DNA of 64,000 nucleotides. Origin: Escherichia coli (GTDB lineage: Bacteria; Pseudomonadota; Gammaproteobacteria; Enterobacterales; Enterobacteriaceae). The position numbers were made by a program, and so were the translations under genes. How positions within the stretch are numbered: position 1 is the first letter of the stretch; each line of letters opens with the position of its first letter. The notes under the pieces were generated by a model. That model did no database searches. It was not told where the DNA came from and worked only from the letters and a program-made list of their open reading frames with translations. The DNA is taken from assembly GCF_003018255.1 (NCBI RefSeq), contig NZ_CP027440.1; one strand, written 5' to 3'. Positions 1 through 64,000 of the stretch are shown piece after piece.

Positions 1-102
1 AAGATCGGGCACCGGGCCGTTGCTGCTGGCAAAGTAAATCTGGCGCAGGGACAGCGGGCCGTTGATCAGGCGGGAGAGCAGATAGCTGACGTCGTGATAC
101 AT
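1..102 (-). CDS. yijO: 5' end (first 34 codons) of an AraC-family regulator; gene continues past the window edge
   Basis: Reverse-strand translation from ATG at 100-102 gives MYHDVSYLLSRLINGPLSLRQIYFASSNGPVPDL, matching the recalled YijO N-terminus; position upstream of eptC fits K-12 gene order. Confidence 0.55.
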   Translation of the reverse strand, partial: MYHDVSYLLSRLINGPLSLRQIYFASSNGPVPDL

Positions 103-212
103 GTTATTCCCTTAGGTATGTAGACGGGAAAACAGTAACTGGCATTATGAAAAAAGGCCACCTGAAAAGTGTGGCCTGATGGGAGTGAGATGTAAACATT
201 GCGGCAGTTTCA

Positions 213-310
<98 letters not shown>

Positions 311-327
311 TAACATCTGGCTGATAA

Positions 328-2061
328 TTACTGATTACCCACCTGATCGCCATACGGCAGAGTGTCGTAATCGATCAGTGCGTTTTTCTTATACGGGTTA
401 CCAATCCAGCGGGTAGTTTCTTTGAACTGCGGATTCACCACTGAACGGGTTGGATCGTAACCGTCGTAAGATAAGCCCGCCAAATCTGACCAGGTGTGGA
501 TCAGTTCCGCCAGGCTGTATTTACGATCAACATCCTGTGAGAAATCACGCGGATGAGTCGCTTGCCATTTTTCTGACGTCCACAGCAGGAACGGAATGGT
601 GTACATATGACGCGTCGGGTTGTCTTCATTACGCCCCTGAGTTTTGTGCGGCGGCGTGTCGTAAACCTCTTCACCGTGGTCAGAGAAATAAACCAGGAAA
701 CCGTTCGGATCGGTCGCTTTAAAGTCTTTAATCAGGCTGGCAACCACGTGATCGTTGTACAGGTTAGCATTGTCATAATCATTATATGACTCCAGCTCTT
801 CTGCGTTTAATCCCGGTGGAACATGCTCTGTATTACCGTCAAATTTGCCCTGATCTTCCGGATAACGGTACTTGTACTTGATATGCGTACCCAGCAGATG
901 AACGATGATCAGTTTCTTCGGCGCAGGGTCCTTCAGCACTTCCTGGAACGGCTTCAGCACGTTGGTGTCGTATTCACGCGCACTCTGCGTACGTTGCTGG
1001 TTCATGTAGTACTGCTTATCGGTCTGGCGCGAAAATACCGTCAGCATGGTATTGCGGGCGGTCATCGTCTGCTGGTTGGTGATCCAGAAGGTTTTATAAC
1101 CCGCCTGTTTCATCATGTTCATCAGCGACGGCTGCGTCAGATACAGATCCGGGTTCTTTTCATTGGCAAAGGTCAGCGCCTGTTGCAGGATTTCAATGGT
1201 GTACGGACGAGACGTAACCACGTTATTAAACACGGTCAGATTCGGATCGGTTTTATGCAGCGCATCCAGCTCCGGCGTGGTTTCACGCGGATAACCGTAC
1301 AGACTCATGCGTCCACGCTGGGTCGATTCGCCAATTACCAGCACTAAGGTGCGCGGTTCGTTACCCGATTCATCTTTGAAATTCGCCAGCGGCGGCAAGG
1401 CATTATTTTCATTCAGTAGCTTTGTTAGCGAGTTTAGTTGCTGACGATACTGATAATAGCCGGTCAGGAATTGCCACGGTGCGGCAGGCTCCATACGCGA
1501 TGCCAGGTTATCCAACGTTTTCTCAAATGGCTTGTTTTTGATAAACGTATTCATGGCGATCGGATGCAGAATCAAGCCATAAAGTAGGGCAAAAGAGACA
1601 ACATAACGCCACGGCTTTGGAATATAGACCGGGCGCAGGCGCGTCCACAGCAAAACTGCCACCGCCGTATAGGCCAGCGCGATAAGCACAATCTTCAGGC
1701 TGAAATACTGGCTTAAATACTCGCTGGCTTCGTTGGTGTTGGTTTCAAACATCACAAACAGAACGCTCTGCGAGAACTCCTGACCGTAGATGACGTAGTA
1801 GCACAACGCTGCCAGAGAGGCCGCCCATAGCACCACGCCGATCACTGCGGCAATAATTTTAATCCGCTTCGGAAAGAGGAATACCGGGATCAACCACAGC
1901 GAACTGAATAACAGCGAGTCGCGAATGCCGTTAGTGCCACTATAACCACTGATGTAAATAATGGCCTGTAGCAGAGTAGAGAAAAACCAAAAGTAGAGCA
2001 GTGCCCAACCCAGGGCCTTCCAGCTAAAAAGGGGTTTAGCCTGGACTTCTGTGGAATGCAT
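328..2061 (-). CDS. eptC: Phosphoethanolamine transferase EptC (577 aa)
   Basis: Six-frame ORF 328..2106; the internal Met giving MHSTEVQAKPLFSWKALGW matches the recalled EptC/YijP start; N-terminal TM segments plus sulfatase-like C-terminal domain. Confidence 0.9.
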   Translation of the reverse strand: MHSTEVQAKPLFSWKALGWALLYFWFFSTLLQAIIYISGYSGTNGIRDSLLFSSLWLIPVFLFPKRIKIIAAVIGVVLWAASLAALCYYVIYGQEFSQSVLFVMFETNTNEASEYLSQYFSLKIVLIALAYTAVAVLLWTRLRPVYIPKPWRYVVSFALLYGLILHPIAMNTFIKNKPFEKTLDNLASRMEPAAPWQFLTGYYQYRQQLNSLTKLLNENNALPPLANFKDESGNEPRTLVLVIGESTQRGRMSLYGYPRETTPELDALHKTDPNLTVFNNVVTSRPYTIEILQQALTFANEKNPDLYLTQPSLMNMMKQAGYKTFWITNQQTMTARNTMLTVFSRQTDKQYYMNQQRTQSAREYDTNVLKPFQEVLKDPAPKKLIIVHLLGTHIKYKYRYPEDQGKFDGNTEHVPPGLNAEELESYNDYDNANLYNDHVVASLIKDFKATDPNGFLVYFSDHGEEVYDTPPHKTQGRNEDNPTRHMYTIPFLLWTSEKWQATHPRDFSQDVDRKYSLAELIHTWSDLAGLSYDGYDPTRSVVNPQFKETTRWIGNPYKKNALIDYDTLPYGDQVGNQ

Positions 2062-2189
2062 AGTAAGAACCTGTCTTGAAAAAAATATCGCCGAATGTAA
2101 CGACAATTCCTTAAGGATATCTGAAGGGATATCCAGATTTTGAATAAAATGCAGACAGAAATATATTGAAAACGAGGGTGTTAGAACAG

Positions 2190-2230
2190 AAGTATTTCAG
2201 AAAACCCTCGCGCAAAAGCACGAGGGTTTG
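2190..2230 (-). terminator. Putative rho-independent terminator downstream of ppc
   Basis: GC-rich hairpin AAACCCTCG...CGAGGGTTT just after the ppc stop, followed by a short U-run on the transcribed strand. Confidence 0.5.
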
Positions 2231-2243
2231 CAGGAGAGGAAGA

Positions 2244-4895
2244 TTAGCCGGTATTACGCATACCTGCCGCAATCCCGGCAATAGTGACCATTAACGCCTG
2301 CTCGACGCGAGGATCCGGCTCATGGCCTTCTTTTTCTGCCTGGCGGGAGCGGTGCAGCAACTCGGCCTGCAATACGTTCAGCGGGTCGGTGTAAATATTC
2401 CGTAGCTGAATAGACTCTGCAATCCACGGCAGATCGGCCATCAGGTGAGAATCGTTGGCAATCGCCAGCACCACTTTGATGTCTTCTTCTTGCAGATTGC
2501 GTAACTCTTTACCTAACGGCCACAGTGCTTTGTCTACCAGGCGTTGGTCATAGTATTCCGCCAGCCACAGGTCTGCTTTGGCGAAGACCATCTCCAGCAT
2601 GCCGAGACGCGTCGAGAAGAATGGCCAATCGCGGCACATGGCTTCCAGCTCGCTCTGTTTGCCATCTTCGACCACTTTTTGCAGCGCCGTACCTGCACCC
2701 AGCCAGGCGGGGAGCATCAGGCGGTTTTGTGTCCAGGCAAAAATCCACGGAATAGCGCGCAGTGACTCAACGCCACCGGTCGGGCGACGTTTTGCCGGAC
2801 GTGAACCCAGCGGTAGTTTGCCGAGTTCCTGCTCCGGCGTGGCAGAGCGGAAGTAAGGCACAAAATCTTTGTTTTCACGCACGTAGCCGCGGTAGACATC
2901 GCATGAGATAACCGAAAGCTCATCCATAATGCGACGCCAGCTCTCTTTCGGCTCTGGCGGTGGCAGCAGGTTGGCTTCCAGAATCGCCCCGGTATACAGC
3001 GAAAGGCTGCTAACGGTGATTTCAGGCAGACCGTACTTGAAGCGGATCATCTCGCCCTGTTCGGTCACGCGCAGGCCGCCTTTCAGACTTCCTGGTGGTT
3101 GTGACAGCAGCGCCGCATGGGCAGGTGCGCCGCCGCGACCAATGGAACCGCCGCGACCGTGGAACAACGTTAGCTCAATACCCGCTTTTTCGCAGGTTTT
3201 GATTAATGCATCCTGTGCCTGATATTGCGCCCAGGAAGCTGCCATCACGCCCGCATCTTTTGCTGAGTCGGAATAGCCAATCATCACCATCTGTTTGCCC
3301 TGAATCAGGCCGCGATACCAGTCGATATTCAGCAGCTGGGTCATGACATCGTTGGCGTTGTTCAGGTCATCGAGGGTTTCAAACAGCGGAGCAACCGGCA
3401 TCGCAAACCCGATACCCGCTTCTTTCAGCAGCAGGTGGACAGCCAGCACGTCGGACGGCGTTTTCGCCATCGAGATCACGTAGGCGGCAATGGAGCCTTG
3501 CGGTGCTTCGGCAATCACCTGGCAGGTATCGAGCACTTCGCGCGTTTCGGCGCTTGGTTGCCAGTTGCGCGGTAGAAGCGGACGTTTGGAGTTCAGTTCG
3601 CGGATCAGGAACGCCTGTTTGTCGGCTTCTGACCAGCTCTCGTAGTCGCCGATACCGAGGTAGCGGGTCAGCTCGCCCAGCGCTTCGGTATGGCGGGTGC
3701 TCTCCTGACGGATATCAATACGGACCAGCGGTACGCCGAAACATTTCACGCGGCGCAGGGTGTCGAGCAGATCGCCGTTGGCGATAATACCCATGCCACA
3801 CGCCTGAAGTGACTGGTAGCAAGCGTAGAGCGGTTCCCACAGTTCTTCGTTTTGTGTCAGCAGGCCTTCTGGTTTTGGCAGTTCTTCGCCTTTCAGGCGC
3901 GCTTCCAGCCATGCCTGTGTCGCCATCAGGCGAGAACGCAGGTTTTTCATCAGATAGCGATACGGTTCTGCGGCACCTTCTTCGCCAACCAGCGCCAGCA
4001 GTTCAGGGGTCGCTTCAACCATCGACAGTTCAGAAACCAGCACCTGAATATCTTTCAGGAACAGATCGGTGGCTTTCCAGCGACTGAGCAGCAGGACGTG
4101 GCGGGTGATATCGGCAGTGACGTTCGGGTTGCCGTCGCGGTCACCGCCCATCCACGAGGTAAAACGGACCGGAACAAATTCGACGGGCAGTTTGTAGCCG
4201 AGATTCTCTTCCAGTTGTTCGTTCAGTTCGCGCAGGTAATTCGGTACGCCTTGCCACAGGCTGTTTTCTACTACGGCAAAGCCCCATTTGGCTTCATCTA
4301 CCGGGCTTGGACGCAGCTTACGGATTTCATCTGTATGCCATGACTGGGCGATCAACTGGCGCAGGCGGCGCATCAGCTGGTTATGTTCGTAGTCGGCGAT
4401 ATCTTTGTTATCGAGCTGTTTTAAGCAGGCGTTCACTTCCACCATTTTGTGGATCAGTGTACGACGGGTAATTTCGGTTGGGTGAGCCGTGAGGACCAGT
4501 TCCAGCGACAGCGATTCCACTGCTTTTTTGATGGTGTCTTCGCTCAGTTCCGGCTGGTTTTTCAGTTTACGCAGGGTGCGGGCGATCACTTCCGGGTTGC
4601 TGGCAGCTTCGCCTTTCGGCGAAATGCTGTGGTATTGCTCAGCGGTGTTGGCCAGGTTCAGGAACTGACTAAACGCACGCGCAACGGGCAGCAGCTCGTC
4701 GTTCGACAAATTTTGTAAGGTGGTGAGCAACTCCTGGCGGTTAGCATCATTGCCAGCGCGTGAAGATTTCGACAACTTACGGATAGTTTCTACGCGTTCA
4801 AGAATGTGTTCTCCCAACGCATCCTTGATGGTTTCTCCCAGCACTTTGCCGAGCATACTGACATTACTACGCAATGCGGAATATTGTTCGTTCAT
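2244..4895 (-). CDS. ppc: Phosphoenolpyruvate carboxylase (883 aa)
   Basis: Full-length ORF; [31 protein letters not shown]-terminus and C-terminal ...MRNTG are the canonical Ppc sequence. Confidence 0.97.
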
Positions 4896-5137
4896 ATTAC
4901 CCCAGACACCCCATCTTATCGTTTGATAGCCCTGTATCCTTCACGTCGCATTGGCGCGAATATGCTCGGGCTTTGCTTTTCGTCGTCTTTTATAAAGCCA
5001 CGTAAAAGCGGTGACGTCAAATGCTGCGAAATCGCTTCAGCAAACGAATAAATAGCAGGAATTTACGCCATTAAATTCATGACGCTTTAAATAAGCGTAA
5101 CTTATGGGAATGTTAAAAAATCGCCTCGAGTAACACC

Positions 5138-5195
5138 AAAGGTGTAGGTCGGATAAGATGCGTAAGCATCGCATCCGACATTGTTTGGCCTACGT
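5138..5195. repeat. REP element
   Basis: GGTGTAGGTCGGATAAGATGCG...GCATCCGACA palindromic REP consensus between ppc and argE. Confidence 0.65.
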
Positions 5196-5196
5196 T

Positions 5197-6348
5197 TTAA
5201 TGCCAGCAAAAATGGTGAATCACCTGGGTGATCAGTTCGCGGGTGGGCTTGATAAACCTCGTCTCCAGATATTCATCAGGCTGATGAGCCTGATTAATTG
5301 AGCCAGGCCCCAGAACCAGCGTCGGGCATAACGTTTGAATAAACGGCGCTTCGGTACAGTAATTCACCACTTCGGTCTTTGCTCCGAGCAATTTCTCAAC
5401 CACTTCAACCAGTTTATGATTCGGTGGGCATTCATAGCCAGGGATCGGCGGATGCAGCTCGTCGACCGTCAGACGACCCGGCCAGCGTTCGCTCACTGGA
5501 GCCAATGCATCGTTGAGCAAACCATTAAGTTCATTGAGTGTCATGCCTGGCAGCGGACGAATATCCATATGCAACTCACAGCAAGCACAAATACGGTTAG
5601 AAGCGTCGCCACCGTGGATATGCCCGAGGTTGAGCGTAGGGTATGGCACGGTAAACGCGTCGTAGTGATAACGTTCTTTCAGGTTATCGCGCAATTGCAA
5701 AATATGCCCGATGGCGTCGTGCATCAGTTCGATAGCGTTAACTCCGCGTGCTGGATCGCTGGAGTGGCCCGACTGGCCCTGAATACGGATGGCGTTAGAG
5801 ATATGACCTTTATGCGCGCGTACCGGTTGCAGCGACGTTGGCTCGCCAATGATGGCGCAATCCGGGCGCAGGGCGGTAGTTTCGGCAAAATAACGCGCTC
5901 CGGCCATACTGGTTTCTTCATCGGCAGTCGCCAGAATGTAGAGCGGTTTTGCAAGCTTCGTGACGTCGACATCGCGTAGCGCATCAAGGATAAACGCAAA
6001 AAAGCCTTTCATGTCGGCGGTGCCTAAGCCGTAAAGCTTGCCGTCATGCTCCGTCAACGTAAATGGATCGCGCGTCCAGCGTCCGTCATCAAATGGCACC
6101 GTATCGGTATGCCCCGCCAGCAACAAACCGCCAGCCCCCTGTCCGCAACTGGCCAGCATATTAAATTTGTTGCGAGTTCCTGGCACAGGCTGTACTTCCA
6201 CATTGAAGCCTAAATCCTTAAACCAGTCCGCCAGCAGAGTGATTAAATCTGCATTGCTTTGATCGAGTGCCTCTTCCGTGGCGCTTATTGAAGGTGTGGC
6301 AATCAGAGCACGGTAAATCTCGATAAATGGCGGTAATTTGTTTTTCAT
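5197..6348 (-). CDS. argE: Acetylornithine deacetylase ArgE (383 aa)
   Basis: ORF 5197..6387; the internal Met giving [23 protein letters not shown] matches the ArgE start; M20 peptidase family. Confidence 0.93.
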
Positions 6349-6367
6349 TGTTGACACACCTCTGGTC

Positions 6368-6412
6368 ATGATAGTATCAATATTCATGCAGTATTTATGA
6401 ATAAAAATACAC
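6368..6412. promoter_or_regulatory. Divergent argE/argCBH control region with ARG-box-like ArgR operator
   Basis: AT-rich TGAAT...ATTCA-type ARG-box motifs (TATTCATGCAGTATTTATGAATAAAAATACA) between the divergent argE and argC starts. Confidence 0.6.
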
Positions 6413-6501
6413 TAACGTTGAGCGTAATAAAACCCACCAGCCGTAAGGTGAATGTTTTACGTTTAACCTGGCAACCAGACATAAGAAGGTGAATAGCCCC
6501 G

Positions 6502-7506
6502 ATGTTGAATACGCTGATTGTGGGTGCCAGCGGCTACGCTGGCGCAGAGCTAGTGACCTATGTAAATCGCCATCCGCATATGAACATAACCGCTTTGACT
6601 GTTTCAGCGCAAAGCAATGATGCGGGAAAGTTAATCTCCGATTTGCATCCGCAGCTAAAAGGCATCGTTGATCTGCCGTTGCAGCCGATGTCGGATATCA
6701 GCGAGTTTAGCCCAGGGGTGGACGTGGTGTTTCTCGCCACCGCCCATGAAGTCAGCCACGATTTAGCGCCGCAATTTCTTGAAGCAGGCTGTGTGGTGTT
6801 CGACCTTTCCGGCGCGTTTCGTGTTAACGATGTCGCCTTCTATGAAAAATATTACGGCTTTACCCATCAATACCCGGAACTGCTGGAACAGGCAGCCTAC
6901 GGTCTGGCGGAGTGGTGCGGTAATAAATTAAAAGAAGCGAACTTGATTGCCGTGCCAGGCTGTTATCCGACGGCAGCACAGCTGGCGCTGAAACCGTTGA
7001 TTGATGCCGATCTTCTTGACCTCAATCAGTGGCCGGTGATCAACGCCACCAGCGGCGTGAGCGGTGCAGGACGTAAGGCAGCGATTTCAAATAGTTTTTG
7101 TGAAGTTAGCCTGCAACCGTATGGCGTCTTTACCCATCGCCATCAACCAGAGATCGCCACACACCTCGGTGCTGACGTTATCTTCACCCCGCATCTGGGC
7201 AATTTCCCGCGCGGCATTCTCGAAACCATTACCTGCCGCCTGAAACCGGGTGTGAGCCAGGTGCAAGTGGCGCAAGCGTTACAGCAGGCGTATGCCCATA
7301 AACCACTGGTGCGGCTGTATGACAAAGGCGTTCCGGCGCTGAAAAATGTCGTTGGACTGCCATTCTGCGATATCGGTTTTGCCGTTCAGGGCGAGCATCT
7401 GATTATTGTGGCGACCGAAGACAACTTACTGAAAGGCGCGGCGGCACAAGCGGTGCAGTGCGCCAATATTCGTTTCGGCTATGCGGAAACGCAGTCTCTT
7501 ATTTAA
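6502..7506 (+). CDS. argC: N-acetyl-gamma-glutamyl-phosphate reductase ArgC (334 aa)
   Basis: Full [20 protein letters not shown] start; conserved catalytic Cys region (PGCYPTA). Confidence 0.95.
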
Positions 7507-7513
7507 GGGTGCA

Positions 7514-8290
7514 ATGATGAATCCATTAATTATCAAACTGGGCGGCGTACTGCTGGATAGTGAGGAGGCGCTGGAACGTCTGTTTAGTGCACTGGTGAAT
7601 TATCGTGAGTCACATCAGCGTCCGCTGGTGATTGTCCACGGTGGCGGCTGCGTAGTGGATGAGTTGATGAAAGGGCTGAATCTGCCGGTGAAAAAGAAAA
7701 ATGGCCTGCGGGTGACGCCTGCTGATCAGATTGACATTATCACCGGAGCACTGGCGGGAACGGCAAATAAAACCCTGCTGGCATGGGCGAAGAAACATCA
7801 GATTGCGGCCGTAGGTTTGTTTCTCGGTGACGGCGACAGCGTCAAAGTGACCCAGCTTGATGAAGAGTTAGGCCATGTTGGACTGGCGCAGCCAGGTTCG
7901 CCTAAGCTTATCAACTCATTGCTGGAGAACGGTTATCTGCCGGTGGTCAGCTCCATTGGCGTAACAGACGAAGGGCAACTGATGAACGTCAATGCCGATC
8001 AGGCGGCAACGGCGCTGGCGGCAACGCTGGGCGCGGATCTGATTTTGCTCTCCGACGTCAGTGGCATTCTCGACGGCAAAGGGCAACGTATTGCCGAAAT
8101 GACCGCCGCGAAAGCAGAACAACTGATTGAGCAGGGTATTATTACTGACGGCATGATAGTGAAAGTGAACGCGGCGCTGGATGCTGCGCGCACGTTGGGC
8201 CGTCCGGTAGATATCGCCTCCTGGCGTCATGCGGAACAGCTTCCGGCACTGTTTAACGGTATGCCGATGGGTACGCGGATTTTAGCTTAA
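7514..8290 (+). CDS. argB: Acetylglutamate kinase ArgB (258 aa)
   Basis: ORF 7481..8290; the internal start giving [24 protein letters not shown] matches ArgB; immediately follows argC. Confidence 0.95.
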
Positions 8291-8350
8291 GTTTTGTTGG
8301 CCGGAGGCGCAGCTTTCCGGCATTGAATTTCAAAATAAGGAAACAGAGTT

Positions 8351-9724
8351 ATGGCACTTTGGGGCGGGCGTTTTACCCAGGCAGCAGATCAACGGTTCAA
8401 ACAATTCAACGACTCACTGCGCTTTGATTACCGTCTGGCGGAGCAGGATATTGTTGGCTCTGTGGCCTGGTCCAAAGCCCTGGTAACGGTCGGCGTGTTA
8501 ACCGCAGAAGAGCAGGCGCAACTGGAAGAGGCGCTGAACGTGCTGCTGGAAGATGTTCGCGCCAGGCCACAACAAATCCTTGAAAGCGACGCCGAAGATA
8601 TCCATAGCTGGGTGGAAAGCAAACTGATCGACAAAGTGGGTCAGTTAGGCAAAAAACTGCATACCGGGCGTAGCCGTAATGATCAGGTAGCAACTGACCT
8701 GAAACTGTGGTGCAAAGATACCGTTAGCGAGTTGCTGACGGCTAACCGGCAGTTACAATCCGCTCTGGTCGAGACCGCGCAGAACAATCAGGACGCGGTG
8801 ATGCCGGGTTACACTCACCTGCAACGCGCCCAGCCGGTGACGTTCGCTCACTGGTGCCTGGCCTACGTTGAGATGCTGGCGCGTGATGAAAGCCGTTTGC
8901 AGGACGCGCTTAAGCGTCTGGATGTCAGCCCGCTAGGCTGTGGCGCACTGGCAGGAACGGCCTATGAAATCGACCGTGAACAGTTAGCAGGCTGGCTGGG
9001 CTTTGCTTCGGCGACCCGTAACAGTCTCGACAGCGTTTCTGACCGTGACCATGTGCTGGAACTGCTTTCTGCTGCCGCTATCGGCATGGTGCATCTGTCG
9101 CGTTTTGCTGAAGATCTGATTTTCTTTAACACCGGCGAAGCGGGGTTTGTGGAGCTTTCTGACCGTGTGACTTCCGGTTCATCATTAATGCCGCAGAAGA
9201 AAAACCCGGATGCGCTGGAGCTGATTCGCGGTAAATGCGGTCGGGTGCAGGGGGCGTTAACCGGCATGATGATGACGCTGAAAGGTTTGCCGCTGGCTTA
9301 CAACAAAGATATGCAGGAAGACAAAGAAGGTCTGTTCGACGCGCTCGATACCTGGCTGGACTGCCTGCATATGGCGGCGCTGGTGCTGGACGGCATTCAG
9401 GTGAAACGTCCGCGTTGCCAGGAAGCGGCGCAGCAGGGTTACGCCAACGCTACTGAACTGGCGGATTATCTGGTGGCGAAAGGCGTACCGTTCCGCGAGG
9501 CGCACCATATTGTGGGTGAAGCTGTGGTGGAAGCCATTCGTCAGGGCAAAGCGTTGGAAGATCTGCCGCTCAGTGAGTTGCAGAAATTCAGCCAGGTGAT
9601 TGGCGAAGATGTCTATCCGATTCTGTCGCTGCAATCGTGCCTCGACAAGCGTGCTGCAAAAGGCGGCGTCTCACCGCAGCAGGTGGCGCAGGCGATTGCT
9701 TTTGCGCAAGCTCGGTTAGAGTAG
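8351..9724 (+). CDS. argH: Argininosuccinate lyase ArgH (457 aa)
   Basis: Full [36 protein letters not shown] start; fumarate-lyase signature [12 protein letters not shown] present. Confidence 0.97.
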
Positions 9725-9764
9725 TTTGTTTATATTGCTCCCCTGAAAATGGGGAGCTTACCAC

Positions 9765-9821
9765 GCCTACAAAGTGCGACACTTCGTAGGCGGATAAGGC
9801 GTTTACGCCGCATCAGGCAGA
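9765..9821. repeat. REP element downstream of argH
   Basis: CGCCTACAAAGTGCGACACTTCGTAGGCGGATAAGGCGTTTACGCCGCATCAGGCAG palindromic REP-like unit. Confidence 0.6.
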
Positions 9822-10221
9822 AATTTGTCAGTATTCTGGTGACCTTAAATTTAACGCCCAACCAGAACCATTATTTGTCACATTCCTTTTTATTCTTGCG
9901 TCTTCTTTACCTTCACTCTCCCCATAAAAATTATATTTTCAATACATCAGCCAATACATACTTTAATTAATTGAATATAATTCATTTCTATTGCTGTGTT
10001 CATTTTTAATGATTAATGGAGTTTGTTATGTGATTATTTAACGTGTTGTTTTAACGATGATAGCTAATTATTCAGGTGGTTTTTGAGGGTGTTTTTTCTC
10101 CTCGGTAGAAATTTTTATTTTTAATGTGATCATGGTTGAATAATCGCTCTTTCTCTCTTGTATGGTAGTAGGCGCAAAATTAAGTTTGAAACGTCTATTT
10201 ACAACACAGGAGATTGCAATA

Positions 10222-11436
10222 ATGAAAATTATTGCTGCAGATGTTTTTGTTACTTGCCCAGGGCGTAATTTCGTTACGCTTAAAATAACCACTGCAAGCG
10301 GACTTTGTGGATTAGGAGATGCCACGTTAAATGGTCGCGAATTGTCGGTCGCTTCTTATCTGAAAGATCATCTTTGTCCACAACTAATTGGCCGCGATGC
10401 CAGCCGTATCGAAGATATCTGGCAATTCTTTTATAAAGGTGCTTACTGGCGACGTGGCCCCGTCACGATGTCAGCCATTTCTGCCATTGATATGGCGTTG
10501 TGGGATATCAAAGCAAAAGCGGCAAATATGCCATTGTATCAACTGCTTGGTGGTGCTTCTCGTGAAGGCGTTATGGTTTATTGCCACACCACCGGGCGTA
10601 CGATTGATGAAGTCCTTGAAGACTATGCAAAGCACCAGCAGATGGGCTTTAAGGCGATTCGTGTGCAGTGTGGTGTACCGGGTATGCAAACCACCTATGG
10701 TCTGGCGAAGGGCAAAGGACTGGCGTATGAACCAGCAACCAAAGGCCTGTGGCCAGAAGAGCAGTTGTGGTCTTCAGAAAAGTATCTCGATTTTACGCCG
10801 AAGTTATTTGAAGCGGTGCGTAATAAGTTCGGTTTTAACGAACATCTGTTGCATGACATGCACCATCGCCTGACCCCCATCGAAGCGGCGCGCTTTGGGA
10901 AGAGCATTGAAGATTACCGCCTGTTCTGGATGGAAGATCCGACGCCTGCCGAGAATCAGGAATGTTTTCGTCTGATTCGTCAGCATACCGTGACGCCGAT
11001 TGCGGTCGGTGAAGTGTTTAACAGTATCTGGGACTGCAAGCAGTTAATCGAAGAGCAGCTGATTGACTATATTCGCACGACGATTACCCATGCAGGCGGC
11101 ATTACCGGGATGCGACGGATTGCCGATTTTGCATCGCTTTATCAGGTACGTACCGGTTCGCATGGCCCTTCAGATTTATCGCCTGTTTGCCATGCGGCGG
11201 CGCTGCATTTTGACCTCTGGGTGCCAAACTTTGGCGTTCAGGAGTACATGGGCTATTCCGAACAAATGCTTGAAGTCTTCCCGCATAGCTGGCGCTTCGA
11301 TGAAGGTTATATGCACCCAGGCGATGAACCGGGGCTGGGTATTTCTTTCGATGAGAAACTGGCGGCGAAATATCCGTATGACCCGGCGTATCTCCCCGTC
11401 GCACGACTGGAAGATGGCACATTGTGGAACTGGTAA
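10222..11436 (+). CDS. Enolase-superfamily dehydratase, RspA / D-mannonate dehydratase (ManD) subgroup paralog (404 aa); accessory gene
   Basis: ORF 10162..11436; RBS AGGAG 10 nt upstream of ATG 10222; product [47 protein letters not shown]... is near-colinear with recalled E. coli RspA; putative metal-ligand/catalytic motifs [20 protein letters not shown] present. Confidence 0.85.
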
Positions 11437-11502
11437 TAGCGGTTCGCTTAATTATTTTCTGAATATTCATCAAATCGATTAATTCCGCTCAAGGAGCTAA
11501 AA

Positions 11503-12786
11503 ATGGACGTTGATGTGTCAACCAGTGTTGCGGGTAATAAACCGCAACGGATTCGTCGTATTCAGACAGTGACCCTGGTTTTATTATTTATGGCGGGGAT
11601 CGTTAATTTTCTCGACCGTTCGTCATTGAGCGTGGCAGGTGAAGCAATTCGTGGCGAGTTAGGATTATCCGCTACCGAGTTTGGTGTTTTGCTTTCTGCA
11701 TTTTCTCTGTCTTATGGTTTTTCACAACTTCCTTCCGGTATTTTGCTAGACCGCTTTGGCCCACGAATAGTGTTAGGCGCAGGCTTAATATTCTGGTCAT
11801 TAATGCAGGCATTAACAGGAATGGTTAATTCTTTTAGCCACTTTATTTTAATGCGTATCGGTCTGGGTATTGGCGAAGCGCCATTTATGCCTGCGGGAGT
11901 AAAGTCGATCACCGACTGGTATGCGCAAAAAGAACGCGGCACGGCGCTGGGGATTTTTAACTCATCTACCGTTATCGGTCAGGCTATCGCGCCTCCTGCT
12001 CTTGTATTGATGCAACTGGCATGGGGCTGGCGGACGATGTTTGTCATCATCGGCGTAGCAGGGATTCTGGTTGGGATCTGTTGGTACGCGTGGTATCGCA
12101 ACCGGGCGCAGTTTGTCCTGACCGAGGAAGAACGGACATATCTCTCCGCGCCGGTTAAACCGCGTCCACAGTTACAATTTAGCGAGTGGCTGGCGCTGTT
12201 TAAGCATCGGACAACCTGGGGGATGATTTTAGGTTTCTCTGGCGTCAATTATACCGGTTGGCTCTACATCGCGTGGTTACCCGGTTATTTGCAGGCCGAA
12301 CAAGGTTTCAGTCTGGCGAAAACCGGTTGGGTGGCGGCAATTCCTTTCCTCGCGGCGGCGGTCGGGATGTGGGTTAACGGTATTGTTGTCGATCGGCTGG
12401 CGAAAAAAGGCTATGACCTGGCGAAGACGCGTAAAACGGCGATTGTCTGCGGTTTGATGATGTCGGCATTAGGCACGTTGCTGGTCGTGCAATCTTCCTC
12501 GCCAGCCCAGGCGGTAGCGTTTATCTCAATGGCGCTGTTCTGCGTGCATTTCGCGGGAACATCTGCATGGGGGCTGGTGCAGGTGATGGTGTCAGAAACA
12601 AAAGTGGCTTCCATCGCCGGGATTCAAAACTTTGGCAGTTTTGTTTTTGCTTCCTTTGCTCCGATCGTAACCGGTTGGGTCGTGGATACCACACACTCGT
12701 TTAATCTGGCGCTGGTTATCGCGGCCTGTGTGACGTTCACCGGGGCGCTGTGTTACTTCTTTATTGTCAAAGATCGGATTGAGTAA
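11503..12786 (+). CDS. MFS transporter, anion:cation symporter (ACS) family, putative acid-sugar/aldonate permease (427 aa); accessory gene
   Basis: RBS AAGGAG upstream; about 12 predicted TM helices; motifs NFLDRSSLSVAG, GIGEAPFMP, RKTAIVCGL as in DgoT/RhmT/GudP-type transporters; 66-bp gap with no terminator after the dehydratase suggests co-transcription. Confidence 0.8.
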   Translation: MDVDVSTSVAGNKPQRIRRIQTVTLVLLFMAGIVNFLDRSSLSVAGEAIRGELGLSATEFGVLLSAFSLSYGFSQLPSGILLDRFGPRIVLGAGLIFWSLMQALTGMVNSFSHFILMRIGLGIGEAPFMPAGVKSITDWYAQKERGTALGIFNSSTVIGQAIAPPALVLMQLAWGWRTMFVIIGVAGILVGICWYAWYRNRAQFVLTEEERTYLSAPVKPRPQLQFSEWLALFKHRTTWGMILGFSGVNYTGWLYIAWLPGYLQAEQGFSLAKTGWVAAIPFLAAAVGMWVNGIVVDRLAKKGYDLAKTRKTAIVCGLMMSALGTLLVVQSSSPAQAVAFISMALFCVHFAGTSAWGLVQVMVSETKVASIAGIQNFGSFVFASFAPIVTGWVVDTTHSFNLALVIAACVTFTGALCYFFIVKDRIE

Positions 12787-12825
12787 CCGTTACTATCAGG
12801 CTCTCTTGCTGTGGGCCTGTAGAAT

Positions 12826-12942
12826 AAAAAAAAGCGGATCCTGGAGATCCGCAAAAGTTCACGTTGGCTTTAGTTATTCGAGTTGAGAAACTCTCGAAAC
12901 GGGCAGTGACTTCAAGGGTTAAAAGAGGTGCCGCTCCGTTTC
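12826..12942 (-). ncRNA. oxyS: OxyS small regulatory RNA
   Basis: Reverse complement reads GAAACGGAGCGGCACCTCTTTTAACCCTTGAAGTCACTGCCCGTTTCGAGAGTTTCTCAACTCGAATAACTAAAGCCAACGTGAACTTTTGCGGATCTCCAGGATCCGCTTTTTTTT, the known OxyS sequence with its terminator hairpin; divergent from oxyR. Confidence 0.93.
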
Positions 12943-13037
12943 TGTGAGCAATTATCAGTCAGAATGCTTGATAGGGATAATCGTTCGTTGCTATGCTACC
13001 TATCGCCGCGAACTATCGTGGCAATGGAGGATGGATA

Positions 13038-13955
13038 ATGAATATTCGTGATCTTGAGTACCTGGTGGCATTGGCCGAACACCGCCATTTTCGGCGTGCG
13101 GCAGATTCCTGCCACGTTAGCCAGCCGACGCTTAGCGGGCAAATTCGTAAGCTGGAAGATGAGTTGGGTGTGATGTTGCTGGAGCGGACCAGCCGTAAAG
13201 TGTTATTCACCCAGGCGGGAATGCTGCTGGTGGATCAGGCGCGTACCGTGCTGCGTGAGGTGAAAGTCCTTAAAGAGATGGCAAGCCAGCAGGGCGAGAC
13301 GATGTCCGGACCGCTGCATATTGGTCTGATTCCCACGGTTGGACCGTACCTGCTACCGCATATTATCCCGATGCTGCACCAGACCTTTCCAAAGCTGGAA
13401 ATGTATCTGCATGAAGCACAGACCCACCAGTTACTGGCGCAACTGGACAGCGGCAAACTCGATTGCGTGATCCTCGCGCTGGTGAAAGAGAGCGAAGCAT
13501 TCATTGAAGTGCCGTTGTTTGATGAGCCAATGTTGCTGGCTATCTATGAAGACCATCCGTGGGCGAACCGCGAATGCGTACCGATGGCCGATCTGGCAGG
13601 GGAAAAACTGCTGATGCTGGAAGATGGTCACTGTTTGCGCGATCAGGCAATGGGTTTCTGTTTTGAAGCCGGGGCGGATGAAGATACACACTTCCGCGCG
13701 ACCAGCCTGGAAACTCTGCGCAACATGGTGGCGGCAGGTAGCGGGATCACTTTACTGCCTGCGCTGGCTGTGCCGCCGGAACGCAAACGTGATGGGGTTG
13801 TTTATCTGCCATGCATTAAGCCGGAACCACGCCGCACTATTGGCCTGGTTTATCGTCCTGGCTCACCACTGCGCAGCCGCTATGAGCAGCTGGCAGAGGC
13901 CATCCGCGCAAGAATGGATGGCCATTTCGATAAAGTGTTAAAACAGGCGGTTTAA
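13038..13955 (+). CDS. oxyR: LysR-family oxidative stress regulator OxyR (305 aa)
   Basis: ORF 12993..13955; the internal start giving [44 protein letters not shown] matches OxyR; redox cysteines present (…[18 protein letters not shown]…). Confidence 0.96.
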
Positions 13956-15338
13956 GCCATTTAGCGCAGCTACCCGATAGGCTTCCGCCATCGTCGGGTA
14001 GTTAAAGGTGGTGTTGACGAAGTACTCAATAGTGTTGCCGCCACCTTTCTGTTCCATAATCGCCTGACCGATATGAATAATTTCGGCAGCGCGCTCGCCA
14101 AAGCAGTGAATACCCAGAATCTCTTTTGTTTCCCGATGGAACAAAATTTTCAGCGTGCCCACGTTCATGCCGACGATTTGTGCACGTGCCAGATGTTTAA
14201 ACTGGGCGCGGCCCACTTCATATGGCACTTTCATCGCGGTCAGCTGCTGTTCGGTTTTGCCCACAGAGCTGATTTCCGGGATGGTGTAAATACCGGTAGG
14301 GATATCTTCAATCAGATGTGCGGTGGCTTCACCTTTCACCAGCGCCTGCGCGGCAATGCGCCCCTGGTCATAGGCCGCCGACGCCAGGCTCGGATAACCA
14401 ATCACGTCGCCCACCGCGTAAACGTGCGGCTGTGCGGTCTGATACATGCTGTTGACCTTCAGCTGTCCGCGGCTGTCAGTTTCCAGCCCAATGTTCTGTA
14501 ACGCCAGCGAATCGGTATTACCGGTGCGACCGTTGGCATAGAGCAGGCAGTCAGCTTTCAGTTTTTTACCCGACTTCAAATGCATGATCACACCGTCGTC
14601 ACAGCCTTCGATCTTCTCGTACTCTTCGTTGTGACGAATCACTACGCCACTGTTCCAGAAGTGATAGGAGAGAGAATCTGACATCTCTTGATCGAGAAAT
14701 GCCAGCAGGCGATCGCGGGTGTTGATCAGATCCACTTTTACATCCATACCGCGGAAGATCGACGCATATTCACAGCCGATCACTCCAGCACCATAGATAA
14801 GTACATGGCGCGGTTCGTGGTGCATGCTAAGAATTGAGTCGCTGTCGTAAATGCGTGGATGCGTGAAATCAACATCTGTTGGATGATATGGACGAGAGCC
14901 GCAAGCAATAACAAATTTTTCAGCGGTTAGTGTCTCGACGCTGCCGTCCGGGCAATCCAGCGCCAGCGTGTGCTCGTCAACAAAGCGAGCGTTCCCCTGC
15001 AATATTTCACAGTGATTACGTTCGTAAAATCCCTGACGCATGCGCGTTTGTTGATTAATCACGTTATCGGCATGGTTAAGGATATCGGCAAAAGAAGAGC
15101 GGAGCAGTCGCGAATGGTCGCTGTAAAGTGGGTTTTGATTAAATTCTATAATGCGGCTGACGGCGTGACGGAGAGCTTTCGACGGGATGGTGCCCCAGTG
15201 GGTGCAACCGCCGCCAACATTTTGATAACGCTCGATAACTGCGACGCGCGCACCTTGCTTAACCAGGCCCATTGCAGCGCCTTCGCCGCCGGGGCCGGAA
15301 CCTATTACTATGGCATCGTAATCGTAGGAATGTGGCAT
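13938..15338 (-). CDS. sthA: Soluble pyridine nucleotide transhydrogenase SthA/UdhA (466 aa)
   Basis: [27 protein letters not shown]-binding N-terminus; 3' end overlaps the oxyR 3' end by 18 bp (convergent). Confidence 0.96.
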
Positions 15339-15672
15339 GGTAGGGCTTACCTGTTCTTATACATAAAAGCAACAGAATGGTAACATTTTATCGCGGGTAA
15401 GCCAATTGATCCCCGTCATTTATCTGGCTATATCGTGAGCGGCCTTTGCTTTGTCTGTTTCTTACTTTTGACCTGAACGTTTTATTGGATTTTTATCGAC
15501 GATACTCTCCGTTTAAGCGGCAGGTTTCCGTTGTACGTAAAAGAACCGGCCAAAGAATTGCAGTAAATATGTTTTATTGCGTTACCGTTCATTCACAATA
15601 CTGGAGCAATCCAGTATGTTCATTCTCTGGTATAGTGCCAGCAGTACTTTTGGCAAGGATTCAGACATCGTG

Positions 15673-16320
15673 ATGGGCGTAAGAGCGCAACAAAAAGAAA
15701 AAACCCGCCGTTCGCTGGTGGAAGCCGCATTTAGCCAATTAAGTGCTGAACGCAGCTTCGCCAGCCTGAGTTTGCGTGAAGTGGCGCGTGAAGCGGGCAT
15801 TGCTCCCACCTCTTTTTATCGGCATTTCCGCGACGTAGACGAACTGGGTCTGACCATGGTTGATGAGAGCGGTTTAATGCTACGCCAACTCATGCGTCAG
15901 GCGCGTCAGCGTATCGCCAAAGGCGGGAGTGTGATCCGCACCTCGGTCTCCACATTTATGGAGTTCATCGGTAATAATCCTAACGCCTTCCGGTTATTAT
16001 TGCGGGAACGCTCCGGCACCTCCGCTGCGTTTCGTGCCGCCGTTGCGCGTGAAATTCAGCACTTCATTGCGGAACTTGCGGACTATCTGGAACTCGAAAA
16101 CCATATGCCGCGTGCGTTTACTGAAGCGCAAGCCGAAGCAATGGTGACGATTGTCTTCAGTGCGGGGGCCGAGGCGTTGGATGTCGGCGTCGAACAACGT
16201 CGGCAATTAGAAGAGCGACTGGTACTGCAACTGCGAATGATTTCTAAAGGGGCTTATTACTGGTATCGCCGTGAACAAGAGAAAACCGCAATTATTCCGG
16301 GAAATGTGAAGGACGAGTAA
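15673..16320 (+). CDS. fabR: TetR-family fatty acid biosynthesis repressor FabR (215 aa; an upstream in-frame start at 15577 is possible)
   Basis: [55 protein letters not shown] region; ORF extends upstream to 15577. Confidence 0.9.
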
Positions 16321-16679
16321 TGAAACAAGCAAATCAAGATAGAGGTACGCTGCTGCTGGCGTTGGTTGCTGGCTTATCGATTAATGGTACTTTCGCAGCG
16401 CTGTTTAGCTCCATTGTGCCATTTTCTGTATTCCCGATTATTTCCCTGTTGCTGACGGTTTACTGCCTGCATCAACGTTATCTTAATCGCACCATGCCGG
16501 TAGGCTTGCCGGGTCTGGCAGCTGCCTGTTTTATTCTCGGCGTACTGCTGTACAGCACGGTAGTTCGTGCGGAATATCCGGATATCGGCTCTAACTTCTT
16601 CCCGGCAGTACTCTCCGTCATTATGGTGTTCTGGATTGGCGCGAAGATGCGTAACCGTAAGCAGGAAGTTGCTGAGTAA
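16320..16679 (+). CDS. yijD: Inner membrane protein YijD (119 aa)
   Basis: Hydrophobic 119-aa ORF whose ATG overlaps the fabR stop (TAATGA), consistent with the fabR-yijD operon. Confidence 0.85.
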
Positions 16680-16685
16680 TCGGTA

Positions 16686-16718
16686 TCATGCCGGATGCTG
16701 GTGCATCCGGCATGGGTT
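16686..16718. terminator. Hairpin between convergent yijD and trmA (probable bidirectional terminator)
   Basis: Perfect inverted repeat CCGGATGCTGGTGCATCCGG between the two stop codons. Confidence 0.55.
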
Positions 16719-17819
16719 TTACTTCGCGGTCAGTAATACGCCGCACTCCATATGGTGCGTGTAGGGGAACTGATCAAACAGAGCCAGACGTTCGACCTTG
16801 TGCGTCTGGCTTAATGTTTCCAGATTCTTGCATAACGTTTCCGGATTGCAGGAGATATACAGAATACGTGGATACGCCTGCACCATTTTCTCGGTTTCAC
16901 TGTCCAGACCGCTGCGCGGTGGGTCGACAAAAATGGTTTCGCACTGATAACTCTTTAAGTCGATTCCTTGCAGGCGGTTAAACTCGCGTACGCCATTCAT
17001 CGCCTGAGTAAATTCTTCTGCCGCCATACGAATAATTTGTACGTTATCAATATGGTTAGCGGCAATGTTGTATTGCGCGGCAGCGACCGACGGCTTAGCG
17101 ATTTCGGTGGCTAATACCCGATCAAAATTGCGCGCCAGTGCTAATGAAAAGTTACCGTTGCCGCAGTACAGCTCCAGCAAATCGCCTTTTGAGCCTTTGG
17201 TTACGTCCAGCGCCCATTCCAGCATCTGAATATTCATCGCCGCGTTCGGCTGGGTAAAGCTGTTTTCTACCTGACGGTAGATCATCTCTTTCCCTGCGAC
17301 CGGCAGACGTTCATCGATGTAATCCTGGTCCAGCTCGATTTTGGTTTTCGTTGCCCGACCAATCAGATGCACATTCAGATTCTGCGCTCGCAGTGCATCG
17401 CGCAGGGCTTCCGCTTCCTGACGCCACTCATCATCCAGCTTCTTATGGTACAGCAGGGAAACCACCGCCTGATTACTCAGCGTGGTGAGGTAATCAATCT
17501 GGAACAACTTGTGGCGCAGAACGGGATTATTACGCACACCCGCAATCATCGCCGTCATCAACTGGTTGATAAGTTCACTGGCGGCGGGGAAGCTATCCAC
17601 GCGGATGCGGCTTTTGGTTTGTTGATCGAAAATGATGTGATACAGGTCATCGCCATCGTGCCAGATGCGGAACTCCGCACGCATCCGGTAATGACTGACC
17701 GGCGAGCGAAACACTTCCGGAACCAGGTCAGAAAACGGTGCCATCATACTTTGCAAACGTACCACTTTTTCGGCTAACTGCGCTTCATACTGTTCTGTTG
17801 GAAGGTGTTCGGGGGTCAT
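16719..17819 (-). CDS. trmA: tRNA (uracil54-C5)-methyltransferase TrmA (366 aa)
   Basis: [29 protein letters not shown] start, SAM-dependent methyltransferase motifs. Confidence 0.95.
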
Positions 17820-17944
17820 GATGTATCCTGAAAAATTAAAGTACGCGGCGATTGTAGGGATTGCTCATCAGATGTCCAGATCTTGATGAATTCCTATTTG
17901 TGAGCTACGTCTGGACAGTAACTTGTTACAACCTGTAGCATCCA

Positions 17945-18187
17945 CTTGCCGGTCCTGTGAGTTAATAGGGAATCCAGTGCGAATCTGGAGCTGACGCGCA
18001 GCGGTAAGGAAAGGTGCGATGATTGCGTTATGCGGACACTGCCATCCGGTGGGAAGTCATCATCTCTTAGTATCTTAGATACCCCTCCAAGCCCGAAGAC
18101 CTGCCGGCTAACGTCGCATCTGGTTCTCATCATCGCGTAATATTGATGAAACCTGCGGCATCCTTCTTCTATTGTGGATGCTTTACA
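17945..18187 (+). promoter_or_regulatory. btuB leader containing the adenosylcobalamin (B12) riboswitch
   Basis: Leader GCCGGTCCTGTGAGTTAATAGGGAATCCAGTGCGAATCTGGAGCTGACGCGCAGCGGTAAGGAAAGGTGCGATGATTGCGTTATGCGGACACTGCCA... matches the recalled btuB riboswitch; lies directly upstream of btuB. Confidence 0.85.
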
Positions 18188-20071
18188 ATGATTAAAAAAG
18201 CTTCGCTGCTGACGGCGTGTTCTGTCACAGCCTTTTCCGCTTGGGCACAGGATACCAGCCCGGATACTCTCGTTGTTACTGCTAACCGTTTTCAGCAGCC
18301 AGTAAATACTGTCCTTGCACCTACTGATATTGTTACCCGTGAGGATATTCAACGCTGGCAGTCGAAAGACCTCAACGATGTTATGAGTCATCTCCCCGGT
18401 GTAAATATCTCTCAAACTGGTGGAATGGGGACGAGTTCTTCTCTTTATGTTCGAGGCACTGAATCGCGCCATGTTTTAGTGTTGATTGACGGTGTGCCGA
18501 TGGCCCGTGCCGGTATCGACAATGCAATTGATATTAGCCAGTTCCCGGTATCACTTGTACAGCGTGTTGAATATATTCGTGGGCCGCGTTCTGCCGTTTA
18601 TGGTTCTGGTGCCATCGGAGGTGTGGTGAACATTATTACAATGAGTAATGATGAGAAAGCTCAGATCAACGCAGGAATGGGTACAAATGGTTATCAAGCC
18701 TATGATGGGGTAATAAATAAACGTTTTGGCGATACGATGGTAACAGCAGCAGGTGCTTACCAGACGACCAAAGGTTTTAACATTCAGCCTGGCTCACCAT
18801 ACAGTGGTGATAGCGATCGCGATGGATATCGCAACAAACTTTTCTGGGGGGGGCTGCAGCATAAGTTTAACGATAACTTCTCGGGGTTCTTCCGTGGTTA
18901 CAGCTACACAGCTAATAATGATTACGACCAGGGCTCGATGTATGGTTCTGCTACTGGCAACGAAGAAGCTCAGAATTACAACCAGTCCTGGGATACTGGC
19001 CTACGCTATAACTCCGGCATCTATTCGTCTCAGTTAATTGCTAACTATCAACGACTCAAGAATTATAACTACACAAATAATCTTGGTCGTTATGCGGGAG
19101 ATGCCACCCTGGATGACATGGAACAGCGTTATATTCAGTGGGGTAATAGCATTGAGGTAGGGCATGGTGCAATTAGCGGCGGGATCGATTGGAAACAGGA
19201 AAAACTGACGTCCAGCAGCATTACAAAATCAGATGATTACGAACGCGATACCACCGGGTTATACCTGACTGGACAGCAACAGATTTCCAATGTGACTTTG
19301 GAAGCTTCTGGCCGAGAAGATCATGATGAACAGTTTGGCTGGCATGGTACCTGGCAGACAGCTGCTGGCTGGGAGTTTATTGATGGCTACCAGGCAACAC
19401 TTTCTTACGGTACCAGTTTTCTTTCGCCTTCTCTTGGACAGCAATACGGGGCTGCTCGCTTTGCTTCAATTTATGGTCCTGGTATTGCAGCCAACCCAAA
19501 TTTGAAGCCAGAAGAATCTAAACAGTGGGAGATTGGAATTGAGGGGGTAACTGGGACTCTGGATTGGCGGCTCTCAGGATATCGTTATGAAATTCAGAAC
19601 CTGATTGATTATAAAAGCATAAATAATGTCAACCAGTACATTAATGTGAAATCAGCCACGATTAAAGGGCTGGAATGGACGGGAAATATTACAACCGGTC
19701 CTGTTGAACATCGCTTGACGTTACAATATGTTGACCCGCGCGATGATGAAACAGATAAAGTGCTGTACCGTCGGGCAAAACAGCAGGTTAAGTACGAGTT
19801 GACTGGACAAGCTTATGGTTTCGAATGGGACGTATCTTACCAATATATAGGTCAACGATACGACAACGCTTATGACGAGACCTCTGGCTCATCACATACA
19901 GTTAAATTAGGCGGTGTGAGCTTGTGGGATCTTGCGGTTGCGTATCCGGTCACCTCTCATCTAACAGTTCGTGGTAAAATAGCCAACCTGTTCGACAAAG
20001 ATTATGAGACAGTCTATGGCTACCAAACTGCAGGACGGGAATACACCTTGTCTGGCAGCTACACCTTCTGA
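18188..20071 (+). CDS. btuB: TonB-dependent vitamin B12 / colicin E / phage BF23 outer membrane receptor BtuB, divergent mosaic allele (627 aa)
   Basis: ORF 18143..20071; start MIKKASLLTACSVTAFSAWAQDTSPDTLVVTANRF (signal peptide plus TonB box DTLVVTA); C-terminus ...GYQTAGREYTLSGSYTF with terminal Phe; central region differs substantially from the recalled K-12 BtuB. Confidence 0.9.
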   Translation: MIKKASLLTACSVTAFSAWAQDTSPDTLVVTANRFQQPVNTVLAPTDIVTREDIQRWQSKDLNDVMSHLPGVNISQTGGMGTSSSLYVRGTESRHVLVLIDGVPMARAGIDNAIDISQFPVSLVQRVEYIRGPRSAVYGSGAIGGVVNIITMSNDEKAQINAGMGTNGYQAYDGVINKRFGDTMVTAAGAYQTTKGFNIQPGSPYSGDSDRDGYRNKLFWGGLQHKFNDNFSGFFRGYSYTANNDYDQGSMYGSATGNEEAQNYNQSWDTGLRYNSGIYSSQLIANYQRLKNYNYTNNLGRYAGDATLDDMEQRYIQWGNSIEVGHGAISGGIDWKQEKLTSSSITKSDDYERDTTGLYLTGQQQISNVTLEASGREDHDEQFGWHGTWQTAAGWEFIDGYQATLSYGTSFLSPSLGQQYGAARFASIYGPGIAANPNLKPEESKQWEIGIEGVTGTLDWRLSGYRYEIQNLIDYKSINNVNQYINVKSATIKGLEWTGNITTGPVEHRLTLQYVDPRDDETDKVLYRRAKQQVKYELTGQAYGFEWDVSYQYIGQRYDNAYDETSGSSHTVKLGGVSLWDLAVAYPVTSHLTVRGKIANLFDKDYETVYGYQTAGREYTLSGSYTF

Positions 20072-20873
20072 ACCACGTCCCACCGTGCTGGTGTTTGACT
20101 CCGGCGTCGGTGGGTTGTCGGTCTATGACGAGATCCGGCATCTCTTACCGGATCTCCATTACATTTATGCTTTCGATAACGTCGCTTTCCCGTATGGCGA
20201 AAAAAGCGAAGAGTTTATTGTTGAGCGAGTGGTGGCAATTGTCACCGCAGTGCAAGAACGTTATCCCCTTGCGCTGGCTGTGGTCGCTTGCAACACCGCC
20301 AGTACCGTTTCACTTCCTGCATTACGCGAAAAGTTCGACTTCCCGGTTGTTGGTGTCGTGCCGGCGATTAAACCTGCTGCACGTCTGACGGCAAATGGCA
20401 TTGTCGGATTACTGGCAACCCGCGGAACTGTTAAACGTTCTTATACTCATGAGCTGATCGCGCGTTTCGCTAATGAATGCCAGATAGAAATGCTGGGCTC
20501 GGCAGAGATGGTCGAGTTGGCTGAAGCGAAGCTGCATGGCGAAGATGTTTCTCTGGATGCGCTAAAACGTATCTTGCGTCCGTGGTTAAGAATGAAAGAG
20601 CCGCCAGATACCGTTGTACTGGGGTGTACCCATTTCCCTCTACTACAAGAAGAACTGTTACAGGTGCTGCCAGAGGGAACCCGGCTGGTGGATTCTGGCG
20701 CAGCGATTGCTCGCCGAACGGCCTGGCTGTTAGAACATGAAGCCCCGGATGCAAAATCTGCCGATGCGAATATTGCCTTTTGTATGGCAATGACGCCAGA
20801 AGCTGAACAATTATTGCCCGTTTTACAGCGTTACGGCTTCGAAACGCTCGAAAAACTGGCAGTTCTAGGCTGA
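20016..20873 (+). CDS. murI: Glutamate racemase MurI (285 aa)
   Basis: MATKLQDGNTPCLAATPSEPRPTVLVFDSGVGGLSVYDEI start; start lies inside the 3' end of btuB (56-bp overlap, different frame). Confidence 0.93.
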   Translation: MATKLQDGNTPCLAATPSEPRPTVLVFDSGVGGLSVYDEIRHLLPDLHYIYAFDNVAFPYGEKSEEFIVERVVAIVTAVQERYPLALAVVACNTASTVSLPALREKFDFPVVGVVPAIKPAARLTANGIVGLLATRGTVKRSYTHELIARFANECQIEMLGSAEMVELAEAKLHGEDVSLDALKRILRPWLRMKEPPDTVVLGCTHFPLLQEELLQVLPEGTRLVDSGAAIARRTAWLLEHEAPDAKSADANIAFCMAMTPEAEQLLPVLQRYGFETLEKLAVLG

Positions 20874-20896
20874 TTTGGTTGAATGTTGCGCGGTCA

Positions 20897-20946
20897 GAAA
20901 ATTATTTTAAATTTCCTCTTGTCAGGCCGGAATAACTCCCTATAAT
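20897..20946 (+). promoter_or_regulatory. rrnB P1 promoter with AT-rich UP element
   Basis: -35 TTGTCA (20919-20924) and -10 TATAAT (20941-20946) with 16-bp spacer and GC-rich discriminator GCGCCACC; upstream A/T tract AGAAAATTATTTTAAATTTCCT. Confidence 0.85.
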
Positions 20947-21036
20947 GCGCCACCACTGACACGGAACAACGGCAAACACGCCGCCGGGTCAGCGGGGTTC
21001 TCCTGAGAATCTCAACAGAGAAAAGCAAAAAAATGC

Positions 21037-21064
21037 TTGACTCTGTAGCGGGAAAGCGTATTAT
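21037..21064 (+). promoter_or_regulatory. rrnB P2 promoter
   Basis: -35 TTGACT (21037-21042), -10 TATTAT (21059-21064); followed by the boxA antiterminator TGCTCTTTAACAATTTATCA. Confidence 0.8.
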
Positions 21065-21245
21065 GCACACCCCGCGCCGCTGAGAAAAAGCGAAGCGGCA
21101 CTGCTCTTTAACAATTTATCAGACAATCTGTGTGGGCACTCGAAGATACGGATTCTTAACGTCGCAAGACGAAAAATGAATACCAAGTCTCAAGAGTGAA
21201 CACGTAATTCATTACGAAGTTTAATTCTTTGAGCATCAAACTTTT

Positions 21246-22787
<1,542 letters not shown>

Positions 22788-22872
22788 CCTTAAAGAAGCG
22801 TACTTTGCAGTGCTCACACAGATTGTCTGATAGAAAGTGAAAAGCAAGGCGTCTTGCGAAGCAGACTGATAC

Positions 22873-22948
22873 GTCCCCTTCGTCTAGAGGCCCAGGACAC
22901 CGCCCTTTCACGGCGGTAACAGGGGTTCGAATCCCCTAGGGGACGCCA
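22873..22948 (+). tRNA. gltT: tRNA-Glu (UUC) in the 16S-23S spacer
   Basis: GTCCCCTTCGTCTAGAGGCCCAGGACACCGCCCTTTCACGGCGGTAACAGGGGTTCGAATCCCCTAGGGGACGCCA, cloverleaf with encoded CCA. Confidence 0.97.
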
Positions 22949-23132
22949 CTTGCTGGTTTGTGAGTGAAAGTCACCTGCCTTAGTATCTCAAAACTCATCT
23001 TCGGGTGATGTTTGAGATATTTGCTCTTTAAAAATCTGGATCAAGCTGAAAATTGAAACACTGAACAACGAAAGTTGTTCGTGAGTCTCTCAAATTTTCG
23101 CAACTCTGAAGTGAAACATCTTCGGGTTGTGA

Positions 23133-26036
<2,904 letters not shown>

Positions 26037-26129
26037 ACAACGCCGAAGATGTTTTGGCGGATGAGAGAAGATTTTCAGCCTGATACAGATTAAATTAACC
26101 GGCGACAAGCGGGTTAATAAAACAGAATT

Positions 26130-26249
26130 TGCCTGGCGGCCGTAGCGCGGTGGCCCCACCTGACCCCATGCCGAACTCAGAAGTGAAACGCCGTAGCGCC
26201 GATGGTAGTGTGGGGTCTCCCCATGCGAGAGTAGGGAACTGCCAGGCAT
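26130..26249 (+). rRNA. rrfB: 5S ribosomal RNA
   Basis: TGCCTGGCGGCCGTAGCGCGGTGG...CCATGCGAGAGTAGGGAACTGCCAGGCAT, 120 nt. Confidence 0.96.
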
Positions 26250-26261
26250 CAAATTAAGCAG

Positions 26262-26292
26262 AAGGCCCAGTCGGAAGACTGGGCCTTTTTGC
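26262..26292 (+). terminator. rrnB operon rho-independent terminator (single hairpin)
   Basis: AGGCCCAGTCGGAAGACTGGGCCT stem-loop followed by TTTTTGCGTTT, directly after 5S. Confidence 0.8.
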
Positions 26293-26383
26293 GTTTCTAC
26301 AAACTCTTCCTGTCATCATATCTACAAGCCATCCCCCCGCAGATACGGTAAACTAGCCTCGTTTTTGCATCAGGAAAGCAGCT

Positions 26384-27412
26384 ATGAACCACTCCTTAAA
26401 ACCCTGGAACACATTTGGCATTGATCATAATGCTCAGCACATTGTATGTGCCGAAGACGAACAACAACTACTCAATGCCTGGCAGCATGCAACCGCAAAA
26501 GGACAATCCGTTCTTATTCTGGGTGAAGGAAGTAATGTACTTTTTCTGGAAGACTATCGCGGTACGGTGATCATCAACCGGATCAAAGGTATCGAAATTC
26601 ATGATGAACCTGATGCGTGGTATTTACATGTAGGAGCCGGAGAAAACTGGCATCGCCTGGTAAAATACACTTTGCAGGAAGGTATGCCTGGTCTGGAAAA
26701 TCTGGCATTAATTCCTGGTTGTATCGGCTCATCACCTATCCAGAATATTGGTGCTTATGGCGTAGAATTACAGCGAGTTTGCGCTTATGTTGATTGTGTT
26801 GAACTGGCGACAGGCAAGCAAGTACGCTTAACTGCCAAAGAGTGCCGTTTTGGCTATCGAGACAGTATTTTTAAACATGAATACCAGGATCGCTTCGCCA
26901 TTGTAGCCGTAGGTCTGCGTCTGCCAAAAGAGTGGCAACCTGTACTGACGTATGGTGACTTAACTCGCCTGGATCCTTCAACGGTAACGCCACAGCAAGT
27001 ATTTGATGCGGTGTGTCATATGCGCACCACCAAACTCCCTGATCCAAAAGTGAACGGTAATGCGGGTAGTTTCTTCAAAAATCCTGTTGTTTCTGCCGAA
27101 ACTGCTAACGCGTTGTTGGCACAATTTCCAACAGCCCCACATTACCCCCAGGTGGATGGTTCAGTAAAACTGGCTGCAGGTTGGCTTATTGATCAGTGCC
27201 AGCTTAAAGGGACGCAAATTGGTGGGGCTGCGGTACACCGTCAACAGGCGCTGGTTCTCATAAATGAGCACGATGCAAAAAGCGAAGATGTTGTACAGCT
27301 GGCGCATCATGTAAGACAAAAAGTGGGTGAAAAATTTAATGTCTGGCTTGAGCCTGAAGTCCGCTTTATTGGTGCATCAGGTGAAGTGAGCGCAGTGGAG
27401 ACAATTTCATGA
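26384..27412 (+). CDS. murB: UDP-N-acetylenolpyruvoylglucosamine reductase MurB (342 aa)
   Basis: [34 protein letters not shown] start; FAD-binding domain; stop overlaps birA start. Confidence 0.95.
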
Positions 27413-28374
27413 AGGATAACACCGTGCCACTGAAATTGATCGCCCTGTTAGCGAATGGCGAATTTCACTCTGGCGAGCAGTTGGGTGAAACGCTGGGAAT
27501 GAGCCGGGCGGCTATTAATAAACACATTCAGACACTGCGTGACTGGGGCGTTGATGTATTTACTGTTCCGGGTAAAGGATACAGCTTGCCCGAGCCAATC
27601 CAGTTACTTAATGCCGAAAAGATATTGAGTCAGCTGGATGACGGCAGTGTAGCCGTGCTGCCAGTTATTGACTCCACGAATCAGTATCTCCTGGACCGCA
27701 TCGGAGAGCTTAAATCTGGCGATGCCTGTGTTGCAGAATACCAGCATGCTGGCCGTGGTCGTCGTGGTCGGAAATGGTTTTCGCCTTTTGGCGCGAACTT
27801 ATATTTGTCGATGTTCTGGCGTCTGGAACAGGGCCCGGCGGCGGCGATTGGTTTAAGTCTGGTTATCGGTATCGTGATGGCGGAAGTATTACGCAAGCTG
27901 GGTGCAGATAAAGTTCGTGTTAAATGGCCTAATGACCTCTATCTGCAGGATCGCAAGCTGGCAGGCATTCTTGTGGAGCTGACTGGCAAAACCGGCGATG
28001 CGGCGCAAATAGTCATTGGTGCAGGGATCAACATGGCAATGCGTCGTGTTGAAGAGAGTGTCGTTAATCAAGGGTGGATCACGCTGCAGGAAGCCGGGAT
28101 CAATCTCGATCGTAATACTCTTGCGGCCATGCTGATACGTGAATTACGCGCGGCGCTGGAACTCTTCGAGCAAGAAGGATTGACACCTTATCTTTCGCGC
28201 TGGGAAAAGTTGGATAATTTTATTAATCGCCCAGTGAAACTTATCATTGGTGATAAAGAAATATTTGGCATTTCACGCGGAATAGACAAACAGGGTGCTT
28301 TATTACTTGAGCAGGATGGAATAATAAAACCCTGGATGGGCGGTGAAATATCCCTGCGTAGTGCAGAAAAATAA
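27409..28374 (+). CDS. birA: Biotin-[acetyl-CoA-carboxylase] ligase / bio operon repressor BirA (321 aa)
   Basis: [54 protein letters not shown]-terminus; GRGRRGR biotin-binding loop. Confidence 0.96.
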
Positions 28375-28375
28375 G

Positions 28376-28402
28376 AAAGGGGAGCATTAACTCCCCTTTA
28401 AA
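28376..28402. terminator. Hairpin between convergent birA and coaA (probable bidirectional terminator)
   Basis: AAAGGGGAGCATTAACTCCCCTTTAAA inverted repeat with flanking A/T runs on both sides. Confidence 0.6.
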
Positions 28403-29353
28403 TTATTTGCGTAGTCTGACCTCTTCTACTGCATGATTAGCACTTTTCGTCAGGATTAAACTGGCACGCTCGCGAGTAGGTAGAATATTTTGCTTTAAGT
28501 TCAGCCAGTTGATCTCTTTCCACAATGTCATGGCAGTCTTAATAGCTTCTTCTTTAGTTAATTTCGCGTAGTTATGAAAATAGGAATCCGGGTCTGTAAA
28601 AGCCCCTTCGCGGAATTTCAGAAAACGGTTGATATACCACGTCTGAAGTAAGTCTTCCGGTGCATCAACATATATCGAAAAATCGACAAAATCAGAAACA
28701 AATACATGATGTGGATCGTGTGGATAATCCATCCCGCTCTGTAAGACATTTAACCCTTCAAGAATTAAAATATCAGGCTGAACAACAGTTTTATCTCCAT
28801 CCGGGATCACATCATAAATAAGATGCGAGTAAACAGGGGCTGTAACGTTTGGCACGCCGGATTTGAGATCGGAAACAAACTTCACCAGGCGATGCATATC
28901 ATACGATTCCGGGAAGCCTTTCTTCTTCATCAGACCACGTTCTTTCAGAACCTGATTAGGGTGAAGGAAGCCATCTGTAGTGATCAGTTCAACACGACGA
29001 TGTTCCGGCCAACGGCTTAATAGCGCCTGCAATACACGGGCGGTTGTACTTTTCCCCACCGCGACACTACCAGCAATACTGATAATGTAAGGAATGCGTT
29101 GCCCGTTGGTACCAAGAAACTGTTCCAGAACTGCCTGACGGCGCAGATTCGAGCTTATATAGAAGTTCAGCAAACGTGACAGAGGTAAATAGATCTCGGC
29201 AACTTCTTCTAACGAGAGATCTTCATTAATACCTTTGAGACGGGCGATCTCATCTTCCGATAACGTCATAGGTACGGAATCACGCAGAGCTGCCCACTGG
29301 TTGCGGTCAAACTGTAGGTAAGGCGTCATTAACGTTTGCTCTTTTATACTCAT
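28403..29353 (-). CDS. coaA: Pantothenate kinase CoaA (316 aa)
   Basis: ORF 28403..29359; [35 protein letters not shown] start; P-loop GSVAVGKST. Confidence 0.95.
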
Positions 29354-29671
29354 AAGCATGTTTCAGGCGGTCATAGCTCTATCGGCAAAGCGATATTTGC
29401 CATGGCGCGTCACAGTTCTGTTGAATGGGTTAATGGGCAGGAGGGTAACACCAGATGGGGAGGAATAATAAGAAAAAATCTCTCCCAGGAAGCTATCGTT
29501 GAAAAGCAATGTGACAGATATTCCATCTGATAAAAAGAATTATGGTTTAGCAGGAGCACATTGTTGAGCACAATGATGTTGAAAAAGTGTGCTAATCTGC
29601 CCTCCGTTCGGCTGTTTCTTCATCGTGTCGCATAAAATGTGACCAATAAAACAAATTATGCAATTTTTTAG

Positions 29672-29700
29672 TTGCATGAACTCGCATGTCTCCATAGAAT
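29672..29700 (+). promoter_or_regulatory. Promoter of the thrU-tyrU-glyT-thrT-tufB operon
   Basis: -35 TTGCAT (29672-29677) and -10 TAGAAT (29695-29700), 17-bp spacer, about 15 nt upstream of thrU. Confidence 0.65.
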
Positions 29701-29714
29701 GCGCGCTACTTGAT

Positions 29715-29790
<76 letters not shown>

Positions 29791-29798
29791 TCAAGTCC

Positions 29799-29883
<85 letters not shown>

Positions 29884-29999
29884 ATTTCGGCCACGCGATG
29901 GCGTAGCCCGAGACGATAAGTTCGCTTACCGGCTCGAATAAAGAGAGCTTCTCTCGATATTCAGTGCAGAATGAAAATCAGGTAGCCGAGTTCCAGGAT

Positions 30000-30074
<75 letters not shown>

Positions 30075-30080
30075 AGATGT

Positions 30081-30156
30081 GCTGATATAGCTCAGTTGGT
30101 AGAGCGCACCCTTGGTAAGGGTGAGGTCGGCAGTTCGAATCTGCCTATCAGCACCA
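30081..30156 (+). tRNA. thrT: tRNA-Thr (GGU)
   Basis: GCTGATATAGCTCAGTTGGTAGAGCGCACCCTTGGTAAGGGTGAGGTCGGCAGTTCGAATCTGCCTATCAGCACCA. Confidence 0.95.
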
Positions 30157-30234
30157 CTTCTTTTCTCCTCCCTGTTTTTTCCTTCTGTTTATTGCATTCA
30201 ACAAGTCGGGCATGTTGCCTGGTTGATGTGGTGA

Positions 30235-31455
<1,221 letters not shown>

Positions 31456-31486
31456 TTGCCGATAACATTTGACGCAATGCGCACTA

Positions 31487-31513
31487 AAAGGGCATCATTT
31501 GATGCCCTTTTTG
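31487..31513 (+). terminator. tufB rho-independent terminator
   Basis: AAAGGGCATCATTTGATGCCCTTTTTG hairpin plus T-run about 30 nt after the tufB stop. Confidence 0.8.
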
Positions 31514-31684
31514 CACGCTTTCGTACCAGAACCTGGCTCATCAGTGATTTTCTTTGTCATAATCATTGCTGAGACAGGCTCTGTTGAGGGCGTATAATCC
31601 GAAAAGCTAATACGCGTTTCGATTTGGTTTGCCTCGCGATCGCGGGGTGAAAATGTTTGTAGAATACTTCTGACAGGTTGGTTT

Positions 31685-32068
31685 ATGAGTGCGAATACCG
31701 AAGCTCAAGGAAGCGGGCGCGGCCTGGAAGCGATGAAGTGGGTCGTTGTGGTGGCATTGCTCCTGGTAGCGATTGTCGGCAACTACCTTTATCGCGACAT
31801 TATGCTGCCGCTGCGTGCGCTGGCCGTAGTAATTCTGATTGCTGCAGCGGGTGGTGTCGCGCTGTTAACGACAAAAGGTAAAGCAACCGTTGCTTTTGCC
31901 CGTGAAGCGCGTACCGAAGTCCGTAAGGTCATTTGGCCGACTCGCCAGGAAACATTGCACACCACGCTGATTGTGGCTGCGGTTACCGCAGTAATGTCAC
32001 TGATCCTGTGGGGACTGGATGGTATTCTGGTTCGCCTGGTATCCTTTATCACTGGCCTGAGGTTCTGA
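31685..32068 (+). CDS. secE: Protein translocase subunit SecE (127 aa)
   Basis: [45 protein letters not shown], three TM segments; followed 2 bp later by nusG. Confidence 0.95.
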
Positions 32069-32069
32069 G

Positions 32070-32615
32070 ATGTCTGAAGCTCCTAAAAAGCGCTGGTACG
32101 TCGTTCAGGCGTTTTCCGGTTTTGAAGGCCGCGTAGCAACGTCGCTGCGTGAGCATATCAAATTACACAACATGGAAGAGTTGTTTGGTGAAGTCATGGT
32201 ACCAACCGAAGAAGTGGTTGAAATCCGTGGCGGTCAGCGTCGCAAAAGCGAACGTAAATTCTTCCCTGGCTACGTCCTCGTTCAGATGGTGATGAACGAC
32301 GCGAGCTGGCACCTGGTGCGCAGCGTACCGCGTGTGATGGGCTTCATCGGCGGTACTTCCGATCGTCCTGCGCCAATCAGCGATAAAGAAGTCGATGCGA
32401 TTATGAACCGCCTGCAGCAGGTTGGTGATAAGCCGCGTCCGAAAACGTTGTTTGAACCGGGTGAAATGGTCCGTGTTAATGATGGTCCGTTCGCTGACTT
32501 CAACGGCGTTGTTGAAGAAGTTGATTACGAGAAATCTCGTCTGAAAGTGTCTGTTTCTATCTTCGGTCGTGCGACCCCTGTAGAGCTGGACTTCAGCCAG
32601 GTTGAAAAAGCTTAA
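32070..32615 (+). CDS. nusG: Transcription termination/antitermination factor NusG (181 aa)
   Basis: [73 protein letters not shown] (NGN plus KOW domains). Confidence 0.97.
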
Positions 32616-32646
32616 CCCAGCGATCAAAAAAGCGGCGATTTAATCG

Positions 32647-32675
32647 TTGCACAAGGCGCGAGATTGGAATACAAT
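32647..32675 (+). promoter_or_regulatory. rplKA promoter (PL11)
   Basis: -35 TTGCAC (32647-32652), 17-bp spacer, -10 TACAAT (32670-32675), upstream of the L11 leader. Confidence 0.65.
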
Positions 32676-32710
32676 TTCGCGCCTTTTGTTTTTATGGGCC
32701 TTGCCCGTAA

Positions 32711-33910
<1,200 letters not shown>

Positions 33911-33932
33911 TGCCTTTACGTGGGCGGTGATT

Positions 33933-33961
33933 TTGTCTACAATCTTACCCCCACGTATAAT
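33933..33961 (+). promoter_or_regulatory. rplJL-rpoBC promoter (PL10)
   Basis: -35 TTGTCT (33933-33938), 17-bp spacer, -10 TATAAT (33956-33961); followed by the ~360-nt L10 leader. Confidence 0.7.
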
Positions 33962-34322
33962 GCTTAATGCAGACGTATATCCGAGATATTCGGGTTGTGG
34001 CAAGGCGGTAACTGAGTGAGTCGCCAGGAGCATAGTTAACTATGTGACTGGTGCGAACGAAGGAAGCCAACGCCGCCACAAGCTGAATAGCGACGGATAG
34101 AAAAGATTTGTTCGTTGGAGCCTGGCCTATCCAGGCCTCCGTCGAAGACCGCAGGAGTTTCGCAAGAAACTTAATCCCCTGCGTAGACGGTGACAGAACG
34201 CTAAGATTATTCTTTTATATTCTGGCTTGTTTCTGCTCACCGTAATTAAGACGCTCTCTCCGTTTGGAGGAGTGAAGTGAGTTCCAGAGATTTTCTCTGG
34301 CAAACATCCAGGAGCAAAGCTA

Positions 34323-34820
34323 ATGGCTTTAAATCTTCAAGACAAACAAGCGATTGTTGCTGAAGTCAGCGAAGTAGCCAAAGGCGCGCTGTCTGCAGTA
34401 GTTGCGGATTCCCGTGGCGTAACTGTAGATAAAATGACTGAACTGCGTAAAGCAGGTCGCGAAGCTGGCGTATACATGCGTGTTGTTCGTAACACCCTGC
34501 TGCGCCGTGCTGTTGAAGGTACTCCGTTCGAGTGCCTGAAAGACGCGTTTGTTGGTCCGACCCTGATTGCATACTCTATGGAACACCCGGGCGCTGCTGC
34601 TCGTCTGTTCAAAGAGTTCGCGAAAGCGAATGCAAAATTTGAGGTCAAAGCCGCTGCCTTTGAAGGTGAGCTGATCCCGGCGTCTCAGATCGACCGCCTG
34701 GCAACTCTGCCGACCTACGAAGAAGCAATTGCACGCCTGATGGCAACCATGAAAGAAGCTTCGGCTGGCAAACTGGTTCGTACTCTGGCTGCTGTACGCG
34801 ATGCGAAAGAAGCTGCTTAA
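34323..34820 (+). CDS. rplJ: 50S ribosomal protein L10 (165 aa)
   Basis: [67 protein letters not shown]. Confidence 0.98.
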
Positions 34821-34886
34821 TCGCAGTTATCTTTTTAACGCATTCGCTTACGTATAAACTTATTCTGATATTCAGGAACAATTTAA

Positions 34887-35252
<366 letters not shown>

Positions 35253-35291
35253 GCCAACCCTTCCGGTTGCAGCCTGAGAAATCAGGCTGAT

Positions 35292-35323
35292 GGCTGGTGA
35301 CTTTTTAGTCACCAGCCTTTTTG
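35292..35323 (+). terminator. rplL-rpoB intercistronic attenuator (partial terminator)
   Basis: GGCTGGTGACTTTTTAGTCACCAGCC hairpin followed by TTTTTG, about 40 nt after the rplL stop and 250 nt before rpoB. Confidence 0.8.
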
Positions 35324-35571
35324 CGCTGTAAGGCGCCAGTAGCGTTTCACACTGTTTGACTACTGCTGTGCCTTTCAATGCTTGTTTCTATCGACGACTT
35401 AATATACTGCGACAGGACGTCCGTTCTGTGTAAATCGCAATGAAATGGTTTAAGCGTGATAGCAACAGGCATTGCGGAAAGTGTTCCATTTTCCGGTCAA
35501 CAAAATAGTGTTGCACAAACTGTCCGCTCAATGGACAGATGGGTCGACTTGTCAGCGAGCTGAGGAACCCT

Positions 35572-38500
35572 ATGGTTTACTCCTATACCGAGAAAAAACG
35601 TATTCGTAAGGATTTTGGTAAACGTCCACAAGTTCTGGATGTACCTTATCTCCTTTCTATCCAGCTTGACTCGTTTCAGAAATTTATCGAGCAAGATCCT
35701 GAAGGGCAGTATGGTCTGGAAGCTGCTTTCCGTTCCGTATTCCCGATTCAGAGCTACAGCGGTAATTCCGAGCTGCAATACGTCAGCTACCGCCTTGGCG
35801 AACCGGTGTTTGACGTCCAGGAATGTCAAATCCGTGGCGTGACCTATTCCGCACCGCTGCGCGTTAAACTGCGTCTGGTGATCTATGAGCGCGAAGCGCC
35901 GGAAGGCACCGTAAAAGACATTAAAGAACAAGAAGTCTACATGGGCGAAATTCCGCTCATGACAGACAACGGTACCTTTGTTATCAACGGTACTGAGCGT
36001 GTTATCGTTTCCCAGCTGCACCGTAGTCCGGGCGTCTTCTTTGACTCCGACAAAGGTAAAACCCACTCTTCGGGTAAAGTGCTGTATAACGCGCGCATCA
36101 TCCCTTACCGTGGTTCCTGGCTTGACTTCGAATTCGATCCGAAGGACAACCTGTTCGTACGTATCGACCGTCGCCGTAAACTGCCTGCGACCATCATTCT
36201 GCGCGCCCTGAACTACACCACAGAGCAGATCCTCGACCTGTTCTTTGAAAAAGTTATCTTTGAAATCCGTGATAACAAGCTGCAGATGGAACTGGTGCCG
36301 GAACGCCTGCGTGGTGAAACCGCATCTTTTGACATCGAAGCTAACGGTAAAGTGTACGTAGAAAAAGGCCGCCGTATCACTGCGCGCCACATTCGCCAGC
36401 TGGAAAAAGACGACGTCAAACTGATCGAAGTCCCGGTTGAGTACATCGCAGGTAAAGTGGTTGCTAAAGACTATATTGATGAGTCTACCGGCGAGCTGAT
36501 CTGTGCTGCGAACATGGAGCTGAGCCTGGATCTGCTGGCTAAGCTGAGCCAGTCTGGTCACAAGCGTATCGAAACGCTGTTCACCAACGATCTGGATCAC
36601 GGCCCATATATCTCTGAAACCTTACGTGTCGACCCAACTAACGACCGTCTGAGCGCACTGGTAGAAATCTACCGCATGATGCGCCCTGGCGAGCCGCCGA
36701 CTCGTGAAGCAGCTGAAAGCCTGTTCGAGAACCTGTTCTTCTCCGAAGACCGTTATGACTTGTCTGCGGTTGGTCGTATGAAGTTCAACCGTTCTCTGCT
36801 GCGCGAAGAAATCGAAGGTTCCGGTATTCTGAGCAAAGACGACATCATTGATGTTATGAAAAAGCTCATCGATATCCGTAACGGTAAAGGCGAAGTCGAT
36901 GATATCGACCACCTCGGCAACCGTCGTATCCGTTCCGTTGGCGAAATGGCGGAAAACCAGTTCCGCGTTGGCCTGGTACGTGTAGAGCGTGCGGTGAAAG
37001 AGCGTCTGTCTCTGGGCGATCTGGATACCCTGATGCCTCAGGATATGATCAACGCCAAGCCGATTTCCGCAGCAGTGAAAGAGTTCTTCGGTTCCAGCCA
37101 GCTGTCTCAGTTTATGGACCAGAACAACCCGCTGTCTGAGATTACGCACAAACGTCGTATCTCCGCACTCGGCCCAGGCGGTCTGACCCGTGAACGTGCA
37201 GGCTTCGAAGTTCGAGACGTACACCCGACTCACTACGGTCGCGTATGTCCAATAGAAACCCCTGAAGGTCCGAACATCGGTCTGATCAACTCTCTGTCCG
37301 TGTACGCACAGACTAACGAATACGGCTTCCTTGAGACTCCGTATCGTAAAGTGACCGACGGTGTTGTAACTGACGAAATTCACTACCTATCTGCTATCGA
37401 AGAAGGCAACTACGTTATCGCCCAGGCGAACTCCAACCTGGATGAAGAAGGCCACTTCGTAGAAGACCTGGTAACCTGCCGTAGCAAAGGCGAATCCAGC
37501 TTGTTCAGCCGCGACCAGGTTGACTACATGGACGTATCCACCCAGCAGGTGGTATCCGTCGGTGCGTCCCTGATCCCGTTCCTGGAACACGATGACGCCA
37601 ACCGTGCATTGATGGGTGCGAACATGCAACGTCAGGCCGTTCCGACTCTGCGCGCTGACAAGCCGCTGGTTGGTACTGGTATGGAACGTGCTGTTGCCGT
37701 TGACTCCGGTGTAACTGCGGTAGCTAAACGTGGTGGTGTCGTTCAGTACGTGGATGCTTCCCGTATCGTTATCAAAGTTAACGAAGACGAGATGTATCCG
37801 GGTGAAGCAGGTATCGATATCTACAACCTGACCAAATACACCCGTTCTAACCAGAACACCTGTATCAACCAGATGCCGTGTGTGTCTCTGGGTGAACCGG
37901 TTGAACGTGGCGACGTGCTGGCAGACGGTCCGTCCACCGACCTCGGTGAACTGGCGCTTGGTCAGAACATGCGCGTAGCGTTCATGCCGTGGAATGGTTA
38001 CAACTTCGAAGACTCCATCCTCGTATCCGAGCGTGTTGTTCAGGAAGACCGTTTCACCACCATCCACATTCAGGAACTGGCGTGTGTGTCCCGTGACACC
38101 AAGCTGGGGCCAGAAGAGATCACCGCTGACATCCCGAACGTGGGTGAAGCTGCGCTCTCCAAACTGGATGAATCCGGTATCGTTTACATTGGTGCGGAAG
38201 TGACCGGTGGCGACATTCTGGTTGGTAAGGTTACGCCGAAAGGTGAAACTCAGCTGACCCCAGAAGAAAAACTGCTGCGTGCGATCTTCGGTGAGAAAGC
38301 GTCTGACGTTAAAGACTCTTCTCTGCGCGTACCAAACGGTGTATCCGGTACGGTTATCGACGTTCAGGTCTTTACTCGCGATGGCGTAGAAAAAGACAAA
38401 CGTGCGCTGGAAATCGAAGAAATGCAGCTCAAACAGGCGAAGAAAGACCTGTCTGAAGAACTGCAGATCCTCGAAGCGGGTCTGTTCAGCCGTATCCGTG

Positions 38501-39600
38501 CTGTGCTGGTAGCCGGTGGCGTTGAAGCTGAGAAGCTCGACAAACTGCCGCGCGATCGCTGGCTGGAGCTGGGCCTGACCGACGAAGAGAAACAAAATCA
38601 GCTGGAACAGCTGGCTGAGCAGTATGACGAACTGAAACACGAGTTCGAGAAGAAACTCGAAGCGAAACGCCGCAAAATCACCCAGGGCGACGATCTGGCA
38701 CCGGGCGTGCTGAAGATTGTTAAGGTATATCTGGCGGTTAAACGCCGTATCCAGCCTGGTGACAAGATGGCAGGTCGTCATGGTAACAAGGGTGTAATTT
38801 CTAAGATCAACCCGATCGAAGATATGCCTTACGATGAAAACGGTACGCCGGTAGACATCGTACTGAACCCGCTGGGCGTACCGTCTCGTATGAACATCGG
38901 TCAGATCCTCGAAACCCACCTGGGTATGGCTGCGAAAGGTATCGGCGACAAGATCAACGCCATGCTGAAACAGCAGCAAGAAGTCGCGAAACTGCGCGAA
39001 TTCATCCAGCGTGCGTACGATCTGGGCGCTGACGTTCGTCAGAAAGTTGACCTGAGTACCTTCAGCGATGAAGAAGTTATGCGTCTGGCTGAAAACCTGC
39101 GCAAAGGTATGCCAATCGCAACGCCGGTGTTCGACGGTGCGAAAGAAGCAGAAATTAAAGAGCTGCTGAAACTTGGCGACCTGCCGACTTCTGGTCAGAT
39201 CCGCCTGTACGACGGCCGCACTGGTGAACAGTTCGAGCGTCCGGTAACCGTTGGTTACATGTACATGCTGAAACTGAACCACCTGGTCGACGACAAGATG
39301 CACGCGCGTTCCACCGGTTCTTACAGCCTGGTTACTCAGCAGCCGCTGGGTGGTAAGGCACAGTTCGGTGGTCAGCGTTTCGGGGAGATGGAAGTGTGGG
39401 CGCTGGAAGCATACGGCGCAGCATACACCCTGCAGGAAATGCTCACCGTTAAGTCTGATGACGTGAACGGTCGTACTAAGATGTATAAAAACATCGTGGA
39501 CGGCAACCATCAGATGGAGCCGGGCATGCCAGAATCCTTCAACGTATTGTTGAAAGAGATTCGTTCGCTGGGTATCAACATCGAACTGGAAGACGAGTAA
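35572..39600 (+). CDS. rpoB: DNA-directed RNA polymerase beta subunit (1342 aa)
   Basis: ORF 35539..39600; canonical start [53 protein letters not shown]; ends ...IELEDE. Confidence 0.98.
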
Positions 39601-39676
39601 TTCTCGCTCAAACAGGTCACTGCTGTCGGGGTAAAACCCGGCAGCGGATTGTGCTAACTCCGACGGGAGCAAATCC

Positions 39677-42600
39677 GTGAAAGATTTATTAAAGTTTCTG
39701 AAAGCGCAGACTAAAACCGAAGAGTTTGATGCGATCAAAATTGCTCTGGCTTCGCCAGACATGATCCGTTCATGGTCTTTCGGTGAAGTTAAAAAGCCGG
39801 AAACCATCAACTACCGTACGTTCAAACCAGAACGTGACGGCCTTTTCTGCGCCCGTATCTTTGGGCCGGTAAAAGATTACGAGTGCCTGTGCGGTAAGTA
39901 CAAGCGCCTGAAACACCGTGGTGTCATCTGTGAGAAGTGCGGCGTTGAAGTGACCCAGACTAAAGTACGCCGTGAGCGTATGGGCCACATCGAACTGGCT
40001 TCCCCGACTGCGCACATCTGGTTCCTGAAATCGCTGCCGTCCCGTATCGGCCTGCTGCTCGATATGCCGCTGCGCGATATCGAACGCGTACTGTACTTCG
40101 AATCCTATGTGGTTATTGAAGGCGGTATGACCAACCTGGAACGCCAGCAGATCCTGACTGAAGAGCAGTATCTGGACGCGCTGGAAGAGTTCGGTGACGA
40201 ATTCGACGCGAAAATGGGTGCGGAAGCAATCCAGGCCCTGCTGAAGAGCATGGATCTGGAGCAAGAGTGCGAACAGCTGCGTGAAGAGCTGAACGAAACC
40301 AACTCCGAAACCAAGCGTAAAAAGCTGACCAAGCGTATCAAACTGCTGGAAGCGTTCGTTCAGTCTGGTAACAAACCAGAGTGGATGATCCTGACCGTTC
40401 TGCCGGTACTGCCGCCAGATCTGCGTCCGCTGGTTCCGCTGGATGGTGGTCGTTTCGCGACTTCTGACCTGAACGATCTGTATCGTCGCGTCATTAACCG
40501 TAACAACCGTCTGAAACGTCTGCTGGATCTGGCTGCGCCGGACATCATCGTACGTAACGAAAAACGTATGCTGCAGGAAGCGGTAGACGCCCTGCTGGAT
40601 AACGGTCGTCGCGGTCGTGCGATCACCGGTTCTAACAAGCGTCCTCTGAAATCTTTGGCCGACATGATCAAAGGTAAACAGGGTCGTTTCCGTCAGAACC
40701 TGCTCGGTAAGCGTGTTGACTACTCCGGTCGTTCTGTAATCACCGTAGGTCCATACCTGCGTCTGCATCAGTGCGGTCTGCCGAAGAAAATGGCGCTGGA
40801 GCTGTTCAAACCGTTCATCTACGGCAAGCTGGAACTGCGTGGTCTTGCTACCACCATTAAAGCTGCGAAGAAAATGGTTGAGCGCGAAGAAGCTGTCGTT
40901 TGGGATATCCTGGACGAAGTTATCCGCGAACACCCGGTACTGCTGAACCGTGCACCGACTCTGCACCGTCTGGGTATCCAGGCATTTGAACCGGTACTGA
41001 TCGAAGGTAAAGCTATCCAGCTGCACCCGCTGGTTTGTGCGGCATATAACGCCGACTTCGATGGTGACCAGATGGCAGTTCACGTACCGCTGACGCTGGA
41101 AGCCCAGCTGGAAGCGCGTGCGCTGATGATGTCTACCAACAACATCCTGTCCCCGGCGAACGGCGAACCAATCATCGTTCCGTCTCAGGACGTTGTACTG
41201 GGTCTGTACTACATGACCCGTGACTGTGTTAACGCCAAAGGCGAAGGCATGGTGCTGACTGGCCCGAAAGAAGCAGAACGTCTGTATCGCTCTGGTCTGG
41301 CCTCTCTGCATGCGCGCGTTAAAGTGCGTATCACCGAGTATGAAAAAGATGCTAACGGTGAATTAGTAGCGAAAACCAGCCTGAAAGACACGACTGTTGG
41401 CCGTGCCATTCTGTGGATGATTGTACCGAAAGGTCTGCCTTACTCCATCGTCAACCAGGCGCTGGGTAAAAAAGCAATCTCCAAAATGCTGAACACCTGC
41501 TACCGCATTCTCGGTCTGAAACCGACCGTTATTTTTGCGGACCAGATCATGTACACCGGCTTTGCATATGCAGCGCGTTCTGGTGCATCTGTTGGTATCG
41601 ATGACATGGTCATCCCGGAGAAGAAACACGAAATCATCTCCGAGGCAGAAGCAGAAGTTGCTGAAATTCAGGAGCAGTTCCAGTCTGGTCTGGTAACTGC
41701 GGGCGAACGCTACAACAAAGTTATCGATATCTGGGCTGCGGCGAACGATCGTGTATCCAAAGCGATGATGGATAACCTGCAAACTGAAACCGTTATTAAC
41801 CGTGACGGTCAGGAAGAGAAGCAGGTTTCCTTCAACAGCATCTACATGATGGCCGACTCCGGTGCGCGTGGTTCTGCGGCACAGATTCGTCAGCTTGCTG
41901 GTATGCGTGGTCTGATGGCGAAGCCGGATGGCTCCATCATCGAAACGCCAATCACCGCGAACTTCCGTGAAGGTCTGAACGTACTCCAGTACTTCATCTC
42001 CACCCACGGTGCTCGTAAAGGTCTGGCGGATACCGCACTGAAAACGGCGAACTCCGGTTACCTGACTCGTCGTCTGGTTGACGTGGCGCAGGACCTGGTG
42101 GTTACCGAAGACGATTGTGGTACTCATGAAGGTATCATGATGACTCCGGTTATCGAAGGTGGTGACGTTAAAGAGCCGCTGCGCGATCGCGTACTGGGTC
42201 GTGTAACTGCTGAAGACGTTCTGAAGCCGGGTACTGCTGATATCCTCGTTCCGCGCAACACGCTGCTGCACGAACAGTGGTGTGACCTGCTGGAAGAGAA
42301 CTCTGTCGACGCGGTTAAAGTACGTTCTGTTGTATCTTGTGACACCGACTTTGGTGTATGTGCGCACTGCTACGGTCGTGACCTGGCGCGTGGCCACATC
42401 ATCAACAAAGGTGAAGCAATCGGTGTTATCGCGGCACAGTCCATCGGTGAACCGGGTACACAGCTGACCATGCGTACGTTCCACATCGGTGGTGCGGCAT
42501 CTCGTGCGGCTGCTGAATCCAGCATCCAGGTGAAAAACAAAGGTAGCATCAAGCTCAGCAACGTGAAGTCGGTTGTGAACTCCAGCGGTAAACTGGTTAT

Positions 42601-43900
42601 CACTTCCCGTAACACCGAACTGAAACTGATCGACGAATTCGGTCGTACCAAAGAAAGCTACAAAGTACCTTACGGTGCGGTACTGGCAAAAGGCGATGGC
42701 GAACAGGTTGCTGGCGGCGAAACCGTTGCAAACTGGGACCCGCACACCATGCCGGTTATCACCGAAGTAAGCGGTTTTGTACGCTTTACTGACATGATCG
42801 ACGGTCAGACCATTACGCGTCAGACCGACGAATTGACCGGTCTGTCTTCGCTGGTGGTTCTGGATTCCGCAGAACGTACCGCAGGTGGTAAAGATCTGCG
42901 TCCGGCACTGAAAATCGTTGATGCTCAGGGTAACGATGTACTGATCCCGGGTACCGATATGCCTGCGCAGTACTTCCTGCCGGGTAAAGCGATTGTTCAG
43001 CTGGAAGATGGCGTACAGATCAGCTCTGGTGACACCCTGGCGCGTATTCCGCAGGAATCTGGCGGTACCAAGGACATCACCGGTGGTCTGCCGCGCGTTG
43101 CGGATCTGTTCGAAGCACGTCGTCCGAAAGAGCCGGCAATCCTGGCTGAAATCAGCGGTATCGTTTCCTTCGGTAAAGAAACCAAAGGTAAACGTCGTCT
43201 GGTTATCACTCCGGTAGACGGTAGCGATCCGTACGAAGAGATGATTCCAAAATGGCGTCAGCTCAATGTGTTCGAAGGTGAACGTGTAGAACGTGGTGAC
43301 GTAATTTCCGATGGTCCGGAAGCGCCGCACGACATTCTGCGTCTGCGTGGTGTTCATGCTGTTACTCGTTACATCGTTAACGAAGTACAAGACGTATACC
43401 GTCTGCAGGGCGTTAAGATTAACGATAAACACATCGAAGTTATCGTTCGTCAGATGCTGCGTAAAGCTACCATCGTTAACGCGGGCAGCTCCGACTTCCT
43501 GGAAGGTGAACAGGTTGAATACTCTCGCGTCAAGATCGCAAACCGCGAACTGGAAGCGAACGGCAAAGTGGGTGCAACTTACTCCCGCGATCTGCTGGGT
43601 ATCACCAAAGCGTCTCTGGCAACCGAGTCCTTCATCTCCGCGGCATCGTTCCAGGAGACCACTCGCGTGCTGACCGAAGCAGCCGTTGCGGGCAAACGCG
43701 ACGAACTGCGCGGCCTGAAAGAGAACGTTATCGTGGGTCGTCTGATCCCGGCAGGTACCGGTTACGCGTACCACCAGGATCGTATGCGTCGCCGTGCTGC
43801 GGGTGAAGCTCCGGCTGCACCGCAGGTGACTGCAGAAGACGCATCTGCCAGCCTGGCAGAACTGCTGAACGCAGGTCTGGGCGGTTCTGATAACGAGTAA
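39677..43900 (+). CDS. rpoC: DNA-directed RNA polymerase beta' subunit (1407 aa), GTG start
   Basis: GTG at 39677 followed by [51 protein letters not shown]; NADFDGD active-site motif; ends ...GLGGSDNE. Confidence 0.98.
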
Positions 43901-43922
43901 TCGTTAATCCGCAAATAACGTA

Positions 43923-43947
43923 AAAACTCGCTTCGGCGGGTTTTTTT
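43923..43947 (+). terminator. rpoC rho-independent terminator
   Basis: AAAAACTCGCTTCGGCGGGTTTTTTT: GC stem with a TTCG tetraloop and a 7-T run, 22 nt after the rpoC stop. Confidence 0.85.
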
Positions 43948-44139
43948 ATGGGTGTTATTCAGAGGGCAATTCTTCACGGAATTTTTAAGAAAGGCAGGGC
44001 GAAACGAGGAAGAAGCTTTTCGCCCTGGACAACATTCCTGCTGACGGGACTACCATAAAAAAACACAACGCTTTCAACAACCTTGCGTTTTTCATCTTCC
44101 GTAGCGGCTCGGAATAAATTTACGTTGTTACATTCTGTC

Positions 44140-45273
44140 TCATGGCCTTTGCGAGGCGCGTCCCAGATAGCTGTCCCAGTCTTTCCATACCGGCTGCAAA
44201 CCCTGAGCAGTTAACGCGGCAGCAACCGCTTCCGGTCTGCGATCGTCGTGCGGTGAGAACTGTTCCAGCTCGGGGTGATTGTCGGCATAGCCACCTGGCT
44301 GCGTTTTCGAAAAAGCGCTGACGTTATTAATTGCCAGCGGAATAACGCGATCGCGAAACCACGGTGATTCCCGCGTGGAGAGTGACAGTTCAATCTCCGG
44401 TGCAAGCAGCCGGAAGGCGCAGATGGTTTGCACTAACTGGCGTTCATCCATAATCGACGCAGGCTCAATGCCGCCAGTACATGGACGCAGGCGTGGGAAG
44501 GAGATAGAGTAGCGGCTTTGCCAGTAATGCTGTTGCAGCCATAGCAAATGTTCTGCAACCATATAGCAGTCAACGCGCCAGCTGTCGGAAAGGCCAATTA
44601 GCGCGCCGAGGCCTATCTTATCAATCCCCGCACGGCCCAGCCGATCCGGCGTTTCCAGCCGCCAGAAGAAGTCCTGTTTTTTACCTTTCAGATGATGGCG
44701 GGCATAAGTCGCCTCGTGATATGTCTCCTGATAAACCATCACGCCATCCAGACCTAGTTGCTTTAACTCGGCGTATTCCGTCTCCGCCAGCGGTTGCACT
44801 TCCATCTGTAGTGAAGAGAACTGTTCACGCAGGGCAGGGAGATGACGACGAAAGTAATCCATCCCCACTTTCACCTGATGTTCACCAGTGACTAATAGCA
44901 GATGTTCAAAGCCCATCTCCCGTATAGCGGCGCTTTCCCTGGCAATATCCGCTTCATCCAGCGTTTTGCGCTTGATGCGATTGCTCATGGAAAATCCGCA
45001 GTACGTGCAGTCGTTAGCGCAAAGATTGGAAAGATAAAGCGGGACGTAGAAGCTGACGACGTTGCCAAATCGCTGACGGGTCAGACGCTGCGCCCGTTGG
45101 GCCAGTGGTTCCAGATAGCCACTGGCGGCTGGCGATAACAGCGCCATCATATCGTCGCGGGTGAGTTGCGAGGCATTTAGCGCCCGCTCTACGTCAGCAG
45201 CCGTTTTGCTGTTGATACGCAGGCGGATGTCGTCCCAGTCCAGTTGTCGCCAGCGATCGCTGAAGGTTTTCAT
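44140..45273 (-). CDS. thiH: 2-iminoacetate synthase ThiH (radical SAM, 377 aa)
   Basis: [41 protein letters not shown] start; CxxxCxxC radical-SAM motif ([10 protein letters not shown]). Confidence 0.95.
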
Positions 45274-46040
45274 GCTGATGCCTCCAGAAATCCGGTCAGC
45301 GGGCTGGTGGCATGAGCAAAATGACTGCGGCTGCCCGGTCCGGACTGACGTGCCAGCAGGCCTGCTTCTACTGCCAGACGAAATGCCTTCGCCATGTTGA
45401 CGGGATCGTCCGCGACGGCAATCGCCGTATTCACTAACACCGCGTCGGCCCCCATTTCCAGCGCCTGCGCGGCATGGCTGGGAACGCCGATGCCAGCATC
45501 GACAACCACCGGAACCGTGGCTTGCTGGGTAATAATCTCCAGCATGGCACGGGTTTCCAGTCCCTGATTCGAGCCAATCGGCGCGCCGAGCGGCATCACC
45601 GCTGCACAGCCGACTTCTTCCAGACGTTTACACAATACCGGATCGGCCCCGCAGTAAGGCAGCACGACAAATCCCTGTTGTACCAGCGTTTCGGCGGCTT
45701 TCAGGGTTTCGATGGGATCGGGCAACAGCCAGCGGGCGTCAGGGTGAATCTCTAATTTTAACCAGTTTGTGCCTAACGCTTCACGAGCCAGATGGGCGGC
45801 GAAAATGGCTTCTTCCGCTGTTTTCGCCCCGGATGTATTTGGCAGCAGGGTCACACCCGCCGCGATAAGCGGTTCGAGGATAGCGTCGTTGTGCTGGCGC
45901 AAGTTGACGCGTTTCATCGCCAGTGTCACCAGTTGGCTGCCGCAAGCGCGGATCGCCTCCATCATCAGTTGTGAAGAGGCGAATTTCCCTGTGCCGGTAA
46001 ACAGATGTGAATCAAACGTTTTGTCCGCAATACGTAACAT
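45270..46040 (-). CDS. thiG: Thiazole synthase ThiG (256 aa)
   Basis: ORF 45270..46298; the internal start giving [32 protein letters not shown] matches ThiG; stop overlaps thiH start. Confidence 0.93.
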
Positions 46041-46041
46041 C

Positions 46042-46242
46042 TCAACCCCCTGCAATAACCTGAAAAAGCAGGATCTGGTCGCCATCCTGCACGATATGTT
46101 GCGCCCACTGCTCACGCGGGACGATTTGCTGATTAATCGCCAGAGCCGCGCCCGATTGTCGTTGGTCGAGTTGCTCCAGTAGTTCGTGAACCGTTTGCCC
46201 GGCGGCGCACTGCATCGGTTGATCGTTAAACAGGATCTGCAT
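46042..46242 (-). CDS. thiS: Sulfur carrier protein ThiS (66 aa)
   Basis: [66 protein letters not shown] with C-terminal GG. Confidence 0.92.
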
Positions 46243-46981
46243 TGCTTCCTCCGCATACCGGGCAACCACTGGCGCGGCGCAACGCCAGGTTGCGCCACTG
46301 GCTCGATTTACCGTCGAACAGTCGGAGTTCTCCCGCAGGCGTCTCTATACCGCTTAATAACTTAATGGCTTCCAGTGCCTGTAAAGTGCCCATAACCCCG
46401 ACCACCGGGCCAACCACGCCCGCCGTGCGGCAGTTGCGTTCAGGCTCCTGGTTATCTGGCCACAGGCAGCGGTAACACCCCTGCTCCCAGGGCGGCGTCA
46501 GTACCATCAACTGACCGCCAAATCCGACCGCGCTGGCGGTGATAAGCGGCGTGTTGAGTGCCACGCAGGCGGCATTAATCTCCTGACGAGTCGCCATATT
46601 GTCGGTACAGTCGAGCACCACATCGGCCCGTGCTACCGCATCTTTTAACGCCTCACCCGTTAACCGTTGTTGTAATGCTGTCAGTTGAATATCGGGATTC
46701 AACTGTGTCAGTCGCTGATGGCTGACCTGCGATTTCGGGCGATCGATATCTTCAGTGGTAAAGAGGATTTGTCGTTGCAGATTGCTTAAATGCACATCGT
46801 CGTCATCTGCCAGTACCAGCGTCCCGACGCCAGCGCCCGCCAGGTATAGCGCAGCAGGTGTACCCAGCCCGCCAAGACCGATAATCAGCACCTGGCTGTC
46901 GAGCAGTTTTTGCTGCCCGTCAAGAGCGATATCGTCGAGCAGGATTTGGCGGCTATAACGCATAAAGTCACGGTCATTCAT
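46226..46981 (-). CDS. thiF: ThiS adenylyltransferase ThiF (251 aa)
   Basis: [53 protein letters not shown] (E1-like nucleotide-binding fold); 3' end overlaps thiS start. Confidence 0.93.
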
Positions 46982-47608
46982 CGCCAACTCCTGCAATTTC
47001 CAGCAACTGTGCCGTTGCCAAACGCCAGTCTGCGGCTTGAGTAATGGCGCTTACGACGGCGATGCTGCCGACACCCGTTGCTATCACCGCAGGCGCGCGC
47101 GCCAGACTGATACCGCCAATCGCCACGGTGGGATAATCCGCCAGGCGCTCAACATGCCGTGCCAGCTGTTCCAGCCCCTGCGGTGCAGAAGGCATCTGTT
47201 TGGTTTGCGTCGGGAACACATGTCCCAGCGCGATATAAGAGGGGCGTGCTGCCAGCGCGACGTCGATCTCCATATCGTCATGGGTCGAAACGCCCAGTCG
47301 CAGACCTGCCGCGCGGATGGCGCTGAGATCGGTGGCTTGCAAATCTTCCTGCCCCAGATGGACGCCATATGCCTGATGCTTGATCGCCAGCCGCCAGTAA
47401 TCGTTGATAAACAATCGCGCGTTATAGCGGCGGCCCAGCGCAATTGCCGCCACGACATCGGCTTCCACCTCTTCATCGCGTCGATCTTTGATGCGTAGCT
47501 GGAGAGTACGTACGCCTGCATCCAACAGACGTTCGATCCACTGTACGCTGTCCACCACCGGGTACAGTCCTAAACGAAAGGGTACAGGAGGAAAATCTGG
47601 CTGATACA

Positions 47609-47609
<1 letters not shown>
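46974..47609 (-). CDS. thiE: Thiamine-phosphate synthase ThiE (211 aa)
   Basis: [42 protein letters not shown]; overlaps thiF start and thiC stop. Confidence 0.93.
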
Positions 47610-49507
<1,898 letters not shown>

Positions 49508-49519
49508 TCATTCCAAAAA

Positions 49520-49700
49520 GTTAAGGACGTGGCTTGTCAGACGACGGATGAAGCAAGAGACGATCGCCGCAAAGGCGATGCGATAGCAGATTAACTCTTG
49601 TTCCCTTCGCAGGTATTAGCCTGATCAGGTTCCGCGGATCCCGAATAAACGGTCTCAGCCAGTTAAGGCACTCCGACAAGAAATTAGCCCCACAAACGGG
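49520..49700 (-). promoter_or_regulatory. thiC leader with TPP riboswitch (thi-box)
   Basis: Reverse strand of about 49640-49680 contains GGCTGAGACCGTTTATTCGGGATCCGCGGAACCTGATCAGGCTAATACCTGCGAAGGGAAC, i.e. the CUGAGA thi-box core, directly upstream of thiC. Confidence 0.8.
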
Positions 49701-49736
49701 GCGTTGAATGTAAATTACGCGTTAACAGCGCAGAAC

Positions 49737-50213
49737 TCAAGCAGGATGTTTGACGCGGGCGGCGTCAAGTACCAGCAGAATCAACTTATCTTCCAGCACA
49801 AAGCGTGCTTCCAGCGCCTCGCCGATGTCAGATAAAACCTGTTGAAACTCAAGGTAATTATCATGATCGATGGCGGTTTCCAGGCTGGAATCGTAGTAAT
49901 CCATAATCTGTTGGGTATTGGCTTCGAGTTGCGGCCAAATCTTCGCGGCGCGCGCGAGTTGCCCGTTGCCTTCCAGCTTATGAAGAATGCGCTCATAAAT
50001 ACTGAAATGTCCGGCAGACAAGTAATCGACCAGGCTCTGACAAAAATCATCAAGGGCTTTTTCGTTTAGCCTCATGTACGATTCTTTGCCAGGCTTAATG
50101 CCAACCAGATTGTAGTAAGCCACGAGCAGATGCTTACGTACATGTAGCCAGCGATCAACCAGTTTGTTACTTCCTCTGACGCGTTCCGTCAGGTTATCGA
50201 GCTGGTTAAGCAT
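49737..50213 (-). CDS. rsd: Regulator of sigma D, Rsd (158 aa)
   Basis: MLNQLDNLTERVRGSNKLVDRWLHVRKHLLVAYYNLVGIKPGKESYMRLNEKALDDFCQSLVDYLSAGHF. Confidence 0.95.
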   Translation of the reverse strand: MLNQLDNLTERVRGSNKLVDRWLHVRKHLLVAYYNLVGIKPGKESYMRLNEKALDDFCQSLVDYLSAGHFSIYERILHKLEGNGQLARAAKIWPQLEANTQQIMDYYDSSLETAIDHDNYLEFQQVLSDIGEALEARFVLEDKLILLVLDAARVKHPA

Positions 50214-50307
50214 GATTGACTCCGCAAGTTTGTATTCAAAAACTGCTCAGTGAGAAATGTAAAAACCATGTTAAACATGCCAGTGATGCAAAGGTAGTGC
50301 AAGAGCT

Positions 50308-51081
50308 ATGGATCGTATAATTGAAAAATTAGATCACGGCTGGTGGGTCGTCAGCCATGAACAAAAATTATGGTTGCCGAAGGGAGAATTGCCATATGGC
50401 GAAGCGGCAAATTTCGATCTTGTGGGTCAGCGCGCACTACAAATCGGCGAATGGCAAGGGGAACCTGTTTGGTTAGTACAACAGCAGCGGCGTCACGATA
50501 TGGGGTCGGTACGTCAGGTCATTGATCTCGATGTAGGGCTGTTTCAACTGGCCGGACGTGGCGTGCAACTGGCGGAGTTTTACCGATCGCATAAATACTG
50601 TGGTTACTGCGGGCATGAAATGTATCCAAGCAAAACCGAATGGGCGATGCTGTGCAGCCATTGCCGTGAGCGTTACTACCCGCAAATCGCCCCCTGCATT
50701 ATTGTTGCCATCCGTCGCGATGATTCGATCCTCCTCGCCCAGCATACCCGCCATCGTAACGGTGTCCATACAGTACTTGCCGGATTCGTCGAAGTGGGTG
50801 AACCCCTCGAGCAGGCAGTCGCGCGGGAAGTGATGGAAGAGAGCGGAATTAAAGTTAAAAACTTGCGTTACGTGACCTCCCAACCGTGGCCGTTTCCTCA
50901 GTCGTTAATGACCGCGTTTATGGCGGAATATGACAGCGGCGACATCGTTATCGACCCGAAAGAATTGCTCGAGGCGAACTGGTATCGCTATGACGATTTG
51001 CCGTTACTCCCGCCGCCCGGCACCGTAGCGCGCCGTCTGATAGAAGATACGGTGGCGATGTGTCGGGCAGAGTATGAGTGA
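50308..51081 (+). CDS. nudC: NADH pyrophosphatase NudC (Nudix, 257 aa)
   Basis: [44 protein letters not shown]; zinc-ribbon CGYCGH...CSHC; Nudix box [22 protein letters not shown]. Confidence 0.95.
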
Positions 51082-51120
51082 TGATACACTGACCGCCTGA
51101 CGCACTAAGGAACAGCCAAA

Positions 51121-52185
51121 ATGACCGAACTTAAAAACGATCGTTATCTGCGGGCGCTGCTGCGCCAGCCCGTTGATGTCACTCCAGTATGGATGATGCG
51201 CCAGGCGGGTCGCTATCTACCGGAATATAAAGCCACGCGCGCCCAGGCGGGCGATTTTATGTCGCTGTGCAAAAATGCCGAGCTGGCGTGCGAAGTGACT
51301 TTGCAACCGCTGCGTCGCTATCCGCTGGATGCGGCGATCCTCTTTTCCGATATCCTCACCGTGCCAGACGCGATGGGTTTAGGGCTCTATTTTGAAGCCG
51401 GAGAAGGTCCGCGTTTTACCTCACCAGTCACCTGCAAGGCCGACGTCGATAAACTGCCAATTCCGGACCCGGAAGATGAGCTGGGTTACGTGATGAACGC
51501 GGTGCGTACCATTCGTCGCGAACTGAAAGGCGAAGTGCCGCTGATTGGTTTTTCCGGCAGCCCGTGGACGCTGGCGACCTATATGGTGGAAGGCGGCAGC
51601 AGCAAAGCGTTCACCGTGATCAAAAAAATGATGTATGCCGATCCACAGGCGCTGCACGCGCTACTCGATAAACTGGCGAAAAGCGTCACTTTGTATCTGA
51701 ATGCGCAGATTAAAGCCGGTGCTCAGGCTGTGATGATTTTCGACACCTGGGGCGGCGTGCTTACCGGGCGCGATTATCAACAGTTCTCGCTCTATTACAT
51801 GCATAAAATTGTTGATGGTTTACTGCGTGAAAACGACGGTCGCCGCGTACCGGTCACGCTGTTTACCAAAGGCGGCGGACAGTGGCTGGAAGCCATGGCA
51901 GAAACCGGTTGCGATGCGCTGGGCCTCGACTGGACAACGGACATCGCCGATGCACGCCGCCGCGTGGGCAATAAAGTCGCGTTGCAGGGCAATATGGATC
52001 CGTCGATGCTGTACGCGCCGCCTGCCCGCATTGAAGAAGAAGTAGCGACTATACTTGCAGGTTTCGGTCACGGTGAAGGTCATGTCTTTAACCTTGGTCA
52101 CGGCATTCATCAGGATGTGCCGCCAGAACATGCTGGCGTGTTTGTGGAGGCAGTGCATCGCCTGTCTGCGCCTTATCATCTGTAA
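51121..52185 (+). CDS. hemE: Uroporphyrinogen decarboxylase HemE (354 aa)
   Basis: [50 protein letters not shown]. Confidence 0.96.
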
Positions 52186-52194
52186 GGAGTGGTT

Positions 52195-52866
52195 ATGGAT
52201 CTCGCGTCATTACGCGCTCAACAAATCGAACTGGCTTCTTCTGTGATCCGCGAGGATCGACTCGATAAAGATCCACCGGATCTGATCGCCGGAGCCGATG
52301 TCGGATTTGAGCAGGGCGGAGAAGTGACGCGAGCGGCGATGGTGCTGCTGAAATACCCCTCGCTTGAGCTGGTGGAGTATAAAGTGGCCCGCATCGCCAC
52401 CACCATGCCTTACATTCCTGGTTTTCTCTCCTTTCGTGAATATCCTGCGCTGCTGGCAGCGTGGGAGATGCTGTCACAAAAGCCGGATTTAGTGTTTGTC
52501 GATGGTCATGGGATCTCGCATCCTCGCCGTCTTGGCGTCGCCAGCCATTTTGGTTTGCTGGTGGATGTGCCGACCATTGGCGTAGCGAAAAAACGGCTCT
52601 GCGGTAAATTCGAACCGCTCTCCAGCGAACCGGGCGCGCTGGCCCCGCTGATGGATAAAGGCGAGCAGCTGGCCTGGGTCTGGCGCAGCAAAGCGCGCTG
52701 TAACCCATTGTTTATCGCTACCGGCCATCGGGTCAGCGTGGACAGCGCGCTGGCGTGGGTACAACGCTGCATGAAAGGCTATCGTCTGCCGGAGCCAACG
52801 CGCTGGGCGGACGCGGTGGCCTCGGAACGTCCGGCGTTCGTGCGCTATACAGCAAATCAGCCCTAA
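52195..52866 (+). CDS. nfi: Endonuclease V, Nfi (223 aa)
   Basis: ORF 52189..52866; [42 protein letters not shown]; start adjacent to the hemE stop. Confidence 0.93.
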
Positions 52867-52908
52867 TTCAGGTAAACTGCGGATAATTTCCGTATTTGAG
52901 AACTCAAC

Positions 52909-53499
52909 ATGTTACAAAACCCAATTCATCTGCGTCTGGAGCGCCTGGAAAGCTGGCAGCACGTCACTTTTATGGCCTGCTTATGCGAACGTATGTACCC
53001 CAATTACGCCGTATTCTGTCAGCAAACCGGCTTCGGCGATGGGCAGATTTACCGCCGCATTCTCGATCTCATTTGGGAAACGCTGACCGTCAAAGACGCA
53101 AAAGTAAATTTCGACAGCCAACTGGAGAAATTTGAAGAAGCGATTCCTTCAGCCGACGATTTCGATCTGTACGGCGTTTATCCGGCAATCGATGCTTGCG
53201 TGGCGTTAAGTGAACTGGTCCATTCGCGTTTAAGTGGCGAAACGCTCGAACACGCGGTGGAAGTGAGTAAGACTTCCATCACGACCGTGGCGATGCTGGA
53301 AATGACTCAGGCTGGTCGCGAAATGAGCGATGAAGAGCTCAAAGAAAACCCAGCTGTAGAGCAAGAATGGGACATTCAGTGGGAAATATTCCGACTTTTA
53401 GCTGAGTGCGAAGAACGCGATATCGAGCTGATAAAAGGCCTTAGGGCAGACCTGCGTGAGGCGGGTGAGAGCAATATTGGTATAATTTTTCAGCAATAA
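52909..53499 (+). CDS. yjaG: DUF416 family protein YjaG (196 aa)
   Basis: Full ORF MLQNPIHLRLERLESWQHVTFMACLCERMYPNYAVFCQQTGFGDGQIYRRILDLIWE; conserved position between nfi and hupA. Confidence 0.85.
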   Translation: MLQNPIHLRLERLESWQHVTFMACLCERMYPNYAVFCQQTGFGDGQIYRRILDLIWETLTVKDAKVNFDSQLEKFEEAIPSADDFDLYGVYPAIDACVALSELVHSRLSGETLEHAVEVSKTSITTVAMLEMTQAGREMSDEELKENPAVEQEWDIQWEIFRLLAECEERDIELIKGLRADLREAGESNIGIIFQQ

Positions 53500-53685
53500 G
53501 ACCAGAAAACGTGATTTAACGCCTGATTTGTCGTACCTGGAGTCTTCCCTTTCGCCCCCCGTCTGGTCTACATTTGGGGGGCGAAAAAAAGTGGCTATCG
53601 GTGCGTGTATGCAGGAGAGTGCTATTCTGGCATTTCCGTCGCACTCGATGCTTAGCAAGCGATAAACACATTGTAAGGATAACTT

Positions 53686-53958
53686 ATGAACAAGACTCAA
53701 CTGATTGATGTAATTGCAGAGAAAGCAGAACTGTCCAAAACCCAGGCTAAAGCTGCTCTGGAGTCCACTCTGGCTGCAATTACTGAGTCTCTGAAAGAAG
53801 GCGATGCTGTACAACTGGTTGGTTTCGGTACCTTCAAAGTGAACCACCGCGCTGAGCGTACTGGCCGCAACCCGCAGACCGGTAAAGAAATCAAAATTGC
53901 CGCAGCTAACGTACCGGCATTTGTTTCTGGCAAGGCACTGAAAGACGCAGTTAAGTAA
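53686..53958 (+). CDS. hupA: DNA-binding protein HU-alpha (90 aa)
   Basis: [90 protein letters not shown]. Confidence 0.98.
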
Positions 53959-53970
53959 GATTGCGTGGCA

Positions 53971-54666
53971 GTGAACAGTTTTAACGAAGGGGTGGTTTCA
54001 CCCCTTTTGTCTTTCTGGCGTCGATCATTGATGCTGGCTGGCGCTCTGTTTCTCACTGCTTGTAGTCACAACTCTTCACTTCCTCCCTTTACCGCCAGTG
54101 GATTTGCTGAAGACCAGGGCGCGGTACGCATCTGGCGAAAAGACAGCGGCGATAATGTGCATCTTCTTGCCGTGTTTAGCCCGTGGCGCAGTGGCGATAC
54201 GACGACGCGAGAGTATCGCTGGCAGGGCGATAACCTCACGCTCATCAATATCAATGTTTACAGCAAACCCCCGGTGAATATTCGCGCGCGTTTTGACGAT
54301 CGCGGCGATCTGAGCTTTATGCAACGCGAATCCGATGGGGAAAAGCAGCAGCTTTCTAACGACCAAATCGATTTATACCGTTATCGTGCTGATCAGATCC
54401 GCCAGATTAGCGATGCCTTACGTCAGGGGAGAGTCGTGCTGCGCCAGGGGCGCTGGCATGCGATGGAGCAGACTGTGACCACCTGCGAAGGGCAAACCAT
54501 TAAACCTGATTTAGATTCGCAGGCGATAGCGCATATCGAGCGCCGCCAGAGCCGCTCTTCTGTTGATGTCAGCGTGGCATGGCTGGAAGCGCCCGAAGGT
54601 TCGCAATTACTGTTGGTGGCAAACTCTGATTTCTGTCGCTGGCAACCCAACGAGAAAACGTTCTGA
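53971..54666 (+). CDS. yjaH: DUF1481 family putative lipoprotein YjaH (start codon uncertain)
   Basis: ORF 53965..54666; N-terminal region ...SFWRRSLMLAGALFLTACSHN has an n-region/h-region/lipobox (LTAC) signal; candidate starts are GTG 53965/53971/53989, TTG 54006 or ATG 54031. Confidence 0.7.
   Translation: MNSFNEGVVSPLLSFWRRSLMLAGALFLTACSHNSSLPPFTASGFAEDQGAVRIWRKDSGDNVHLLAVFSPWRSGDTTTREYRWQGDNLTLININVYSKPPVNIRARFDDRGDLSFMQRESDGEKQQLSNDQIDLYRYRADQIRQISDALRQGRVVLRQGRWHAMEQTVTTCEGQTIKPDLDSQAIAHIERRQSRSSVDVSVAWLEAPEGSQLLLVANSDFCRWQPNEKTF
53987..54012 (+). terminator. hupA rho-independent terminator
   Basis: AAGGGGTGGTTTCACCCCTTTTGTCTTT hairpin plus T-run about 30 nt after the hupA stop. Confidence 0.75.
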
Positions 54667-54667
54667 T

Positions 54668-55087
54668 TTACCAGTGGTCCATACCCATATGACCGCCACC
54701 ACCGCAGCCGCCGTAACCCATTCCGGTACCGCGCGGAATACCCGCTTCAGCCATCGCAATATCTCGTTTCACCCGTAACTCATCTAACGACTGACGCAAA
54801 TTCTCCATCTCTTTGGCGACCGCGTTAATTTTGCTGCTATCCGGTGGGTTCGCGGCTAACAGGGCATTGTATTCATAACGCTTTGTTACCAGTTGCTGTT
54901 GCAGTGCGCTGCTTTGAGCGTAAAAGTCATTATGGATTTTCTGCCACGCTGTCTGTTGTTCGCTGGTCAAAGGCGCGGCATTTTGCTGCCACATACCGTG
55001 TCCGCCGTGAGCAAATGCCGATGTCGATCCCATCGCCATTGCTGAAAGCGCCATCATTACCAGGGCAATTTTCGTGTTCCGTTTCAT
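54668..55087 (-). CDS. zraP: Zinc resistance-associated periplasmic protein ZraP (139 aa)
   Basis: ORF 54668..55228; internal Met with RBS GGAGGA gives MKRNTKIALVMMALSAMAMGSTSAFAHGGHGMWQQNAAPLTSEQQTAWQKIH; Gly/His-rich C-terminus. Confidence 0.92.
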   Translation of the reverse strand: MKRNTKIALVMMALSAMAMGSTSAFAHGGHGMWQQNAAPLTSEQQTAWQKIHNDFYAQSSALQQQLVTKRYEYNALLAANPPDSSKINAVAKEMENLRQSLDELRVKRDIAMAEAGIPRGTGMGYGGCGGGGHMGMDHW

Positions 55088-55122
55088 GGTTAATCCTCCA
55101 GTGGTTGTCTTACTTCGGGTAT

Positions 55123-55138
55123 TGCATCTTCCGTGCCA
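55123..55138 (-). promoter_or_regulatory. sigma-54 (-24/-12) promoter of zraP
   Basis: Reverse strand reads TGGCACGGAAGATGCA (GG-N10-GC spacing) about 35 nt upstream of the zraP ATG. Confidence 0.7.
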
Positions 55139-55180
55139 ACGATGAAACGCTGATATGACGGGTAATCTGGCATGATAAAC

Positions 55181-55226
55181 GAGTAAAAATGACTCGCCTG
55201 CTGCGGGTAGCGAGTCATTTTTACTC
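55181..55226. promoter_or_regulatory. ZraR upstream activating sequence: perfect 17-bp inverted repeat
   Basis: GAGTAAAAATGACTCGC-N12-GCGAGTCATTTTTACTC lying between the divergent sigma-54 promoters of zraP and zraS. Confidence 0.7.
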
Positions 55227-55277
55227 ATTGAAACTTAAGCCTTTGTGTTACAGCGCAGGGTAAGCGCTGATAAAAGA

Positions 55278-55293
55278 TGGCATGATTTCTGCT
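55278..55293 (+). promoter_or_regulatory. sigma-54 (-24/-12) promoter of zraSR
   Basis: TGGCATGATTTCTGCT with GG and GC at consensus spacing, about 30 nt upstream of the zraS start. Confidence 0.65.
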
Positions 55294-55324
55294 GTCAGAA
55301 AGGGATGAGCAGGCAAAGAAGAAG

Positions 55325-56701
55325 ATGCGTTTTATGCAACGTTCTAAAGACTCCTTAGCTAAATGGTTAAGCGCGATCCTCCCCGTGGTCATTGTTGGGC
55401 TGGTGGGGCTGTTTGCGGTGACAGTGATTCGCGATTACGGGCGCGAGACTGCAGCCGCCAGACAAACGCTGCTGGAAAAAGGCAGTGTACTTATCCGTGC
55501 TCTCGAATCCGGCTCGCGCGTCGGCATGGGGATGCGCATGCATCATGCGCAGCAGCAGGCATTACTGGAAGAAATGGCCGGGCAGCCTGGTGTACGTTGG
55601 TTTGCGGTCACGGATGAACAAGGAACAATCGTGATGCATAGCAACTCCGGCATGGTGGGAAAACAGCTTTATTCCCCGCAGGAAATGCAGCAGTTACATC
55701 CGGGAGATGAAGAAGCGTGGCGGCGGATCGATAGCGCAGACGGCGAGCCTGTTCTGGAAATTTATCGCCAGTTTCAACCGATGTTTGCTGCTGGAATGCA
55801 CCGGATGCGCCATATGCAGCAGTATGCCGCGACACCACAAGCAATTTTTATCGCTTTCGACGCCAGTAACATTGTGAGTGCCGAAGATCGTGAGCAGAGA
55901 AACACCCTGATTATCCTCTTCGCCCTGGCGACGGTCTTGCTGGCAAGCGTGTTGTCATTCTTCTGGTATCGCCGATATCTGCGCTCGGGCCAGCTGTTGC
56001 AGGATGAAATGAAGCGCAAAGAGAAGCTGGTGGCACTGGGGCATCTTGCGGCAGGCGTTGCCCACGAAATCCGTAACCCACTTTCCTCGATTAAAGGGCT
56101 GGCGAAATACTTTGCCGAACGCGCGCCAGCAGGGGGAGAAGCGCATCAACTGGCGCAGGTGATGGCGAAAGAAGCCGACCGTTTAAACCGCGTGGTAAGC
56201 GAGTTGCTGGAACTGGTTAAGCCAACGCATCTGGCTTTGCAGGCGGTGGATCTCAACACGCTGATTAACCACTCATTACAGCTGGTAAGCCAGGATGCAA
56301 ACAGCCGGGAGATCCAGTTACGCTTTACCGCCAACGACACATTACCGGAAATTCAGGCCGATCCGGACAGGCTGACTCAGGTCCTGTTGAATCTCTATCT
56401 CAATGCTATTCAGGCGATTGGTCAGCATGGCGTGATTAGCGTGACGGCCAGCGAAAGCGGCACGGGTGTGAAAATCAGCGTTACCGACAGCGGTAAGGGA
56501 ATTGCGGCGGATCAGCTTGAAGCCATCTTCACCCCGTATTTCACCACGAAGGCCGAAGGCACCGGACTGGGGCTGGCGGTCGTGCATAATATTGTTGAAC
56601 AACACGGTGGTACAATTCAGGTCGCAAGCCAGGTGGGAAAAGGCGCAACGTTCACCCTCTGGCTTCCGGTCACTATTACGCGTAAGGACCCACAAGGATG
56701 A
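55325..56701 (+). CDS. zraS: Sensor histidine kinase ZraS (458 aa)
   Basis: MRFMQRSKDSLAKWLSAILPVVIVGLVGLFAVTVIRDYGRE; H-box LGHLAAGVAHEIRNPL; HATPase_c G-boxes (DSGKGI, GTGLGLAV). Confidence 0.94.
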   Translation: MRFMQRSKDSLAKWLSAILPVVIVGLVGLFAVTVIRDYGRETAAARQTLLEKGSVLIRALESGSRVGMGMRMHHAQQQALLEEMAGQPGVRWFAVTDEQGTIVMHSNSGMVGKQLYSPQEMQQLHPGDEEAWRRIDSADGEPVLEIYRQFQPMFAAGMHRMRHMQQYAATPQAIFIAFDASNIVSAEDREQRNTLIILFALATVLLASVLSFFWYRRYLRSGQLLQDEMKRKEKLVALGHLAAGVAHEIRNPLSSIKGLAKYFAERAPAGGEAHQLAQVMAKEADRLNRVVSELLELVKPTHLALQAVDLNTLINHSLQLVSQDANSREIQLRFTANDTLPEIQADPDRLTQVLLNLYLNAIQAIGQHGVISVTASESGTGVKISVTDSGKGIAADQLEAIFTPYFTTKAEGTGLGLAVVHNIVEQHGGTIQVASQVGKGATFTLWLPVTITRKDPQG

Positions 56702-58023
56702 CGCACGATAATATCGATATTCTGGTGGTGGATGATGACATTAGCCACTGCACTATTTTGCAGGCTTTGCTGCGCGGCTGGGGCTATAACGTCGCGCTGG
56801 CGAACAGCGGGCGACAGGCGCTGGAGCAGGTGCGGGAACAGGTTTTTGATCTTGTGCTTTGCGATGTGCGAATGGCGGAGATGGACGGCATTGCCACGCT
56901 AAAAGAGATCAAAGCGCTAAATCCGGCGATTCCGGTACTGATTATGACCGCATACTCCAGCGTCGAGACGGCGGTAGAGGCACTGAAAACCGGGGCGCTG
57001 GATTATCTCATCAAGCCGCTGGATTTCGATAACCTGCAGGCGACGCTGGAAAAGGCGCTCGCACATACGCACAGTGTTGACGCTGAAACGCCTGCGGTGT
57101 CTGCCAGCCAGTTCGGTATGGTAGGTAAAAGCCCGGCGATGCAACACCTGCTCAGTGAAATCGCCCTCGTCGCGCCATCGGAAGCCACAGTGCTGATCCA
57201 CGGCGATTCCGGCACCGGTAAAGAGCTGGTCGCAAGGGCGATTCACGCCAGTAGCGCACGGAGTGAAAAACCACTGGTAACGCTCAACTGTGCGGCACTC
57301 AACGAATCCTTGCTGGAATCTGAATTGTTCGGTCACGAAAAAGGGGCGTTTACCGGAGCCGATAAACGCCGGGAAGGGCGCTTTGTTGAGGCGGACGGCG
57401 GCACGCTGTTTCTCGATGAAATTGGCGATATCTCGCCGATGATGCAGGTTCGTCTGCTGCGTGCGATTCAGGAGCGCGAAGTTCAGCGTGTCGGCAGCAA
57501 CCAGACCATCTCGGTTGATGTCCGGCTGATTGCGGCGACTCATCGCGATCTTGCCGCAGAGGTGAATGCCGGGCGTTTTCGCCAGGATCTCTACTATCGC
57601 CTGAACGTGGTGGCGATTGAAGTTCCGTCGCTGCGTCAGCGGCGGGAAGATATTCCTCTGCTGGCAAACCATTTTCTTCAGCGCTTTGCCGAGCGTAATC
57701 GTAAGGCGGTAAAAGGTTTTACGCCCCAGGCGATGGATCTGCTGATTCACTACGACTGGCCGGGAAATATTCGTGAACTGGAAAACACGGTGGAACGGGC
57801 GGTGGTGCTGCTGACCGGGGAATATATTTCCGAACGCGAGCTGCCGCTGGCGATTGCGAGTACGCCGATCCCGCTGGTACAAAGTCAGGATATTCAGCCG
57901 CTGGTGGAAGTCGAAAAAGAGGTGATTCTGGCGGCGCTGGAGAAAACGGGCGGCAACAAAACCGAAGCCGCCCGCCAGTTAGGGATCACGCGCAAAACGC
58001 TATTGGCAAAACTGTCGCGTTAG
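56698..58023 (+). CDS. zraR: sigma-54-dependent response regulator ZraR (441 aa)
   Basis: Receiver domain (DILVVDDD...[10 protein letters not shown]), AAA+ sigma-54 interaction domain ([14 protein letters not shown]), C-terminal Fis-type HTH; overlaps zraS stop. Confidence 0.95.
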
Positions 58024-59309
58024 TTCTGCTCGCGTTCGATAGCGCGCCAGCCGATATCTTTCCGGCAGAAGCAGTCGTCCCAATGGATATCGGTCATTAA
58101 GGCATAAGCGCGTTTCTGCGCTTCTGCCACGGTATGACCCAGCGCGGTAACGCACAGTACGCGCCCGCCGCTGGTCACTACCTGCTCGTCATCCGCTAGT
58201 TTCGTGCCCGCGTGGAACACTTTGCCGTCTGCCACTTCTTCCAGCGGCAGGCCGTGGATCACATCGCCGGTGCGGTAATCGCCCGGATATCCACCCGCAG
58301 CCATCACCACGCCGAGAGAAGCGCGTTCATCCCACTCGGACGTTTTCTCGTCCAGCTTGCCTTCACAGGCCGCCAGGCAGAGCTCAACCAGATCGGACTT
58401 CATGCGCAGCATAATCGGCTGGGTTTCTGGATCGCCAAAGCGGCAGTTAAATTCAATAACCTTCGGATTGCCCTGTTTGTCGATCATCAGGCCCGCGTAG
58501 AGAAAACCAGTGTAGGTGTTGCCTTCTGCCGCCATGCCTTTCACGGTTGGCCAGATGATTCGTTCCATCGTGCGCTGATGAACTTCATCGGTTACTACCG
58601 GCGCGGGGGAGTAAGCGCCCATCCCGCCCGTGTTTGGTCCGGTATCTTTATCGCCTACGCGTTTGTGATCCTGGCTGGTAGCCATCGGCAGCACATGCTC
58701 GCCGTCCACCATCACGATAAAGCTCGCTTCTTCGCCATCGAGGAACTCTTCGATAACGATGCGATGACCCGCGTCGCCAAACGCGTTGCCCGCCAGCATA
58801 TCGTGAACAGCTGCTTCAGCTTCTTCCAGCGTCATCGCCACGATAACGCCTTTCCCGGCTGCCAGACCGTCAGCTTTAATGACGATTGGCGCGCCTTTCT
58901 CACGCAGATACGCCAGCGCAGGTTCTACCTCGGTGAAGTTCTGGTATTCCGCTGTGGGAATGTTATGGCGGGCCAGAAAGTCTTTGGTGAATGCTTTAGA
59001 ACCTTCCAGTTGTGCGGCACCTGCGGTTGGGCCGAAGATTTTCAGCCCGGCGGCGCGGAAGGTATCGACTACGCCTTTCACCAGCGGCGCTTCCGGGCCG
59101 ACGATGGTTAGATCGATCTTTTCGTTTTGCGCGAAATCCAGCAGCGCCGGGATATCGGTTACGCCGATAGCGACGTTTTGCAGTGTGGGTTCCAGCGCAG
59201 TGCCTGCATTACCCGGAGCAACAAAAACAGTTTCAACCAGCGGCGACTGGGCCGCTTTCCAGGCCAGCGCGTGCTCGCGCCCGCCGTTACCAATCACTAA
59301 TACTTTCAT
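58020..59309 (-). CDS. purD: Phosphoribosylamine-glycine ligase PurD (429 aa)
   Basis: ORF 58020..59321; internal start MKVLVIGNGGREHALAWKAAQSPLVETVFVAPGNAGTA; 3' end overlaps zraR stop by 4 bp (convergent). Confidence 0.95.
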   Translation of the reverse strand: MKVLVIGNGGREHALAWKAAQSPLVETVFVAPGNAGTALEPTLQNVAIGVTDIPALLDFAQNEKIDLTIVGPEAPLVKGVVDTFRAAGLKIFGPTAGAAQLEGSKAFTKDFLARHNIPTAEYQNFTEVEPALAYLREKGAPIVIKADGLAAGKGVIVAMTLEEAEAAVHDMLAGNAFGDAGHRIVIEEFLDGEEASFIVMVDGEHVLPMATSQDHKRVGDKDTGPNTGGMGAYSPAPVVTDEVHQRTMERIIWPTVKGMAAEGNTYTGFLYAGLMIDKQGNPKVIEFNCRFGDPETQPIMLRMKSDLVELCLAACEGKLDEKTSEWDERASLGVVMAAGGYPGDYRTGDVIHGLPLEEVADGKVFHAGTKLADDEQVVTSGGRVLCVTALGHTVAEAQKRAYALMTDIHWDDCFCRKDIGWRAIEREQN

Positions 59310-59320
59310 CTGTCGCTCCA

Positions 59321-60910
59321 TTAATGGCGGAAGTGGCGCATGTCGGTGAAGAGCATCGCAATACCGTGCTCGTCGGCGGCGGCAATCACTTCGTCATCAC
59401 GGATAGAACCGCCAGGCTGGATTACGCAGGTCACACCCGCAGCGGCGGCGGCATCAATACCGTCGCGGAACGGGAAGAACGCGTCAGAAGCCATCGAGGA
59501 ACCTTTCACTTCCAGGCCTTCATCGGCCGCTTTAATACCGGCGATTTTTGCGGAGTACACGCGGCTCATCTGGCCCGCGCCAATGCCGATGGTCATATTG
59601 TTTTTGGCATAGACAATGGCGTTGGATTTCACGAACTTCGCCACTTTCCAGCAGAACAGCGCATCACGCAGTTCCTGTTCGGTCGGCTGACGTTTGGTGA
59701 CGACGCGCAGTTCTTCTGCACCGACCATGCCCAGGTCGCGATCCTGAACCAGCAGACCGCCGTTAACACGTTTGAAATCAAGACCCGGAACACGCTCGCC
59801 CCACTGACCGCAGGTCAGGACGCGTACGTTCTGTTTGGCGGCGGTGATTTTCAGGGCTTCTTCGCTGGCGGACGGCGCAATAATCACTTCAACAAACTGA
59901 CGAGAAATGATGGCCTGCGCGGTTTCCGCATCCAGCTCGCGGTTAAAGGCGATAATGCCGCCGAATGCGGAGGTCGGGTCGGTTTTGTACGCGCGATCGT
60001 AAGCATCAAGAATGGAATTGCTGATAGCCACGCCGCACGGGTTGGCGTGCTTCACAATCACACATGCTGGCTCGGCGAACTCTTTCACGCACTCCAGCGC
60101 CGCATCGGTATCGGCGATGTTGTTATAAGAGAGGGCCTTACCCTGAACCTGGGTTGCGGTGGCAACAGAGGCTTCTTTCACGTTCTCTTCTATATAGAAG
60201 GCAGCCTGCTGGTGGCTGTTCTCGCCGTAACGCATATCCTGCTTCTTAATGAAGTTCAGGTTCAGCGTGCGTGGGAAGCGACCGGCGGCTTCTTTGCTTT
60301 CACCGTGGTAAGCCGGAACCATGCTGCCGAAGTAGTTGGCAATCATGCTGTCGTAGGCGGCGGTATGTTCAAAGGCTTTGATAGCGAGATCGAAACGGGT
60401 TGCAAGCAGAAGCGATCCTTCGTTGGCATCCATCTCTTTAATGATGGCGTCGTAGTCGCTGCTCTTCACCACGATGGCGACATCTTTATGGTTCTTGGCG
60501 GCAGAGCGCACCATCGTCGGGCCGCCGATATCGATGTTCTCAACCGCATCTTCCAGCGAGCAACCTTCACGGGCAACGGTCTGGGCGAACGGATACAGGT
60601 TAACAACCACCATATCGATAGGCTGGATCTGATGTTCTTCCATAATGGCATCGTCCTGGCCGCGACGGCCCAGAATGCCACCATGTACTTTCGGATGCAG
60701 GGTCTTCACGCGTCCATCCATCATCTCCGGGAAACCGGTGTAATCGGAAACTTCGGTTACCGGCAGACCTTTTTCTGCTAACAGACGGGCTGTGCCCCCT
60801 GTAGACAGCAGCTCCACACCGCGTGCGGAAAGTGCCTGGGCGAATTCGACGATACCGGCTTTGTCAGAAACACTGAGCAGAGCGCGGCGGACTGGACGAC
60901 GTTGTTGCAT
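59321..60910 (-). CDS. purH: Bifunctional AICAR transformylase / IMP cyclohydrolase PurH (529 aa)
   Basis: [80 protein letters not shown]. Confidence 0.97.
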
Positions 60911-61017
60911 GGTAAATCCCCTGGATTTGACTATTACAGAGAGCGTTAGCTGAATTTTTCGCGAAAAACTCAGCTAACGCCCCTAACGGGGCATCCTTAT
61001 TTTTCGCCCGCATTGTA

Positions 61018-61033
61018 ACGAAAACGTTTGCGC
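61018..61033. promoter_or_regulatory. PurR-box-like operator upstream of purHD
   Basis: ACGAAAACGTTTGCGC (reverse complement GCGCAAACGTTTTCGT) is a close match to the recalled pur-box consensus ACGCAAACGTTTTCTT; about 108 bp upstream of the purH start. Confidence 0.5.
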
Positions 61034-61204
61034 AACGCTCGCGAATTTTTCTCTTTCAATGGTGATCACAATTTTGACAGTGGCTACCGTGGGAAAAATA
61101 CAGAAATTACATTGATGATTGTGGATAACTCTGTGCGTAAAAAGGTATAAAGCGGGGTTTTGCTGGGGAATGCAGCAGTCAGTCATTTTTATGCAATTTT
61201 TCTA

Positions 61205-61232
61205 TTGCGACCTGCGGAGAACTCCCTATAAT
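61205..61232 (+). promoter_or_regulatory. rrnE P1 promoter
   Basis: -35 TTGCGA (61205-61210), 16-bp spacer, -10 TATAAT (61227-61232), GC-rich discriminator GCGCCTCC, AT-rich UP-like tract upstream. Confidence 0.75.
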
Positions 61233-61314
61233 GCGCCTCCATCGACACGGCGGATGTGAATCACTTCACACAAACAGCCGGTTCGGTTGAAGAGAAAAAT
61301 CCTGAAATTCAGGG

Positions 61315-61343
61315 TTGACTCTGAAAGAGGAAAGCGTAATATA
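61315..61343 (+). promoter_or_regulatory. rrnE P2 promoter
   Basis: -35 TTGACT (61315-61320), -10 TAATAT (61338-61343), followed by boxA TGCTCTTTAACAATTTATCA. Confidence 0.7.
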
Positions 61344-61526
61344 CGCCACCTCGCGACAGTGAGCTGAAAGCCGCGTCGCAGCTGCTCTTTAACAATTTAT
61401 CAGACAATCTGTGTGGGCACTCGAAGATACGGATTCTTAACGTCGCAAGACGAAAAATGAATACCAAGTCTCAAGAGTGAACACGTAATTCATTACGAAG
61501 TTTAATTCTTTGAGCATCAAACTTTT

Positions 61527-63068
<1,542 letters not shown>

Positions 63069-63153
63069 CCTTAAAGAAGCGTACTTTGCAGTGCTCACAC
63101 AGATTGTCTGATAGAAAGTGAAAAGCAAGGCGTCTTGCGAAGCAGACTGATAC

Positions 63154-63229
63154 GTCCCCTTCGTCTAGAGGCCCAGGACACCGCCCTTTCACGGCGGTAA
63201 CAGGGGTTCGAATCCCCTAGGGGACGCCA
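63154..63229 (+). tRNA. gltV: tRNA-Glu (UUC) in the rrnE spacer
   Basis: Same tRNA-Glu sequence as at 22873-22948. Confidence 0.95.
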
Positions 63230-63413
63230 CTTGCTGGTTTGTGAGTGAAAGTCACCTGCCTTAGTATCTCAAAACTCATCTTCGGGTGATGTTTGAGATA
63301 TTTGCTCTTTAAAAATCTGGATCAAGCTGAAAATTGAAACACTGAACAACGAAAGTTGTTCGTGAGTCTCTCAAATTTTCGCAACTCTGAAGTGAAACAT
63401 CTTCGGGTTGTGA

Positions 63414-64000
63414 GGTTAAGCGACTAAGCGTACACGGTGGATGCCCTGGCAGTCAGAGGCGATGAAGGACGTGCTAATCTGCGATAAGCGTCGGTAAGGT
63501 GATATGAACCGTTATAACCGGCGATTTCCGAATGGGGAAACCCAGTGTGATTCGTCACACTATCATTAACTGAATCCATAGGTTAATGAGGCGAACCGGG
63601 GGAACTGAAACATCTAAGTACCCCGAGGAAAAGAAATCAACCGAGATTCCCCCAGTAGCGGCGAGCGAACGGGGAGCAGCCCAGAGCCTGAATCAGTGTG
63701 TGTGTTAGTGGAAGCGTCTGGAAAGGCGCGCGATACAGGGTGACAGCCCCGTACACAAAAATGCACATACTGTGAGCTCGATGAGTAGGGCGGGACACGT
63801 GGTATCCTGTCTGAATATGGGGGGACCATCCTCCAAGGCTAAATACTCCTGACTGACCGATAGTGAACCAGTACCGTGAGGGAAAGGCGAAAAGAACCCC
63901 GGCGAGGGGAGTGAAAAAGAACCTGAAACCGTGTACGTACAAGCAGTGGGAGCCTCTTAATGGGGTGACTGCGTACCTTTTGTATAATGGGTCAGCGACT
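63414..64000 (+). rRNA. rrlE: 23S ribosomal RNA, 5' portion (continues past the window)
   Basis: Starts GGTTAAGCGACTAAGCGTACACGGTGGATGCC as for rrlB; truncated by the window edge. Confidence 0.95.

Follow-up and report, generated by a model that had tools for sequence, protein, structure and literature searches.

The window, i.e. the whole stretch of 64,000 nucleotides from Escherichia coli that was analysed (assembly GCF_003018255.1, contig NZ_CP027440.1), contains argH as an open reading frame (ORF) at 8351-9724 (+ strand), oxyS at 12833-12942 (- strand; Rfam RF00035, 139.5 bits) and oxyR starting at 13038. In K-12 MG1655 the order is argH, 54 bp, oxyS, whereas the argH-oxyS interval of the window measures 3,101 bp. 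In a base-by-base comparison the homology to K-12 breaks off with the stop codon of argH (9724), to pick up again at 12826, leaving 9725-12825 as the exact differential segment; oxyS, which converges on the genes described below, forms its right-hand flank. A preliminary description of this DNA had placed some 3.1 kb absent from K-12 between argH and oxyS, and was correct to the base.

The segment contains only two long ORFs, both on the + strand: manD (10222..11436; 404 aa) and a gene for an MFS permease of the ACS type (11503..12786; 427 aa), named manD and MFS transporter, respectively, in RefSeq. The manD start was set at the ATG at 10222 by homology and RefSeq annotation, the mechanical ORF beginning at 10162, and is preceded by a Shine-Dalgarno sequence (AGGAG, 10208-10212). 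The spacer between the genes (11437..11502, + strand) comprises 66 nt with a Shine-Dalgarno sequence for the permease (AAGGAG, 11491-11496) and has no significant fold (z = -0.41). It holds no convincing + strand terminator, the sole terminator-like pattern being weak and devoid of a T run, so that the earlier picture of two co-oriented genes 66 bp apart and not separated by a terminator agrees with the ORFs. As also stated before, the segment encodes neither regulator nor kinase nor aldolase and is free of IS and integrase genes; it has no ORF of transposase or integrase size, neither direct nor inverted repeats flank its boundaries, and no tRNA serves as target, the flanks being argH and oxyS.

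Directly after the argH stop codon a hairpin (GCTCCCC-loop-GGGGAGC; 9737..9757, + strand), recognised from sequence and fold and followed by a short U tail only, stands in place of the canonical argH terminator found in the 54-bp spacer of K-12. Next to it, at the left edge of the segment, lies a REP/BIME-like palindromic element (9765..9820, + strand); the region 9725-9830 folds with z = -5.8. The presence of a REP element at this edge, proposed earlier, is borne out by a 23-mer (9792-9814) with an identical second copy at 230-252 on the - strand, where none is expected by chance; further REP copies occur elsewhere in two of the loci compared (L004 and L005). The AT-rich non-coding region upstream of manD (9830..10221, + strand; 30.9% G+C) is 83-88% identical to the same two loci, and an alignment with the allele of MLI106K1, representing a third allele of the locus, shows only the last ~200 bp to be in common.

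The dehydratase and the permease

The manD product matches the NCBIfam ManD equivalog NF043051 over residues 1-404 with 731.5 bits (cutoff 550). Its Pfam domains MR_MLE_N (residues 14-110, E 1.5e-33) and MR_MLE_C (140-379, E 1.3e-45) correspond to the two-domain fold of the enolase superfamily, i.e. an N-terminal capping domain and a C-terminal barrel. The protein aligns over its full length to 15 solved chains of the ManD subgroup, the best match being 4IL2 (RspA of CFT073; 899 bits, 91% identical), with 4E4F also among the matches; the PDB entries of the solved proteins nearest to it bear the name mannonate dehydratase or RspA. The alignment to K-12 RspA is gapless at 91.6% amino acid identity, in line with the near-colinearity noted before. 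Residues R147, Y159, D212, H214, E238 and E264, which we take to be the catalytic set of the subgroup, are invariant in 18 enterobacterial ManD/RspA sequences. In ManD from N. aromaticivorans, D210/E236/E262 are reportedly the Mg2+ ligands, Y159/R147 the Tyr-Arg dyad acting as general base and H212 the general acid, as Rakus and colleagues are said to have described in 2007; our residue correspondence follows motif position rather than a displayed alignment to 2QJJ. Loss of the metal-binding residues or decay to a pseudogene, named in the preliminary description as findings that would speak against a dehydratase, can be dismissed, since manD encodes all of these residues in an unbroken reading frame. 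From its sequence the manD product is a ManD-subgroup member of the enolase superfamily with predicted D-mannonate dehydratase activity.

The permease matches Pfam MFS_1 (E 5e-53), and its best NCBIfam match is TIGR00893 (2A0114), which covers the full length (E 3e-82) with 277 bits, below the curated cutoff of 395. Its assignment to the ACS family, made earlier, is probable, the D-galactonate transporter DgoT of that family being most similar: the best PDB match is DgoT 6E9N (E 1.9e-57) at an identity of about one third. In this alignment D38, R39 and E125 of the permease fall on D46, R47 and E133 of DgoT, residues of TM1 (D46, R47) and TM4 (E133) that are said, in work by Leano and colleagues from 2019, to serve proton coupling and carboxylate binding.

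The specificity of the permease cannot be read from its sequence, DgoT being the nearest characterised relative. In this respect the earlier statement that the substrate is unreadable from sequence stands; for the module as a whole, the genomic context discussed below narrows the probable substrate to D-mannonate.

Both genes are intact and under strong purifying selection, dN/dS being 0.010-0.046 in manD and ranging from about 0 to 0.026 in the permease gene. Synonymous sites between manD and K-12 rspA are saturated (dS 2.4), and the paralogy is thus old; a recent duplication of rspA was rejected on the same grounds and because the distance of the protein to its counterparts is the same in all genera. 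RspA of E. coli is reportedly a low-efficiency ManD, UxuA doing the real work (Wichelecki and colleagues, 2014), and is not known to have a physiological role. ManD of the window may be as poor an enzyme. In CFT073 this second ManD may duplicate what RspA and UxuA do, from which the lack of a phenotype of rspA in this strain would follow.

Transcription of the segment

Upstream of manD lies a 13-mer, CTTGTATGGTAGT (10157..10169, + strand), which is a signature of the promoters of the rsp/ydf locus, the enterobacterial neighbourhood of rspAB. It is unchanged in 10/10 aligned manD/rspA promoters and invariant in every rsp/ydf-locus promoter. Each rsp/ydf locus has one to three copies, always intergenic and, within single loci, upstream of the MFS gene, manD and ydfI, at 56-105 nt from these genes when distances are taken to homology-defined start codons, a few of them coming out shorter if over-extended mechanical ORF starts are used instead; the 64-kb window has one exact copy. 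The 13-mer contains a putative -35 element (TTGTAT, 10158-10163), and 17 nt further on a putative -10 element (TAAGTT, 10181..10186, + strand) coincides with invariant TA..TT columns of the promoter alignment. A CRP-like half-site, TGTGATC (10125..10131, + strand), is located 25 nt upstream of the 13-mer; it recurs in 24 of the 27 aligned promoter instances, being absent only from the three ydfI promoters, and CRP would be expected to bind there. The succession of TGTGATC, 25 nt, CTTGTATGGTAGT and a TAnnTT -10 element is the architecture of the K-12 rspA promoter, spacing included.

In K-12, the rspA transcription start has been mapped, giving a 30-nt leader, and RspR represses rspA, footprinting 31 bp of its promoter region and recognising a box, ATACnnGTAT, that overlaps the promoter (PMC8249747). 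CTTGTATGGTAGT is within reach of this footprint on rspA and holds the right half of the box. The manD promoter of the window has TCTCTTGTAT at this place, with only this right half present and the left half reading TCTC, and a complete RspR box was accordingly rejected. Judged by homology to rspA, the manD leader would comprise ~29 nt, i.e. transcription would start from an rspA-type promoter ~30 nt upstream of manD, near 10193. As the promoter is of the rspA type, the regulator is probably supplied in trans; the regulators of rspAB would be the candidates, most likely the repressor RspR/YdfH and probably also cAMP-CRP. RspR, whose regulon has been reported to consist of a single target in K-12, would then have a second target in strains with the 3.1-kb allele.

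A further hairpin follows the permease stop codon (12797..12819, + strand; identified by fold), and is followed by an A run instead of a U run, i.e. it is no canonical intrinsic terminator. Both hairpins after the permease gene lead into A-rich, not U-rich, sequence, and no + strand terminator is reported between 12787 and 13100. At this place K-12 has a proper argH terminator, but a canonical one on the + strand is missing from the operon. Once induced, transcription of manD and the permease gene might therefore conceivably continue, in antisense direction, across oxyS and into oxyR, although we deem this quite improbable. If it did so, sugar-acid catabolism would be coupled to the OxyS/OxyR oxidative-stress circuit in about one third of E. 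coli strains.

Distribution and age of the alleles

Among 5,426 complete E. coli genomes, 1,860 (34%), including CFT073, carry the segment over at least 80% of its length, and 3,553, including O157:H7, have a contiguous junction of the K-12 type; the pair is absent from 65%. A third allele of ~12.6 kb, with an additional sugar module of ~9.5 kb, occurs in 147 genomes. This is the comparison of the argH-oxyR interval across E. coli that the preliminary description had proposed. At least 1,000 contigs are recorded for each of the exact ManD and permease proteins of the window. Genes rspAB are present in 4,922 of the 5,426 genomes (~91%), and CFT073 has both rspAB and the pair.

The pair also lies between argH and oxyS in three other Escherichia species, and at the same site Citrobacter sp. 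R56 has a 63-aa in-frame relic of ManD next to an intact permease. In comparisons with Escherichia sp. E1V33 and E. whittamii, manD and the permease gene show dS values of 0.17-0.37, and argH and oxyR of 0.26-0.32, with dN/dS of 0.010-0.026 for the two segment genes. These values fit the earlier view of an ancient indel or recombination variant rather than a mobile element, and from the sequence comparisons the 3.1-kb segment is best described as an old allele, not a recent insertion; the pair would have occupied the argH-oxyS interval already before the diversification of Escherichia. As it occupies the same site in the other Escherichia species and, decayed, in a Citrobacter, the direction implied by the term insertion, used before, is probably wrong, the short K-12 interval probably being derived.

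The junctions are silent on this direction, because the K-12 spacer and the segment have no sequence in common: the similarity is no better than that to shuffled sequence, a deletion scar was rejected as no part of the segment resembles the spacer, and the argH-proximal end of the third allele gave no match either. Identity between the window and CFT073 is mosaic, and alleles have likely been exchanged by homologous recombination in argH and oxyR, a process distinct from a recent insertion. Sporadic damage is seen in strains Ecol_881 (permease cut to 335 aa) and HCM-28C-2 (IS1 in the promoter region). A literature search on the argH-oxyS locus or manD there, including the CFT073 tags c4919-c4922, yielded nothing relevant.

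Proposed function and relation to known systems

Two kinds of neighbourhood in other enterobacteria bear on the function of the pair. In Enterobacter, Klebsiella, Raoultella, Pluralibacter, Lelliottia and Siccibacter the pair is part of the order ynfC-speG-ynfB-[MFS, ManD]-rspB-ydfJ-like-ydfI-ydfH-ydfG, and the ynfC...ydfG setting is the neighbourhood of rspAB in K-12. The pair between argH and oxyS may thus be a part of this sugar-acid locus of enterobacteria, rsp/ydf, that was displaced to its present site. In Rouxiella, Pectobacterium, Leminorella and Providencia, permeases 69-73% identical to that of the window have uxuA immediately downstream, each of the four modules lying in an otherwise unrelated neighbourhood. 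UxuA beside these permeases (TIGR00695, 644 bits) is a mannonate dehydratase that is not homologous to ManD. The regulator of these modules was considered as an orthologue of RspR and rejected, as identity is ~27% and the operator differs.

We favour, as fairly probable, the reading that manD and the ACS-type permease gene form a two-gene operon for the uptake and dehydration of D-mannonate. D-mannonate is suggested by the pairing of related permeases with UxuA, an unrelated mannonate dehydratase, in four genera; as permeases of this kind stand beside either ManD or UxuA elsewhere, we predict this one to act as a D-mannonate:H+ symporter. It would import D-mannonate, or a hexonate that is converted to D-mannonate, ManD would dehydrate D-mannonate to 2-keto-3-deoxy-D-gluconate (KDG), and KdgK and Eda of core metabolism would turn KDG into pyruvate and glyceraldehyde-3-phosphate, and the absence of a kinase or aldolase beside the pair would thereby be explained. 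The wider rsp/ydf locus of some genera also contains uxaC and a transporter of the GPH family, which speaks against D-mannonate and keeps a hexuronate or L-gulonate among the candidate substrates. L-gulonate could be imported by the permease and converted by RspB and YdfI via D-fructuronate to D-mannonate, from which ManD would form KDG, the pair supplying this cryptic route with the ACS-type transporter that is missing from the rsp locus of E. coli. The genes for the permease and ManD do adjoin rspB (PRK10083) and a fructuronate reductase gene of the ydfI type in other genera, both sets of genes are under one promoter signature, most E. coli have rspAB, and RspB is reportedly an L-gulonate 5-dehydrogenase (Wichelecki and colleagues, 2014, again). 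However, in the four genera with uxuA the related permease clade has UxuA alone and no dehydrogenase nearby, pointing to D-mannonate itself, and CFT073, which carries the pair, reportedly did not grow on L-gulonate unless derepressed; we regard this route as rather unlikely.

A different acid sugar as substrate of the dehydratase and of the module as a whole, for instance D-gluconate or D-altronate, we consider very improbable. Some members of the ManD subgroup dehydrate D-gluconate, one source names the exact protein a bifunctional D-altronate/D-mannonate dehydratase, and the lineage has a specific exchange, M161L, in the lid loop two residues from the catalytic Tyr159. Nevertheless, the protein scores above the cutoff of the ManD equivalog model and shares 91-94% of its residues with the ManDs of rsp loci, and the alternative partner of the permease subfamily, UxuA, is mannonate-specific. 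The pair might instead be a relic that combines a low-efficiency dehydratase with a permease, has no current physiological role and is still kept by chance; the sporadic decay in Citrobacter sp. R56, Ecol_881 and HCM-28C-2 and the absence from 65% of E. coli would suit this, and low-efficiency ManDs are not known to have a role. A relic is quite improbable, though, as dN/dS is as low as in neighbouring argH and oxyR over a dS of ~0.3, both frames are intact in the window and on the many contigs noted above, and the promoter is conserved. The least probable alternative concerns origin, i.e. a recently acquired islet that reached a K-12-like ancestor by horizontal transfer: the upstream region has 31% G+C and the two genes, at ~50%, fall a little short of the 52% averaged over the window, the third allele in 147 genomes marks the locus as a hotspot, and identity to CFT073 is mosaic. 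Against this, mobility genes and target duplications are absent from the segment, synonymous divergence equals that of the flanks across Escherichia, and the same site is occupied in a Citrobacter.

Under the preferred D-mannonate reading, lineages with the pair, among them the uropathogen CFT073, gain a third mannonate dehydratase and a dedicated permease, and a so far uncharacterised permease subfamily is predicted to import D-mannonate. In pair-carrying strains, rspA knockouts are confounded by a 91%-identical paralogue. The pair is an ordinary accessory sugar-acid module, already annotated and not novel, and its importance is modest: right beside oxyS and oxyR, E. coli chromosomes show a clean and common dimorphism at this locus.

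Among known systems, rspAB of E. coli is closest to manD itself: RspA has the same 404 aa and the same catalytic residues, and its promoter the same architecture. Yet rspAB occupies another chromosomal site, its partner is the dehydrogenase RspB instead of an ACS permease, manD has not kept the left half of the RspR box, and the genomic frequencies differ (~91% vs 34%). The rsp/ydf loci of other genera share both proteins (permease 82-89% and ManD 91-94% identical), encoded adjacently in either order behind the same promoter signature; in contrast, E. coli has only the two-gene core between argH and oxyS, its dehydrogenases and GntR-type regulator being encoded at other chromosomal sites. The modules of a GntR/FCD regulator, MFS permease and uxuA resemble the pair as minimal combinations of a transporter and a mannonate dehydratase, but their dehydratase has an unrelated fold and they possess their own divergent regulator. 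Finally, dgoT/dgoD, gudP/gudD and rhmT/rhmD likewise combine an ACS-family permease with an enolase-superfamily dehydratase, and DgoT is the closest solved structure to the permease, which keeps its proton- and carboxylate-binding residues. The dgo, gud and rhm operons differ in having their own kinase, aldolase and regulator, as their keto-deoxy products are not KDG.

The argH-oxyS interval and its alleles

Between argH, which has its stop at 9724, and OxyS (12833-12942, minus strand; Rfam, 139.5 bits), ORF inspection revealed two genes on the plus strand, i.e. manD (404 aa, ATG at 10222, extending to 11436) and, after a spacer of 66 nt, a permease gene (427 aa, 11503-12786), with oxyR starting at 13038 as the right flank. 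The preliminary description had reported this pair as absent from K-12, and indeed only 54 bp, containing a canonical argH terminator, separate the argH stop codon from oxyS in K-12 MG1655. In a base-by-base comparison K-12 homology is lost at the argH stop codon and regained at 12826, so that the limits assigned to the segment, 9725-12825, are exact. As the 54-bp spacer has no significant similarity to the 3.1-kb segment, the two are, judged by their sequences, alternative alleles rather than an insert with visible scars. No repeats were found at the boundaries, and an ORF scan detected no mobility genes within the segment. At its left edge are a hairpin and a true REP element, whose 23-mer (9792-9814) has an exact second copy at 230-252 on the minus strand. 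Two hairpins downstream of the permease gene are each followed by A-rich sequence on the plus strand; read-through from the operon, antisense to oxyS, is speculative.

Among 5,426 complete E. coli genomes, 1,860 (34%) have at least 80% of the segment, in each case as part of the chromosome; the pair is found in CFT073, whereas 3,553 genomes (65%), including O157:H7, have the contiguous K-12-type junction. RefSeq labels the genes "manD: D-mannonate dehydratase ManD" and "MFS transporter", and both exact proteins are on record in at least 1,000 contigs each. The segment is thus already known and annotated, although literature searches for the argH-oxyS manD-MFS locus found no paper studying the pair. 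It is an ordinary accessory catabolic operon, and the original interpretation as an accessory dehydratase and permease is supported, with refinements on substrate, regulon and allele age. These new elements, i.e. D-mannonate as substrate, rsp-regulon membership and an ancestral allele, are drawn from context; they are testable and unsurprising.

A third allele occurs in 147 of the 5,426 genomes, e.g. E. coli MLI106K1 (NZ_CP116931.1, locus L027, 3845-13450), where argH is followed by genes for an araD-like 4-epimerase, a DeoR regulator, a sugar ABC transporter, an L-ribulose-5-P 3-epimerase and an FGGY kinase, a degenerate second oxyS copy (L027 4201-4323; Rfam OxyS, 35.5 bits, E 1.2e-4), manD-MFS and the true oxyS. 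This relic points to a donor in which the extra module adjoined oxyS and from which it was acquired by recombination. The next intergenic region, sthA-fabR (15339-15669), is also dimorphic: in the window, as in K-12, it spans only ~330 bp, whereas CFT073 (L028 896-3421) and other Escherichia species (L003-L005) carry genes for an M20 aminoacylase and a citrate/proton-symporter-like MFS protein.

Enzyme, permease and predicted substrate

The dehydratase contains both enolase-superfamily domains, passes the NCBIfam ManD equivalog model (731 bits, cutoff 550) and aligns end to end with its best structural relatives, CFT073 RspA (4IL2) and a Pectobacterium mannonate dehydratase (4E4F); with K-12 RspA it shares 91.6% identity with zero gaps. 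Residues R147, Y159, D212, H214, E238 and E264, which match by position the catalytic residues of ManD-subgroup enzymes, are all present and invariant across 18 enterobacterial sequences. Thus, the intact ORF is neither a pseudogene nor devoid of metal ligands. The argH-linked lineage has six private substitutions (V4I, H61S, M161L, T185S, K369E, E375S) at positions where every other enterobacterial ManD/RspA sequence compared has the same residue; M161L (window 10702) falls in the lid loop of the active site, at a distance of two residues from catalytic Tyr159.

Family searches identify the permease as an MFS protein, with the ACS model TIGR00893 as best match (full length, score below the curated cutoff) and DgoT as best solved relative (E 1.9e-57); D38, R39 and E125 align with DgoT D46, R47 and E133. 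In a sister clade (69-73% identical) from Rouxiella, Pectobacterium, Leminorella and Providencia the permease belongs to a three-gene unit with a divergent GntR/FCD regulator and, directly downstream, uxuA, whose product, a mannonate dehydratase (TIGR00695, 644 bits), is not homologous to ManD; each unit lies among different genes. As the subfamily is accompanied by one or the other of two mannonate dehydratases that are unrelated, and by no further enzyme, it would most simply import D-mannonate, with L-gulonate, processed via RspB and YdfI in trans, as the main alternative. With D-mannonate as substrate, ManD would dehydrate the imported compound to 2-keto-3-deoxy-D-gluconate (KDG), which enters the core KdgK/Eda route, accounting for the lack of an adjacent kinase and aldolase remarked upon previously.

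Age and maintenance of the operon

The order argH-manD-MFS-oxyR recurs in Escherichia sp. E1V33 and E. whittamii, with dS values for manD and the permease gene (0.17-0.37) resembling those of argH and oxyR (0.26-0.32), and dN/dS values of 0.010-0.026 for the manD-permease pair. At the same site, Citrobacter sp. R56 has an intact permease (92% aa) downstream of a ManD relic (L019 7693-7884), an in-frame fusion of codons 1-28 with roughly the last 35 (63 codons in total), preceded by an intact rsp-type promoter motif. Flank-like divergence and the Citrobacter relic speak against a recent insertion. Saturated synonymous sites between manD and K-12 rspA (dS 2.4) and the near-equidistance (91-94%) of the window ManD from those of all other genera speak against a recent duplication of rspA. 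Together with the low dN/dS, these observations argue for an old paralogue, inherited vertically within Escherichia and kept by selection.

Occasional decay was seen: strain HCM-28C-2, otherwise 100% identical to the window, carries IS1 upstream of manD (L030 1721-2418), and in strain Ecol_881 the permease gene is shortened to 335 codons (L026 4764-5771). Compared with CFT073 (L029), identity across window 10222-12786 and its flanks is mosaic (permease gene 99.9%, manD 98.3%, argH 99.1%, oxyR 98.9%), which indicates recombination breakpoints inside the operon.

Promoter and relation to the rsp/ydf locus

Upstream of manD, TGTGATC (10125-10131) is followed after 25 nt by the 13-mer CTTGTATGGTAGT (10157-10169) and by TAAGTT (10181-10186). 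The TGTGATC/13-mer arrangement is common to all manD/rspA promoters aligned, that of K-12 rspA included, where the 13-mer is identical. Over 27 promoter instances the 13-mer is essentially invariant, and in individual loci it stands separately upstream of permease, manD and ydfI genes, in intergenic DNA and in one orientation throughout, as a regulon-specific element would. RspR (YdfH) has been demonstrated to repress rspA; its footprint is a 31-bp promoter region centred on ATACnnGTAT, and the mapped transcription start precedes the start codon by 30 nt (Shimada et al. 2021, PMC8249747). The window manD promoter retains the right half-site and adjoining conserved bases, with TCTC as left half, as other genera have it in their permease and ydfI promoters. 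From the shared arrangement and 13-mer we infer that rsp regulators may control the manD operon in trans, binding of RspR to the half box being uncertain. The GntR/FCD regulator of the uxuA-linked units was rejected as an RspR orthologue on comparison. Upstream of MFS, manD and ydfI genes (L007-L014, L021) the 13-mer is conserved more strictly than the published box, and the ATAC half-site is confined to rsp-locus manD/rspA promoters, being absent from permease and ydfI promoters; hence, the true recognition element may not be the palindrome as published.

The permease (82-89% identical) and ManD are neighbours, with one or the other coming first, in Enterobacter, Klebsiella, Raoultella, Pluralibacter, Lelliottia and Siccibacter, where they form part of ynfF-ynfC-speG-ynfB-(MFS, ManD)-rspB-ydfJ-like-ydfI-ydfH-ydfG, a locus that sometimes also holds uxaC and a GPH-family transporter. 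As these genera hold the pair within the rspAB neighbourhood, the E. coli operon looks like the manD-permease core of the rsp/ydf locus moved to argH-oxyS, while K-12 rspAB occupies the same neighbourhood but lacks the ACS permease.

Follow-up and report, generated by a model that had tools for sequence, protein, structure and literature searches.

The flagged stretch at 9822-10221 lies within the argECBH-oxyR-sthA region of Escherichia coli, in a 64-kb piece of DNA that we analysed as a whole and refer to as the window. It forms the leader of manD, which is followed by a gene for an MFS transporter, and both genes are carried on an accessory segment of 3.1 kb that sits between argH and oxyS and is absent in K-12. 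The features of the locus are as follows.

argH, upstream neighbour of the segment, with its stop codon at 9724
9724-12825, plus strand: accessory segment, comprising hairpin, REP element, leader, manD and MFS gene, in place of the 55-nt argH-oxyS spacer of K-12
9737-9757, plus strand: predicted GC-rich hairpin GCTCCCC-N7-GGGGAGC after the argH stop codon, without a U-tract
9764-9819: REP element, an inverted repeat with a strong fold, matched elsewhere as REP only
10208-10212, plus strand: Shine-Dalgarno sequence AGGAG, 9 nt before the manD ATG, invariant in an alignment of nine leaders
10222-11436, plus strand: manD, encoding the D-mannonate dehydratase ManD, a paralogue of RspA (NCBIfam NF043051, 731.5 bits)
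11503-12786, plus strand: the operon's second gene, for an MFS transporter (D-galactonate-transporter subfamily)
12833-12942, minus strand: OxyS (Rfam, 139.5 bits)
13038: ATG of oxyR, which is followed by sthA

The boundaries of the stretch had been drawn correctly in an initial sequence-only reading, with the REP element ending at 9819 and the manD ATG standing at 10222. The same reading called the dehydratase gene accessory, and genome comparisons bear this out. Homology to K-12 MG1655 is confined to 9301-9723 and 12826-13348, breaking off at the argH stop codon and restarting at the oxyS terminator (a gap of 9723-12826), and a leader query (9700-10260) finds matches in 1870 of 5426 complete E. 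coli genomes (~34%), in every case as a single chromosomal copy. CFT073 (leader at NC_004431.1 4684953-4685449, manD at 4685450-4686664), Nissle 1917 and E2348/69 are carriers of the segment, and Escherichia whittamii is the only carrier outside E. coli among the species-representative matches listed. By its placement and its accessory status, the stretch is the upstream regulatory region of a strain-variable dehydratase operon, as had been proposed. A literature search on the argH-oxyR island found nothing relevant.

ManD shares 91-94% amino-acid identity with RspA orthologues of many Enterobacterales, and its closest solved structure is PDB 4IL2 (RspA). The transporter scores 276.6 bits against TIGR00893, which is below the curated cutoff of that model. 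The argH terminator of K-12 is canonical, a hairpin followed by a T-run, whereas the island form (9724-9760) has a different hairpin with no U-tract, so that transcription of argH may read through into the REP element and leader; the fold of 9725-9825, which includes the hairpin at 9737-9757, has a z-score of -5.6. The REP element itself varies between strains, being ~12-15 nt shorter in FDAARGOS_1253, AH50 and 2020CK-00188, while E. whittamii carries an additional REP-like sequence at this place. An Rfam match to naRNA4 at 9788-9868 (27.6 bits, against a gathering score of 59.5) was set aside as REP similarity only.

At the other end of the segment, the plus strand of 12787-12942 holds no consensus intrinsic terminator between the MFS stop (12786) and oxyS, the sole terminator there being that of oxyS itself, on the minus strand. 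RNA from manD-MFS would accordingly extend, in antisense, over oxyS and on towards oxyR.

Base composition and H-NS

The leader has a GC content of 30.75%, compared to 52.2% for the whole window. Among 400-nt sliding windows across the 64 kb (mean 52.2%, sd 4.2%) it lies ~5 sd low, and the minimum falls at 9831-10230 (30.5%), with the next-lowest value at 39%. The density of TpA steps is likewise at the top of the window (0.092 in the leader, 0.043 ± 0.012 window-wide). Within the leader, the distal spacer at 9822-10017 has a GC content of 28.6%, and the ~300 nt outside the proximal part are ~29% GC; of the neighbouring genes, argH and oxyR are at 55-56%. The description of the stretch as far more AT-rich than the flanking core genes, which was to be checked by sliding-window GC, is thus fully borne out by what is the lowest-GC stretch of 400 nt in the 64 kb, and both of the AT-rich strings quoted in its support are present, at 9888-9901 and 9935-9988.

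A composition of 69% AT over 400 nt, in accessory DNA, is a trait of H-NS-silenced promoters, and on this basis we consider occupancy of the leader by H-NS plausible, at somewhat better than even odds. The high-affinity H-NS 10-mer TCGATAAATT has no site within one mismatch in the leader; within three mismatches there are 10 sites, compared to 8.0 ± 3.0 in shuffled sequence, and the motif is not enriched. Predicted curvature is moderate, as judged by our own wedge-model script: the best window, 10021-10145, lies just upstream of the promoter and ranks at the 1.5th percentile, with ten places in the window more curved. The tract of 400 nt is near the lower end of the 0.2-20 kb reported for H-NS filaments (PMC9765446). 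The genes of the segment are not AT-rich (49.8% GC in manD and 50.9% in the MFS gene), which makes an extended H-NS filament less likely.

Strain HCM-28C-2, whose sequence here is otherwise 100% identical to that of the window, carries a 768-bp IS1 at 9881-9889, flanked by a 9-bp duplication (CATTCCTTT) and located ~335 nt upstream of manD. One study reports that DNA bound by H-NS is a hotspot for transposition (10.1101/2024.02.16.580519). Insertions of IS elements in the leader look rare, as matching places exceed records by only 3 among the 1870 matches.

A mosaic of constraint

We aligned nine Escherichia leaders, which together span the observed diversity, and used the fourfold-degenerate sites of manD as a proxy for neutral change. 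In comparison with E. whittamii, for which this proxy is 23.2%, the leader divides into the following segments, where P is the chance of at most the observed number of differences.

9860-10017: divergence 19.5%, P = 0.15, neutral-like
10022-10055: 0/34 differences, P = 1e-4, constrained
10056-10107: divergence 25%, P = 0.69, neutral-like
10108-10221: divergence 4.4%, P = 3.5e-8, constrained

The leader is therefore a mosaic, in which two modules under strong constraint are set in AT-rich spacer that evolves neutrally. Its distal and central parts comprise three features.

9822-10017: distal AT-rich spacer, found in Escherichia only and changing at about the neutral rate, target of the IS1 in the sister strain
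10022-10055: invariant block of 34 nt, TTTGTTATGTGATTATTTAACGTGTTGTTTTAAC, containing TGTGAT as a second half-site and TTTAACG as a direct repeat
10082-10105: inverted arms TTTGAGG / TCCTCGG, the arms invariant and their 10-11-nt spacer variable in the nine-leader alignment

The block at 10022-10055 is without a single difference in all nine Escherichia leaders, and 1855 of the 1865 matching genomes carry it at an identity of at least 95%. Its conservation is most striking in strain GTEN_97, which has all 34 positions of the block intact next to a distal leader that is ~45% divergent from the window and a segment 10056-10107 that is 40% divergent. The manD gene of this strain is 98.8% identical to that of the window, and finding so divergent a leader beside it points to recombination with a distant lineage. 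By eye, no convincing fit to the block was offered by the known regulators considered, namely CRP (right half), ArgR, NagC, LacI-family proteins, KdgR and ExuR/UxuR. The inverted arms at 10082-10105 show neither covariation nor a folding signal. In strain 2020CK-00188 a run of six Gs, aligned to 10089-10096, takes the place of TGTTTTTT in the spacer between the arms, which is either a variant or an assembly error.

Nucleotide, profile and translated searches found no homologue of the distal ~300 nt outside Escherichia. Two possible sources of the leader were considered and dropped: a degraded coding gene, since tblastx against 80 related loci returned only the Escherichia leaders themselves, and a plasmid or phage, since there were no phage matches and the 'plasmid' matches proved to be mislabelled chromosomes of 1.0 and 4.8 Mb.

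Sequence to the left of ~9860 is interchangeable, with the REP element there in the short form of the locus and an oxyS-like relic in 146 long-form genomes. These 146 of the 5426 E. coli genomes carry an extra sugar island of ~9 kb between argH and the manD leader, with genes for an araD-like protein, a DeoR regulator, an ABC transporter, an L-ribulose-5-P 3-epimerase and an FGGY kinase. The relic, a degenerate second OxyS-like sequence, stands directly upstream of the leader (in GTEN_97, locus L005, 15727-15849, minus strand), in window terms just left of ~9860. It scores 35.5 bits in Rfam, against a gathering score of 75, and is 81.6% identical to oxyS over 97 nt. Its presence hints that the manD module may once have been integrated by recombination at oxyS. 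The position of the relic beside the GTEN_97 leader had prompted the idea that the leader itself descends from the oxyS-oxyR intergenic region; this was rejected, as neither blastn (word size 7) nor tblastn found similarity to oxyS, the intergenic region or oxyR.

Kinship with the rspA promoter

The constrained proximal part of the leader holds the candidate promoter elements.

10125-10140, plus strand: CRP-like site TGTGATCATGGTTGAA, with a perfect left half and a poor right half, at about -60.5 from the predicted start
10157-10169, plus strand: candidate RspR-box core CTTGTATGGTAGT, overlapping the predicted -35 TTGTAT (10158-10163)
10181-10193, plus strand: predicted -10 TAAGTT (10181-10186) and predicted start at ~10193, by homology with the mapped rspA start

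Judged from its sequence, the last ~100 nt of the leader are a paralogue of the CRP- and RspR-controlled rspA promoter. In the window, TGTGATCAT at 10125 is followed 32 nt on by CTTGTATGGTAGT at 10157, with the manD ATG 65 nt past the box, and the E. coli rspA promoter has identical TGTGATCAT and CTTGTATGGTAGT motifs at the same 32-nt spacing, with its ATG at 66 nt; about 75 further rspA or MFS promoters of enterobacteria are built alike. Upstream of rspA relatives, where 130 nt were read, (ATA)CTTGTATGGTAGT is almost universal and TGTGATC stands ~32 nt before it. We examined 83 rspA/MFS promoters from about 80 species of enterobacteria. Of these, 81 contain the 12-mer CTTGTATGGTAG, and in 73 the box is preceded by TGTGA at a distance of 32-33 nt (32 in the window). 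The distance from the box to the ATG ranges from 54 to 88 nt in the family, with a mode of 66-67, into which the 65 nt of the window falls. The -10 hexamer, TAAATT or TAAGTT, keeps a constant offset of ~24-25 nt after the start of the box across the family, and the window has TAAGTT at an offset of 24. CTTGTATGGTAG is present in exact form at 10157-10168, its single occurrence in the 64 kb, and a profile built from 77 foreign promoters gave 10157-10178 as its only significant match in the window (E = 0.002).

At the rspA promoter of K-12, which is repressed by RspR (YdfH, a protein of the GntR family) and activated by CRP, RspR protects 31 bp centred on the box, and the mapped start of transcription is a C that precedes the ATG by 30 nt (Shimada et al., PMC8249747). 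RspR and CRP sites are the known sites of rspAp, and are visible in reporter footprints (bioRxiv 10.1101/2025.05.13.653802). The candidate box core of the window falls within the region that matches the 31-bp footprint, and the start at ~10193 was carried over from K-12 rspA through an alignment anchored on the box.

Not every search favoured these assignments. The CRP-like site departs from the consensus at three positions, which all fall in the right half, and sites that match this well are no commoner in the window than expected by chance. The published RspR palindrome ATACnnGTAT has no match within one mismatch in the leader: the window reads TCTCTTGTAT, with TCTC in place of the ATAC half (3/4 mismatches). 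The MFS-type promoters of other genera (TTCTTGTATGGTAGTAG) likewise do without the ATAC half, and the conservation of the 12-mer suggests CTTGTATGGTAG, in place of the published palindrome, as the operator core of RspR. A consensus promoter scan of the leader listed one minus-strand site only, fewer than in shuffled sequence; the rspA-type promoter is missing from this list because it is too weak a match to the consensus.

The likeness to K-12 rspAB extends to the arrangement of the box over a TTGTAT -35, followed by a -10 reading TAGATT in rspA and TAAGTT in the window, with the ATG 65-66 nt past the box, and the gene downstream is a paralogue with about 92% amino-acid identity. Against the ATAC of K-12, the left half of the palindrome reads TCTC in the leader, which also continues upstream into ~300 nt of additional AT-rich DNA, a place taken by the ynfA terminator at rspA. 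The second gene encodes an MFS transporter in the window and is rspB in K-12, and the locus of the window, where RspR binding is predicted, is found in only about a third of strains.

A closer counterpart is found in the MFS-type rsp promoters of Enterobacter, Pluralibacter, Raoultella and Citrobacter, in which an MFS gene stands before rspA. These have TGTGATC and, 32 nt on, (T)TCTTGTATGGTAGTAG without the ATA prefix, together with an ACAGGAG ribosome-binding site as in the window, and by the box without ATA and the ACAGGAG the window is nearer to them than to the rspA-type promoters. They differ in driving the MFS gene first, in a box-to-ATG distance of 66-84 nt, and in having no AT-rich extension. 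Homologues of the window's MFS protein (84-89% identical) adjoin rspA in other Enterobacterales and have their own TGTGATC...CTTGTATGGTAG promoter (loci L007, L015, L061 and L077), and extra copies of the box occur nearby (L079 4362-4423, L054 11533-11582 and L068 9748-9802). Together these imply an RspR-type regulon of several operons in bacteria other than E. coli K-12.

Function of the leader and its significance

We propose, with a probability of about 65%, that the stretch is the regulatory region of an accessory manD-MFS operon, composed of an rspA-type promoter and an AT-rich upstream part. The operon would be read from a sigma-70 promoter of the rspA type, with a -35 TTGTAT, a -10 TAAGTT and a start at ~10193, giving a 5' UTR of ~30 nt. 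Activation by cAMP-CRP would act through the TGTGATCAT half-site, whose centre lies at about -60.5, and RspR (YdfH), a GntR-family repressor encoded in the core genome, would bind CTTGTATGGTAGT over the -35 and shut the promoter off until a sugar-acid inducer appears. The AT-rich DNA further upstream would probably bind H-NS and act as a spacer, keeping expression of the acquired operon low and probably also setting it apart from argH read-through, so that damping and insulation would be combined in one tract. The block at 10022-10055 and the small conserved inverted repeat are likely operators for a further factor.

The upstream silencer of the E. coli bgl operon is an H-NS-silenced AT-rich upstream region of a cryptic sugar operon. 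The leader resembles silencers of this type, at the level of sequence alone, in placing an AT-rich tract upstream of a CRP-dependent promoter (predicted in our case) of a rarely used carbohydrate operon, and in carrying IS1 inside the tract in one natural isolate, HCM-28C-2. In line with the H-NS signature named in the initial reading, it could be argued that the whole tract is primarily a platform for H-NS nucleation and silencing on xenogeneic DNA, with H-NS dominant and counter-silencing or mutational activation needed for expression, as in bgl. The lowest GC and the highest TpA of the 64 kb, the accessory status of the operon, the IS1 inserted in the distal part in one strain and the curvature peak, albeit moderate, just upstream of the promoter would all suit such a platform; however, the H-NS 10-mer is not enriched, IS insertions appear rare, and the conserved proximal CRP and RspR-type sites alone would give regulated expression, and we regard this explanation as unlikely. 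Equally doubtful in our view is that the distal ~200-300 nt are functionless filler, a decaying scar of island assembly, and that only the last ~100 nt matter. It is true that 9860-10017 and 10056-10107 change at the neutral rate or faster, that the sequence upstream of ~9860 is interchangeable between forms, that the IS1 insertion is tolerated, that the distal part is without a homologue elsewhere, and that ~110 nt suffice for rspA promoters in other genera. Mere filler would, however, hardly be expected to hold a block that stays invariant (0/34) between flanks of 40-45% divergence and at least 95% identical in 1855 of 1865 genomes, or arms at 10082-10105 that are invariant too, and the extreme AT bias is retained in all variants despite the turnover of sequence.

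Far less probable is a role of the leader as template for a cis-acting RNA of the attenuator or riboswitch kind, for a small RNA or for a leader peptide, with transcription beginning at a promoter further upstream, for instance the perfect TATAAT at 9975-9980. This hexamer, as TATAAT or TATGAT, is conserved inside an otherwise variable part, and a weak hairpin followed by T-runs can be drawn at 10084-10121, but Rfam has no match over 9822-10221 at E ≤ 1, folding z-scores of the leader range from -0.16 to -0.58, compensatory changes were seen in 0/39 predicted pairs, and the promoter scan yields fewer sites than in shuffled sequence. The small ORFs offer as little to such a reading, and had indeed been taken for composition artefacts from the outset: other strains have stops or frameshifts in the two distal ones (73 and 43 aa), and the remaining pair, which stays open, runs antisense to the manD start in one case and overlaps it in the other, lies in constrained DNA and is otherwise unsupported. 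A mini-ORF at 10016-10033 was also discarded, its ATG being lost in GTEN_97. Least credible of all is a tie between the operon and the neighbouring OxyR/OxyS oxidative-stress system. Its closeness is real, with oxyS and oxyR 2.6-2.8 kb downstream of the leader, as had been pointed out, and an oxyS-like relic abuts the leader in 146 genomes. Nevertheless, the best match in the leader to the OxyR motif ATAG-N7-CTAT-N7-ATAG-N7-CTAT has 5/16 mismatches, as expected from shuffled sequence (mean 5.8), whereas the true site at 12980-13016 between oxyS and oxyR, the only motif of OxyR type in the window, has 2. This agrees with the earlier remark that no OxyR site is evident in the leader, which also lacks homology to the oxyS-oxyR intergenic region and to oxyR.

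To return to the reading of the stretch as an rspA-type promoter with an AT-rich upstream part, there is nothing unusual about the AT-rich leader in itself as a regulatory region, and since its last ~100 bases copy the known rspA promoter, the finding is largely ordinary and its significance modest. What is new is the membership of this promoter in the rspA family, the family-wide invariant core CTTGTATGGTAG, and the element of 34 nt under strong selection. Membership in the rspA promoter family predicts a second, strain-variable target of RspR. We put forward tentatively, at a little short of even odds, that RspR, catalogued from K-12 as a single-target regulator, may have manD-MFS as a second target, wired to RspR and CRP, in the island-bearing third of E. 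coli, with an additional regulator acting at 10022-10055 and with CTTGTATGGTAG as the real operator core. This would give the 'single-target' RspR a candidate second target and a refined operator core. On a more speculative note, tight repression of manD-MFS may matter for the oxyS/oxyR locus, given the antisense run into oxyS.

For annotation, the locus teaches that an AT-rich 'leader' can mix neutral spacer with tightly constrained operators, and need not be a uniform H-NS pad. More broadly, a sugar-acid operon that varies horizontally between strains can bring along, in place of a regulator of its own, a promoter that core regulators, here CRP and RspR, would already recognise.

Follow-up and report, generated by a model that had tools for sequence, protein, structure and literature searches.

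The window analysed here is a 64,000-nucleotide stretch of Escherichia coli contig NZ_CP027440.1, and positions are given in its coordinates unless stated otherwise. It carries oxyR and sthA (udhA) tail to tail on opposite strands. oxyR occupies 13038-13955 on the plus strand, encodes 305 amino acids beginning with MNIRDLEY, and ends with a TAA stop at 13953-13955; sthA occupies 13938-15338 on the minus strand, encodes 466 amino acids, and ends with a TAA that is the complement of 13938-13940. The sequence and the list of open reading frames place 13938-13955 in both coding sequences, giving a codon-aligned overlap of 18 bp in which each gene's part consists of five sense codons plus the stop. 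Around the junction the plus strand reads ...GAT AAA GTG TTA AAA CAG GCG GTT TAA GCC...; the overlap codons are TTA AAA CAG GCG GTT TAA in oxyR (LKQAV-stop) and TTA AAC CGC CTG TTT TAA in sthA (LNRLF-stop), and the stop of each gene is a leucine codon (TTA) of its partner. Since the ends of open reading frames are set by stop codons, the overlap is not an artefact of start-codon annotation.

In RefSeq, an identical E. coli strain (NZ_CP116067.1) and K-12 MG1655 are both annotated with this 18-bp overlap (in K-12, oxyR 4158490-4159407 and sthA 4159390-4160790; adding 4,145,452 to a window position gives the K-12 position, as verified on the sequence). Both the convergent overlap and its conservation with K-12, as described in an earlier note on this DNA, are thereby borne out. 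A 501-bp probe from the window found a match in 5425 of 5426 complete genomes at 95.8% identity or more. As opposite-strand protein-coding genes that share 3' nucleotides, oxyR and sthA form a convergent overlapping gene pair, and both encode real, conserved proteins: orthologues are 91-100% identical in 80 species, and structures of E. coli OxyR (PDB 1I69/1I6A) and of a soluble transhydrogenase homologue (9n4y) reach the last residue. A paper on SthA (JBC 2022) likewise describes the udhA (sthA) 3' end as overlapping the oxyR 3' end, and gives the overlap as 12 nucleotides; the sequence yields 18 bp when both stop codons are counted and 12 bp when neither is. The longest oxyR open reading frame starts at an in-frame ATG at 12993, 45 nt upstream of the annotated start. 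Every annotation uses 13038, and the stretch from 12993 to 13037 is probably just untranslated oxyR leader.

Upstream of oxyR and divergent from it lies the gene for the OxyS sRNA (12833-12942, minus strand; RF00035, 139.5 bits), the only family recovered in an Rfam search of 12000-16500. K-12 annotates oxyS; in the RefSeq table for NZ_CP116067.1, the interval from the MFS gene to oxyR carries no such feature. In the window strain, manD (D-mannonate dehydratase, ~10222-11436) and an MFS transporter gene (11503-12786) are located between argH and oxyS. K-12 MG1655 is without this pair, and its oxyS directly follows argH. The segment at ~10222-12786 is a strain-variable islet adjoining the oxyS/oxyR control region. 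Outside the Enterobacteriaceae, the gene divergent from oxyR encodes a peroxiredoxin-glutaredoxin fusion of 243-244 amino acids (AhpC-TSA and Glutaredoxin domains), which occupies the place of E. coli OxyS in Pantoea, Erwinia, Dickeya, Hafnia, Serratia and Edwardsiella (loci L083-L088, ~4940-5700).

The conservation of the overlap was followed in a scan with one genome per species, which returned 80 loci, all from Enterobacteriaceae, of which 79 were usable. The overlap measures 18 bp in 77 of these 79 species and 27 bp in the remaining two, Enterobacter soli and Pluralibacter gergoviae, in which the oxyR TAA has become CAG and the frame continues to the next stop. Enterobacterales outside the Enterobacteriaceae were sampled singly, with one protein each (Yersinia, the Morganellaceae and the Vibrionaceae lie outside this sample). 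With this single-protein sampling, the 18-bp overlap was found in Pantoea, Erwinia, Hafnia, Serratia, Edwardsiella, Prodigiosinella and Brenneria, and five further Enterobacterales families have it. The overlap is 9 bp in Musicola. In Pectobacterium, a frame-shifted oxyR tail gives an OxyR of 314 amino acids and an overlap of 43 bp. The oxyR-sthA overlap is real, ancient and more than a product of chance.

Dickeya is the sole lineage found in which oxyR and sthA are separated. In Dickeya dianthicola the genes do not overlap and have a 116-bp spacer between them, which consists of 15-nt and 18-nt tandem repeats (L085, 3894-4024). On either side of this spacer lies a diverged copy of the ancestral 18-bp segment, one copy reading SKQSA-stop for oxyR and the other LNRLF-stop for sthA. 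This arrangement looks like the resolution of an overlap by duplication and insertion; as Dickeya shows, the overlap can be undone.

In our reading of these alignments, the constraint on the shared bases would run in one direction: the SthA C-terminus sets the sequence, the OxyR tail hitch-hikes, and selection keeps the oxyR stop in place. The SthA C-terminus (...GLNRLF) is identical in all sampled Enterobacterales outside the Enterobacteriaceae, including the non-overlapping Dickeya, and the 464-amino-acid soluble transhydrogenase of PDB 9n4y likewise ends in GLNRLF. Within the overlap, LNRLF is unchanged in 75 of 78 species. These comparisons suggest that GLNRLF is held by constraint at the level of the protein. 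The OxyR residues encoded in the overlap vary (LKEAV, LKKAI, LKQTV and others), with all such changes being synonymous in sthA, and the residues directly before LKQAV are hypervariable (DGHFDKV, QGYMGST, MAQQCNA, VMIQRET and others). The alignment of other OxyR structures with E. coli OxyR ends at about residue 291. The last ~14 residues of OxyR thus appear free to vary, and its final five codons would amount to an antisense reading of the last five of sthA. At sthA Leu462, the codon complementary to the oxyR stop, 76 of 78 species use TTA or CTA; these two codons account for 6.7% of leucine codons elsewhere in oxyR and sthA, which is consistent with Leu462 being kept as TTA/CTA so that the oxyR stop stays. 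Three Pseudocitrobacter species (L028, L032, L035) have a 3-nt insertion in the OxyR tail and are alone in having a changed SthA C-terminus (LNRLW, with LPKAV in OxyR); an occasional change is possible even at the SthA end.

A variable OxyR tail, OxyR homologues that do not align past about residue 291, and a stop that moves to give overlaps of 9, 18, 27 or 43 bp are also what would be expected if the junction were solely a neutral by-product, in which intergenic DNA was lost, the oxyR frame ran on to the next stop in sthA, and only the two proteins were selected. Convergent overlaps are common, with 75 such gene pairs counted in E. coli (Huvet & Stumpf 2014, PMC4161906). The retention of a rare TTA or CTA at Leu462 speaks against this reading, as do features of the RNA 3' ends described below.

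Transcript data for the junction all come from K-12; the window strain differs from it at five positions in 13850-14100, none of them in the stems of the hairpins I1, I2 and I3 discussed below. Term-seq places the dominant ‘primary’ sthA 3' end at 4159345 on the minus strand, which corresponds to window position 13893 (Adams et al. 2021, PMC7815308). A TRS analysis that is independent of the Term-seq study (Nat Commun 2023) reports the same sthA end (4159345), an oxyR end at 4159504, and an oxyR 3' UTR of 100 nt ending at 4159506; the oxyR ends convert to window positions 14052-14054. From these published ends, the two mRNAs are complementary over ~160 nt (13893-14054, both strands). The operon overlap of Conway et al., as quoted by Huang et al., converts to 13686-14065. 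The SMRT-Cappable-seq supplements hold no oxyR or sthA entry.

Regions of bicyclomycin sensitivity, attributed to Rho, peak at 4159509 on the plus strand (window 14057, Rho score 5.1) and at 4159015 on the minus strand (window 13563, Rho score 5.8), as scored in 800-nt windows, in which read-through and new antisense transcription are indistinguishable (Adams et al. 2021, PMC7815308). A zone of sthA read-through and termination inside oxyR (13563-13687, minus strand) includes the minus-strand peak and the end of the Conway transcription unit (~13686). Past the sthA stop, the minus-strand RNA is C-rich and G-poor at 13588-13687 (C/G ~2), just before the Rho peak.

The earlier note had proposed that the two transcripts must overlap at their 3' ends and that there is no room for separate terminators. 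The first proposal holds: the K-12 ends at 13893 (sthA) and 14052-14054 (oxyR) overlap by the ~160 nt given above, and the non-overlapping 3' ends that the note named as the contrary outcome are not what the published K-12 maps show. The second is wrong, as sthA uses hairpin I1 (13898-13923) and oxyR uses hairpin I3 (14004-14048) with its U-rich tail, and Rho-dependent regions also occur further downstream on both strands. Each gene owns a 3'-end determinant that is embedded in the coding sequence of its partner.

Folding and repeat searches identified three perfect 8-bp inverted repeats (I1, I2 and I3) flanking the overlap, and the plus-strand RNA of 13930-14080 has a much more stable fold than its shuffled versions (z = -4.9). 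Conservation of the hairpins was assessed in an alignment of 78 species. I1 (GGCCAUCC-N10-GGAUGGCC; 13898-13923, minus strand) belongs to the sthA 3' UTR and lies inside oxyR codons 287-295; the sthA mRNA 3' end (13893) falls 5 nt downstream of it and 45 nt past the sthA stop. In sthA-sense RNA, the I1 helix is 97% paired across the 78 species. Compensatory changes affect three of its eight pairs, in 10 sequences, a level matched in none of 500 shuffles. One of them couples a nonsynonymous I>V change in OxyR with a synonymous change of an Asp codon. The 10-nt loop varies freely, at the amino-acid level included. Folding energies gave no strand-specific stability for I1, the plus-strand version being slightly more stable. 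The sthA end follows closely on a stable stem-loop without a U-tract, and the untranslated RNA beyond it is C-rich and bicyclomycin-sensitive; these are the features of Rho-dependent termination with a hairpin-protected, processed end.

I2 (13968-14003, plus strand) is located in the oxyR 3' UTR, inside the 3' coding region of sthA. It is conserved and is more stable on the plus strand in 74 of 78 species; no covariation was found across the 78 species, and the structural claim for I2 is limited to conservation.

I3 (14004-14048, plus strand) with its tail UUUCUGUUCCAU extends over 14004-14057. The hairpin lies inside sthA codons 428-444, the oxyR mRNA ends at 14052-14054 within the U-rich tail, and the plus-strand Rho peak coincides with the last position of the feature (14057). 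The I3 helix is 99.6% paired; six of its 15 pairs vary, only by A<->G exchanges opposite U, which keep the pairing on the oxyR-sense strand alone. In 77 of 78 species the plus-strand version of I3 is the more stable one, and its tail holds a mean of 6.5 U in 12 nt compared with 3.9 on the other strand. This plus-strand asymmetry could reflect a preference of sthA for pyrimidine-ending codons, not selection on the RNA. As expected of an intrinsic terminator, I3 has a GC-rich stem (GGUGGUG/CGCCACC) followed by UUUCUGUU, with the 3' end at 14052-14054; it is not a compact short-loop hairpin, having a 13-nt apical loop and an internal bulge. As to independence from Rho, the bicyclomycin-sensitive region on this strand peaks at 4159509 with the score of 5.1 noted above, and the 800-nt windows leave read-through and antisense transcription unseparated there too.

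A scan for consensus terminators and promoters over 13400-14600 called nothing at the junction and one below-chance site at 14082-14102; the scan made no call at the junction hairpins because their loops exceed its limit. A single bidirectional intrinsic terminator at the overlap, serving both genes, would find some support in the weak hairpin that spans the overlap (13935-13967) in the minimum-free-energy fold. The helix of that hairpin is 89% paired, with one position that pairs in half of the species, and the scan shows no terminator-like site at the junction. The 3' ends lie to either side of the overlap, with ~160 nt between them; these mapped ends refute a shared terminator, to which we give practically no credence. 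The overlap-spanning hairpin has one compensatory pair only, in two species, and we make no structural claim for it.

Synonymous sites record a further footprint. Entropy at third codon positions is 0.66 bits over the 32 sthA codons beneath the oxyR 3' UTR; the sthA mean is 1.03 bits, and the amino-acid-controlled expectation, taken from the same amino acids at other places, is 1.06 ± 0.065 bits (p < 5e-5). The measure leaves unspecified which overlapping function is selected. This loss of synonymous diversity exactly under the mapped oxyR 3' UTR, the compensatory substitutions in I1 (including the nonsynonymous OxyR change with its synonymous partner), and mapped 3' ends directly after conserved hairpins all count against a junction in which only the two proteins have been selected, and we regard that reading as very improbable.

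The complementary 3' ends raise the question of an excludon, i.e., overlapping transcripts of opposite-strand neighbours, first described in Listeria, of which mscL-arfA is a studied convergent case (PMC10070815). The transcript overlap is present in the published K-12 3' ends, and oxyR-sthA is one of the 165 convergent ‘excludons’ that ExcludonFinder catalogues as present in 50% or more of 58 transcriptomes (NAR 2025, PMC12288877). On literature data, RNase III-processed dsRNA is present as well: a p19-captured cluster of RNase III-cut dsRNA labelled ‘oxyR sthA, 3', Convergent’ (U00096.2 4157134-4157478) converts to 13659-14003 on both strands. It ranks #268 of 301 clusters in exponential phase and #345 of 383 in stationary phase, and captured dsRNA is ~38-fold less abundant at convergent 3' overlaps than at divergent 5' overlaps (Huang et al., mBio 2020, PMC7373196). 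In rnc mutants, the SthA and OxyR protein levels shift by 1.37/1.17-fold and 1.26/0.67-fold, an overall range of 0.67- to 1.37-fold (PMC7373196).

If the excludon were functional, the ~160-nt convergent overlap would itself have been selected, with high transcription of one gene lowering expression of the other by collision and RNase III cleavage and so linking the peroxide regulator to NADPH/NADH balancing. The entry in the E. coli ‘excludome’, the captured dsRNA, the conservation of the arrangement across Enterobacterales and the constrained synonymous sites under both 3' UTRs are in keeping with such a role, and the idea was raised earlier in the remark that the udhA/oxyR overlap ‘might indicate some transcriptional regulation’ (JBC 2022). 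Against it stand the small shifts of OxyR and SthA in rnc mutants and the position of the dsRNA cluster near the bottom of both lists, at a class of overlap that yields little dsRNA. In addition, SthA protein constraint and the 3'-end hairpins suffice to explain the conservation, Dickeya keeps its genes 116 bp apart, and the overlap has changed length in Musicola and Pectobacterium. We consider a functional excludon, and more generally any selected regulatory device at this junction, unlikely. In exponential-phase rnc-14 cells, AhpF (4.7-fold up) and AhpC (2.1-fold up) are among the most increased proteins, with OxyR barely changed (PMC7373196 Table S2). The rise could be a general stress effect; for a functional excludon it is a lead only, with many other causes possible.

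The specific form of coupling in which sthA transcription, as a read-out of NADPH/NADH status, would tune the level or 3'-end integrity of oxyR mRNA, or oxyR transcription that of sthA, by way of RNA polymerase collision and RNase III seems to us unlikely too. If true, it would tie the set-point of the peroxide response throughout Enterobacterales to the balance of redox cofactors. Coupling of oxyR and sthA expression, which the earlier note had put forward, is possible; judged from the sequence and the published data, it is probably incidental and its effect weak at most.

The explanation we favour, and consider likely as a whole, is that oxyR and sthA are two bona fide genes in an ancient tail-to-tail overlap, with a shared sequence held by SthA, 3'-end hairpins embedded in each other's coding regions, and weak, incidental coupling. 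Published K-12 data show that neither gene stops transcription at its own stop codon and that each RNA enters the other gene. The sthA end resembles the exonuclease-trimmed end of a transcript terminated by Rho 250-375 nt further into oxyR. The oxyR mRNA carries a 3' UTR of ~100 nt ending in the U-rich tail of I3. This hairpin has the appearance of either a weak intrinsic terminator or a protective structure, and read-through would be dealt with by Rho. The mRNAs are perfectly complementary over ~160 nt, some of which becomes dsRNA that is cut by RNase III. We infer that the embedded hairpins mainly define and stabilise the 3' ends, and that antisense or collision effects between the two genes are probably weak and incidental.

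The overlap, the transcript overlap and the idea of coupling are already known (JBC 2022; mBio 2020; NAR 2025), and the pair is ordinary for its class. This analysis adds, modestly, the direction in which the constraint runs, the conservation of 3'-end hairpins embedded in the partner gene together with their footprint at synonymous sites, and examples of lineages that have resized the overlap or, in Dickeya, undone it. The arrangement matters for deleting, tagging or recoding either gene: a knockout or C-terminal fusion of oxyR or sthA removes the 3' UTR and the 3'-end signal of its neighbour.

Compared with known systems, oxyR-sthA shows no essential difference from the convergent overlapping pairs counted in E. 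coli. Like them, it consists of real opposite-strand genes with each stop inside the other open reading frame, and movement of a stop codon produced the overlap; in some lineages the oxyR stop has kept moving (TAA>CAG giving 27 bp, a frameshift giving 43 bp). Its 18 bp exceed the few bases of the commonest overlaps, and it is unusually stable, being kept in at least five further Enterobacterales families. With excludons it shares the 3' transcript overlap, the RNase III-cut dsRNA and an entry on a published list; the defining outcome of an excludon is mutually exclusive expression, whereas the rnc-mutant proteomics for oxyR-sthA show small changes only.

The sthA end is most like those 3' ends of Rho-terminated transcripts that exonucleases trim back to a protective hairpin (Dar & Sorek 2018, summarised in PMC7815308): it lies 5 nt past a GC-rich hairpin without a U-tract, with a bicyclomycin-sensitive, C-rich stretch downstream. 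It differs in that I1 is inside the coding sequence of another gene, so that the same bases have to specify OxyR residues 287-295 as well. Bidirectional intrinsic terminators between convergent genes were reportedly described by Ju and colleagues in 2019. As in those systems, oxyR and sthA are convergent genes with hairpin-associated 3' ends on both strands. Here, however, two strand-specific signals ~160 nt apart leave the transcripts overlapping instead of meeting end to end; folded on the other strand, I3 loses 4 kcal/mol of stability and its tail has ~3.9 U.

Follow-up and report, generated by a model that had tools for sequence, protein, structure and literature searches.

The btuB gene in the Escherichia coli window analyzed here (a contiguous stretch of 64,000 nucleotides) carries a strongly divergent core between an adenosylcobalamin (AdoCbl) riboswitch leader and a btuB-murI overlap that are both of resident E. 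coli type, and this arrangement probably arose when the core was swapped by homologous recombination at conserved ends. From the elements themselves, the breakpoint intervals, and their conservation across genera, all of which are observed directly, we infer a crossover mechanism in which the conserved ends more likely supplied homology for crossing over than acted as a barrier to it.

A divergent btuB core between K-12-like flanks

We aligned the locus segment by segment to E. coli K-12 MG1655 and summarize the resulting features in Table 1. Identity to K-12 steps sharply at positions 18293 and 19909, from 96 to 100% before the core to 55% within it (740 differences in 1,650 alignment columns) and back to 98 to 100% after it; the core and flanks differ in their proportion of differences with a Fisher P of ∼1e-191. 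At the protein level, BtuB residues 1 to 35 and 575 to 627 are identical to those of K-12, and residues 36 to 574 are 50% identical. The four differences in the 5′ coding part (18223, 18229, 18232, and 18274) are all synonymous, and the translation retains the TonB box DTLVVTA at codons 26 to 32 and a C terminus ending in SYTF, with an aromatic terminal residue. The retained 5′ part includes the sites for Hfq and OmrA that have been reported in K-12 within the initial ∼100 nt. BtuB from the window passes the equivalog models NF007926 (1042.3 bits; cutoff, 836) and TIGR01779 (665.1 bits; cutoff, 599.7), and judged by its sequence the class-B protein is still BtuB, the TonB-dependent vitamin B12 receptor.

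Table 1. Features of the btuB-murI locus, in window positions
Feature	Positions	Strand	Description
Promoter-like −35/−10 site	17912-17941	+	TGGACA, 18-nt spacer, TAGCAT; consensus scan, 9/12 matches; same sequence as K-12
Cobalamin (AdoCbl) riboswitch aptamer	17933-18122	+	RF00174 full-length; 188/190 identical to K-12
B12 box in aptamer	∼18088-18106	+	AAGCCCGAAGACCTGCCGG; RF00174 alignment
Expression platform	18123-18187	+	65/65 identical to K-12
btuB	18188-20071	+	ATG at 18188, MIKKASLL...
btuB 5′ coding part, E. coli type	18188-18292	+	101/105 identical to K-12; signal peptide and TonB box
Replaced (mosaic) btuB core, class B	18293-19909	+	Codons 36-574; plug and most of barrel with surface loops
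btuB 3′ coding part, E. coli type, before overlap	19910-20015	+	104/106 identical to K-12
Block of raised cross-genus conservation straddling overlap	19940-20130	+	20-nt bins; proposed 3′ homology arm
Dual-coding overlap, 56 bp	20016-20071	+	Last 18 btuB codons and stop; first 18 murI codons, +1 frame
murI (glutamate racemase), E. coli type	20016-20873	+	285 aa, MATKLQ...; NCBIfam NF002034

Riboswitch leader and its extension into the coding sequence

The btuB leader gave a full-length match to the Rfam Cobalamin model RF00174 (model positions 1 to 189 of 189) at 87.8 bits (E = 6e-21; gathering score, 31.5). Scanned identically, the K-12 leader scored 87.0 bits, and the leaders of class-C E. 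coli, two divergent Escherichia, Citrobacter, Salmonella diarizonae, and Klebsiella spallanzanii scored 82.7 to 92.7 bits. In position, length, and model score the element is the same as the K-12 btuB AdoCbl riboswitch, its ribosome-binding-site hairpin is identical, and 253 of 255 leader bases match K-12. The first-pass annotation, made from the sequence alone, had called this leader intact and K-12-like, and the covariance scan confirms at the sequence level an intact E. coli-type riboswitch, where "intact" refers to the aptamer and the translational platform. The B12-box segment AAGCCCGAAGACCUGCCGG, in the 3′ portion of the aptamer, aligns to an invariant part of the model and is the same in all genera aligned. 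The two single-base differences from K-12 leave all base pairs unbroken: 18046 is a hairpin loop position, and 18109 is a P1 position that pairs U-C in K-12 and U-U here, noncanonical in both. A donor origin for these two differences was rejected, since both are polymorphic across E. coli carriers and class C and neither matches the states in other genera.

Minimum free energy and centroid folds of the expression platform alike predict a hairpin at 18157-18182 (GGCAUCC...GGAUGCU), and its 3′ arm covers the ribosome-binding region directly before the ATG; sequestration of the ribosome-binding site by the platform upon AdoCbl binding is known from K-12, whose btuB riboswitch mechanism is well studied (PMC11162775). 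Given its near-identity to the K-12 element, the leader would be expected to bind AdoCbl and repress btuB. Upstream, the promoter-like site implies a transcription start at ∼17947, in agreement with the start at 17945 given by the first-pass annotation. A start at 17945 also agrees with the 241-nt length of the K-12 btuB leader, and judging from that length the site probably functions as the btuB promoter, of the sigma-70 type.

In K-12, riboswitch control of the mRNA level additionally requires coding nucleotides +81 to +210, a C-rich, G-poor stretch proposed as a Rho loading place in riboswitch-coupled Rho termination (PMC11162775). This stretch corresponds to window positions 18268-18397, of which 105 of 130 nt lie inside the replaced core; unlike the leader, then, the downstream part of the K-12 system that serves Rho termination is mostly replaced here. 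The stretch is 73% identical to its K-12 counterpart, although C still exceeds G, with a C/G ratio of 1.5 to 1.7 near +61 to +91 in the window and K-12 alike. Riboswitch regulation as such probably still functions.

The btuB-murI overlap

The first-pass annotation placed the murI start (MATKLQ) 56 bp inside the end of btuB in another frame, and this placement holds: the two start codons are 1,828 nt apart (20016 − 18188 = 3 × 609 + 1), and the overlap has the same length in the K-12 annotation (L001, 5429-5484). Compared with the K-12 btuB-murI pair (b3966/b3967), the frames are the same, the overlap is identical at 56 of 56 bases, the rest of murI is 97.9% identical, and the same 16S rRNA gene follows the pair, leaving btuB upstream of 19910 as the only divergent part. 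MurI matches the NCBIfam equivalog NF002034 at 515.6 bits (cutoff, 408; residues 24 to 283 covered) and differs from K-12 MurI by two amino acids. The family profile starts at residue 24, which places the residues encoded by the overlap in an N-terminal extension ahead of the conserved enzyme core.

The murI ATG at 20016 is conserved, with a MAT or MAI start in all 43 genomes compared. An upstream in-frame ATG at 20004 (MRQSMATKLQ; 68-bp overlap) was rejected as the start, since this codon is ACG in most other genera and in one E. coli-labeled genome. A crude sigma-70 consensus scan found no plus-strand promoter-like site in 19000-20015 able to serve murI and thus gave no support for a promoter of this gene within the conserved block. 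The gene is essential, and its overlap with btuB explains the absence of a btuB deletion from the Keio collection (10.1101/2025.12.01.691526).

We compared the 3′ end of the locus with 41 non-Escherichia Enterobacteriaceae genomes. In this set no other 56-nt segment of 19600-20873 is as conserved as the overlap, which has a mean identity to the window of 95.4%; it is ∼95 to 100% identical across most Enterobacteriaceae genera, and murI identity across other genera is ∼72 to 80% (∼78%). Identity in 20-nt bins is 0.81 to 0.95 in the block at 19940-20130, 0.2 to 0.7 upstream of it, and 0.70 to 0.85 downstream, and identity at third-codon positions, including synonymous sites, is likewise elevated to either side of the overlap. 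Variation in the block is too low for covariation analysis of structure. Most changes within the overlap fall at btuB third positions, yielding 18 MurI N-terminal variants versus 8 BtuB C-terminal variants, and an identical BtuB C terminus is encoded in 24 of 43 genomes. Because of this pattern of changes, and because the MurI profile begins only at residue 24, constraint on the overlap comes mainly from the BtuB C-terminal strand.

Edges of the exchanged tract

Toward the 3′ end, allele-specific sites run as far as 19909, and at 19931-19943 the window and K-12 share bases that are absent from class C, class D, Escherichia sp. MOD1-EC7003, and every other genus; the 3′ crossover therefore lies in 19910-19930, ∼85 to 106 bp upstream of the murI ATG. 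At the 5′ end, dense divergence begins at 18293 (codon 36), three codons past the TonB box. At many third-codon positions in 18249-18292 the window has the K-12 state where other genera differ, and therefore the 5′ crossover lies in 18233-18292. Breakpoint mapping thus bears out the first-pass claim that the mosaic boundary lies upstream of the overlap, and divergence does not run through the overlap. Farther downstream, position 19963 is private to the sublineage of the window and 19960 is polymorphic among E. coli.

The edges shift slightly among class-B carriers. The tract in strain Z1323CEC0013 spans only 18301-19897, with K-12 states at 18293/18295 and 19900-19909, and other carriers have non-K-12 states out to 19942 or 19960. 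Detectable divergence stops short of 20016 not only in the window but also in all Escherichia allele classes that we examined, reaching 19943 in E. coli class C and 20014, two bases before the murI ATG, in Escherichia sp. MOD1-EC7003.

Distribution of btuB classes in E. coli

Among 5,426 complete E. coli genomes, btuB cores fall into three discrete classes: K-12-like (∼5,050 genomes), B (283), and C (∼89). The class-B core is at least 99% identical to that of the window in 282 genomes and 95 to 99% identical in one; carriers share cores that are 99.6 to 100% identical to one another, and the class C core is 69% identical to class B. Probes of 321 bp over both junctions match all 282 to 283 class-B E. 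coli genomes end to end at at least 98% identity. Carriers are very different strains, including the enteropathogenic strain EPEC E2348/69 and many animal isolates. The junctions are common to carriers and the edges vary by only a few sites, so the class-B allele spreads within E. coli as a unit whose edges are nibbled by later recombination.

Riboswitch and btuB-murI overlap are textbook E. coli features, and btuB mosaicism is already catalogued. The first-pass annotation regarded its observation as known biology, and the literature agrees for both the overlap (10.1101/2025.12.01.691526) and the mosaicism (PMC12175518). Mosaic E. coli outer membrane protein genes described by Cao et al. (2025) include fhuA, lamB, and ompA/C/F, and their supplement lists btuB among 21 mosaic outer membrane protein families, with four highly variable regions and few sequence types; the main text does not discuss btuB (PMC12175518). 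BtuB in the window has their HVR1_1 type GSPYSGDS (PMC12175518), but here all of codons 36 to 574 differs, well beyond the loops. Apart from this one supplement entry, our literature search found no direct account of btuB allele classes or breakpoints in main texts.

Related cores in other lineages

The closest core outside typical E. coli is that of SCPM-O-B-8794, which is labeled E. coli and stands in our collection as a separate species representative. Its core is 96 to 98% identical to that of the window and its flanks are 83 to 97% identical, so that a class-B core sits beside a murI that is 7 to 8% different. SCPM-O-B-8794 has diverged over the whole locus, and its own boundaries are unreadable. 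Because the core is closer than the flanks, it has been exchanged between this lineage and E. coli after their split, in either direction.

The next nearest cores, from Citrobacter, Kluyvera, and Salmonella diarizonae, have 73 to 78% nucleotide identity. Citrobacter, Kluyvera, Klebsiella, and Salmonella were each rejected as the direct donor, the best core identity among them being 78% at the nucleotide level, and no near-identical core with divergent flanks was found outside Escherichia. In genera with a related core, the aptamer is 57 to 89% and murI 72 to 80% identical to the window, and the flanks of the window are of E. coli type, not of donor type. Exchanges are also apparent between these genera. 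Between S. diarizonae and C. amalonaticus, core identity is 93% and murI identity 81%, with a 3′ edge that could lie anywhere in 19950-20071 and is inseparable from the overlap; for K. spallanzanii and Kluyvera intermedia the corresponding values are 87% and 78%.

What sets the boundaries of the swapped core

In btuB, codons 36 to 574 have been replaced by those of another, strongly divergent allele encoding this receptor, and we propose that the replacement took place through homologous recombination. Crossovers would fall in two stretches conserved across Enterobacteriaceae that serve as homology arms, a 5′ stretch comprising the expression platform, signal peptide, and TonB box and a 3′ stretch comprising the last BtuB beta-strands and the murI overlap block (∼19940-20130), and subsequent recombination within E. 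coli would have displaced both borders slightly, by a few sites. Riboswitch and overlap would then be resident DNA at the outer limits of the exchanged tract, with the position of the boundary not forced by the overlap. In favor of such arms we counted the similar edges in independent exchanges (class C, MOD1-EC7003, and S. diarizonae/C. amalonaticus; K. spallanzanii/Kluyvera). Against them we counted that the conserved block may reflect selection on dual coding and the murI translation start alone and that we found no donor outside Escherichia to fix the direction or number of transfers.

The first-pass annotation had instead reasoned that the overlap is constrained and that the boundary must for this reason fall upstream of it. 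On this account, selection on a dual-coding overlap with an essential gene would bar foreign sequence and force the boundary upstream of 20016, and such selection would fit the end of detectable divergence before 20016 in the window and every Escherichia class examined, the status of the overlap as the most conserved stretch of the locus, and the essentiality of murI with the missing Keio deletion. We nevertheless consider it unlikely to have set the boundary. Donor overlaps are 95 to 100% identical to that of E. coli in most genera, which leaves almost nothing to exclude or to show; because a foreign overlap would be nearly identical to the resident one, it would be neither harmful nor visible, and its import would be neither counterselected nor detectable. 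An identical BtuB C terminus in 24 of 43 genomes belongs to the same picture. The actual boundary lies 85 to 106 bp farther upstream than selection on the overlap needs. Divergence in MOD1-EC7003 comes up to 20014, and the 3′ edge in S. diarizonae/C. amalonaticus may fall within the overlap itself. The MurI side is not tightly constrained, as its first 18 residues differ considerably from genus to genus (18 variants) and are not part of the family profile. In SCPM-O-B-8794, a class-B core coexists with a murI that is 7 to 8% different. The first-pass interpretation is in this sense partly supported, being right about the location of the boundary and wrong about its cause.

Alternatively, there may have been no recent transfer at all: the cores could be old alleles maintained by balancing selection from phages and colicins, with flanks homogenized by ordinary recombination and breakpoints that mark where linkage to the selected core decays. 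The coexistence of three core classes in E. coli, the slight variation of edges among carriers, the lack of a donor with at least 80% nucleotide identity outside Escherichia, and the presence of class B in strains as different as EPEC E2348/69 and many animal isolates are all compatible with this account. It is nonetheless improbable, since 45% divergence between classes in one species far exceeds divergence in place, and cores shared between genera far more closely than murI (93% versus 81% and 87% versus 78%) require real transfers. The near-identity of class-B cores likewise suggests that they share a fairly recent ancestor within E. coli.

Our preferred reading, a core swapped at conserved ends, could extend beyond E. 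coli. As a more tentative possibility, btuB may be a family-wide receptor cassette with two fixed homology arms, in which cores move between genera and regulation and murI stay in place. The 5′ arm would be the stretch from the expression platform through the TonB box, and the 3′ arm would span ∼190 nt straddling the overlap, conserved even at synonymous sites. The exchanges seen for Salmonella with Citrobacter, for Klebsiella with Kluyvera, and for different clades of Escherichia would be instances of such movement. The K-12-type core is 52 to 57% identical to the cores retrieved from other genera, a set that was found with class-B peptide patterns and is biased toward relatives of class B.

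Implications for btuB in E. coli and the Enterobacteriaceae

In practical terms, the exact limits of the exchanged receptor segment are 18293-19909. The riboswitch and overlap are useful only as markers of where the swapped piece starts and ends, and the overlap, being almost unchanged throughout the family, cannot serve to place a breakpoint. If btuB is a family-wide cassette, the exception would be the K-12-type core, although it is in the majority, and class B would be the core that tracks the genus-level divergence of murI. Because the replaced segment includes most of the Rho-termination stretch, class-B carriers (∼5% of complete E. coli genomes) may regulate btuB mRNA differently. T5-like phages (BF23) and the E and A colicins use BtuB as their receptor, and the btuB allele class is for this reason relevant to the prediction of phage and colicin host range.

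Conservation around the btuB-murI overlap and the murI start

Synonymous-site conservation across genera rises within the 56-bp out-of-frame overlap of btuB and murI and in approximately 60 nt on either side of it. A simple scan of the plus strand for a sigma-70-like promoter found none in 19000 to 20015. We also considered an upstream, in-frame ATG as an alternative murI start, but its use is unlikely, because most other genera have ACG in its place, as does the Escherichia coli-labelled SCPM-O-B-8794 (L006; L-numbers denote comparison loci retrieved from other genomes). Downstream of murI lies a complete rRNA operon, ordered 16S, tRNA, StyR-44 match, 23S, and 5S; for this reason draft assemblies of related species mostly end right after murI.

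Features at and downstream of the btuB-murI overlap (window coordinates)
Feature	Position	Remark
Elevated synonymous-site conservation	19940-20130	
In-frame ATG upstream of murI	20004-20015	12 nt 5' of the murI start; would add residues MRQS
rRNA operon	21246-26247	3' of murI
tRNA	22873-22945	
StyR-44 match	23026-23125	directly before 23S

Allelic variation in btuB

Only part of the genomes with the class-B core (the window's divergent btuB core, codons 36 to 574) carry the synonymous changes relative to K-12 at 18223, 18229, and 18232 (+36, +42, and +45 of the coding sequence), which lie in or adjoin the stem-loop (+18 to +44) and Hfq-protected site (+45 to +50) reported for K-12. Two further alleles are annotated as frameshifted: the chimeric btuB of strain HS-01 (L004), which is class B only to approximately 18640 and 70 to 98% identical to K-12 beyond that point, and the class-B btuB of strain Z1323CEC0013 (L057), with a 1-base deletion at 18846. 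Yokenella regensburgei ATCC 49455 has two btuB-like genes on separate contigs (L050 and L053; 76% and 58% amino acid identity to the window core), and only L050 adjoins murI.

Exchange and divergence of the btuB core

Salmonella diarizonae and Citrobacter amalonaticus (L014/L020) share 93% identity in the btuB core versus 81% in murI, and Klebsiella spallanzanii and Kluyvera intermedia (L007/L009) share 87% versus 78%; in both pairs, btuB cores have clearly been exchanged across genera. Within the locus corresponding to 15793 to 21101, trmA, yijD, and murI of SCPM-O-B-8794 are 3 to 17% diverged from the window, and its class-B core is diverged by only 2 to 4%; this strain looks like a cryptic Escherichia lineage sharing its btuB core with E. 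coli.

The class-B core (18293 to 19909) is 73 to 78% identical to those of Citrobacter, Kluyvera, and S. diarizonae, roughly the level of murI. The K-12-type core, the majority type in E. coli, reaches only 52 to 57% identity with the cores of all other retrieved genera (L007 to L052), a retrieval skewed to class-B relatives. Subject to that skew, these comparisons suggest that the odd btuB core may be the K-12 type rather than class B.

Follow-up and report, generated by a model that had tools for sequence, protein, structure and literature searches.

Genetic composition of the rrnB 3' region

To describe the 3' end of an rrnB operon we analyzed a stretch of 64 kb of Escherichia coli DNA, here referred to as the window, which shares 7.6 kb at 100% identity with the strains JNE23-011 and JNE112863. 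The window contains a complete rrn operon. Rfam matched the 16S rRNA (21246-22787) and the 23S rRNA (23133-26036) with a tRNA listed between them, and the last gene of the operon is the 5S rRNA gene rrfB (26130..26249, plus strand). The ends of rrfB were set by homology to the K-12 annotation; the Rfam match itself (RF00001, 92.1 bits) spanned 26132-26247. Two further Rfam matches are expected at this locus. These were StyR-44 (23026-23125) in the 16S-23S spacer directly before the 23S rRNA gene and a cobalamin riboswitch (18000-18122, at the edge of the searched range) ahead of a 642-aa ORF (18143-20071), which is presumably btuB.

All features from the 5S rRNA gene to murB lie on the plus strand. 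A pattern search of the 64-kb window found the 18-bp sequence AACTGCCAGGCATCAAAT once (26237..26254), and predicted folds placed an extended terminator hairpin behind it (26258..26292). Sequence and alignments defined a T-rich tract, TTTTTGCGTTTC, after the stem (26286..26297) as well as the murB upstream leader (26298..26383), a stretch collinear with K-12 in which 2 positions differ. The murB coding sequence of 342 aa (26384..27412) was taken from the ORF list and is annotated as murB in the matching E. coli genomes. The intergenic region between 5S and murB (26250-26383) is 134 nt in size, compared with 300 nt from rrfB to murB in K-12 MG1655 (L001 458-757). A simple scan of the murB leader gave zero sigma-70 consensus matches.

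Two variants were observed further upstream. At position 26154, within the 5S rRNA gene, the window carries a C and JNE23-011 as well as all five other compared E. coli rrnB 5S genes carry a T (GGTGGCCCC versus GGTGGTCCC). The C may be a SNP private to the strain, the result of conversion by another 5S copy, or an error in sequencing. The 23S-5S spacer (26094-26118) showed a block substitution in comparison to K-12 (TTAACCGGCGACAAGCGGGTTAA versus TCAGAACGCAGAAGCGGTCTGA), and further versions were present in other strains and genera. Both versions fold into hairpins that are similarly stable (-11.6 and -11.1 kcal/mol), and the segment looks like a variable spacer hairpin in which the predicted structure is preserved.

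The terminator hairpin

The intergenic region contained one strong hairpin, located 14 nt past the 5S 3' end on the plus strand and upstream of murB. Its core consists of GGCCCAGTC (26264-26272), a GGAA loop (26273-26276) and GACTGGGCC (26277-26285), forming a 9-bp stem with 7 G-C pairs; below it the 5' flank, rich in A, and the T-run form a lower stem. The stability is far above chance expectation: in a 45-nt context the fold reached -26.8 kcal/mol (z = -6.25) and 0/200 dinucleotide shuffles were equally stable. In the same flanks, K-12 T2 was less stable (-22.7 kcal/mol). The stem-loop is G+C-rich, a U-rich tract adjoins its 3' side, and it closes the transcription unit on the transcribed strand, as is usual for an intrinsic terminator.

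A simple terminator scan of positions 26000-26600 made no call. When applied to K-12 as a control, the scan called T1 (L001 461-504) and missed T2. Both the window hairpin and K-12 T2 are missed because the stem extension uses up the T-run, and the missing call was treated as a false negative. This sensitivity of a consensus scan to the length of the stem extension is a caveat for automated terminator counts. Judged from sequence and predicted fold, the window hairpin is a functional-looking, predicted intrinsic terminator and a common allele.

Comparison with the tandem terminators of K-12

Pairwise alignment of the window with K-12 yielded one gap of 166 nt, the remainder being near-identical. 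The missing 166 bp comprise the T1 hairpin, the tRNA-linked repeat (TLR), which is the small-RNA gene rrB, and a repeat of the 18-bp 5S end. K-12 carries AACTGCCAGGCATCAAAT twice, flanking T1 and the rrB TLR, and the window carries it once; the 166-bp unit of K-12 would fit at either edge of the window copy (26237..26254). Within the 64-kb window neither a second 18-bp copy, which the K-12 arrangement has about 150 bp downstream (up to 2 mismatches), nor the TLR core (up to 3 mismatches) was found. Additionally, blastn at word size 7 detected no TLR in the window and recovered 116/116 in the K-12 control. The K-12 TLR body, which shows three stem-loops and GGA motifs between two hairpins, is absent from the window. 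Rfam assigned no family to the window hairpin or the K-12 TLR at E-values up to 1.

The TLRs and the RrA, RrB and RrF small RNAs were reportedly described by Egan and Landy in 1978 and by Rudd in 1999. TLRs are recognized as a repeat class by a stretch of 18-19 bp that duplicates the 3' end of the RNA gene lying upstream (Stenum et al. 2021, PMC8144298). The operons rrnA, rrnB and rrnD have dual terminators, and their TLRs are the small-RNA genes rrA, rrB and rrF, which are transcribed via read-through of T1. Their products bind Hfq and CsrA in vitro, the phenotypes are modest, and a function has been argued from conservation between species (Stenum et al. 2021, PMC8144298). K-12 T1 is reported to be leaky, with termination of 87% at T1 and 100% at T2 (Orosz et al. 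1991, as cited in PMC8144298).

The window hairpin shares features with both K-12 terminators. It occupies the position of T2, the murB-proximal terminator of rrnB, whose 5' flank CAAATTAAGCAGAAGGCC and 3' flank including the T-tract (GGCCTTTTTGCGTTTCTACAAACTCTTCCTGTC / GGCCTTTTTGCGTTTCTACAAACTCTT) are identical in the window. However, the stem-loops are different (CCCAGTC-GGAA-GACTGGG in the window, CCATCC-TGAC-GGATGG in T2), the window stem-loop exceeding that of T2 by 2 nt in length and by about 4 kcal/mol in stability. Furthermore, the window hairpin directly follows 5S, whereas T2 follows the TLR. K-12 T1, which like the window hairpin is the first hairpin past 5S, has a stem-loop that differs by 2 nt in rrnB and by 1 nt in rrnA and rrnD, where the loop is GGAA as well. 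Its flanks (AAAACGAAAGG ... CCTTTCGTTTTATCTG) are unlike those of the window, and the rrA/rrB/rrF small-RNA repeat comes after it, whereas the window hairpin is followed by the murB leader alone.

The first-pass annotation of the window had described a short distal region with a single hairpin, built from T2-like flanks around a T1-like stem. This description held in all parts, and the K-12 sequences which it had given for T1, the spacer repeat and T2 were correct. Since flanks, leader and gene match, the window hairpin appears to be the ortholog of the T2 position, with a different stem sequence (family CYCAGTC-GRAA-GACTGRG instead of the CCATCC-NNNN-GGATGG family found at the murB-proximal position of K-12). 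Presumably it also has the role of T2 as the last stop of rrnB.

The same order of 5S, one hairpin and T-tract was found at other single-terminator ends, namely K-12 rrnG and rrnB of O157:H7, UM146 and E. whittamii. O157:H7 and UM146 share the stem family and the murB leader with the window, even though the O157 stem has a G where the window has an A, and the UM146 5' flank (TTTAGCGAAAGG) differs. The single hairpin of K-12 rrnG, unlike that of the window, belongs to the CCATCC stem family.

Distribution of the rrnB variants among E. coli genomes

A set of 5,426 complete E. coli genomes was surveyed with a K-12 query running from the 3' half of the TLR across T2 and the leader of murB; all counts were taken from BLAST coverage and identity bands and are therefore approximate. 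The query matched over its full length in 2,521 genomes, so that about 46% have the tandem form of K-12 next to murB (long form). This number includes a band of 69 records (95-99% identity, about 1%) in which, as in strain MEW, the T2 position of a long form is taken by a T1-like stem. The short form with the T1-like variant hairpin, where 5S is directly followed by the terminator, accounted for 2,302 records (about 92% identity over 150 nt, about 42%), among them O157:H7, UM146 and NC101. About 630 records (about 11%), for example Res13, combined the short length with a hairpin identical to K-12 T2. A second search with a 75-mer of the window (26236-26310) matched 128 records identically and 2,270 with at least 90% identity; another 3,098 records at 80-90% represent the other stem family.

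Four haplotypes, combining the two lengths with the two stems, were seen in an alignment with one example per class. Because a short form with a T2 stem (Res13) and a long form with a T1-like stem (MEW) both exist, stem type and the 166-bp indel are independent polymorphisms. By these counts a single-hairpin rrnB end is, as far as can be read from the genomes, an ordinary natural variant in more than half of the sequenced E. coli. Our main reading, to which we assign a probability of roughly 0.88, is that the short end with the T1-like stem is the allele of roughly 40% of E. coli genomes and forms an ordinary single predicted Rho-independent terminator of rrnB. Public genomes already contain the element, the cassette and the arrangement, and a published description exists for the cassette.

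The TLR cassette across operons and strains

K-12 carries the T1-TLR-T2 arrangement at rrnA, rrnB and rrnD. In its rrnG operon the end is short, with one T2-family hairpin; rrnE has a hairpin of its own, and rrnC and rrnH run on into tRNAs. Among the 5,426 genomes, a TLR adjoined yhdZ (rrnD) in 3,249 and murB in 2,521. No more than 1,970 genomes had it beside a flank of the rrnA type, with some matches that lack mobB resembling the rrnG context; in the strains H180-H183 a TLR was found in such a mobB-less context, possibly rrnG. No TLR match was obtained anywhere in 1,451 genomes (about 27%). The copy number of the cassette per E. coli genome ranges from 0 to 3 or more, and the cassette is commonest at rrnD.

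As a proxy for the strain we used JNE23-011, which differs from the window over 26000-26600 by one base, at 26154. All seven rrn operons with eight 5S genes were located in this genome. A TLR followed 0/8 of these 5S genes, the only match in a local blastn being the K-12 control, and an RrA/B/F-type small RNA cannot come from any rrn operon of this near-identical genome. The CCCAGTC stem was present at rrnB only; rrnA, rrnD, rrnE and rrnG carried CCATCC or CTATCC stems. Since rrnB is the only operon of this genome with the CCCAGTC stem, the T1-like stem was not taken from a resident T1. It is the rrnB terminator of the lineage itself.

The rrnE end of JNE23-011 (L087 6554-7238) also showed a different composition. 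Here, yjaB is located 125 nt past 5S, and yjaA, which follows rrnE in K-12, is absent. The terminator consists of a CCATCC-type hairpin and a REP-like sequence, compared with the CCCCGGTCC hairpin of K-12 rrnE.

Within K-12, the 18-bp repeat at the TLR end of rrnD (L008 365-348) reads CTGCCAGACATCAAAT, with the A of the local 5S variant in place of G. The terminal repeat of a TLR therefore matches its own upstream 5S, which fits a local duplication or conversion. The operons rrnA and rrnB of K-12 are identical from 5S through GGCCTTTTTGC with the exception of one loop base, and it is plausible from this identity that the long rrnB form of K-12 is a gene-conversion copy of rrnA. However, CCATCC is the commonest murB-proximal stem in other genera and hence need not derive from rrnA.

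In the literature searched, no report on the presence or absence of TLRs at the strain level was found. This unreported variation is a modest descriptive gap and no new kind of system.

The 5S-murB junction in other Enterobacteriaceae

Species-representative genomes were scanned with a degenerate murB N-terminal pattern, which yielded 69 loci; E. fergusonii was not among the loci recovered. Many draft contigs end at the rrn repeat, and short or long could not be read for E. albertii and about half of the 69 loci. Where the junction was resolvable in other Escherichia genomes it was short in 3/3 cases, with a T1-like stem in E. whittamii and a T2-like stem in Escherichia sp. E1V33 and E. coli E69. 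In E. albertii the contig was cut, and the murB-proximal hairpin (GGCCCGGTC-GAAA-GACCGGGCC) was T1-like with a compensatory pair change.

Long forms were present in Salmonella enterica diarizonae, where the contig begins inside the TLR, and in Kluyvera genomosp. 3, Klebsiella indica and Enterobacter sp. CC120223-11. Short forms with T2-like stems were present in Kluyvera cryocrescens, Superficieibacter, E. cloacae, K. michiganensis and others. These mixed states across the genera indicate that both stem families and both lengths are old and patchy. For Escherichia, the short form would be the better guess for the ancestral state. Since a TLR precedes murB in Salmonella diarizonae, Kluyvera genomosp. 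3 and Klebsiella indica, the long form may be old in the family as well.

Raoultella ornithinolytica (L037) and Enterobacter sp. JUb54 (L043) showed shortened or diverged spacers between the first hairpin and the second terminator upstream of murB. The Raoultella spacer keeps ...CCGCCATAAACGGCCAGGCATCAAAT; both spacers look like putative decayed or variant TLRs.

Origin of the short arrangement

To explain the short region, the first-pass annotation had proposed a deletion between the repeated sequences or a different ancestral arrangement, and it had taken single-hairpin reference loci as a sign that its picture of tandem terminators would be mistaken. The alignment to K-12 rrnB and other E. 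coli loci that it had suggested gave the 166-nt gap and the four haplotypes. E. coli rrnB loci with the same single hairpin number in the thousands, yet the tandem structure given for K-12 was right. The proposed deletion is supported insofar as the length difference is exactly one unit bounded by AACTGCCAGGCATCAAAT repeats. Additionally, the MAFFT gap can be placed between the T1 stem and GGCCTTT, a sequence common to both terminators, as if a deletion in a K-12-like tandem ancestor had joined the T1 stem to the T2 flanks. However, such a deletion does not produce the hybrid hairpin. A crossover between the 18-bp repeats keeps the T2 stem, as found in the short allele with the T2 hairpin, and a junction inside the stems or in GGCCTTT would keep the T1 5' flank CAAATAAAACGAAAGG, whereas the window has the T2 flank CAAATTAAGCAGAAGG exactly. 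The T1-like stem in T2 flanks is also found in the long allele of MEW, where T1 and TLR are intact, and in E. whittamii and E. albertii. We therefore consider a fusion of this kind very improbable. The alternative of a different ancestral arrangement fits the data.

The stem would need no fusion if T1 and TLR had been deleted between the 18-bp repeats of a MEW-like long allele that already carried the T1-like stem at T2. Such alleles do exist (the 69 records of the 95-99% band), and a single repeat-mediated event would give the arrangement of the window, with one base of the stem off. MEW (long) and O157 (short) have leader SNPs in common, which points to turnover of the indel in a related background, and a TLR upstream of murB is known from Salmonella, Kluyvera and Klebsiella indica. 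Nevertheless, long forms with a T1-like stem are rare (about 1%) compared with the short form at about 42%, the other Escherichia with a resolvable junction are 3/3 short, and the near-identical JNE23-011 is TLR-free at every operon, so that no donor or remnant is visible. We regard this origin as possible but rather unlikely. That the T1-TLR unit was merely dropped from the assembly by a repeat collapse can practically be dismissed. The unit is flanked by repeats and multi-copy in some genomes, and draft assemblies do break here, with many contigs ending near murB. However, the complete genome of JNE23-011 differs by one base over 26000-26600 and has TLR-free ends at its other rrn operons too, the complete genome of JNE112863 matches 26100-26500 at 99.8%, and the short form recurs in complete genomes, thousands in number, that many laboratories produced on many platforms.

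Most likely, the short form in the lineage of the window is long-standing and not a fresh deletion. Leader SNPs are common to O157 (short) and MEW (long), and likewise to K-12 (long) and Res13 (short). Their sharing between short and long alleles points to more than one indel event or to recombination. We suppose that the cassette has been gained and lost repeatedly by recombination or gene conversion. Such an exchange would use the 5S sequence upstream and the 18-bp repeat together with the terminator flanks downstream.

Proposed mechanism and implications

In the proposed mechanism, RNA polymerase passing the end of 5S would transcribe the 9-bp G+C-rich stem with its GGAA tetraloop and then UUUUUGCGUUUC. 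Formation of the hairpin would be followed by melting of the weak rU:dA hybrid and release of the transcript. Termination at this site would shield murB-birA from the very strong rRNA promoters. RrB would not be made in the strain of the window because the rrB gene is absent.

A more far-reaching view is that the rrA/rrB/rrF cassette is an accessory element with a complete null in this lineage, and that its 0 to 3 or more copies retune regulation by CsrA and Hfq or read-through into murB-birA. We hold this view as a whole to be improbable; the null state itself was demonstrated in JNE23-011, and a retuning between lineages is speculation.

For genome annotation the short end has hardly any consequence, as it is a normal rrnB terminator allele. 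The rrnB T1-T2 of textbooks and cloning vectors is the arrangement of K-12 (and A/B1-type strains) and adjoins murB in fewer than half of the complete E. coli genomes. K-12 is thus unfit as a species reference for, and not representative of E. coli at, the rrnB end. [quoted passage not shown]

Follow-up and report, generated by a model that had tools for sequence, protein, structure and literature searches.

The region that we analysed, a window of 64,000 nt, corresponds to the oxyS-rrnB-tufB-rpoBC-rrnE region of E. coli and includes the tRNA-tufB operon. On the plus strand, ARAGORN and Rfam place thrU at 29715-29790, tyrU (tRNA-Tyr(GUA), Rfam tRNA score of 53.4 bits) at 29799-29883, glyT (tRNA-Gly(UCC), with an unusual D arm, UCGUAUAAUGGCUAUUAC, by D-arm comparison) at 30000-30074 and thrT at 30081-30156, and tufB starts at 30272, with about 560 nt of the operon untranslated upstream of it. 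From the mapped tRNA coordinates, the thrU-tyrU, tyrU-glyT and glyT-thrT gaps are 8, 116 and 6 nt, which confirms the disproportion that the initial annotation had pointed out, and the sequence quoted there is exactly 29884-29999. This spacer is bordered on its 5' side by the CCA end of tyrU, ends in ..GTTCCAGGAT and lies directly 3' of tyrU inside the tRNA-tufB transcript, and the accompanying claim that the transcribed spacer has to be excised holds as well. The operon is among the most heavily transcribed units of E. coli, and the existence of the tyrU-glyT spacer was already apparent from its sequencing around 1980-81.

The same annotation described the spacer as having neither an ORF nor a tRNA fold, and this was borne out by ARAGORN, Rfam and an ORF scan. 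ARAGORN found the four known tRNAs only, none of them in the tyrU-glyT spacer, the Rfam tRNA model had no match in it at E<=10 with truncated matches included, and every ORF of at least 20 aa that touches the spacer runs through the flanking tRNA genes. No Rfam family was found in the spacer at E<=10 in searches with 3 kb, with the 116 nt and with the last 37 nt; matches to Hatchet, SAM-SAH and Pseudomon-Rho (E = 3-5) were at chance level and were rejected. We found no sigma-70-like promoter in the spacer and no plus-strand terminator-like site either in the E. coli spacer or in its main-type homologue L081, and an intrinsic terminator or attenuator was rejected as a candidate, there being no G+C-rich hairpin with a U tract on the transcribed strand. 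The K-12 RefSeq record has no annotated feature within the tyrU-glyT spacer, and the TIER-seq supplements contain no entries for tyrU or glyT.

In E. albertii all 116 nucleotides of the spacer are identical to those of E. coli. The coaA-thrU intergenic region is 89.5% identical between the two (38 differences in 361 nt), the flanking genes 94.5% and tufB 97.7%; had the spacer changed at the rate of the adjacent intergenic DNA, it would be expected to show about 12 differences, but none was observed. The spacer is present as a single copy in 5420 of 5426 complete E. coli genomes, and in 5415 of these 5420 it is at least 99% identical. Identity with E. albertii together with near-identity within E. 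coli makes the spacer as constrained as the adjacent tRNAs, and these comparisons show strong purifying selection on it. Poor conservation, which the initial annotation had named as a result that would tell against its proposal, is clearly contradicted by this identity, by hairpins that covary among homologues and by a 3' block that is invariant across an order.

The long spacer between tRNA-Tyr and tRNA-Gly (Tyr-Gly spacer) is not peculiar to the present genome. A first scan, anchored on a 35-mer of glyT, with one genome per species and blind to the spacer, gave loci from which the Tyr-Gly spacers were extracted with ARAGORN. Pseudomonas and its relatives have spacers of 9-26 nt, Vibrio of about 35 nt, Pseudoalteromonas of 44-45 nt and Orbaceae of 51-55 nt, and in every named member of the Enterobacterales the length is 87-192 nt (Escherichia albertii, two Enterobacter species, Superficieibacter, Pseudescherichia, two Pantoea, Rosenbergiella, two Photorhabdus, Xenorhabdus and Moellerella). 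Metagenomes were then scanned with the conserved motif of the spacer and the start of glyT as the anchor, after which the collection comprised 98 distinct spacers of 51-458 nt; since the metagenome set is conditioned on the motif, it was used only for the part upstream of it. Because MAFFT misaligns the third of the hairpins described below (P1, P2 and P3), 18 spacers of the type that is commonest outside Escherichia were used to build a covariance model, R1, with 7 bp in P1, 10 bp in P2 and 13 bp in P3. R1 matched the E. coli spacer at full length (29883-29999, 33.6 bits, E about 5e-7), and it also matches Rosenbergiella and the last ~120 nt of the long Pantoea-type spacers; no match was obtained at the tyrT locus, in Morganellaceae spacers, in Orbaceae or in Vibrio.

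The layout found among the homologues consists of three hairpins at fixed positions, of differing sequence, followed by a near-constant tail. In E. coli, a 5' single-stranded linker, AUUUC (29884..29888; consensus nUUUc in an alignment of 75 sequences), precedes P1, GGCCACGC-GAUG-GCGUAGCC (29889..29908), and P2, CGAG-A-CGAUAAG-UUCG-CUUACCG-G-CUCG (29909..29936), both predicted from a MAFFT alignment and supported by covariation. They are followed by P3, GAAUA-AA-GAGAG-CUU-CUCUC-GA-UAUUC (29936..29962), which is drawn from the centroid fold and from covariation; all of these features lie on the plus strand. The E. coli P1 has 8 positions around a GAUG loop with a C.A mismatch at the fourth, P2 has a UUCG loop and two mismatches, one A.C and one A/G, and P3 has 5+5 bp around a 2x2 internal loop where relatives have 12-14 bp. 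Compensatory changes occur at all 7 model pairs of P1 (E. coli pair probability 0.3-0.98), at 10 of 10 pairs of P2 (one of them is UA in 33 sequences and CG in 32) and at 13 of 13 pairs of P3, where E. coli pair probabilities are 0.59-0.92 and unconstrained folds of the homologues agree.

Several lines of evidence with different dependence on the model bear on this structure. RNAalifold, run on a plain MAFFT alignment of 44 spacers, recovered P1 and P2, with 10 pairs kept through two-sided changes. In the alignment of 75 distinct sequences, which was fitted to the model and therefore favours the structure, standard pairs fill 89.9% of the pair cells and double changes are seen at 30 of 30 pairs; column-preserving shuffles pair in 71.6% of the cells, with none of 500 reaching the observed value, and sliding the 3' partners by 1-3 columns lowers the paired cells to 30-41%. 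Folded without constraints, the homologues reach a mean z of -4.7 (96% of them below -2), and P1 and P2 reappear in over 90% of these single-sequence folds. With compensatory pairs beyond both the shuffled and the slid controls, the spacer is, as judged from these alignments, a conserved structured RNA element, and selection in P1-P3 targets structure, not sequence. The E. coli copy is the thermodynamic outlier of this family: its plus strand has a z of -0.6 to -0.95, its consensus structure reaches -26.4 kcal/mol against an MFE of -31.8, and P2 is weak in the thermodynamic model (probability ~0.13). A helix closing the 5' linker on the tail, which would give a cloverleaf-like four-way junction, was rejected as a conserved feature, its register differing by lineage and its mean duplex z being -0.67; as it occurs in 48 of 74 MFE folds, such a helix may form in some of these spacers. 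The earlier interpretation of the spacer is partly supported, and it had overlooked both the three hairpins and the invariant motif of the tail.

The strand to which the structure belongs has to be considered with some care, because in E. coli the minus strand out-folds the plus strand, giving four neat hairpins at -40.5 kcal/mol (z = -3.4), where the plus strand, at z = -0.6, folds only as well as shuffled sequence. This and a weak minus-strand hairpin with UUUAUU that resembles a terminator could be taken to mean that an antisense RNA is made from the spacer. However, the E. coli asymmetry arises because two A.C mismatches become G.U on the minus strand, and it is not a property of the family, in which 67 of 74 sequences have the lower MFE on the plus strand and there are 189 G.U cells to 57 A.C cells, G.U being possible on the plus strand only. 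No promoter-like site was found on the minus strand near the spacer, and an antisense product is hardly credible. On this comparative evidence, the structure can be assigned to the transcribed strand.

The 3' tail (29963..29999, plus strand) is also the 5' leader of glyT, and by column conservation its consensus is aCAGAaagAAc..GGUAGCCGAGUUnCAGGAU. Within it lies the motif GGUAGCCGAGUU (29981..29992, plus strand), 8 nt before glyT, which occurs a single time in the window and is exact in 14 of 15 Enterobacterales/Orbaceae loci, all 15 of them found without reference to it, the fifteenth having one substitution. GGTAGCCGAGTT stands a few bases before glyT in 15 of the 15, with one C->A change in Rosenbergiella. 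Just upstream of the motif most lineages carry AGAAAGAACAGG, to which AGAAUGAAAAUCAGG is the E. coli counterpart. Too little of the tail varies for it to have a supported structure. Among the other operon segments nothing convincing was found as a pairing partner for the motif (the best of five segments was the tufB coding region, equalled by 8 of 300 shuffles before any correction for the five). The tail as a truncated tRNA was also considered, and no covariance-model match was obtained. Its E. coli sequence at 29966-29992 (GCAGAATGAAAATCAG--GTAGCCGAGTTC) does align with the anticodon and variable arm of tyrU at 29825-29855 (GCAGACTGTAAATCTGCCGTCACAGACTTC; p = 0.003, uncorrected), a resemblance that hints at a decayed copy of tRNA-Tyr; as an account of the tail this was rejected, since the resemblance is confined to E. 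coli, fails correction for 40 tests and has no covariance-model support.

Other Tyr-Gly spacers have features of their own. Those of Morganellaceae type (L060, L062, L095, L120, L147, L165 and L232; 82-106 nt), which lie outside the reach of R1, have only the 3' block (..ACAGCUGAUUAAAGUCAGGUAGCCGAGUUC..) in common with E. coli, and on reading, their upstream part is apparently one long hairpin that replaces P1-P3. The 23-26-nt Tyr-Gly spacers of Pseudomonas (L009, L010, L047 and others) have a small conserved hairpin, GAGCU-GCA-AGCUC, directly before tRNA-Gly.

It had been suggested, by analogy with spacer-derived RNAs of the tyrT operon, that the spacer could be a source of stable or regulatory RNA. 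The RNA of the tyrT operon is RtT, which in E. coli is annotated at the tyrT locus (rttR in the K-12 RefSeq record). The analogy is sound for some relatives, whose Tyr-Gly spacer does contain a genuine RtT, but not for E. coli, whose spacer is not an RtT. At the gathering threshold (45 bits), the RtT model (RF00391) matches inside this spacer in three metagenomic relatives from the Enterobacterales, L137 (4023-4147, plus strand, 101.5 bits), L131 (4894-5009, plus strand, 64.3 bits) and L190 (436-546, minus strand, 46.6 bits), and in the K-12 tyrT locus, used as a control, it found four copies (133-138 bits). A repeat of the tRNA-Tyr 3' end, ..CCTTCCCCCACCACCA, is present as a pseudo end in the long spacers of L126, L137, L169 and L179, likewise seen at the tyrT locus, and truncated RtT-like units that finish in such an end are found in the spacers of L126, L169/L205 and L179, the last with two in tandem in a spacer of 458 nt. 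Because a core module recognised by R1 follows each of them, some lineages must have gained RtT units between tyrU and this module, and the E. coli spacer is the core module without RtT. Like RtT, it is a structured non-coding RNA segment located directly downstream of a tRNA-Tyr gene, within its transcript, and removed from the transcript of a tRNA operon. It differs from RtT in having no match to the model at E<=10 (3 kb, 116 nt and 37 nt searched), no terminal copy of the tRNA-Tyr 3' end and no significant similarity to the tyrT-tyrV spacer, the tyrT trailer or the tyrV trailer (p = 0.59, 0.07 and 0.78, respectively). RtT units moving in and out of the spacer link the tyrT and tyrU loci in evolution.

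We consider it somewhat better than an even chance that the spacer is a cis-acting, structured internal transcribed spacer that organises processing by RNase E and RNase P. Starting from the selection on the spacer, the covarying hairpins of the transcribed strand and the invariant motif, we infer where the transcript is cut, in what order the steps follow and what the fold is for. In the primary thrU-tyrU-glyT-thrT-tufB transcript, P1-P3 would form abutting one another and take up about 75 of the 116 nt, so that a long untranslated spacer would neither pair with the tRNAs on either side and disturb their folding nor lie open. Two short single-stranded stretches containing U would remain, AUUUC after the tyrU CCA and the GGUAGCCGAGUU tail before glyT, and both flanks would be presented to RNase E, with predicted cuts at A|UUU, one nucleotide after the CCA, and at GAG|UU, within GGUAGCCGAGUU and 9 nt before glyT. 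The 3' exonucleases could then finish tyrU, RNase P would remove the remnant of the glyT leader, of about 9 nt, and the excised hairpin-rich piece, of about 105 nt, would be a by-product that may persist for a while. RNase E prefers a U two nucleotides downstream of the cut in single-stranded RNA and cuts near tRNA 3' ends in polycistronic precursors (PMC5222698), and as predicted sites the conserved nUUUc and GAGUU fit this preference for U at +2. A role in processing is also the ordinary expectation for a spacer of this kind, and an RNase E site is the only reading of the invariant tail with outside support. However, such a site needs about 5 nt, and an invariant motif of 12 nt in a conserved block of about 30 nt is therefore left unexplained. 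A long structured spacer is moreover unneeded for processing as such, since the neighbouring spacers of the operon and the Tyr-Gly spacers of Pseudomonas have 6-26 nt, and the status of the E. coli copy as a thermodynamic outlier, together with the low probability of its P2, also counts against the processing reading.

[quoted passage not shown] Twelve invariant nucleotides in such a block resemble a seed or a binding site more than a cleavage site, AGAAAGAACAGG reads from its sequence as four A-R-N triplets of the Hfq distal-face type, covarying hairpins would stabilise a released fragment, RtT, itself a released RNA, occupies the same spacer in relatives, and spacers of tRNA precursors are known as sponges and Hfq binders. 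Yet in E. coli the A-R-N run is degraded (AGAAUGAAAAUCAGG), the motif sits in the glyT leader and is expected to be destroyed by processing, and no partner was identified. The supplementary table derived from RIL-seq enters tyrU and glyT as tRNAs only, with no spacer (IGT) entry, and few tRNA-precursor regions have been reported as Hfq-enriched, the tyrU-glyT spacer not being named among them. The proposal that the spacer gives a stable or regulatory fragment is not supported by our results, and we regard a trans-acting role as unlikely. The bolder form of the idea, that P1-P3 and the GGUAGCCGAGUU block constitute an uncatalogued Enterobacterales RNA that is released from the tRNA-tufB transcript and acts beyond its own processing, we likewise find doubtful; such an RNA might be a decoy, either for a small RNA or for an RNA-binding protein, or else a sensor linking the maturation state of tRNA-Tyr and tRNA-Gly to the output of EF-Tu from tufB. 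The fold could also act while the operon is being transcribed, as a shield against Rho loading or as an antitermination or pause signal for the RNA polymerase that goes on to glyT, thrT and tufB. This would suit the long untranslated stretch ahead of tufB, a spacer that is almost fully base-paired and hairpins selected for structure over sequence, and a report of 1987 is said to describe termination and antitermination in this operon. We nevertheless think it quite unlikely, since no boxA-like sequence was seen on reading through the spacer, plus-strand terminator-like sites are missing from E. coli and its main-type homologue as described above, and the invariant motif would be left unexplained.

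That the spacer has no function and is a leftover of duplications of tRNA-Tyr and RtT units would account for the wide variation of its length and content among lineages (51 to 458 nt), for the RtT or truncated RtT units with pseudo tRNA-Tyr 3' ends inserted in some of them, for the resemblance of the E. coli tail to tyrU and for the weak fold of the E. coli copy. A functionless relic is very improbable, however, in view of the lack of any change in 116 nt against E. albertii where about 12 were expected, compensatory changes at every model pair and a motif that does not vary across Enterobacterales and Orbaceae; other lineages lack the similarity to tRNA-Tyr, which is lost after the 40-test correction and has no Rfam tRNA match behind it. 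An idea that concerns the tail directly is that the conserved leader (GGUAGCC) pairs with the D loop of tRNA-Gly (GGCUAUU) and controls its folding or the timing of RNase P. RRUAGYY-type motifs are indeed present in the Tyr-Gly leaders of lineages with a GGCUAUU D loop, and the variants AAUAGCU, GGUGGCC and GGUAGUU keep Watson-Crick or G.U pairing, but there is no true covariation between leader and D loop because the tRNA side never varies. The duplex of tail and glyT is no better than with shuffled tails (z = -0.69), stand-alone glyT genes of Vibrio have the same D arm without the motif, the motif is absent from Aeromonas and one MAG, and pairing-breaking changes occur in Rosenbergiella and in one Pseudoalteromonas, so that control through the D loop has very little to recommend it.

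A cis-acting role in processing, our preferred reading, can be set beside other transcribed spacers of stable-RNA operons. The external spacer 3'ETS-leuZ and the intergenic regions of metZ-metW-metV are also transcribed spacers of tRNA operons released by RNase E, and they show that by-products of this kind can be functional; they bind Hfq and pair with known small RNAs. The tyrU-glyT spacer is an internal spacer and is absent from the RIL-seq-derived table. The spacers of rRNA operons that contain StyR-44 are similar in being conserved structured segments that are excised during maturation and are catalogued by conservation only, but differ in sequence, operon context and processing enzymes, and unlike them the tyrU-glyT module has no Rfam family. 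The arrangement matches that of the 'direct entry' tRNA precursors of RNase E, with stem-loops beside single-stranded segments and U at +2 (PMC3985628, PMC5222698). The direct entry paper makes no mention of the tRNA-tufB operon, and cleavage in the tyrU-glyT spacer is a prediction. The spacer would work like other excised spacers of stable-RNA operons, outside all the catalogued families tested.

In the searchable literature we found no discussion of the tyrU-glyT spacer, and neither there nor in Rfam or RefSeq did we find its conserved module of three hairpins, its invariant motif or RtT insertions at this site described. The one long spacer of a long-sequenced operon, previously unannotated, is now a candidate RNA element that is well defined and offers clear targets for mutation. 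Should it guide processing, it would serve as a compact model of the way in which RNase E and RNase P are directed by structured spacers within polycistronic tRNA transcripts, and if it acts in trans, an internal spacer would join the short list of regulatory by-products of tRNA maturation.

Other structured RNAs were recognised by Rfam elsewhere in the window. StyR-44 is present in both 16S-23S spacers, at 23026-23125 (rrnB) and 63307-63406 (rrnE), and the remaining matches are OxyS (12833-12942, minus strand), a cobalamin riboswitch (17933-18122), P26 (35257-35318) and a TPP riboswitch (49585-49685, minus strand).

The comparison of glyT (30000-30074 in the window) with L001-L120 also showed that tRNA-Gly(UCC) has two types of D arm in Gammaproteobacteria. 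The canonical arm, UAGUUCAAUGGUAGAAC, is found in Pseudomonas and others, and the unusual one, UCGUAUAAUGGCUAUUAC, whose D stem has 3 bp, in Enterobacterales, Vibrionales, Alteromonadales, Aeromonas and Orbaceae; in many lineages with the unusual arm, the Tyr-Gly leader contains a motif complementary to GGCUAUU. Species of Vibrio/Aliivibrio (L017, L029, L043, L055, L056, L066 and L077) have extra stand-alone copies of tRNA-Gly(UCC), which are accompanied by neither a Tyr gene nor the leader motif. Some 20 nt upstream of these copies lies a conserved TGGCAT(A/T)T element, probably representing promoters of their own, and the copies carry the acceptor-stem variants GCGTGC and GCGTAC.

Follow-up and report, generated by a model that had tools for sequence, protein, structure and literature searches.

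What remains between rpoC and thiH in an Escherichia coli strain in which these two convergent genes almost meet, and how did the gene that K-12 carries there come to be missing? The stretch of E. coli DNA that we analysed, called the window here, is 64 kb long and contains rrnB, the tufB-secE-nusG-rplKAJL-rpoBC genes, the thi operon, and the start of another rrn operon, presumably rrnE. An original prediction, made from the letters of the window, held that only 239 bp separate the rpoC and thiH stops, that no open reading frame (ORF) of 60 codons or more lies inside this gap, and that the gene of about 180 aa known as yjaZ or htrC, which lies there in K-12, is either absent from this strain or specific to the K-12 lineage. 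We propose, with a probability of about 0.8, that the short allele lacks a 921-bp unit because of an old deletion, and that what is left in the gap is the terminators of the two operons together with a conserved double stem-loop. The gene features that define the gap are as follows.

39677-43900, plus strand: rpoC coding sequence, 1407 aa, stop codon TAA at 43898-43900 (ORF list; RefSeq WP_000653944.1 on an identical region)
43762-43977, minus strand: spurious ORF of 71 aa, antisense to the 3' end of rpoC, which traverses the rpoC terminator
43901-44139: gap between the convergent rpoC and thiH stops, 239 bp
44140-45273, minus strand: thiH coding sequence, 377 aa, last gene of thiCEFSGH
49585-49685, minus strand: TPP riboswitch of the thi operon

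The coordinates and the ORF list agree with the predicted distance and with the lack of an ORF of at least 60 codons inside it. The spurious minus-strand ORF is the sole one of this length that touches the gap, as had been stated, and it overlaps the conserved rpoC frame. Two shorter candidates, each of 36 aa, were rejected: the one at 43948-44058 on the plus strand crosses the allele junction and is thus impossible in long alleles, and the one at 43985-44095 on the minus strand loses its frame both in ST95, where an A/T run differs by 1 nt, and in Trabulsiella. A tblastn search with K-12 YjaZ found no yjaZ-like coding sequence in the 64-kb window (best E = 0.28), and blastn found no match there to yjaZ or sroH DNA. 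The small RNA sroH (RF00372, gathering score 80 bits) has no Rfam match in the window at the gathering threshold, nor at E ≤ 1 in 43000-45000. A permissive Rfam scan of 43000-45000 gave sub-threshold hits to rsmX, the Trp leader, and istR, all of them driven by the rpoC terminator hairpin, and these were set aside as look-alikes. A consensus scan showed no sigma-70-like promoter in the gap, but the same scan missed even the rpoC terminator, probably because the A-tract of this terminator pairs with its U-tract, so the scan is uninformative here. The gap holds no tool-recognisable gene, either protein-coding or RNA.

The same two stops in K-12 MG1655 are 1161 bp apart, so the K-12 interval is not equally short. 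This interval holds yjaZ, as the original prediction had stated, and the convergent sroH, which it had left unmentioned. In the K-12 locus (L004), the two genes are placed as follows.

787-1326, plus strand: yjaZ, 540 bp, 179 aa
1328-1488, strand opposite to yjaZ: sroH noncoding RNA, 161 nt, one base past the yjaZ stop

K-12 YjaZ scores 430 bits against NCBIfam NF007263, and sroH scores 201 bits against its Rfam model in both K-12 and O157. The window and K-12 align at 98-99% identity on both sides of the missing DNA, over the end of rpoC and its terminator (window 43801-43952) and over the thiH-proximal region (window 43976-44240). By pattern search, a 14-bp direct repeat, GAAT(A/T)TTTAAG(G/A)AA, marks both ends of the unit, with two copies 921 bp apart in K-12, O157, ET82, and E69, each of the E69 copies having one mismatch. 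The short-allele loci L003 and L051 have one copy in the same search. When the 921 bp at L004:654-1574 are deleted in silico from K-12, 240 bp remain, and these are colinear with the 239 bp of the window, as listed here by segment.

43901-43952: left flank, 51 of 52 aligned positions identical to deleted K-12
43953-43978, no strand: diverged 26-nt junction patch TGTTATTCAGAGGGCAATTCTTCACG, 15 of 30 aligned positions identical, found also in three other short-allele strains
43979-44139: right flank, 158 of 161 aligned positions identical
43979-43992, no strand: single copy of the 14-nt repeat, GAATTTTTAAGAAA, read directly from the window sequence

The difference between the alleles is thus a 921-bp indel bounded by direct repeats, together with a small patch that is not derivable from K-12. 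Only about 50% of the 26-nt patch can be aligned to K-12, and a clean deletion from one repeat to the other in a K-12-like sequence would therefore not account for the short allele. Although 14-bp direct repeats flank the unit, it does not qualify as a transposon or insertion sequence: there are no terminal inverted repeats at its ends, and K-12 annotates no transposase, integrase, or recombinase gene within it. The window therefore resembles the K-12 rpoC-yjaZ-sroH-thiH locus (b3988-b3990, b4691) in its flanking genes, their convergent orientation, the rpoC terminator, and 164 bp of thiH-proximal DNA that are 98-99% identical, and differs from it by the 921 bp with yjaZ and sroH that K-12 has in addition and by the 26 nt at the breakpoint that cannot be aligned with confidence. 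The absence of the gene was correctly predicted, as the yjaZ-sroH unit is missing both from the locus and from the 64-kb window. The other half of that prediction, a K-12 ORF that is lineage-specific, stands insofar as yjaZ varies among strains, but yjaZ is not an oddity of K-12 or a doubtful ORF, being a member of a conserved family with an outgroup copy at the same site. Three things had been passed over: the loss of sroH along with yjaZ, a better terminator for thiH at 44057-44087, and the wide distribution of the allele, which is not a peculiarity of one strain.

How common is the short allele? By megablast, 5420 of the 5426 complete E. coli genomes have the rpoC-thiH flanks, and 3741 have the yjaZ-sroH segment. 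At megablast sensitivity, about 1,680 genomes (about 31%) are without the unit anywhere, and these include ST95, which we take to be a B2 lineage. A junction-spanning megablast query gave 445 full matches, a figure that is unusable as a count of short alleles since SNPs break the 28-nt seed. The complete genome of JNE23-011 is 100% identical to the window over 840 bp. The short-allele strains ST95-32, Ec-U10, and MS1737 have the junction and the patch of the window and are a few SNPs apart, with some of these SNPs within the repeat copy. That the junction and patch are common to the window and three strains points to one old allele rather than to recurrent events.

The sroH half of this variation is already published, and the yjaZ-sroH difference is ordinary strain variation. 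Skippington and Ragan (2012, PMC3318445) listed sroH as missing from B2 and D strains, from ATCC 8739, and from some Shigella, a pattern that their parsimony analysis attributed to secondary loss. Their sroH-negative B2 and D strains are like the window allele in being without sroH, and ST95 has the window allele as well. That study scored only the presence or absence of small RNAs; breakpoints, the direct repeat, the co-loss of yjaZ, and mobile relatives were outside it.

Other changes at this locus were also seen. In ET82 (L052, 1746-2959), an IS3-family element lies between the double stem-loop and thiH, and in ET650 (H31) an IS1 lies within or beside the yjaZ segment. The O157:H7-type yjaZ (L002, NZ_CP062160.1, 1013-1456) has an internal deletion of about 71 bp at a short microhomology, with sroH intact; its 147-aa product is annotated as "protein HtrC" and scores 311 bits against an NCBIfam cut-off of 324.

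A genome-collection scan with a pattern from the 3' end of rpoC returned 13 loci; E. albertii and E. fergusonii were not among them, nor were most other Escherichia. It yielded one divergent Escherichia lineage, E69, so the polarity argument rests on one outgroup lineage. Longer flanks of the E69 type were taken from a contig that encodes the same YjaZ protein as E69. Over thiHGSF, the E69 type is 93.1% identical to K-12 and 93.3% identical to the window, against 97.6% between K-12 and the window. E69 is thus equidistant from two sequences that are closer to each other, which makes it an outgroup. The rpoC-thiH interval of E69, with yjaZ and sroH, aligns to that of K-12 without gaps at 92.6% identity and has the same junctions. 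A unit at the same junctions, with a divergence that matches its flanks, fits vertical inheritance from before the diversification of E. coli.

Outside Escherichia, the rpoC-thiH interval is variable across the Enterobacteriaceae, and yjaZ was never seen there in the genera examined. In Trabulsiella, Citrobacter freundii, and the Enterobacter isolate kpr-6, the strand of thiH carries PTS IIB/IIA genes. Atlantibacter and Kosakonia seem to have them too, to judge from the conserved end of the rpoC-proximal gene. Two further isolates have a GGDEF gene besides the PTS genes, and RIT691, an unclassified Enterobacteriaceae isolate, is among the loci with PTS IIB/IIA, with or without a GGDEF gene (L007, L015, L017, and L018). 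Downstream of rpoC, Salmonella enterica subsp. arizonae (L008, 1-4440) holds an AT-rich island that exceeds 4 kb.

Might the gap be nothing but an error of assembly or sequencing, or a degraded yjaZ pseudogene that could be restored by correcting a frameshift? We regard this as practically negligible. There is zero residual similarity to yjaZ or sroH at the DNA or the protein level, the identical 840-bp region of JNE23-011 comes from an independent complete genome, and the same junction occurs in diverse complete genomes, including ST95, among the roughly 1,680 that are without the unit. The circumstance that was named beforehand as fatal to the original prediction, an intact yjaZ at this position after correction of a sequencing error, is ruled out by these same observations. 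In a more serious competitor, the ancestral state is the short allele, an empty site that the unit entered later in the manner of a mobile cassette, the 14-bp repeat being its target duplication or an att-like core; the window would then never have had the gene. The unit is found on phage-plasmids and ColE1-type plasmids, in the accessory parts of large plasmids, and beside tail genes of an Aeromonas prophage; direct repeats flank it exactly; at this site the other Enterobacteriaceae carry either PTS IIA/IIB genes, in some cases with a GGDEF gene, or an AT-rich island, and never yjaZ; and the patch at the short-allele junction cannot be derived from K-12 sequence. However, a 14-bp target duplication would be unusual for insertion sequences, and transposase, integrase, and terminal inverted repeats are all absent in the unit or at its ends. 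Furthermore, the E69-type outgroup has the unit at identical junctions, with an identity (92.6%) close to that of the flanking thi genes (93.1%), and the published parsimony analysis prefers loss (PMC3318445). Insertion into an empty site, like a gain that then spread by way of homology in the flanks, is, in our judgement, unlikely, and within the overall explanation the window allele is probably a secondary loss and not the counterpart of a gain in K-12.

For the deletion that we prefer, the following course may be envisaged. The ancestor would have carried the yjaZ-sroH unit and its promoters between rpoC and thiH. A single old deletion, between the two 14-bp repeat copies or beside them, would have left one copy, and the short allele would then have been inherited and spread by recombination through roughly one-third of E. 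coli. The remaining 239 bp would be the transcription-end machinery of the convergent rpoC and thi operons. The elements of this putative machinery are listed here.

43922-43947, plus strand: predicted intrinsic terminator of rpoC (rplKAJL-rpoBC); A5 at 43922-26, stem CTCGC/GCGGG at 43927-31/43936-40, TTCG loop, U7 at 43941-47
43995-44027, minus strand: SL2, the "second hairpin" of the original prediction; 10-bp G+C-rich stem CAGGGCGAAA/UUUCGCCCUG, then CCUUUCUUAAAAAUU
44028-44045, minus strand: SL1, small hairpin abutting SL2, GUCAGCA-GGAA-UGUUGUC
44057-44087, minus strand: candidate intrinsic terminator of thiCEFSGH; imperfect hairpin at 44064-44087, then U7 at 44057-44063

The rpoC terminator was expected inside the gap, and the hairpin with U7 at 43922-43947 has the predicted form of an intrinsic terminator, with a 5-bp stem and a TTCG loop before the U7. 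Its fold has an energy of -15.5 kcal/mol with z = -2.8, and the left flank that contains it is 51/52 identical to K-12. The base at 43928 is T in the window and C in K-12, E69, and the three other short-allele strains, so that a C-G pair becomes a weaker U.G pair. Among the sequences examined, this T is shared only with JNE23-011. On the other strand, the element at 44057-44087 is the best canonical terminator candidate for thiCEFSGH, as a predicted hairpin is followed by a U-tract. Its 9-bp stem is imperfect, the surrounding 100 nt (fold of 44040-44139) have a z of only -1.5, and ST95 has U6 in place of the U7 of the window. An A-run upstream of this hairpin means that it could terminate in both directions. 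In this respect, the rpoC terminator and 44057-44087 are both like the intrinsic terminators of convergent gene pairs, and both look bidirectional, as each has a hairpin, a U7, and an upstream A-run. A literature search found no paper that maps the 3' end of thiH.

The tails of the two terminators contain a perfect 12-nt inverted repeat, GTTTTTTTATGG (43940-43951) and CCATAAAAAAAC (44053-44064). These are about 100 nt apart in the short allele, where they bracket the double stem-loop; they may be merely two similar U-tracts.

What, then, is the double stem-loop? The second hairpin, predicted at about 43995-44030, exists as a perfect 10-bp stem at 43995-44027, and the original prediction had offered it as a terminator of thiH or as part of a small RNA. 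SL2 differs from plain intrinsic terminators in that it has a stem and no U-tract, and in that its loop motif, CUUCCUC, is found in every genus compared (10/10 sequences), which would be unexpected for such a terminator. Its tail on the minus strand of E. coli, CCUUUCUUAAAAAUU, is not a clean U-tract, and on the plus strand no U-run follows the stem. The tail is CCUUCU, without a U-run, in other genera, and it is U-rich in E. coli and Kosakonia. A G.U pair is seen in SL1 in 10 of 12 sequences; read on the opposite strand, it would be an A.C mismatch. In MS1737, a G-to-A SNP turns this G.U pair into A-U. Both observations favour an RNA in the sense of thiH.

Together, SL1 and SL2 form an element of about 70 nt that lies 110-125 nt past the thiH stop in several genera. 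It was found in Trabulsiella, in RIT691, in the Enterobacter isolate CC120223-11, and in five metagenome contigs, the last from a pattern scan in which 5 of the 30 loci were true copies and the others were chance matches in unrelated sequence. Besides the window (43995-44045, minus strand), the loci with the double stem-loop are L007, L015, L016, L017, L022, L027, L030, L031, and L038. The motifs GUCAGCA, UGUUG, CAGGGCG, CUUCCUC, and CGCCCUGCC are common to all 10 sequences, while the flanking sequence differs. The consensus fold consists of two abutting hairpins with covariation at 1 of 15 pairs, a low figure explained by the near-constant sequence. Each locus has exactly one copy by a covariance model, always in the same position relative to thiH; by this model Kosakonia has a weak, restructured copy, with UUUU after its SL2. 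In the model-fitted alignment, 98% of the cells pair, compared with 28-55% when the partners are slid, and compensatory changes are seen at three pairs, with the caveat that the alignment had itself been fitted to the structure. Of the 5426 complete E. coli genomes, 5420 carry the element, as a single, unannotated copy, and a scan of 43000-45000 matched it to no Rfam family.

Judging from sequence and predicted fold, SL1 and SL2 may be a second terminator or a structure that protects the 3' end of the thi mRNA. A terminator is more plausible for SL2 than a part of a small RNA, since SL2 lies on the thiH-proximal side, which is common to all E. coli, and the G.U pairs of the element fit the sense of thiH. 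A canonical hairpin with U7 (44057-44087) sits between SL2 and thiH. The double stem-loop could also be an independent functional RNA or regulatory site and not a terminator of thi. It might act as a 3'-UTR-derived regulator by means of the CUUCCUC loop, which is anti-Shine-Dalgarno-like, as a CsrA-type binding site at the GGA loop of SL1, or as a leader or insulator of a downstream gene on the thiH strand. The motifs are conserved across genera far above the usual level for a terminator, the structure is kept with three compensatory pairs and a restructured copy in Kosakonia, the U-tract is missing after SL2 in most genera, and in other genera a GGDEF or PTS IIB gene of the same orientation lies 100-150 nt downstream of the element; nor does it belong to an Rfam family. 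However, the consensus scan leaves the gap without a promoter-like site, the SL2 tail is U-rich in E. coli and Kosakonia, and there is little covariation (1/15 pairs). Furthermore, the distance to thiH is constant whatever lies downstream, which ties the element to thiH. An independent RNA seems improbable to us, and a role at the end of the thi transcript is the one that we would favour.

What kind of unit was lost? In every context in which it was found by Rfam search, sroH is directly downstream of a yjaZ homologue and convergent with it. The contexts and the sroH scores are listed below.

K-12 chromosome, L004:787-1488: yjaZ and sroH, 201 bits
Phage-plasmids of about 90 kb, between tail genes: sroH, 113 bits
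ColE1-type plasmids of 2.4 kb, with yjaZ as the sole annotated gene: sroH, 99 bits
Large Enterobacteriaceae plasmids, in accessory regions: sroH, 112 bits
Aeromonas hydrophila, beside P2/HP1-like prophage tail genes: sroH, 74 bits, under the gathering score of 80 bits, E = 2e-15
Waterburya (cyanobacterial) genome: sroH, 70 bits, below gathering, E = 3.5e-14
Loci for the contexts other than K-12: L005:6015-6741, L006:541-1240, L060:5001-5718, L066:5001-5713, and L068:5001-5709

From seven sroH sequences, 37 pairs are predicted, of which 12 show compensatory changes; these sequences also have long invariant single-stranded stretches. A 29-aa ORF inside K-12 sroH was rejected, as it is not conserved in the ColE1 copy. 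The YjaZ family (PF27200, NF007263) consists of proteins of about 180 aa with about 50% identity across phyla (Aeromonas and cyanobacteria) and 24 invariant residues. The AlphaFold model of YjaZ is confident (pLDDT 90). YjaZ shows a weak likeness to the RelE/ParE fold, and Foldseek gave nothing significant for it. Searches of Pfam, PADLOC, PHROGs, PDB sequences, Foldseek (PDB and BFVD), and a phage collection likewise returned nothing significant on the function of YjaZ. The "heat-shock" function of htrC has since been retracted (PMC11551758). SroH is a primary transcript, and an sroH deletion is viable and sensitive to envelope stress (PMC5389530). Among the papers searched, none names sroH together with yjaZ or htrC.

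From its constant position, SroH looks like an RNA dedicated to YjaZ, the two making up a mobile unit of about 720 bp, and not like a free-standing small RNA. Is the lost unit then a toxin-antitoxin or defence-like module of a new kind, in which a mobile, RelE/ParE-like YjaZ is paired with the RNA SroH, with the double stem-loop being, separately, an undescribed RNA element? We offer this combined view tentatively and consider it the doubtful option. For the yjaZ-sroH unit, although not for the content of the window, the comparators would be the RelE/ParE-superfamily toxins and modules of a protein and an RNA, for example the type III toxin-antitoxin systems (ToxIN). The viability of the sroH deletion (PMC5389530) argues against a simple essential-antitoxin role in K-12. 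If the module reading is true, E. coli strains with and without the unit, this one among them, would be natural knock-outs for testing it.

The finding itself is the common presence or absence of a non-essential accessory unit, and the rpoC and thi coding sequences are unaffected by it. For annotation, yjaZ and sroH are not to be expected in genomes with the short allele, and no small ORFs should be called in the gap. The by-products may outweigh the finding, namely the linkage of yjaZ with sroH and the unannotated, near-universal element in the 3' flank of thiH. SroH, which has passed for 20 years as an orphan trans-acting small RNA, seems to be constantly paired with the uncharacterised YjaZ in a unit that moves horizontally.

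Elsewhere in the window, two other Rfam families score above their gathering thresholds, both on the plus strand. "P26" is at 35257-35318, and "StyR-44" is at 23026-23125 and 63307-63406, just upstream of the 23S gene in both rrn operons.

Follow-up and report, generated by a model that had tools for sequence, protein, structure and literature searches.

Where does translation of yjaH begin? In Escherichia coli the longest reading frame of this gene opens almost directly behind the stop codon of hupA and continues through the hupA terminator, and a preliminary description of the locus, made from the DNA alone, called the start ambiguous. Public gene calls bear this out: counting codons from GTG 53965 as c1, c2 and so on, they use c1 (233 aa), c3 (RefSeq/PGAP), c15 (protein P0127), and c23 (P0019). 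Which of these codons serves as the start, and what would it mean for ribosomes to initiate ahead of a working terminator? The question is addressed here for a window of 64,000 nucleotides (E. coli contig NZ_CP027440.1), using sequence comparison within and beyond the Enterobacteriaceae together with published Term-seq data.

Gene Order and Gene Products

In the window the genes are ordered yjaG-hupA-yjaH-zraP (coordinates in Table 1). The longest yjaH ORF has 233 codons, from GTG 53965 to 54666, and its product matches the DUF1481 family over the full model length (1-186; E = 9.4e-73; 244 bits, cut-off 25). The AlphaFold2 model of YjaH has a mean pLDDT of 93.5, and a fold search with it against the PDB gave no significant match. 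RefSeq/PGAP starts the gene at GTG 53971 (231 aa) in a genome identical here, as well as in K-12; because it was assigned by a pipeline, this start is not independent evidence. A full-text literature search for “yjaH” found mentions, none of them on its start and none with initiation-site or N-terminal data, and the gene is absent from the supplements of TetRP (PMC4909307), TRAINSPOTTER, INRI-seq, and TERMITe.

As the preliminary description had noted, the first in-frame GTG lies close behind hupA, with six bases (53959-53964) between it and the stop codon, and the gap between the two genes is too short to accommodate a promoter. A sigma-70-like promoter scan of 53400-54800 found none, but it carries no weight, as hupA's own promoter was missed as well; an Rfam search of the same interval matched no RNA family. 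In E. coli, hupA and yjaH are in the same frame. A HU-YjaH fusion made by stop-codon read-through was considered and rejected, the spacer being 5, 6, or 7 nt in other genera, and the one apparent “fusion” protein (P0002) is the join left by an internal deletion.

Table 1. Features of the hupA-yjaH junction, in window coordinates.
Feature	Position	Strand	Remarks
hupA (HU-alpha) CDS	53686..53958	+	stop TAA 53956-53958; from ORF list and RefSeq annotation of identical DNA
Spacer, hupA stop to first in-frame GTG	53959..53964	+	6 nt
5' flank of hairpin, GTGGCAGTGAACAGTTTTAAC	53965..53985	+	conserved at all three codon positions
c1 GTG	53965..53967	+	start of longest ORF, 233 aa
c3 GTG	53971..53973	+	annotated start in RefSeq/PGAP and K-12, 231 aa
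hupA terminator hairpin	53986..54007	+	5' arm 53986-53994, loop 53995-53998, 3' arm 53999-54007
c10 GTG	53992..53994	+	in hairpin 5' arm; unlikely start
Terminator U-tract	54005..54012	+	mapped RNA 3' end ~54010 (Term-seq)
c15 TTG	54007..54009	+	last stem base pair and U-tract onset; alternative start, product MSFWRRSLMLAGALFLTAC
Core SLMLAGALFL and lipobox L-T-A-C	54025..54063	+	Cys33 codon TGT 54061-54063
c22 TTG, c23 ATG	54028..54033	+	rejected as starts
DUF1481 domain of YjaH, residues 44-229	54094..54651	+	Pfam PF07356; CDS end 54666

A Working Terminator Inside the Reading Frame

The only terminator-like site in 53400-54800 is a hairpin located 27 nt past the hupA stop, with a 9-bp stem (5 G-C pairs) and a 4-nt loop followed by TTTTGTCTTTC, the stem-loop and U-tract of an intrinsic terminator. 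Its sequence is GAAGGGGTG-GTTT-CACCCCTTT, then TGTCTTTC, its folding energy is -13.9 to -14.5 kcal/mol, and in the long yjaH ORF it codes for E8-G9-V10-V11-S12-P13-L14. Published Term-seq data list a strong 3' end at K-12 position 4200605, “internal, +39” in yjaH (Adams et al., 2021, PMC7815308), with 102752, 27872, and 14561 reads in three growth conditions, a Rho score of 0.74 (“No”), insensitivity to BCM, and an intrinsic-terminator score of 5.76 against a threshold of 3. The 61-nt sequence printed in those tables begins at 53960 of the window and places the 3' end at about 54010 (...CACCCCUUUUGU), 39 nt into annotated yjaH. By these published data the hairpin is a working Rho-independent terminator of hupA, and fold and mapped 3' end together uphold the earlier claim that this terminator lies within the longest yjaH ORF.

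In 35 distinct sequences, drawn from about 25 genera plus 10 distant lineages, 96.8% of the helix positions are paired, vs. 49-82% when the pairing partners are slid. Compensatory changes occur at two upper stem pairs (13-20 and 14-19) and the loop varies freely; what is conserved in the hairpin is structure, not sequence. The flank on its 5' side (Table 1) is invariant among the sampled E. coli genomes except for one TTT>TTA.

Codons c1-c15 of yjaH are present on terminated hupA mRNA; initiation at c1 or c3 on such an RNA would yield M(AV)NSFNEGVVSPLL. The preliminary description had set initiation in or near the terminator against expression by read-through from hupA. These are not alternatives: each candidate start lies either ahead of the hairpin, within it, or 1-24 nt beyond it, so that whichever one is used, transcription has to get past the terminator.

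Candidate Starts in E. coli

Among the candidate starts given in the preliminary description, GTG 53971 and ATG 54031 are correctly placed, and the other two needed correction, to GTG 53992 from 53989 (where the in-frame codon is GGG) and to TTG 54007 from 54006. TTG 54028 (c22) was missing from that list. Duplex energies with the anti-Shine-Dalgarno sequence agree with its remark that no Shine-Dalgarno sequence precedes the upstream GTG: -1.4 kcal/mol at c1 and -1.5 at c3, with -5.9 at hupA's own start for comparison. Codons c22 and c23, at -1.5 kcal/mol, have none either. At c10 the duplex reaches -4.3 kcal/mol, with an SD-like GAAGG abutting the GTG (spacing 0), and at c15 it is the best of the candidates, -7.6 kcal/mol, with GAAGGGG at a spacing of 12; here both the SD-like sequence and the TTG are paired within the stem.

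The N-terminus of YjaH is of the lipoprotein signal type, as had been proposed: a lipobox of the form [LVI][ASTVI][GAS]-C, here L-T-A-C at 54052-54063, follows a 12-residue hydrophobic core, and Cys33 is invariant in 26 diverse homologs (alignment A2). YjaH is a predicted lipoprotein that SPase II would cleave before Cys33, and because of that cut c1, c3, and c15 would all give the same mature protein. Under the legacy PROSITE lipoprotein rule, the Cys should fall at residue 15-35 and a Lys or Arg within the first seven residues. Applied to each candidate N-terminus, a check that the preliminary description had suggested, the rule gives a divided answer: the c15 product (MSFWRR...LTAC) is the only one to pass on both counts, those of c1, c3, and c10 have the Cys in range and lack the early Lys/Arg, and those of c22 and c23 have neither. 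A start at c1 or c3 gives an N-terminal region of 18-20 residues, net charge +1, in which the first seven positions contain neither Lys nor Arg; starting from c22 or c23, the Cys is residue 12 or 11 and no charged residue precedes it. The “RR” to which the preliminary description drew attention is not a conserved twin arginine. Other genera have RH, RQ, RG, RS, or CR, the second Arg (c20) being R in 54 of 79 sequences (H in 9, G in 8, Q in 4, S in 2, C in 1, and another residue in one) and c19 being C in three. A Tat signal peptide (S/T-R-R-x-F-L-K-like) was therefore rejected. By itself, the evidence from E. coli favors c15.

Conservation Within the Enterobacteriaceae

In a scan of a genome collection, 80 loci were recovered at species level, and in every one hupA is the gene immediately upstream of yjaH; the profile used, from alignment A3, returned Enterobacteriaceae alone, at identities of at least 71%. 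The spacer from the hupA stop to c1 is 5, 6, or 7 nt long (28, 50, and 3 of 81 sequences), and nowhere else from the hupA stop to the lipobox do indel lengths depart from multiples of 3. Between c1 and Cys33 there are just two indels, a 3-nt loop insertion (locus L073) and a 3-nt deletion (L082), both of which keep the frame.

An in-frame GTG or ATG is found at c1 and/or c3, with the frame open through the hairpin, in all 80 species. At c1 it is present in 75 loci (as ATG in L008 and L053) and lost in two Salmonella subspecies and three Leclercia; c3 is GTG in 75 and lost in five others, and the two are never lost together. The downstream codons are kept to differing degrees. GTG at c10 occurs in just 7 of the 80 species, only in Escherichia and Pseudocitrobacter, with GCG, GCT, or GCC elsewhere. 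At c15, TTG occurs in 72 and TCG in the other eight (five Kluyvera and three of the Citrobacter amalonaticus group). Codon c23 encodes Thr, Ala, Met, Trp, Val, or Leu among 79 species, nor is a start codon maintained at c22. Several loci with TCG at c15, L070 and L076 for example, have no further start codon until four residues before the Cys, and so in these the upstream start must work.

Measured as entropy by codon position, little variation is seen at any of the three positions in c1-c16, except at c2, c7, and the loop codons c10-c12, which vary non-synonymously, and ordinary third-position drift sets in only from about c24 onward. Across 141 nt, 5420 E. coli genomes are 95.7-100% identical, and in the sampled divergent ones the differences are almost entirely at third positions from c25 on. 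This pattern of variation indicates that the constraint on the leader ahead of about c17 acts on the nucleic acid rather than on the protein; the open frame and the start codon are all that marks this part as coding. Since constraint at the nucleotide level prevails in c1-c16, codon-position periodicity was discarded as a test of coding in these codons. With the leader removed before Cys33, the residues encoded by the hairpin would be free to follow RNA rather than protein constraints.

More Distant Lineages

Among 50%-identity cluster representatives there were 116 matches at E <= 0.001, and 25 full-length ones were aligned with the window protein (A2). Twelve distant proteins were traced to their DNA: yjaH abuts the terminator in nine and is separated from it in three (L085, L090, and L093). 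The synteny yjaG-hupA-yjaH-purD was found wherever flanking DNA was available among these 12 lineages.

All nine abutting lineages, with protein identities of 31-40%, have a start codon in the yjaH frame 2-14 nt after the hupA stop and a frame open through the hairpin. The codon is ATG in L084 and L087 (in the latter at +14, with a TTG at +5 as well), TTG in L083, and GTG in L088, L089, L091, L092, L094, and L095. With the window included as a tenth lineage and the other two frames serving as control, an ORF that opens in the spacer extends past the hairpin in 10/10 cases in frame 0 vs. 1/20 in the control frames (Fisher p = 4e-7). Shuffling of the spacers gave a joint probability of 2e-6 over the ten lineages; for five picked blind to the extension (L083, L088, L089, L091, and L092), the per-lineage values multiply to 1.3e-3.

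As far as such comparisons can tell, the position of the yjaH start clearly moves between lineages. In L088 a charged N-terminal region (MKKIIR...) is available only from the upstream GTG; in L088, L091, and L092 the hairpin loop contains an ATG, at a distance from the G-run that would suit a Shine-Dalgarno sequence; and L095 has a downstream ATG that gives a classical 16-aa signal. In the three separated lineages yjaH has its own ATG and a classical signal of 18-21 aa, in L090 also with a GGAG Shine-Dalgarno sequence, and these short signals start at a position aligning with E. coli c13-c15. Upstream ORFs nevertheless cross the hairpin in two of them: in L085 the ORF starts with GTG at +10 and its stop overlaps the ATG of yjaH (ATGA), and in L090 it starts with ATG-AAT-TCC... 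and ends 52 nt before the ATG of yjaH.

Which Start Is Used?

Initiation at one of the upstream GTG codons, 53965 or 53971, is the reading that we prefer, at a probability of about 0.55. The case for it lies in the conservation of the start and of the open frame: the preliminary description had regarded the far-upstream GTG with suspicion, and the comparative data favor it instead. In outline, most hupA transcripts end at the intrinsic terminator, with the mapped 3' end at about 54010, and a minority of polymerases would read through to produce a hupA-yjaH mRNA. On this mRNA, yjaH translation would begin at GTG 53965 and/or 53971, 6 and 12 nt past the hupA stop, with no Shine-Dalgarno sequence. 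The likeliest route would be re-initiation by ribosomes finishing the heavily translated hupA; we infer such coupling because the proximity of stop and start is conserved and a Shine-Dalgarno sequence is absent. The ribosome would then melt and translate the hairpin, which would contribute to an N-terminal region of unusual length, M(AV)NSFNEGVVSPLLSFWRR, ahead of the hydrophobic core and the lipobox LTA-C, and SPase II cleavage would remove everything upstream of Cys33. A weak GTG with no Shine-Dalgarno sequence would keep YjaH low relative to HU, and would also limit non-stop translation of terminated hupA mRNAs, which are abundant. Peptides of the long prolipoprotein made from the upstream GTG would be (A)VNSFNEGVVSPLLSFWR, MNSFNEGVVSPLLSFWR, and AVNSFNEGVVSPLLSFWR; a start at c15 would be marked by MSFWR.

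Much of what counts against the upstream GTG counts in favor of TTG 54007 (c15), a possible though not probable main start in E. coli. On read-through mRNA the hairpin would breathe or open, its G-rich 5' arm would act as the Shine-Dalgarno sequence, and the product would carry a textbook 19-residue signal, MSFWRRSLMLAGALFLTAC, with the upstream frame tolerated, or used in some lineages. The upstream GTG fails the legacy PROSITE rule, which the c15 product alone passes, having both a Lys/Arg in the first seven residues and a Cys at 15-35; the strong SD-like GAAGGGG, with the best duplex (-7.6 kcal/mol), precedes c15 and not c1 or c3; and the coding signal in c1-c16 is weak. The c15 signal also agrees in length with the short signals (18-21 aa, aligning with c13-c15) of the separated L085, L090, and L093, and with those of P0141, P0158, and P0161 in A2. 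Gene callers picked c15 in P0127, P0141, and P0147, and a TTG follows CCC-CTT in 72/80 species and, among the nine more distant lineages with abutting genes, in seven (L083, L084, L087, L088, L089, L092, and L094). Yet this TTG arises automatically from a U-tract followed by G, and L085 has it too, though not as a start. In 8/80 species the codon is TCG, in L091 TTC, and in L095 TTA, and the genes are intact; its Shine-Dalgarno spacing of 12 nt is accompanied by pairing of both SD and start in a stem of -14 kcal/mol; and it leaves the 10/10 in-frame upstream starts unexplained. Another possibility, and an unlikely one, is that c1, c3, and c15 are all used at low efficiency, the mixture being phenotypically silent: since the same mature lipoprotein would result from each, the start would be free to drift. 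Start codons at every position in most species, the differences between lineages (before the hairpin, in its loop, after it, or far downstream), and the invariance of Cys33 and the mature part are consistent with such a mixture, although it overlaps with initiation at the upstream GTG and at c15 and excludes neither. That ATG 54031, TTG 54028, or GTG 53992 is the true start is most improbable, and we regard these codons as effectively excluded. ATG is the preferred start codon, P0019, an NCBI-derived call, starts at 54031, and GTG 53992 adjoins GAAGG, but the comparison contradicts all three: the Cys would be residue 11 or 12 from the ATG or TTG, below the 15-residue minimum and with no positive charge, neither codon is conserved as a start, and c10 is GTG in just seven species, with an SD spacing of 0. 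ATG 54031, which the preliminary description had offered as a candidate, would thus leave an uncharged 11-aa signal.

A separate idea, quite unlikely in our view, is that translation restarting past the hupA stop and running through the terminator is itself a selected feature, beyond its part in supplying the YjaH N-terminus. If so, ribosomes in the hairpin could tune hupA termination or read-through, the stability of the hupA mRNA 3' end could be tuned through hairpin melting or non-stop/tmRNA decay, and HU-alpha output would be linked to translation status. The hairpin-crossing upstream ORFs of L085 and L090, where yjaH has its own start, may be a hint in this direction, as may the conservation of the 21-nt flank 53965-53985 at every codon position.

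Implications

Most likely, yjaH is a small lipoprotein gene joined to the 3' end of the hupA transcription unit, in an arrangement that is kept across enteric bacteria and is otherwise ordinary. The annotation of yjaH and the 3' end from Term-seq had both been made public before, and the present contribution is the comparative argument. For annotation, it supplies a reasoned basis for the long RefSeq start, or at least for rejecting ATG 54031, in a gene on whose start gene callers disagree across Enterobacterales. It also supplies a clean natural example of a working terminator within the first 45 nt of an ORF, and a reminder that Term-seq “ORF-internal 3' ends” can simply be the terminator of the upstream gene. 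A low-abundance envelope protein could in this way be expressed from a very abundant transcript, with terminator leak and weak re-initiation jointly setting the YjaH/HU ratio. The biological consequence of the choice of start is limited, because the leader is cleaved and the mature protein is left unchanged.

Comparison With Known Systems

Two known features meet at this locus: a terminator within 100 nt of the beginning of an ORF, and genes that lie close together and may be coupled. The nearest precedent for the former is the start codon of lambda NinA at terminator tR2 (Li et al., 2016, PMC4824070), which like that of yjaH lies 15-30 nt before a working Rho-independent terminator. In that study, a terminator 28 nt past a stop codon had an efficiency of about 90%, which fell below 10% at 5 nt, and one 30 nt after a start codon still terminated, losing only about 10% of its efficiency; a distance from stop to hairpin of ~27-28 nt, as at hupA, leaves the upstream terminator efficient. 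In both systems ribosomes starting on terminated RNA would run off as non-stop complexes. A strong start before the terminator halved expression of the upstream gene through non-stop translation (PMC4824070), with which a weak GTG here is in keeping. Unlike the lambda test, the hupA-yjaH pair occurs natively in the chromosome and is conserved across an order, yjaH is a lipoprotein ORF in which residues encoded by the hairpin would be discarded with the signal peptide, and its start has no Shine-Dalgarno sequence and lies 6-12 nt from the upstream stop. The exact yjaH site is also in the tables of ORF-internal 3' ends from Term-seq (PMC7815308), listed without comment; unlike the regulators studied there, it is the hupA terminator overlapped by an annotation, not a regulator of yjaH by premature termination.

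The N-terminus itself resembles the lipoprotein signals described in PROSITE (PDOC00013/PS51257), with its lipobox LTAC, 12-residue core, preceding Arg, and invariant Cys. It differs from them in that the favored start would give an N-region of 18-20 residues with no Lys/Arg close to the N-terminus, and in that this region is conserved as nucleotides, not as amino acids.

Translationally coupled operon genes are the other obvious comparison, in which termination and re-initiation take place at closely spaced stop and start codons. With a stop-start distance of 2-14 nt in the abutting lineages (6 and 12 nt in E. coli), no independent Shine-Dalgarno sequence, and a very highly translated upstream gene, hupA-yjaH is possibly such a pair on sequence grounds; unlike coupled genes in general, it has a strong terminator between the yjaH start codon and the body of the gene. 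In leader-peptide attenuators such as those of trp and pyrBI, a short translated stretch overlaps a terminator hairpin, and as in these systems the position of a ribosome could in principle affect the hairpin that overlaps yjaH. Unlike in trp and pyrBI, neither an alternative antiterminator pairing nor regulatory codons were found here, and the translated stretch would be the N-terminus of the YjaH protein itself rather than a separate leader.

A conserved segment upstream of the hupA terminator hairpin

In a comparison of ~25 genera, the 21 nt that separate the first GTG of the longest yjaH ORF from the terminator hairpin (window 53965-53985, GTGGCAGTGAACAGTTTTAAC) show conservation at every codon position, first to third, and vary less than the third positions of hupA, whose mean entropy is 0.54 bits. 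The distant locus L085, in which 117 nt lie between the hupA stop and the yjaH start, retains a related sequence, GTGAAAGTTTTAAAC. The segment may flank the terminator on its 5' side, serve in re-initiation, or be a binding site in the 3'-UTR.

Reading frames at the hairpin in distant lineages

In L085 and another distant locus, L090, yjaH begins at a separate ATG well beyond the hairpin, yet a short ORF, starting 10-15 nt past the hupA stop, still crosses the hairpin. Three other distant lineages carry an ATG in the hairpin loop itself, and the 5' arm supplies a G-run at the spacing of a Shine-Dalgarno sequence; gene callers take this loop ATG as the yjaH start. In two further lineages HU-alpha is 99 aa long, with a Lys/Ala-rich C-terminal extension (...AVKAPKAKK), and only 2 nt lie between its stop and the yjaH GTG.

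Features of hupA-yjaH loci from distant lineages (L-handles denote individual loci)
Feature	Location	Remark
Short ORF crossing hairpin	L085:1094-1204	3' end forms ATGA overlap with yjaH start
Short ORF crossing hairpin	L090:902-949	opens ATG-AAT-TCC (M-N-S; compare E. coli M-N-S-F)
ATG in hairpin loop	L088:1001	
ATG in hairpin loop	L091:1001	
ATG in hairpin loop	L092:1001	
HU-alpha gene	L094:699-998	
HU-alpha gene	L095:96-395	

Mapped RNA 3' ends

The Term-seq tables of Adams et al. (2021; PMC7815308) include a weak 3' end within hupA, at K-12 4200389 (window ~53794, +108 from the hupA start; 789-1441 reads). For K-12 4200605 (window ~54010), the value listed in their supplementary file 3 does not correspond to the decrease that a strong terminator should cause after a very abundant mRNA.

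Gene calls and database records

Public E. coli records (P0002, P0005, P0019, P0127) differ in the called YjaH N-terminus, which is placed at codon 1, 3, 15 or 23 as counted from GTG 53965. Some of the records are fusions or frameshifted chimeras, and a 300-aa HU-YjaH join among them results from an internal deletion. A hupA-yjaH locus deposited as “Chryseobacterium sp. 18061” (L013, CACSKA010000020.1) is of Enterobacteriaceae type, its YjaH sharing 79% identity with the E. coli protein. The junction in this locus differs slightly from the one in Citrobacter sp. 18056, which was sequenced under the same project, and the Chryseobacterium name probably reflects contamination or mislabelling.

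The YjaH protein and its convergent neighbor

The AlphaFold2 model of YjaH (window 53965-54666) is very confident (mean pLDDT 93.5, pTM 0.82), predicting a mainly beta fold with three long helices, and an N-terminus disordered over residues 1-12 and helical over 13-31. A Foldseek search of this model against the PDB gave no significant match (best E = 0.04, TM ~0.2). At window 54664-54670, yjaH on the plus strand (end 54666) and the convergent zraP ORF on the minus strand (end 54668) finish one base apart; the two are among the overlapping gene pairs of ExcludonFinder (PMC12288877), and their joint down-regulation is reported in PMC1852313. A link of yjaH to core-LPS biosynthesis was predicted by Hu et al. 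(2009; PMC2672614).
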